Assembly (NCBI GenBank): GCA_048885525.1
Contig: JBHLLP010000071.1
Span: 1-12,053 of the forward strand
Direction: 5' to 3'
DNA from: Candidatus Hermodarchaeota archaeon
Lineage (GTDB): Archaea; Asgardarchaeota; Lokiarchaeia; Sigyniarchaeales; SOKP01
Length of the DNA stretch: 12,053 bases
Shown: piece after piece, positions 1-12,053 of the stretch
How positions within the stretch are numbered: position 1 is the first letter of the stretch
Layout of the letters: each line of letters begins with the position of its first letter
Translations under genes and position numbers: made by a program
The notes under the pieces: generated by a model
Told to the model about the DNA's origin: nothing
The model's database searches: none
Seen by the model: only the letters and a program-made list of their open reading frames with translations

Positions 1-49
1 TATTATTTTGTATGTTAACAGTTTAATATTGGCTTGGAAATGAGACTTA

Positions 50-142
50 AGATGCTCGAAATCAGATCTCTGCTCCATTATCATTGTAATAGAGTGAGGT
101 GTTAATTACTCAAACCACATTAATCATCATTTTCGAGCATCT
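50..142 (-). ncRNA. Box C/D guide sRNA (2'-O-methylation guide), ~93 nt
   Basis: The minus strand reads AGAUGCUCGAAA-[AUGAUGA, box C, 124-130]-UUAAUGUGGU-[UUGA, box D', 110-113]-GUAAU-14-nt loop-AUUAC-A-[AUGAUAA, box C', 78-84]-UGGAGCAGAGAU-[CUGA, box D, 62-65]-UUUCGAGCAUCU. It has a perfect 12-bp terminal stem (50-61/131-142), a 5-bp internal stem (86-90/105-109) and guides of 10 and 12 nt. Confidence 0.85.
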
Positions 143-163
143 AATTAAAATATTATTTTGAAC

Positions 164-1825
164 TTAGATAAAATTTTCACTATAGATCTTAGGTAAATTC
201 TTTATTTTTTCCTCAAAATATTCTTTTAACAAGAAATAAGGTAAATCTCCACTTCTAAGAATAGTATCATGAAAGAATTTTAAACTGAAATTGTCTCCCA
301 TTTTTTCTTCCACTTCCTTACGTAAGTCATCAATTAAGAGCTTTCCGGTGAGGTATGATAATGGATAGCTTGGAGTAAGAGTATATTCTAAAATTAATCC
401 TTTGGCAGCAGACTCTTCATATGACAATATGTCCATTAGTGTTTTACTTGCATCCTCTAATGTTCTTTGTTTACAGTGTAATTGAATATCTAATAAGATA
501 TTCATTGCGCGTTGCATCTGTATTCCTGAAATTAACTGTTGACTTTTTTTTTTGTCTTTATAAAAACCTTGTTTTAACATCATTTCCTCACAGTAAAGAG
601 CCCATCCTTCAGAGGTTTCTGTCGATGAGAAGTAACTCAATCCTAACATTCGAACTAGAGGTGCATAAACGTTATTATTAACAAAATCTAAATGATGTCC
701 TGGGAAAGCTTCATGAACCATCGCCCAAGATATATATGTATAAGATTGAAATTCTTTTAGGGTGGGACTAATCATGAAAATTCCTGGTCGATCTTTATTA
801 AAATAAGGAGCTTGCTCATAAGCAGCAAAAGTGAGGATTGGAACGAGATGGGGAGGTGTTTCGATTATTAATAACTTCTCTTGAGGAAGTGTAACAAGAT
901 CATGGTTTATTATGAACTCTTTTGCTCGTTCTGCTTCGTTCTGAGCGTATTTAAGTACTTCTTGAAAAGTAGGAATTAGATCTTCTTTGAAAAATTCTTT
1001 AATTCCCTCAACCAGAGTTTTATCGGGATACAATTCTTTTAGAATTCGTTTTATTTTTTTTAATCCTAAGCTGAATAACTTATTCCCTTTTGAGATTAGT
1101 GTCTTTCGATCCCAAGGCAGTTGCCGTAGACTCAGTAGGTTATCGAATTTTTCAGGACCTAAAGCCCAGGCAAATTCATCAGTATCCACAGGTAAACTTT
1201 TTATCCATTTCACATGGTTTTGAATAATTGATTCTACCTCCTTAAAGGCTTCTAAGAGTTTGTCTTTAAGAAAAGGTGAAATTTCTGATGTTTCACTATA
1301 TGCTTCAGCAATAGTTTTTAAAAATTCAGGAGTTGTATGAATTGTTTCTAAAGCTATGTCTCTCCATACAATTGGAATTGGAGTTTTATCAAAACGCGAT
1401 TGAAATTCCTCTAAATATTTTGGTAAATTTTTTATATGTATGATGATTGTATCTACTAAGTCTACAGTTGGTCCCTTTCGCTGGAATAAAAGGTGAACAA
1501 TCTCTTGAAAATAAGCTAATCCATTAGGGAATCTTTTCCATAAAGGAAAAGCCTCATGCATAAATAAATTGATGTTATGATAGTATTCCATAGCTTTTAG
1601 TGAAAATTTATTTTCGAAATTTAATTTTTCAACACCTAATTGCCTAAGTTCATCAATCCATTGACTAACCCACTTAAGATTTTCCTCTATATGTTCTTTA
1701 GTTCCTATTTCTACTACTCTTTCATATTCTTCTTTGCCAAATTGGACAGCAATTCTTGGATTCCATTTAAAATATTTTTCAATCCCTCTATTGACTATTT
1801 CTTCGAATTTCTGATTCTCATTCAT
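164..1825 (-). CDS. DUF885 family protein (putative zinc metallopeptidase), 553 aa
   Basis: Motifs VHEAFPGHHL and EGWALYCEE, plus C-terminal SYLTGKLLIDDLR...FSLKFFHDTILRSG, are typical of DUF885. No signal peptide is evident. Confidence 0.88.
   Translation of the reverse strand: MNENQKFEEIVNRGIEKYFKWNPRIAVQFGKEEYERVVEIGTKEHIEENLKWVSQWIDELRQLGVEKLNFENKFSLKAMEYYHNINLFMHEAFPLWKRFPNGLAYFQEIVHLLFQRKGPTVDLVDTIIIHIKNLPKYLEEFQSRFDKTPIPIVWRDIALETIHTTPEFLKTIAEAYSETSEISPFLKDKLLEAFKEVESIIQNHVKWIKSLPVDTDEFAWALGPEKFDNLLSLRQLPWDRKTLISKGNKLFSLGLKKIKRILKELYPDKTLVEGIKEFFKEDLIPTFQEVLKYAQNEAERAKEFIINHDLVTLPQEKLLIIETPPHLVPILTFAAYEQAPYFNKDRPGIFMISPTLKEFQSYTYISWAMVHEAFPGHHLDFVNNNVYAPLVRMLGLSYFSSTETSEGWALYCEEMMLKQGFYKDKKKSQQLISGIQMQRAMNILLDIQLHCKQRTLEDASKTLMDILSYEESAAKGLILEYTLTPSYPLSYLTGKLLIDDLRKEVEEKMGDNFSLKFFHDTILRSGDLPYFLLKEYFEEKIKNLPKIYSENFI
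166..178 (-). promoter_or_regulatory. Possible BRE/TATA-like promoter for the C/D sRNA, embedded in the last codons of the DUF885 gene
   Basis: Minus-strand GAAAA-TTTTATCT lies about 24-36 nt upstream of the sRNA 5' stem at 142, which is typical archaeal spacing. The TATA match is imperfect and the region is AT-rich. Confidence 0.3.
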
Positions 1826-1963
1826 TATCTATTCATCCAATTTACTAATTTAAATTATAATGTAAGGCTACATCTTATAGATTCAACCTTATTAAAAAAT
1901 TAAAGGAAATTGTTATTTAAAGTTTATAAAAAATTGTATTTAAAAAATAGAAATATAAGAATC

Positions 1964-1987
1964 TTCGTGAAAGTACACTTTCACGAA
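1964..1987. promoter_or_regulatory. Perfect 11-2-11 inverted repeat in a divergent promoter region (candidate operator)
   Basis: TTCGTGAAAGT-AC-ACTTTCACGAA lies about midway between the starts at 1825 (-) and 2118 (+). The repeat is seen directly; its function is inferred. Confidence 0.55.
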
Positions 1988-2117
1988 TTACTATTTATTA
2001 GAAAGAATAATACTTAAATTCAAAAATTTTTATAAAGTCTTATTTTTATAAATTATAAAATATGATCAAATAAAGCATTGAACTTTTCTAAAATAATCAT
2101 ATCTATTAATCTCGGCA

Positions 2118-3161
2118 ATGTCAGAAAAGATAATTCACTCTATAATCTATACGTTATTGAATGAAAAAGTTGGTCCACAACCTTATTTATGGGATCCCGT
2201 TGATCTAGAAGATAATATTCGAATATCTGTTAGCATTAAATCAATCACTATTCTTTCAACAGATCAAGGAGTAATTCCTCAATCGTTAGTTATAATTCCT
2301 TTTCCAATGTTCAATTTAAAAGGTGTTATTAAATACATAGAAAGAGAAGATGAAACTAAAAGGGGTGGTGCGGCGATATCATCAATAACCTTATTATTTA
2401 ATGAAGCTTATGACCTTATTTTTTATAAATATATTAATTATCTTGAGTCTGCGTTTACAGAAAGTGCTCAAAAAATTATTGAGTTAGAGAGTAGAAAAGC
2501 TAGTTCTGATGAAATTTATGTTGAACTTACAAATTTAAAAACTAGAACTTCAGAAATTTTAGAGGACTTACGAAATAAAGAAAAAAAAGTCTTTGAAACA
2601 GAAGCTTTTCCTGAGGAAAAAAAAAAAAGAAAAAAAAGAATAAGGTTCAATTTTAAAATAGTCATTTGTGGTGATCCTGGAGTTGGCAAAACAAGTACAA
2701 TATTACATTTTACTGACCATGCCTTTATGCAGACATATATTCCTACATTGGGTGTGTCAATTTCAGAAAAGAGTATTCACACGCAAGATGATCACGTCAA
2801 TTTGATTCTTTGGGATATTGCGGGCCAAAGTAAATTTGAACTTATGAGACGCCATTTTTACAAGGGGCTTGAAGCAGTAATTTTAATATTTGACCTAACA
2901 AATCGCAAATCTTTTGAAAGTATTAAAAATTGGTATAATGATATAAAGAAAAATGTTGGCCCATCGAAAGAAAGTATAATAGGTTTCATTTTAGGAAATA
3001 AAGAAGATTTGGCTTCTGAAAGAGTTATCACATCTGAAGAAGCAATACAGATTGCACGAGAACTTAACTTAGAATATATCGAAATATCTGCGTTAACAGG
3101 TAAAAATGTCGAAGATAGCTTCTATAGGTTAGCAGAAAGTTTAATTAAATCTCAACAATAA
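2118..3161 (+). CDS. Rab-like small GTPase fused to an N-terminal longin/uDENN-like domain, 347 aa
   Basis: The C-terminal ~170 aa carry G1 GDPGVGKT, G2 YIPTLG, G3 WDIAGQ, G4 NKED and G5 SAL. The N-terminal domain has LNEKVGPQP and D-ETK-RG followed by a hydrophobic strand, resembling SMCR8/folliculin/NPRL2-type longin motifs. The GTPase call is secure; the longin call is moderate. Confidence 0.85.
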   Translation: MSEKIIHSIIYTLLNEKVGPQPYLWDPVDLEDNIRISVSIKSITILSTDQGVIPQSLVIIPFPMFNLKGVIKYIEREDETKRGGAAISSITLLFNEAYDLIFYKYINYLESAFTESAQKIIELESRKASSDEIYVELTNLKTRTSEILEDLRNKEKKVFETEAFPEEKKKRKKRIRFNFKIVICGDPGVGKTSTILHFTDHAFMQTYIPTLGVSISEKSIHTQDDHVNLILWDIAGQSKFELMRRHFYKGLEAVILIFDLTNRKSFESIKNWYNDIKKNVGPSKESIIGFILGNKEDLASERVITSEEAIQIARELNLEYIEISALTGKNVEDSFYRLAESLIKSQQ

Positions 3162-3181
3162 TCAGAAATGAGATGAATTAA

Positions 3182-3757
3182 TTGGATTTGGAAGAAATAA
3201 TATATAAAAGAAGAACTATCAGAAGATTTAAACAGGATCCCGTTCCATTGGATCTCTTGAAAAAATTAATTGATTTTGCCCGTTTAGCTCCCGCGGCACG
3301 CAATATTCAGGCTCTTGAATTCATTATTGTTCAAAACTCTGAAATAAGAGAAAAGTTATTCCAGTTAGTAAGATGGGCAGCTTCATTACCAGAAGAACAA
3401 AGGACTCCTGAAAAGGGAAGAGAACCAACTTCATATATAATAGTGTTAATAAATAGAAAAATTAAAAATACTTATTATAATTTTGATGTAGGTGCTGCTG
3501 TCGAGAACATTTTATTAGGCGCAGTAAGTTTCGGGTTAGCTTGCTGCTGGATGGGAGCAATCGACAGAGATAAAATTAGAGAATTATTCAAAATTCCTAA
3601 TTATTATGAGATAACACATGTAATAAGCATCGGTTATCCCGATGAAGAATCGATGATAGAGTTATATAAAGAGTCTTTTGACTATTGGAAAGACAATGAA
3701 GGGAAAATACATGTTCCTAAAAGAGACTTAAATGATATAATTTTTAAAATTTATTGA
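3182..3757 (+). CDS. Nitroreductase family flavoprotein, 191 aa (TTG start)
   Basis: FMN-binding motifs RRTIRRF, APAARNIQ, GAAVENILLGAVSFGLACCWMG and ISIGYP. It starts 20 nt after the GTPase fusion and is probably co-transcribed. Confidence 0.92.
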   Translation: MDLEEIIYKRRTIRRFKQDPVPLDLLKKLIDFARLAPAARNIQALEFIIVQNSEIREKLFQLVRWAASLPEEQRTPEKGREPTSYIIVLINRKIKNTYYNFDVGAAVENILLGAVSFGLACCWMGAIDRDKIRELFKIPNYYEITHVISIGYPDEESMIELYKESFDYWKDNEGKIHVPKRDLNDIIFKIY

Positions 3758-3784
3758 GTAAACAATTAAATTTAACTATATTAA

Positions 3785-4336
3785 TTAAACAGAGATTTCC
3801 TTGTATTTAGAATACAACTCGTTAATAATAGCTTTGAAAGCTTCGTGTACTCCTTGACCTGTTTTTGCGGAAGTCTTATAATATCCGAAAAAATCCTTTT
3901 TATCAATAAATTTTAAGATTTTTTCTTCATCGAAGTTTCTCTCATCGATTAAATCTACTTTATTTCCAAATAATACAACGGGTATATCCCCACAAAATTT
4001 CTTTATTTCACCTTGCCAATTTGGAACATGTTTAAAACTTTCTGCACCAAGATCATTTTCTTCAAGGGAAAACACAATAATAGCGGCTAGGCTGGCTTTA
4101 TAAAAAGCAGGACGTAAGAAATGGAAAGTATCTTGGCCTGCAATATCCCAGAAAAATAATTTACAGCTATCATTACCTATTTTTTCGGTATATTTCGAAA
4201 ATTGTGCTCCTATAGTCTGGATATACGCTTCTTCAAAACCCCCTTCTGTAAACTTTCTAATTAGTGAAGTTTTACCTACTTCTCCATCTCCAATAACAGT
4301 TATTTTAAATGTAAATTTATCTCCAGTTTCATTCAT
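3785..4336 (-). CDS. Rab-like (Ras superfamily) small GTPase, 183 aa
   Basis: G1 GDGEVGKT, G2 YIQTIG, G3 WDIAGQ, G4 NKVD and G5 SAK are present. There is no C-terminal Cys prenylation motif. Confidence 0.93.
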   Translation of the reverse strand: MNETGDKFTFKITVIGDGEVGKTSLIRKFTEGGFEEAYIQTIGAQFSKYTEKIGNDSCKLFFWDIAGQDTFHFLRPAFYKASLAAIIVFSLEENDLGAESFKHVPNWQGEIKKFCGDIPVVLFGNKVDLIDERNFDEEKILKFIDKKDFFGYYKTSAKTGQGVHEAFKAIINELYSKYKEISV

Positions 4337-4568
4337 TGGATCATTTAATTGATTTTTTGGAATTTTAACTAATTATAAATATCAATTTTGTTTAATATAA
4401 AATTTTACTTTTTATTTCATTCAATTTAGCTTGATCTCCTCATCTTTCTTCTAGAGGGGACTTTATTTTAAAAAAAGTTAAGTAAAAGTTTTATAAATTT
4501 GTAGAACAATAATTAAGTTATAAAAAGAATGAAACTCAATAAACAAATATTTCAAGCAATATTTAAAA

Positions 4569-4574
4569 AGGTGA
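4569..4574 (+). promoter_or_regulatory. Shine-Dalgarno sequence AGGTGA
   Basis: AGGTGA lies 4 nt before ATG 4579 and matches the archaeal SD consensus. Confidence 0.6.
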
Positions 4575-4578
4575 AAAA

Positions 4579-5394
4579 ATGGTTTTAAAAACAGAATCTA
4601 GGATGGAAGTAGTTTTCGGTCTTTCTGGTGCCCTATTTATGGCAATAATGCTTCCTTTAACAGCTTTAGTTACACCTGGTTATACTCCATTAGAACAAAC
4701 TGTAAGTTCTTTAGGGGAAGGTGCAGCAAAAACATTATTTAGTATTGCATTTGTAGTTAGTGGATCCTTATTAATTCCATTTTATATTTATCTTGAAAGA
4801 GAATTAATATATATAAAAGAGAATATTAGAAGATTAGCAACAGGAGTTGCCATCTTCACTAATATGTGTATTGCTCTAGTTGGAATAATTCCACCCGAGA
4901 CAAAATTAGAAGCCTTTGATGTATTTCATAATTTTGTAGCAATCACTAGCTTCAGTGGATCAGCTCTATATATAGTTCTTTATAGTTATTTAATGTATCA
5001 TGTCCCTAAATCTAAAATGTATAAAGGTCCAGCATTTAAGAAATATCTAGCATATTATGGTTTCTTTATAGGGATAATATTTATTATACTTCTAATTGAA
5101 TGGATACTAACATCAATTATAAATCCCTTAATTGAATGGATTCTTACCATCATGATACTCATATGGATTATTATAACTGCCAGCCAATGCATTTCATATA
5201 AATTCTTTGGTCTTCCAGGGTTGTACTATAAAAAAGATCAATATCCTGAAGCATTAGAATTATTTGAGGAAGCAATTCAGATTTTAGATAATCTTGGGAT
5301 AAAACATGACCCAATAAAAAAAACCCTTAAGGAAAATATTCAATTTCTTAGAAGTGAAGTAGAAAAAGAATCCAATAATTCAGATGATTCATAG
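4579..5394 (+). CDS. DUF998-like (Frag1/DRAM-related) multi-pass membrane protein with a C-terminal TPR-like helical hairpin, 271 aa
   Basis: PGYTPLEQTVSSLG after TM1, ALVGIIP...FHNFVA and a late IEW motif, with about 6 hydrophobic segments. The tail GLYYKKDQYPEALELFEEAIQI fits the TPR consensus. Confidence 0.72.
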   Translation: MVLKTESRMEVVFGLSGALFMAIMLPLTALVTPGYTPLEQTVSSLGEGAAKTLFSIAFVVSGSLLIPFYIYLERELIYIKENIRRLATGVAIFTNMCIALVGIIPPETKLEAFDVFHNFVAITSFSGSALYIVLYSYLMYHVPKSKMYKGPAFKKYLAYYGFFIGIIFIILLIEWILTSIINPLIEWILTIMILIWIIITASQCISYKFFGLPGLYYKKDQYPEALELFEEAIQILDNLGIKHDPIKKTLKENIQFLRSEVEKESNNSDDS

Positions 5395-5444
5395 AATATT
5401 ATAAGAAAAATCTAATTAACTCTTACTTCTTTCTTTCTATTACT

Positions 5445-5678
5445 TTATAATGGGACCACAATATGCGTTTCAGTTCTATTAACTCCTTCAAGACTATGGA
5501 TTTTCGCGAGAATTGTTTTTGCGATGGTTTCAACATCTTCTCCTTCTACTTTAACAATGATATCAATACCCCCTGTAACTGGATAACTTTCCTTCACTTC
5601 AGGTATCTTTTCTAATCCGCGAACAACAGATTCTACAAAACCAGCTTGAACGTTCATTAAAACAAAACAAACAGTCAA
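5445..5678 (-). CDS. Stand-alone Lrp/AsnC ligand-binding (RAM) domain protein, 77 aa (TTG start)
   Basis: FVLMNV...IPEVKESYPVTGGIDIIVKV...LEGVNRTETHIV matches the AsnC C-terminal domain, and there is no HTH. A GGTG RBS lies at 5688-5691 and a TATA-like TTATATT at about 5714-5720. Confidence 0.9.
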   Translation of the reverse strand: MTVCFVLMNVQAGFVESVVRGLEKIPEVKESYPVTGGIDIIVKVEGEDVETIAKTILAKIHSLEGVNRTETHIVVPL

Positions 5679-5790
5679 TTTTTAAAACACCAATTTAGTT
5701 TTTTTTTTAAATAAATATAATCTTTAATGTTTAAAAATCTTCAACTATCTCTGATTTATCAAAATTAATTGCTTTAATTTTAATTTTTTT

Positions 5791-6477
5791 TCATACTAAA
5801 AGCACACGTTCGATCAAGAAATAAAAAAATGTCGCACTTCCAAGATATAAAAGCATTATAATAAATGCGATTGGGATTTTGATTAAGTGGTTTTTTTCTT
5901 GAAGTAATCTATATCCAATATAAGTTGACAAACCTAGGATAATCTCTGGAATAATAATGTATACTGCTACATGCCCTATCATAGTTACATTTTGCGCATA
6001 CCAAGATTGAAGCATCCACATTGTCTGTTCAGCTAATCCAAATATTATCAAGGATAAAAGTGAAACTACTAAGTAGGTTCTTAATTTTGAAAATCTTTCT
6101 TGAAAGCTAGTTCCAATAAATGTAATTAAAAATAATGGGATAACCCACAAACCTAGCATATATAATGATACTGTTCCGACTTTAATAAACCCATCTTCAG
6201 GAAATACCAAAATGTTAAGCTCAGAAGACAAAAACCAGTCAGGAAATATTTGAAATATACTAATTAATAATATAAAAATCCAAATATTTATCCAAACATC
6301 ATATTTTCGCCAAATGCCTATTAATCCTATCATTACATTATAAATAATTACTAGTATAAACAATTTAAATCCCATACCGAAGTCAAATGGTATAAGAATT
6401 AAGAATACGCATATTATAATAAAAAGAAGATGTGATAATAGTAGATCTTTTTCCATTCTAGTTAGAATTTCTTTCAT
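5791..6477 (-). CDS. Uncharacterised multi-pass membrane protein, 228 aa
   Basis: About 7 hydrophobic segments with conserved-looking polar motifs (FPDWFL, AEQ...W, IPE). It starts 26 nt downstream of the SDR gene. The family is not confidently recognised. Confidence 0.75.
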   Translation of the reverse strand: MKEILTRMEKDLLLSHLLFIIICVFLILIPFDFGMGFKLFILVIIYNVMIGLIGIWRKYDVWINIWIFILLISIFQIFPDWFLSSELNILVFPEDGFIKVGTVSLYMLGLWVIPLFLITFIGTSFQERFSKLRTYLVVSLLSLIIFGLAEQTMWMLQSWYAQNVTMIGHVAVYIIIPEIILGLSTYIGYRLLQEKNHLIKIPIAFIIMLLYLGSATFFYFLIERVLLV

Positions 6478-6503
6478 ATTTATCCCATATAAAGATGATT
6501 AAT

Positions 6504-7376
6504 TTAATATCTAATCAGAAAATCTATTAGCTCTTGATTTTTTCGCAATAAGCTGTATTCTCCTTTCCTTAAAGTGGTTTTCATAGATTTAGTTATTTCT
6601 TTAATATTGAAATCTTTATAATTTACTTCATTCTTAATTTTAGGTAAAAGATCGAAGAGTAGCATTTGATTTATAATTTTTCCTTTATATCTTTTAAATG
6701 ATAAATCACTTGCGAGAAAAAGATAAATCAGTGCGATTTCTTCAGGAGAGATTGATTCAGGTGTTATTTGTCCTCGCTCTGCGCTGTCTTCATATAATTT
6801 GGTTTGAATTGCACCTGGAAGAACTACATTCACTTGGATATTAAATGGATTTAATTCATTATGTAGACATTTGCCCATTGCAGAAACTCCTGCTTTTGCG
6901 GAAGAATATGCTACTTGATTAGGATTAAAAAACATATTCCCATGTACAGATGCTGTCATAATAATATTTCCCTTTTCTTGTTCCACCATTTTTGGTAAAA
7001 TTAATTTTATCATAGCATAATAGGCAATTAGATTAAGTTTAAACAACTTTACCGCTTTCTCTAGCGATACTTCTAATATGGGGCAATAATAAGACATCCC
7101 TGCATTGTTTACTAAAATATCGCATCTCTTAAAGTTCTTAAAATATTCTTCTACGACTGATTTTATTTCTTCTATATTTGTCAAGTCTGCTGGAATTGCG
7201 ATGCTTTCCACATCATATTTTTTAATATCATCAACAACTCTAAGTAATTCGTTTTCTTCTAAGGCAGTAATTGCGACGTTAGCACCATTTCTGGCATATT
7301 CAAGAGCTACAGCTTTTCCAATTCCTCTCCCGCCACCAGTAATTAATGCATATTTTCCATCTAAGAGATTTTTCAA
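6504..7376 (-). CDS. Classical SDR family NAD(P)-dependent oxidoreductase with a C-terminal extension, 290 aa (TTG start)
   Basis: TGGGRGIG, DILVNNAG, catalytic S (TASV), YSSAK (YxxxK) and VNVVLPG are present. A GGAG RBS lies at 7385-7388. Confidence 0.93.
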   Translation of the reverse strand: MKNLLDGKYALITGGGRGIGKAVALEYARNGANVAITALEENELLRVVDDIKKYDVESIAIPADLTNIEEIKSVVEEYFKNFKRCDILVNNAGMSYYCPILEVSLEKAVKLFKLNLIAYYAMIKLILPKMVEQEKGNIIMTASVHGNMFFNPNQVAYSSAKAGVSAMGKCLHNELNPFNIQVNVVLPGAIQTKLYEDSAERGQITPESISPEEIALIYLFLASDLSFKRYKGKIINQMLLFDLLPKIKNEVNYKDFNIKEITKSMKTTLRKGEYSLLRKNQELIDFLIRY

Positions 7377-7400
7377 AATAGAAACTCCAAAAATTCCTTT

Positions 7401-9173
7401 TTATATTTTGAATTGCCCATTTATTAATTTCTGATATAAATGATTATCCAATATTACATATTTTTTGTCTTCTTGATTCCATAGATATATTTTATCAGCA
7501 ATTGATTCGATATCATACCATTCCCGTTGTAGGTTGGTTTTTTTAATTTTATAAGGTCCTGTGATTTCTAGTTCATCTTCACAAATTCGAATAAAAACAG
7601 GAATACAATAAACTGGAAAAACTTCTAAAATAAATCGAGAAAAATCCTCAATCTCAAACTTTAAAGATTGATCTAATTTAATCGCAGCCATCCCTGCTTT
7701 TCCTTCTGTATTTGGAATAGGAACACCATAAACAGCGGACATATAAATTGATGGATAAGAATTTAGAATGGATTCTATTTCAAGGGTAGATACATTTTCT
7801 CCTTTCCATCGGTAAGTATCGCCGAAACGATCTGCAAACGATACCAAAAGATCATCATGAAGCAATAGCATATCATTAGTATTAAAATAGGTATCATCTT
7901 TTAAAAAAACGTTATGTAAAAATCTATCTTCTGTTTTTTCTTTATCTGTGTATCCCTTGAAAAAGGTTGCTTTATCAATTTTAAGTAAAACCATTCCAAT
8001 ATCTCCTGGTTCACATTTAATGCAATAACCTCTCTCATTTCTGTAAAATTCCCCTGTTTCAGGATTTACTTTTACAAGAATTAATCCAGGTTGAGTTAAT
8101 CTCCCTATCATTCCGGGAATTTCCTCAACATTAATAAGAGATCGATGACCTTCAGTTAATCCATAAAATTCATATATATGTTCAATCTGAAAACGAGATT
8201 GAAATTTCTCCCATATCTCCTTTCTGAGTCCTAATCCTAACATCTTTTTGAGTGTATGATTTTTTTCATGTACAGAAGGTGGCTGATTTAGAAGATATCG
8301 AGGAATTTCACCAACATAGATACTATAAGTCGCTTGAAATTTATGAATATCGTTCCAGTATTCAGAGGCAGAAAAACGTTTTCTTATCGCTATAGTAGCT
8401 CCAGTTCGAAAAACAGCTGGCCAGGCAACACCTATAGCTAAATTATGGTAAAGTGGAGTAGGGATATATACAATATCATTTATATCCATTTTTGCAAAAG
8501 CTATTCCTAAAAAGTTCCCTTGAGTAAGTAATTTAAAATTTTCCATTACACAAGCTTTAGGGAGGCCTGTTGTACCTGAAGTGTAAATATACAATGCTGT
8601 TTGGCGTAAAATCGAATTATAAGTAGTATCAGGATTACTTTTGGATAAATTTTTAGTAATCATCTGCAAGTCGGTAAAATCATGAGGATTATTCTTATCA
8701 TTATTAATAACATAAATATTTTCATATGGATAATCTAAATCCTCAACAATTTCAATGAAGTATGGCATACTATCACCATCTACAATAATCCACCTTGGTT
8801 TTGCCAATTTAAAAGAATGGATTAGTGCTTGTTTCCGAAGATTAAAATTAATTAAGGCACTAATCCCTTGCAGTTTATTAATTCCAGCTGTATAAAAGAG
8901 ATATTCAGGTGAATTTTCAAGCATTAAGGCGACAGTATCACTTGGCTCTAATCCTGAATTAAGAAAATGATTTGCGATTAAATTACTTTCTTCATTAAAT
9001 TCTTGCCAAGTCCAAGAAGAATCTTCATATAGTAAGGCTTTTTTATTTGGGATATTTTTTGCTAATTCTTCAATAGAAGTGGCGATACTCTGATTTGGAT
9101 TAGATAAAGCTTTTTGCATTTCTTTACCAAAACAAGTAAAGAATTCAGCTTCTTTAGGGGTATACGTGGGCAT
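7401..9173 (-). CDS. Long-chain acyl-CoA synthetase, FATP/SLC27 (FadD6-like) subfamily, 590 aa
   Basis: AMP-binding YIYTSGTTGLPK, PLYH, FSASEYW, YVGEIPRYL and EFYGLTEG, plus the FATP signature DRFGDTYRWKGENVST and EGKAGMAAI. Confidence 0.93.
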   Translation of the reverse strand: MPTYTPKEAEFFTCFGKEMQKALSNPNQSIATSIEELAKNIPNKKALLYEDSSWTWQEFNEESNLIANHFLNSGLEPSDTVALMLENSPEYLFYTAGINKLQGISALINFNLRKQALIHSFKLAKPRWIIVDGDSMPYFIEIVEDLDYPYENIYVINNDKNNPHDFTDLQMITKNLSKSNPDTTYNSILRQTALYIYTSGTTGLPKACVMENFKLLTQGNFLGIAFAKMDINDIVYIPTPLYHNLAIGVAWPAVFRTGATIAIRKRFSASEYWNDIHKFQATYSIYVGEIPRYLLNQPPSVHEKNHTLKKMLGLGLRKEIWEKFQSRFQIEHIYEFYGLTEGHRSLINVEEIPGMIGRLTQPGLILVKVNPETGEFYRNERGYCIKCEPGDIGMVLLKIDKATFFKGYTDKEKTEDRFLHNVFLKDDTYFNTNDMLLLHDDLLVSFADRFGDTYRWKGENVSTLEIESILNSYPSIYMSAVYGVPIPNTEGKAGMAAIKLDQSLKFEIEDFSRFILEVFPVYCIPVFIRICEDELEITGPYKIKKTNLQREWYDIESIADKIYLWNQEDKKYVILDNHLYQKLINGQFKI

Positions 9174-9372
9174 GATTTAATTGATACTACATTTAAAATA
9201 ATTACAATAAGGTATTTAATTTCAAAATTATATTTATTTTTTGTTTATTTTAATACAAAACTGTATTTTTTATAAATCATGAGAATTAAATGAAAGAAAT
9301 TATTAATGCAAGTAAAATTAACAACCAAAGTAAATAATAAAATTGTTAATAATTAAATAAAAGGTTTAAGAA

Positions 9373-10287
9373 TTGAAACCAAATCTACTTAAAGATGAGA
9401 AAGTAATTATAACAGCAGCGATTACTGGGGGTATTCAAGGAAAATGGGCAAATCCAGCCATACCAATAACTCCTGAAGAACAGGCTCAAGATGCCTTGGA
9501 ATGTTATGAAGCAGGTGCTTCAATATTACATCTTCATGTTCGTGGAGATGATGGACAAAATACGCCAGATCTAAAGTATTATAATAAGGCTGTCAAACTA
9601 ATACGTGAAAAATGTCCAATTATAATTCAAATTGGAAATGGAATTGGTGCTCGCGTAGCATATGGGGTTAAAACTAGTAGTAAGGGACGTAAATATGGTC
9701 AGGCTATAGTGATGCCAACTCTAAAGGAAAGATTGAATCTTCTTAATATAGATCCGCCACCAGATATGCATACCATTAACGCAGGTACATTTGAATTTCA
9801 AACAAAATACGGGAATCATACTTTTGATAATCCTATTTCTTTTAATAAGCGGTATGTTGAAAAATGTAATAAAAAAGGTTTTGGTATTGAGATCGAGGTT
9901 TATGATACAAGTCATATATCAAATGTTGAAACATTAGTCTCACAATTTAAAGTCCTTAAACCTCCATTACATTTTAGTATTGTGTTAGGAATTGGTGGCG
10001 GCGCACCAGCAACAATTAGAAATCTATTAAACATGGTTGATTTATTACCTAAAGGATCTACTTGGCAAGTGGTCACTGTGGGTAAACTAAATCTACGAAC
10101 AACCACTATTGCTCTTTGTATGGGAGGTAATGTAAGAACTGGGCTTGAAGATATTATCTATTATCAGAAAGGCGAAATTGTTCAGAGTAATGCCCAATTA
10201 GTAAAAAGAATGGTTCGATTAGCCAAAGAACTTGGAAGAGAACCTGCTACTGTTAATGAAGCGAGAGAAAAATTAGGTTTAAAATAA
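9373..10287 (+). CDS. BKACE / DUF849 beta-keto acid cleavage enzyme (Kce family), 304 aa (TTG start)
   Basis: IITAAITG, P.TPEE, AGASILHLHVR (Zn ligands), EIEVYD, GGNVRTGLED, SNAQLV and GREPATVNEAR. Confidence 0.93.
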   Translation: MKPNLLKDEKVIITAAITGGIQGKWANPAIPITPEEQAQDALECYEAGASILHLHVRGDDGQNTPDLKYYNKAVKLIREKCPIIIQIGNGIGARVAYGVKTSSKGRKYGQAIVMPTLKERLNLLNIDPPPDMHTINAGTFEFQTKYGNHTFDNPISFNKRYVEKCNKKGFGIEIEVYDTSHISNVETLVSQFKVLKPPLHFSIVLGIGGGAPATIRNLLNMVDLLPKGSTWQVVTVGKLNLRTTTIALCMGGNVRTGLEDIIYYQKGEIVQSNAQLVKRMVRLAKELGREPATVNEAREKLGLK

Positions 10288-10316
10288 AAAAATAAACAAA
10301 TAAAAAAATAAAATAT
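10288..10316 (-). terminator. Oligo-U tract terminator candidate for the MFS gene
   Basis: The minus strand immediately after the MFS stop reads ATATTTTATTTTTTTATTTGTTTATTTTT, between convergent genes. Confidence 0.45.
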
Positions 10317-11774
10317 TTACTTTAATTCAGGATGTTTTTCCAATTCCTGTCTCATTTGTTCGAGTTTTTCACCATGTAGATCGTAAAATTTAAAGAAGAG
10401 AATTGATCCAACAAGAGCTATTGAAGGAAACAGAAACATCAAAGCTTTTATACCGATTTCTCTTAGCAACGGATCAGCTACAACAGGTATATATCTGCTC
10501 CATCCAGTTCCCGAAAATATAATATAAATAGTTGTAATTCCAAGTATCATTGAAAAACGATGAATAAAAGCATTTACACCATAATAACTAGCAGCTCTTT
10601 TTACGCCAAACTTAAGTGCATCTTGATCAATTACATCACCATGAATTATATCGATAAAGAATAGTGCTGCTGATAATCCAAAACCAATCGTTATAAATAC
10701 AAAAAATGATAATAGTCTACTTATATCATTATTTGATAAAAGAGTTAAAGGAAATAATGTAATTATCCATATTCCTAAGCCAATCATTAATCCTTTACGA
10801 GTACCATATTTCTTTCTAATTCTTACTTGAACGGGCATAAAGAATGCAGCAGATAATAATGCTAGCATTAAAGTAACTCCAATCAATAAGGTCCCTTCAG
10901 TCCTTCCTAATACATAAACGGCGTAGAGTGGAAATACCGTTAATAACACATTAAAACAATACCAGATAAGCATATTTCCTAGTGTAAATTTTATAAACGT
11001 TCGATTTGAAAATGTAATTTTCAATGATTGGAAAAATCCTGGTCTTTTTTCGAAATCACTTGTTTGTTCTTCTTTTTCTTTCACACCAAAGAAAATAAAC
11101 AAAATTGCAGTGATTACTATTATTACAGCTAGTACTGTACCAGAAATTACATATTTAGATTGAATACTAGCAACTTCTGCGGCATAACCTACTGGATCAA
11201 CTAGTGGATCAATTTCTGGAACTAACGAAGGAGTAACTATAATAGTTGGAATTAATGAAGCAAGTATTACTGCAATCATTGTAAAAGCTTTAATAAATAC
11301 GTTTACATCTCCTCTTTGCTTTTCCGTTGGGAACATTTCAGGGAAAACAGCATTAGTATTTACTGAAAACATTGTGTAAAAGAATTCAAAGGTGAAAATT
11401 ATGAAGATAAAATACCAAAACTTAAAATTTGCAGGTGCAGTAAAAAGAAAAATCATTATCAACGCTAAAGGAACAAAGGATATTATCAAATAAAATTTCC
11501 TTTTTCCTAATTTTCCTTTCTGCTTTGTTTTCTCACTTAATGCTCCCAATAATGGATCATTAAACATATTCCAGATACCCCATAAGGAGAATCCAATCCA
11601 CATTTCAAGCATTGAAAGCCCTACGACTGCAAAATAAAAAGTAAACACATAAATCGTAAACGCTTGATATGTAATTTAATCTTTGGTGACGTTATAATTC
11701 ACTCAAATTTGATCTGGAAAAGCGTTTGCACCAAATAGTATTTTCTCTTTTAATGATACTTTTCTTTCACTCAT
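10317..11774 (-). CDS. GPH (MelB-like) family MFS transporter in two exons, 11709-11774 and 10317-11675, 474 aa after splicing
   Basis: The body has WNMFNDPLLGALSE, GKRK and DVIDQD...G.KRAASYYG. The ORF-track start (GTG 11648) truncates TM1. In-frame ATG 11774 gives MSERKVSLKEKILFGANAFPDQ, a typical GPH N-terminus, which joins ITYQAFTIYVFTFYF after removal of 33 nt. Confidence 0.85.
11676..11708 (-). other. Putative 33-nt bulge-helix-bulge (BHB) mRNA intron
   Basis: The insert AUUUGAGUGAAUUAUAACGUCACCAAAGAUUAA contains in-frame UGA (11703-11705) and UAA (11676-11678). The central helix is GAUC/GAUU, with two AAA bulges, an intron stem UUUG-A-GUGA/UCAC-CAAA and an exon-exon helix AAACGCUU/AAGCGUUU. 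Confidence 0.82.
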
Positions 11775-11921
11775 ATAATTTCCCTAGTTTAGTTTTAAAA
11801 TTAATTAAAAAATAATTAAATGTAATTAAATCTTGATCTTTTTAAAACTATATCAATACTTATTCAGAATAACTTTAACCTCAATAATATTCATTTAATT
11901 AGAATCATATTTTACATTAAT

Positions 11922-11940
11922 AAAAAAAGAGTATTATAAA
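11922..11940 (+). promoter_or_regulatory. BRE/TATA-like promoter
   Basis: A purine-rich run AAAAAAAGAG is followed by TATTATAAA, about 28-36 nt upstream of ATG 11968. Confidence 0.45.
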
Positions 11941-11967
11941 TTTGAAAATTCTAGAGCGTGATGTAAT

Positions 11968-12053
11968 ATGGCAGATTTAAATATTGAAGTTACTTATTTT
12001 GAAAAGGGTGGACCACATAATACTGATAAAGCTTTACAAATTGCTAAAAAATA
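11968..12053 (+). CDS. Partial CDS running off the window: pyruvate-kinase alpha/beta-like domain protein (COG1751/MTH1675-like)
   Basis: Translates as MADLNIEVTYFEKGGPHNTDKALQIAKK. The YFExxGxxNTxxxL pattern resembles the N-terminus of this archaeal family, but only 28 codons are visible. Confidence 0.65.
   Translation, partial: MADLNIEVTYFEKGGPHNTDKALQIAKK

What the first reader, a model, noticed from the sequence alone, without database searches (positions are those of the whole stretch)
11658..11727. Candidate BHB-type mRNA intron interrupting an MFS transporter gene in a probable Asgard archaeon
Seen: from ATG 11774 (-) the frame reads ...FGANAFPDQ I*VNYNVTKD* ITYQAFTIYVFTFYF..., an 11-codon insert with two stops inside TM1. 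The RNA folds as follows: 8-bp exon-exon helix (11720-11727/11658-11665), internal loop plus one A-U pair, 4-bp central helix GAUC (11711-11714)/GAUU (11678-11681), a 3-nt AAA bulge 3' of each central strand (11708-11710 and 11675-11677), and an 8-bp intron stem with a 9-nt loop. Established: the archaeal tRNA splicing endonuclease EndA cuts after the second nucleotide of each bulge and RtcB ligates. Applying that rule removes exactly 11676-11708 (33 nt) and gives CCA GAU CAA|AUU ACA UAU (PDQITY), a 474-aa protein. The classic archaeal mRNA intron example is crenarchaeal cbf5; I am not aware of one in a transporter gene. Inference: expression depends on splicing, conceptually like the non-spliceosomal HAC1/XBP1 splicing of eukaryotes, and such introns may be hidden genome-wide as apparent truncated genes. 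Caveat: the pairing directly outside the 3' bulge is only one A-U, so this is a relaxed BHB.
Basis: partly seen in the sequence, partly recalled or inferred. Interest (0 to 1): 0.95.

Follow-up and report, generated by a model that had tools for sequence, protein, structure and literature searches.

The report
tRNA-type mini-intron in Asgard transporter gene
A sugar-transporter-type gene of an uncultured Asgard (Promethearchaeota) archaeon is interrupted by a 33-base hairpin with stop codons that has the shape cut by the tRNA-splicing enzyme, and comparison of about 50 related genes indicates it is a real intron removed from the mRNA, a kind of splicing that the papers I could search document for only two archaeal genes.

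Summary
No RNA data exist for this gene, so splicing is inferred.

Evidence for a bulge-helix-bulge (BHB) mRNA intron:
- Nine independent assemblies carry the insert. 41 distinct orthologues lack exactly these 33 nt and read PDQ-[L/I/M/V]-[T/S]YQ.
- Insert-bearing genes are under the same purifying selection as intact ones (omega 0.11 versus 0.115).
- Only 7 of 33 insert columns vary, against 69% of synonymous sites. Every stem change is a pair-keeping wobble change.
- Cutting after the second base of each bulge gives an in-frame product in all eight distinct sequences.
- The genome encodes two EndA paralogues (crenarchaeal-type catalytic subunit) and RtcB.
- Two other genes of this genome have 30-nt inserts of the same shape, patchy across the genus.

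Caveats:
- The 3' bulge is backed by only one outer pair (relaxed BHB).
- The fold is not unusually stable.
- There are no double compensatory changes.

This scan had already noted similar introns in this and other Asgard genomes. Verdict: a new member of a known kind (cbf5-type mRNA intron), confidence about 0.78.

The parts
11709..11774 (-). 5' exon: 22 codons, MSERKVSLKEKILFGANAFPDQ. It encodes the N-terminus and the start of TM1 (MFS_2 profile positions 2-10).
   Evidence: The spliced N-terminus fits MFS_2 profile positions 2-62 without a gap. The peptide is conserved, with mostly synonymous changes, among intron-bearing alleles.
11676..11708 (-). 33-nt intron (AUUUGAGUGAAUUAUAACGUCACCAAAGAUUAA) with in-frame TGA and TAA. 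The predicted EndA cuts fall after A11709 and after A11676.
   Evidence: It is absent, to the base, from 41 distinct orthologues and present in 9. Seven of 33 columns vary, against 69% of synonymous sites.
10317..11675 (-). 3' exon: 452 codons plus a stop, starting ITYQAFTIYVFTFYF. This is the rest of the MFS_2 / GPH-type transporter.
   Evidence: Pfam MFS_2, 145 bits. dN/dS is 0.075-0.155 among intron-bearing alleles.
11711..11714 (-). Central helix, 5' strand (GAUC, exon side).
   Evidence: It pairs with 11678-11681 in 8 of 8 sequences.
11678..11681 (-). Central helix, 3' strand (GAUU; in relatives GAUC, GGUC or GGUU).
   Evidence: Variation is by wobble only: G-U/G-C and U-A/U-G.
11708..11710 (-). 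5' bulge AAA. The predicted cut lies between 11709 and 11708.
   Evidence: The cut rule (between the second and third bulge bases) is stated in PMC2738675.
11675..11677 (-). 3' bulge AAA (AAU in some relatives). The predicted cut lies between 11676 and 11675. The third base becomes the first base of the Ile/Leu codon.
11682..11707 (-). Intron hairpin: an 8-bp stem (11707-11704 and 11702-11699 with 11689-11682, A11703 bulged) and a 9-nt loop (11698-11690).
   Evidence: Four of the 9 loop columns vary. One stem column varies (G-C to G-U).
11674..11715 (-). Whole BHB core, closed by the single outer pair A11715-U11674 (G-U in two relatives).
   Evidence: pair 21-62: AU in 6 sequences, GU in 2.
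11720..11727 (-). Exon-exon helix, 5' strand (AAACGCUU).
   Evidence: 8 of 8 pairs with 11658-11665 in all nine intron alleles. Intronless orthologues average 6.2 of 8.
11658..11665 (-). Exon-exon helix, 3' strand (AAGCGUUU).

Best explanation
The 33 nt at 11708-11676 (-) are a relaxed bulge-helix-bulge (BHB, HBh'/BHL-like) intron inside the coding sequence of an MFS_2/GPH-type transporter mRNA of a Promethearchaeota (Lokiarchaeia-type Asgard) archaeon.

Proposed mechanism:
1. The pre-mRNA folds so that exon bases GAUC pair with intron bases GAUU. A 3-nt AAA bulge lies 3' of each strand, and the intron hairpin stacks on the inner side.
2. The heteromeric tRNA-splicing endonuclease (EndA alpha and beta paralogues of this genome) cuts after the second base of each bulge.
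3. RtcB joins ...GAUCAA to AUUACA...
4. The result is an uninterrupted 474-aa transporter (PDQ|ITYQ) and a 33-nt, probably circular, intron.
5. Unspliced RNA can only give a 23-aa peptide.

Shown here: the insert, its fold, its exact absence from orthologues, purifying selection on both exons and on the insert, and presence of the enzymes.
Inferred: the cleavage, the ligation and the circle.

The intron was probably gained once in the ancestor of one sub-clade of this gene and then lost precisely several times.
For: 1. Orthology. Nine independent assemblies carry the 33 nt, and 41 distinct orthologues lack exactly these bases and read PDQ-[LIMV]-[T/S]YQ.

2. Function is kept. dS among intron alleles has a median of 0.59. 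Omega is 0.109, the same as for intronless alleles of the same clade (0.115). Exon 1 keeps its ATG, its frame and its peptide.

3. The insert is constrained as RNA.
- 7 of 33 columns vary, against 204 of 295 synonymous third positions (Fisher P = 1.2e-7).
- Four of the variable columns are in the loop.
- The three variable columns in stems, and the one variable outer pair, all keep pairing by wobble changes.
- 168 of 168 cells are paired, against 24-45% when the partners are slid.
- RNAalifold predicts the same fold.
- 9 of 10 exon codons inside the helices are invariant, against a background of 29.5% (P = 1.2e-4).

4. One rule fits all. Cutting after bulge base 2 gives an in-frame I or L codon in all eight distinct sequences. 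The spliced N-terminus fits Pfam MFS_2 profile positions 2-62 without a gap. The unspliced readthrough product matches only from profile position 11, and the GTG ORF only from position 23.

5. Enzymes are present.
- There are two EndA paralogues.
- One aligns end to end with the Aeropyrum pernix catalytic subunit 3P1Z_B.
- Reading the two ORF sequences myself (no alignment run), the first keeps candidate catalytic Tyr, His and Lys residues and the second has no His at the matching place. It is therefore beta-like, and its best solved match is 1A79.
- RtcB is present.
- Asgard EndAs are reported as (alpha-beta)2 enzymes with the broad-specificity L1 loop (PMC5829648).

6. Not a one-off. Two other genes of this genome have 30-nt BHB-shaped, stop-bearing inserts that are patchy in the genus:
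- an AMP-phosphorylase-like gene, insert in about 21 of 47 genomes;
- a gene at C7:103494-104231, insert in about 18 of 50 genomes.

7. tRNA genes of this genome are intron-rich, as reported for Asgard archaea (bioRxiv 10.64898/2026.10.13.758758).
Against: - No RNA evidence: spliced reads, the intron circle and cleavage have not been observed for this gene.
- The helix directly outside the 3' bulge is a single A-U/G-U pair followed by a 4 x 8-nt internal loop, so the strict hBHBh' definition is not met.
- The fold is not more stable than shuffled sequence (z = -0.37).
- Stem variation is one-sided (wobble) only. There are no double compensatory changes, and the nine alleles are close kin.
- The exon-exon helix is mostly dictated by the amino-acid sequence.
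- The direct repeat GATCAAAT/GATTAAAT at the borders would also allow precise DNA deletion by slippage. Precise loss therefore does not by itself prove an RNA intermediate.
Confidence: 0.78

Rival explanations
1. The insert is not removed. The functional protein starts downstream: at the GTG inside the insert (as gene callers annotate it) or at GTG 11648. Exon 1 would then be a leader or upstream ORF.
For: Public annotations of insert-bearing alleles start at the intronic GTG (P0001 VNYKVTKGQLTYQ..., P0004 MNYIVTKDQITYQ...). In alleles where TAA has become CAA, that ORF is open into exon 2.
Against: - In G000, G014 and Ga0209635 the TAA closes that ORF.
- GTG 11648 is GTT or ATT in other insert alleles.
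- Exon 1 keeps its ATG, its frame and its peptide, with mostly synonymous change, and encodes MFS_2 profile positions 2-10.
- Changes inside the insert are mostly non-synonymous or create and remove stops. They follow RNA pairing, not codons.
Confidence: 0.07
2. Programmed translational bypass (hopping), as in phage T4 gene 60. The ribosome would take off at the codon before UGA, skip the hairpin and land 33 nt downstream.
For: In G000 the codon AUU before UGA is matched by AUU exactly 33 nt downstream, and a hairpin starts at the stop. The product would be the same PDQITYQ.
Against: - The matched pair is not conserved. The AUU landing codon exists only in G000.
- A CAA/CAA pair exists in 5 of 8 sequences.
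- G014 has neither.
- Bypass is not known in archaea (my own knowledge).
- Two other genes have inserts of the same BHB shape.
Confidence: 0.03
3. The gene is a disrupted pseudogene: a hairpin insertion, or a small mobile element with a target duplication.
For: There are in-frame stops, an imperfect 9-nt direct repeat at the borders, and several paralogous MFS_2 genes in the genome that could compensate.
Against: - Omega is 0.11 over dS up to 1.27 in nine lineages, equal to the intact alleles.
- There are no further stops or frameshifts.
- The insert itself is conserved far beyond synonymous sites.
- The insert sequence occurs nowhere else in the genome.
Confidence: 0.03
4. The insert is removed from the RNA, but by another route than EndA/RtcB (another nuclease or ligase, or self-cleavage).
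For: The 3' site is a poor canonical bulge, and no enzyme assay exists.
Against: - The geometry is the one EndA needs: a 4-bp helix with 3-nt bulges 3' of each strand.
- The EndA cut rule gives the exact frame in all alleles.
- 33 nt is too short for a group I or group II intron.
- Relaxed motifs are cut by (alpha-beta)2 enzymes in cbf5 (PMC2738675, PMC10485636).
Confidence: 0.05
5. Assembly or sequencing artefact.
For: None beyond the short contig (12 kb).
Against: The same insert, with small differences, is present in nine assemblies from different studies. Logan contigs of two runs cover 11364-11708 and 11699-12053 with zero to three differences.
Confidence: 0.01

Closest known systems
BHB intron in the cbf5 (pseudouridine synthase) pre-mRNA of Crenarchaeota (Watanabe 2002; Yoshinari 2006; Yokobori 2009, PMC2738675)
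   Same: - A short intron inside a coding sequence.
- A relaxed BHB motif.
- Predicted cuts between the second and third bulge bases.
- A host with a heteromeric (alpha-beta)2 endonuclease.
- One gain followed by precise losses within a clade.
   Different: - A different gene (a membrane transporter, not an RNA-modification enzyme).
- A different phylum (Promethearchaeota / Asgard).
- Splicing is confirmed by cDNA for cbf5, but only inferred here.
HVO_1309 mRNA intron of Haloferax volcanii (Schwarz 2020, PMC7714728; reviewed in PMC10485636)
   Same: An archaeal mRNA cut by the tRNA-splicing endonuclease at a BHB, with the spliced RNA seen.
   Different: The enzyme there is the homodimeric form, written alpha2 in PMC10485636.
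Non-canonical tRNA introns of Asgard and TACK archaea (Marck and Grosjean 2003; bioRxiv 10.64898/2026.10.13.758758)
   Same: The same motif, the same size range and the same enzymes. This genome's tRNA genes are also intron-rich.
   Different: The host RNA is an mRNA, so removal must restore a reading frame, and retention gives a truncated peptide.
HAC1/XBP1 unconventional splicing in eukaryotes
   Same: Non-spliceosomal, endonuclease-plus-ligase removal of a short intron from an mRNA. RtcB is the ligase in animals.
   Different: The nuclease is IRE1, which recognises stem-loops, not a BHB, and the event is stress-regulated. No regulation is shown here.
Translational bypass of T4 gene 60
   Same: A short stop-containing gap with a hairpin inside a coding sequence.
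   Different: It needs matched take-off and landing codons, which are not conserved here.

Membership tests
Archaeal BHB intron (EndA/RtcB substrate) | [quoted passage not shown] | tested here: met
   GAUC/GAUU pairs in the minimum-free-energy fold. It is paired in 8 of 8 sequences, with wobble-only variation.
Archaeal BHB intron (EndA/RtcB substrate) | Two 3-nt bulges on opposite strands, each 3' of its central-helix strand | tested here: met
   AAA at 11710-11708 and AAA at 11677-11675 (AAU in relatives).
Archaeal BHB intron (EndA/RtcB substrate) | Strict hBHBh': helices of at least 2 bp flanking both bulges | tested here: not met
   The inner helix is 8 bp, but the outer helix next to the 3' bulge is a single A-U/G-U pair followed by a 4 x 8-nt internal loop.
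Archaeal BHB intron (EndA/RtcB substrate) | Relaxed form (HBh'/BHL) accepted by (alpha-beta)2 endonucleases: one well-formed bulge with central and inner helix, and the second site in a bulge or loop | tested here: met
   The 5' site is fully formed and the 3' site lies in a bulge or loop. The cbf5 motifs are likewise unconventional (PMC2738675).
Archaeal BHB intron (EndA/RtcB substrate) | Cuts after the second bulge base give the junction seen in uninterrupted homologues | tested here: met
   The product is PDQ|I/L-TYQ in all 8 sequences. 41 distinct intronless orthologues read PDQ-[LIMV]-[T/S]YQ. The Pfam fit is ungapped.
Archaeal BHB intron (EndA/RtcB substrate) | The host encodes a splicing endonuclease of the broad-specificity type and the RtcB ligase | tested here: met
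   Two EndA paralogues are present, the alpha-like one matching A. pernix 3P1Z_B end to end. RtcB scores 571 bits. The subunit type is inferred from sequence, not assayed.
Archaeal BHB intron (EndA/RtcB substrate) | Spliced RNA and excised (circular) intron observed | not testable with these tools
   No RNA run holds the stretch.
Programmed translational bypass | Matched take-off and landing codons conserved across alleles | tested here: not met
   The AUU/AUU pair exists only in G000, the CAA/CAA pair in 5 of 8 sequences, and neither in G014.
MFS_2 / GPH transporter (the host gene) | Pfam PF13347 above the gathering score across twelve-helix length | tested here: met
   145-151 bits against a cut-off of 27. 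The orthologue L065 covers profile positions 2-425.

The most novel reading that the evidence does not exclude
EndA/RtcB splicing of protein-coding mRNAs is a routine, genome-wide part of gene expression in Promethearchaeota. Many genes per genome would carry about 30-nt BHB mini-introns that are gained, kept under selection and precisely lost, as tRNA introns are. This transporter intron would be one of them, and intron retention could gate expression. The closest archaeal relatives of eukaryotes would then already depend on mRNA splicing, by a non-spliceosomal route.
Probability: 0.55. Interest if true: 0.85.

Novelty: new member of a known kind. Interest (0 to 1): 0.66.

Why it matters
In the papers I could search, endonuclease-type splicing of archaeal mRNA is documented for only two genes: cbf5 in Crenarchaeota and HVO_1309 in Haloferax. 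A 2023 review states that more probably remain to be found (PMC10485636). I found no paper reporting such introns in Asgard protein genes.

This case adds three things:
- an ordinary membrane-transporter gene in the phylum closest to eukaryotes;
- population-genetic style evidence (selection on exons, intron and pairing) that the interrupted gene is in use;
- a clear gain-and-loss history.

In practice, public annotations of these alleles are wrong: they start at a GTG inside the intron or lose TM1. Gene callers therefore need a BHB-aware step for Asgard genomes.

As a single instance it is incremental, because this scan had already noted similar introns in this and other Asgard genomes.

Tried and rejected
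1. RNA evidence. No RNA holder was listed for the gene. Only DNA-type Logan contigs could be laid. They cover the insert and also show intronless alleles of other strains as loose ends. They say nothing on expression.

2. Genome-wide BHB plus ORF-joining scan of G000 against a mirrored-geometry decoy.
- Loose motif: 9,573 loci against 9,646 for the decoy.
- Stricter cuts also gave no excess.
- Requiring a paralogue alignment across the junction gave 19 against 16.
- Requiring an inner helix of at least 6 bp and both flanks of at least 50 codons gave 123 against 106.
The scan is not discriminating in a 29% GC genome. It neither supports nor refutes genome-wide spread. It did recover the AMP-phosphorylase insert and one new case that I then checked.

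3. The intron sequence has no other copy in the genome, so it is not a repeated mobile element.

4. The PDB sequence search gave MFSD2A-type hits that start after TM1. They were no help for the junction.

5. The metagenome scan added only one further intron allele.

6. A protein database search for a near-identical 474-aa (spliced-length) product found none above 91% identity. The 474-aa hits I read (P0002, P0006, P0013, P0020) read as intronless alleles of other lineages.

7. Selenocysteine or stop readthrough was rejected. TAA is present in several alleles, and the 11 residues would place charges in TM1.

Full report
**What is there.**
The window is a whole 12,053-bp contig (C71) of a 3.58-Mb, 29.4% GC genome that is 99% complete.
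- On the minus strand an MFS_2/GPH-type transporter gene starts at ATG 11774. It reads MSERKVSLKEKILFGANAFPDQ, then eleven in-frame codons with TGA and TAA, then ITYQAFTIYVFTFYF... to a stop at 10317.
- The longest conventional ORF (GTG 11648, 443 aa) matches Pfam MFS_2 only from profile position 23, so it lacks TM1.
- A readthrough product matches from position 11, directly after the insert.
- The product without 11708-11676 is 474 aa.
- Its first 76 residues fit profile positions 2-62 without a gap, as an uninterrupted orthologue does.

**The fold.**
- That placement of the bulges, 3' of each central strand, is my reading of the canonical geometry, based on my own knowledge of pre-tRNA BHB motifs.
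- Cutting between the second and third bulge bases is the rule stated for cbf5 (PMC2738675). It removes exactly 33 nt.
- The fold is not unusually stable (z = -0.37). The case therefore rests on geometry and comparison, not on energy.

**Who has it.**
Orthologue contigs are titled Promethearchaeota/Promethearchaeia MAGs, and the window holds two Ras-family GTPase genes.
- In the genus, 35 of 54 genomes have the orthologue, and four of them carry the insert with stops.
- Named genome records and one metagenome contig raise this to nine independent insert-bearing assemblies with eight distinct sequences.
- Forty-one distinct orthologues lack precisely these 33 nt and read PDQ-[L/I/M/V]-[T/S]YQ.
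- On a 50-row protein tree all nine insert rows fall in one 20-row clade (SH-aLRT 96) together with 11 intronless rows. The 30 rows outside all lack the insert.
- The simplest history is one gain and several exact losses, as described for cbf5 (PMC2738675).
- Because the borders carry an imperfect direct repeat (GATCAAAT/GATTAAAT), loss by DNA slippage is as possible as loss through a spliced RNA copy.

**Is the gene alive?**
- Among insert-bearing alleles dS has a median of 0.59 (up to 1.27) and omega a median of 0.109.
- Intronless alleles of the same clade give omega 0.115. Selection is not relaxed, so a pseudogene is very unlikely.
- Exon 1 keeps its start, frame and peptide, with mostly synonymous differences.
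- The downstream GTG is GTT or ATT in other insert alleles.
- An ORF from the GTG inside the insert is closed by TAA in three alleles, although gene callers use it where it is open.

**Is the insert constrained as RNA?**
- Among the same sequences, 69% of synonymous third positions vary but only 7 of 33 insert columns do (Fisher P = 1.2e-7).
- Four of the seven variable columns lie in the 9-nt loop.
- The three in stems, and the variable outer pair, are all wobble changes that keep pairing (G-C/G-U, U-A/U-G, A-U/G-U).
- All 168 pair cells are standard pairs, against 24-45% when the partners are slid. RNAalifold returns the same structure.
- Nine of ten exon codons that lie in the central and outer helices are invariant, against a background of 29.5% (P = 1.2e-4).
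- Limits: the alleles are close kin, no pair shows a change on both sides, and five of the eight exon-exon pairs are fixed by the amino acids (intronless orthologues average 6.2 of 8 pairs).

**One rule for all alleles.**
- The cut rule gives an in-frame Ile or Leu codon in all eight distinct sequences. The third base of the 3' bulge becomes the first base of that codon (A or U).
- Translational bypass would need matched take-off and landing codons. AUU/AUU exists only in G000, CAA/CAA in five of eight, and G014 has neither.

**Enzymes and context.**
- The genome has two EndA paralogues.
  - One aligns end to end with the catalytic subunit of the Aeropyrum pernix (alpha-beta)2 enzyme.
  - By my reading of the two ORF sequences (no alignment was run), the other lacks a His at the place of the catalytic histidine.
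  - RtcB is also present.
- Asgard EndAs are reported to carry the loop that gives broad specificity (PMC5829648).
- tRNA genes here are intron-rich.
- Two other genes of this genome show the same thing, each with a 30-nt BHB-shaped insert carrying stops:
  - An AMP-phosphorylase-like gene is split inside DKHST|GGVPGNK. The insert is present in about 21 of 47 congeners (the lead came from an earlier scan note).
  - A gene at C7:103494-104231, found by my own motif scan, carries an insert in about 18 of 50 congeners.
- My attempts at a genome-wide count by motif were not discriminating against a mirrored decoy.

**What is missing.**
No RNA run holds this gene, so cleavage, ligation and the circular intron are inferred. 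Earlier notes of this scan report exactly spliced RNA for other Asgard genes. I did not test those.

**Comparison and novelty.**
- The closest known case is the cbf5 pre-mRNA intron of Crenarchaeota. A Haloferax mRNA intron (HVO_1309) is the only other documented case in the papers I could search. A 2023 review expects more (PMC10485636).
- I found no paper on BHB introns in Asgard protein genes.
- This is therefore a new member of a known kind, in a new gene class and phylum. It is one instance of what appears to be a wider, unpublished phenomenon that this scan has already met repeatedly.

Noticed in passing
G000 contig C6, about 109030-109075 (+) (locus L152 about 1031-1076): An AMP-phosphorylase-like gene (Glycos_trans_3N / Glycos_transf_3 / PYNP_C) is split inside the DKHST|GGVPGNK motif by a 30-nt insert with TAA. 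The insert has a 9-bp hairpin, central helix UAGC/GUUA and bulges ACA/AAA. About 21 of 47 genus genomes carry an insert with stops at this place, and the rest are 30 nt shorter.
   Followed up: partly
G000 contig C7:103494-104231 (-) (locus L153), insert at about 103979-104015: A gene of unknown family (...KEKYWD|WGSGDILDENN...) carries a 30-nt BHB-shaped insert with TAA. It was found by my own motif scan. About 18 of 50 genus genomes have stops here, and the others are about 30 nt shorter.
   Followed up: partly
window 11833-11851 (-): The motif ATAGTTTTAAAAAGATCAA, about 60-75 nt upstream of ATG 11774, is conserved in nearly all orthologues, with or without the intron. It is probably the TATA/BRE promoter region, which shows that transcription starts upstream of exon 1.
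   Followed up: no
proteins P0001, P0004 (and by length P0003, P0007, P0010, P0012, P0014, P0018, P0019, P0021): Database gene calls (JGI, Logan) for insert-bearing alleles start at the GTG/ATG inside the intron (VNYKVTKGQLTYQ...). By their length, several NCBI 'MFS transporter' records of 459-461 aa probably do too. These records would have a wrong N-terminus.
   Followed up: partly
loci L122, L124 (metagenome contigs), N-terminus of the orthologue: Two orthologues have an extra in-frame 24 nt near the start (MSEERLEVEAVNGSRSLKQK... against MSEERSRRLKQK...), without stops. Separately, a 27-nt in-frame length difference in an early loop splits the clade (483-aa against 474-aa forms). Neither was examined for RNA structure.
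   Followed up: no
window 2118-3161 (+) and 3785-4336 (-): There are two Ras-family small GTPase genes, one with a 170-aa N-terminal extension. These are typical eukaryote-like signature proteins of Asgard archaea.
   Followed up: no
whole genome G000: ARAGORN finds only 34 tRNA genes, and flags 21 of them with introns, some implausibly long. This suggests many tRNA genes with non-canonical or multiple introns that standard tools miss.
   Followed up: no
G000 contig C13, about 14045-14083 (-) (locus L154): A 32-nt BHB-shaped candidate joins ...QEKELHNEMV|GVGNPIAATMGQKV... It would correct a frameshift. It came from my motif scan and was not compared with relatives.
   Followed up: no
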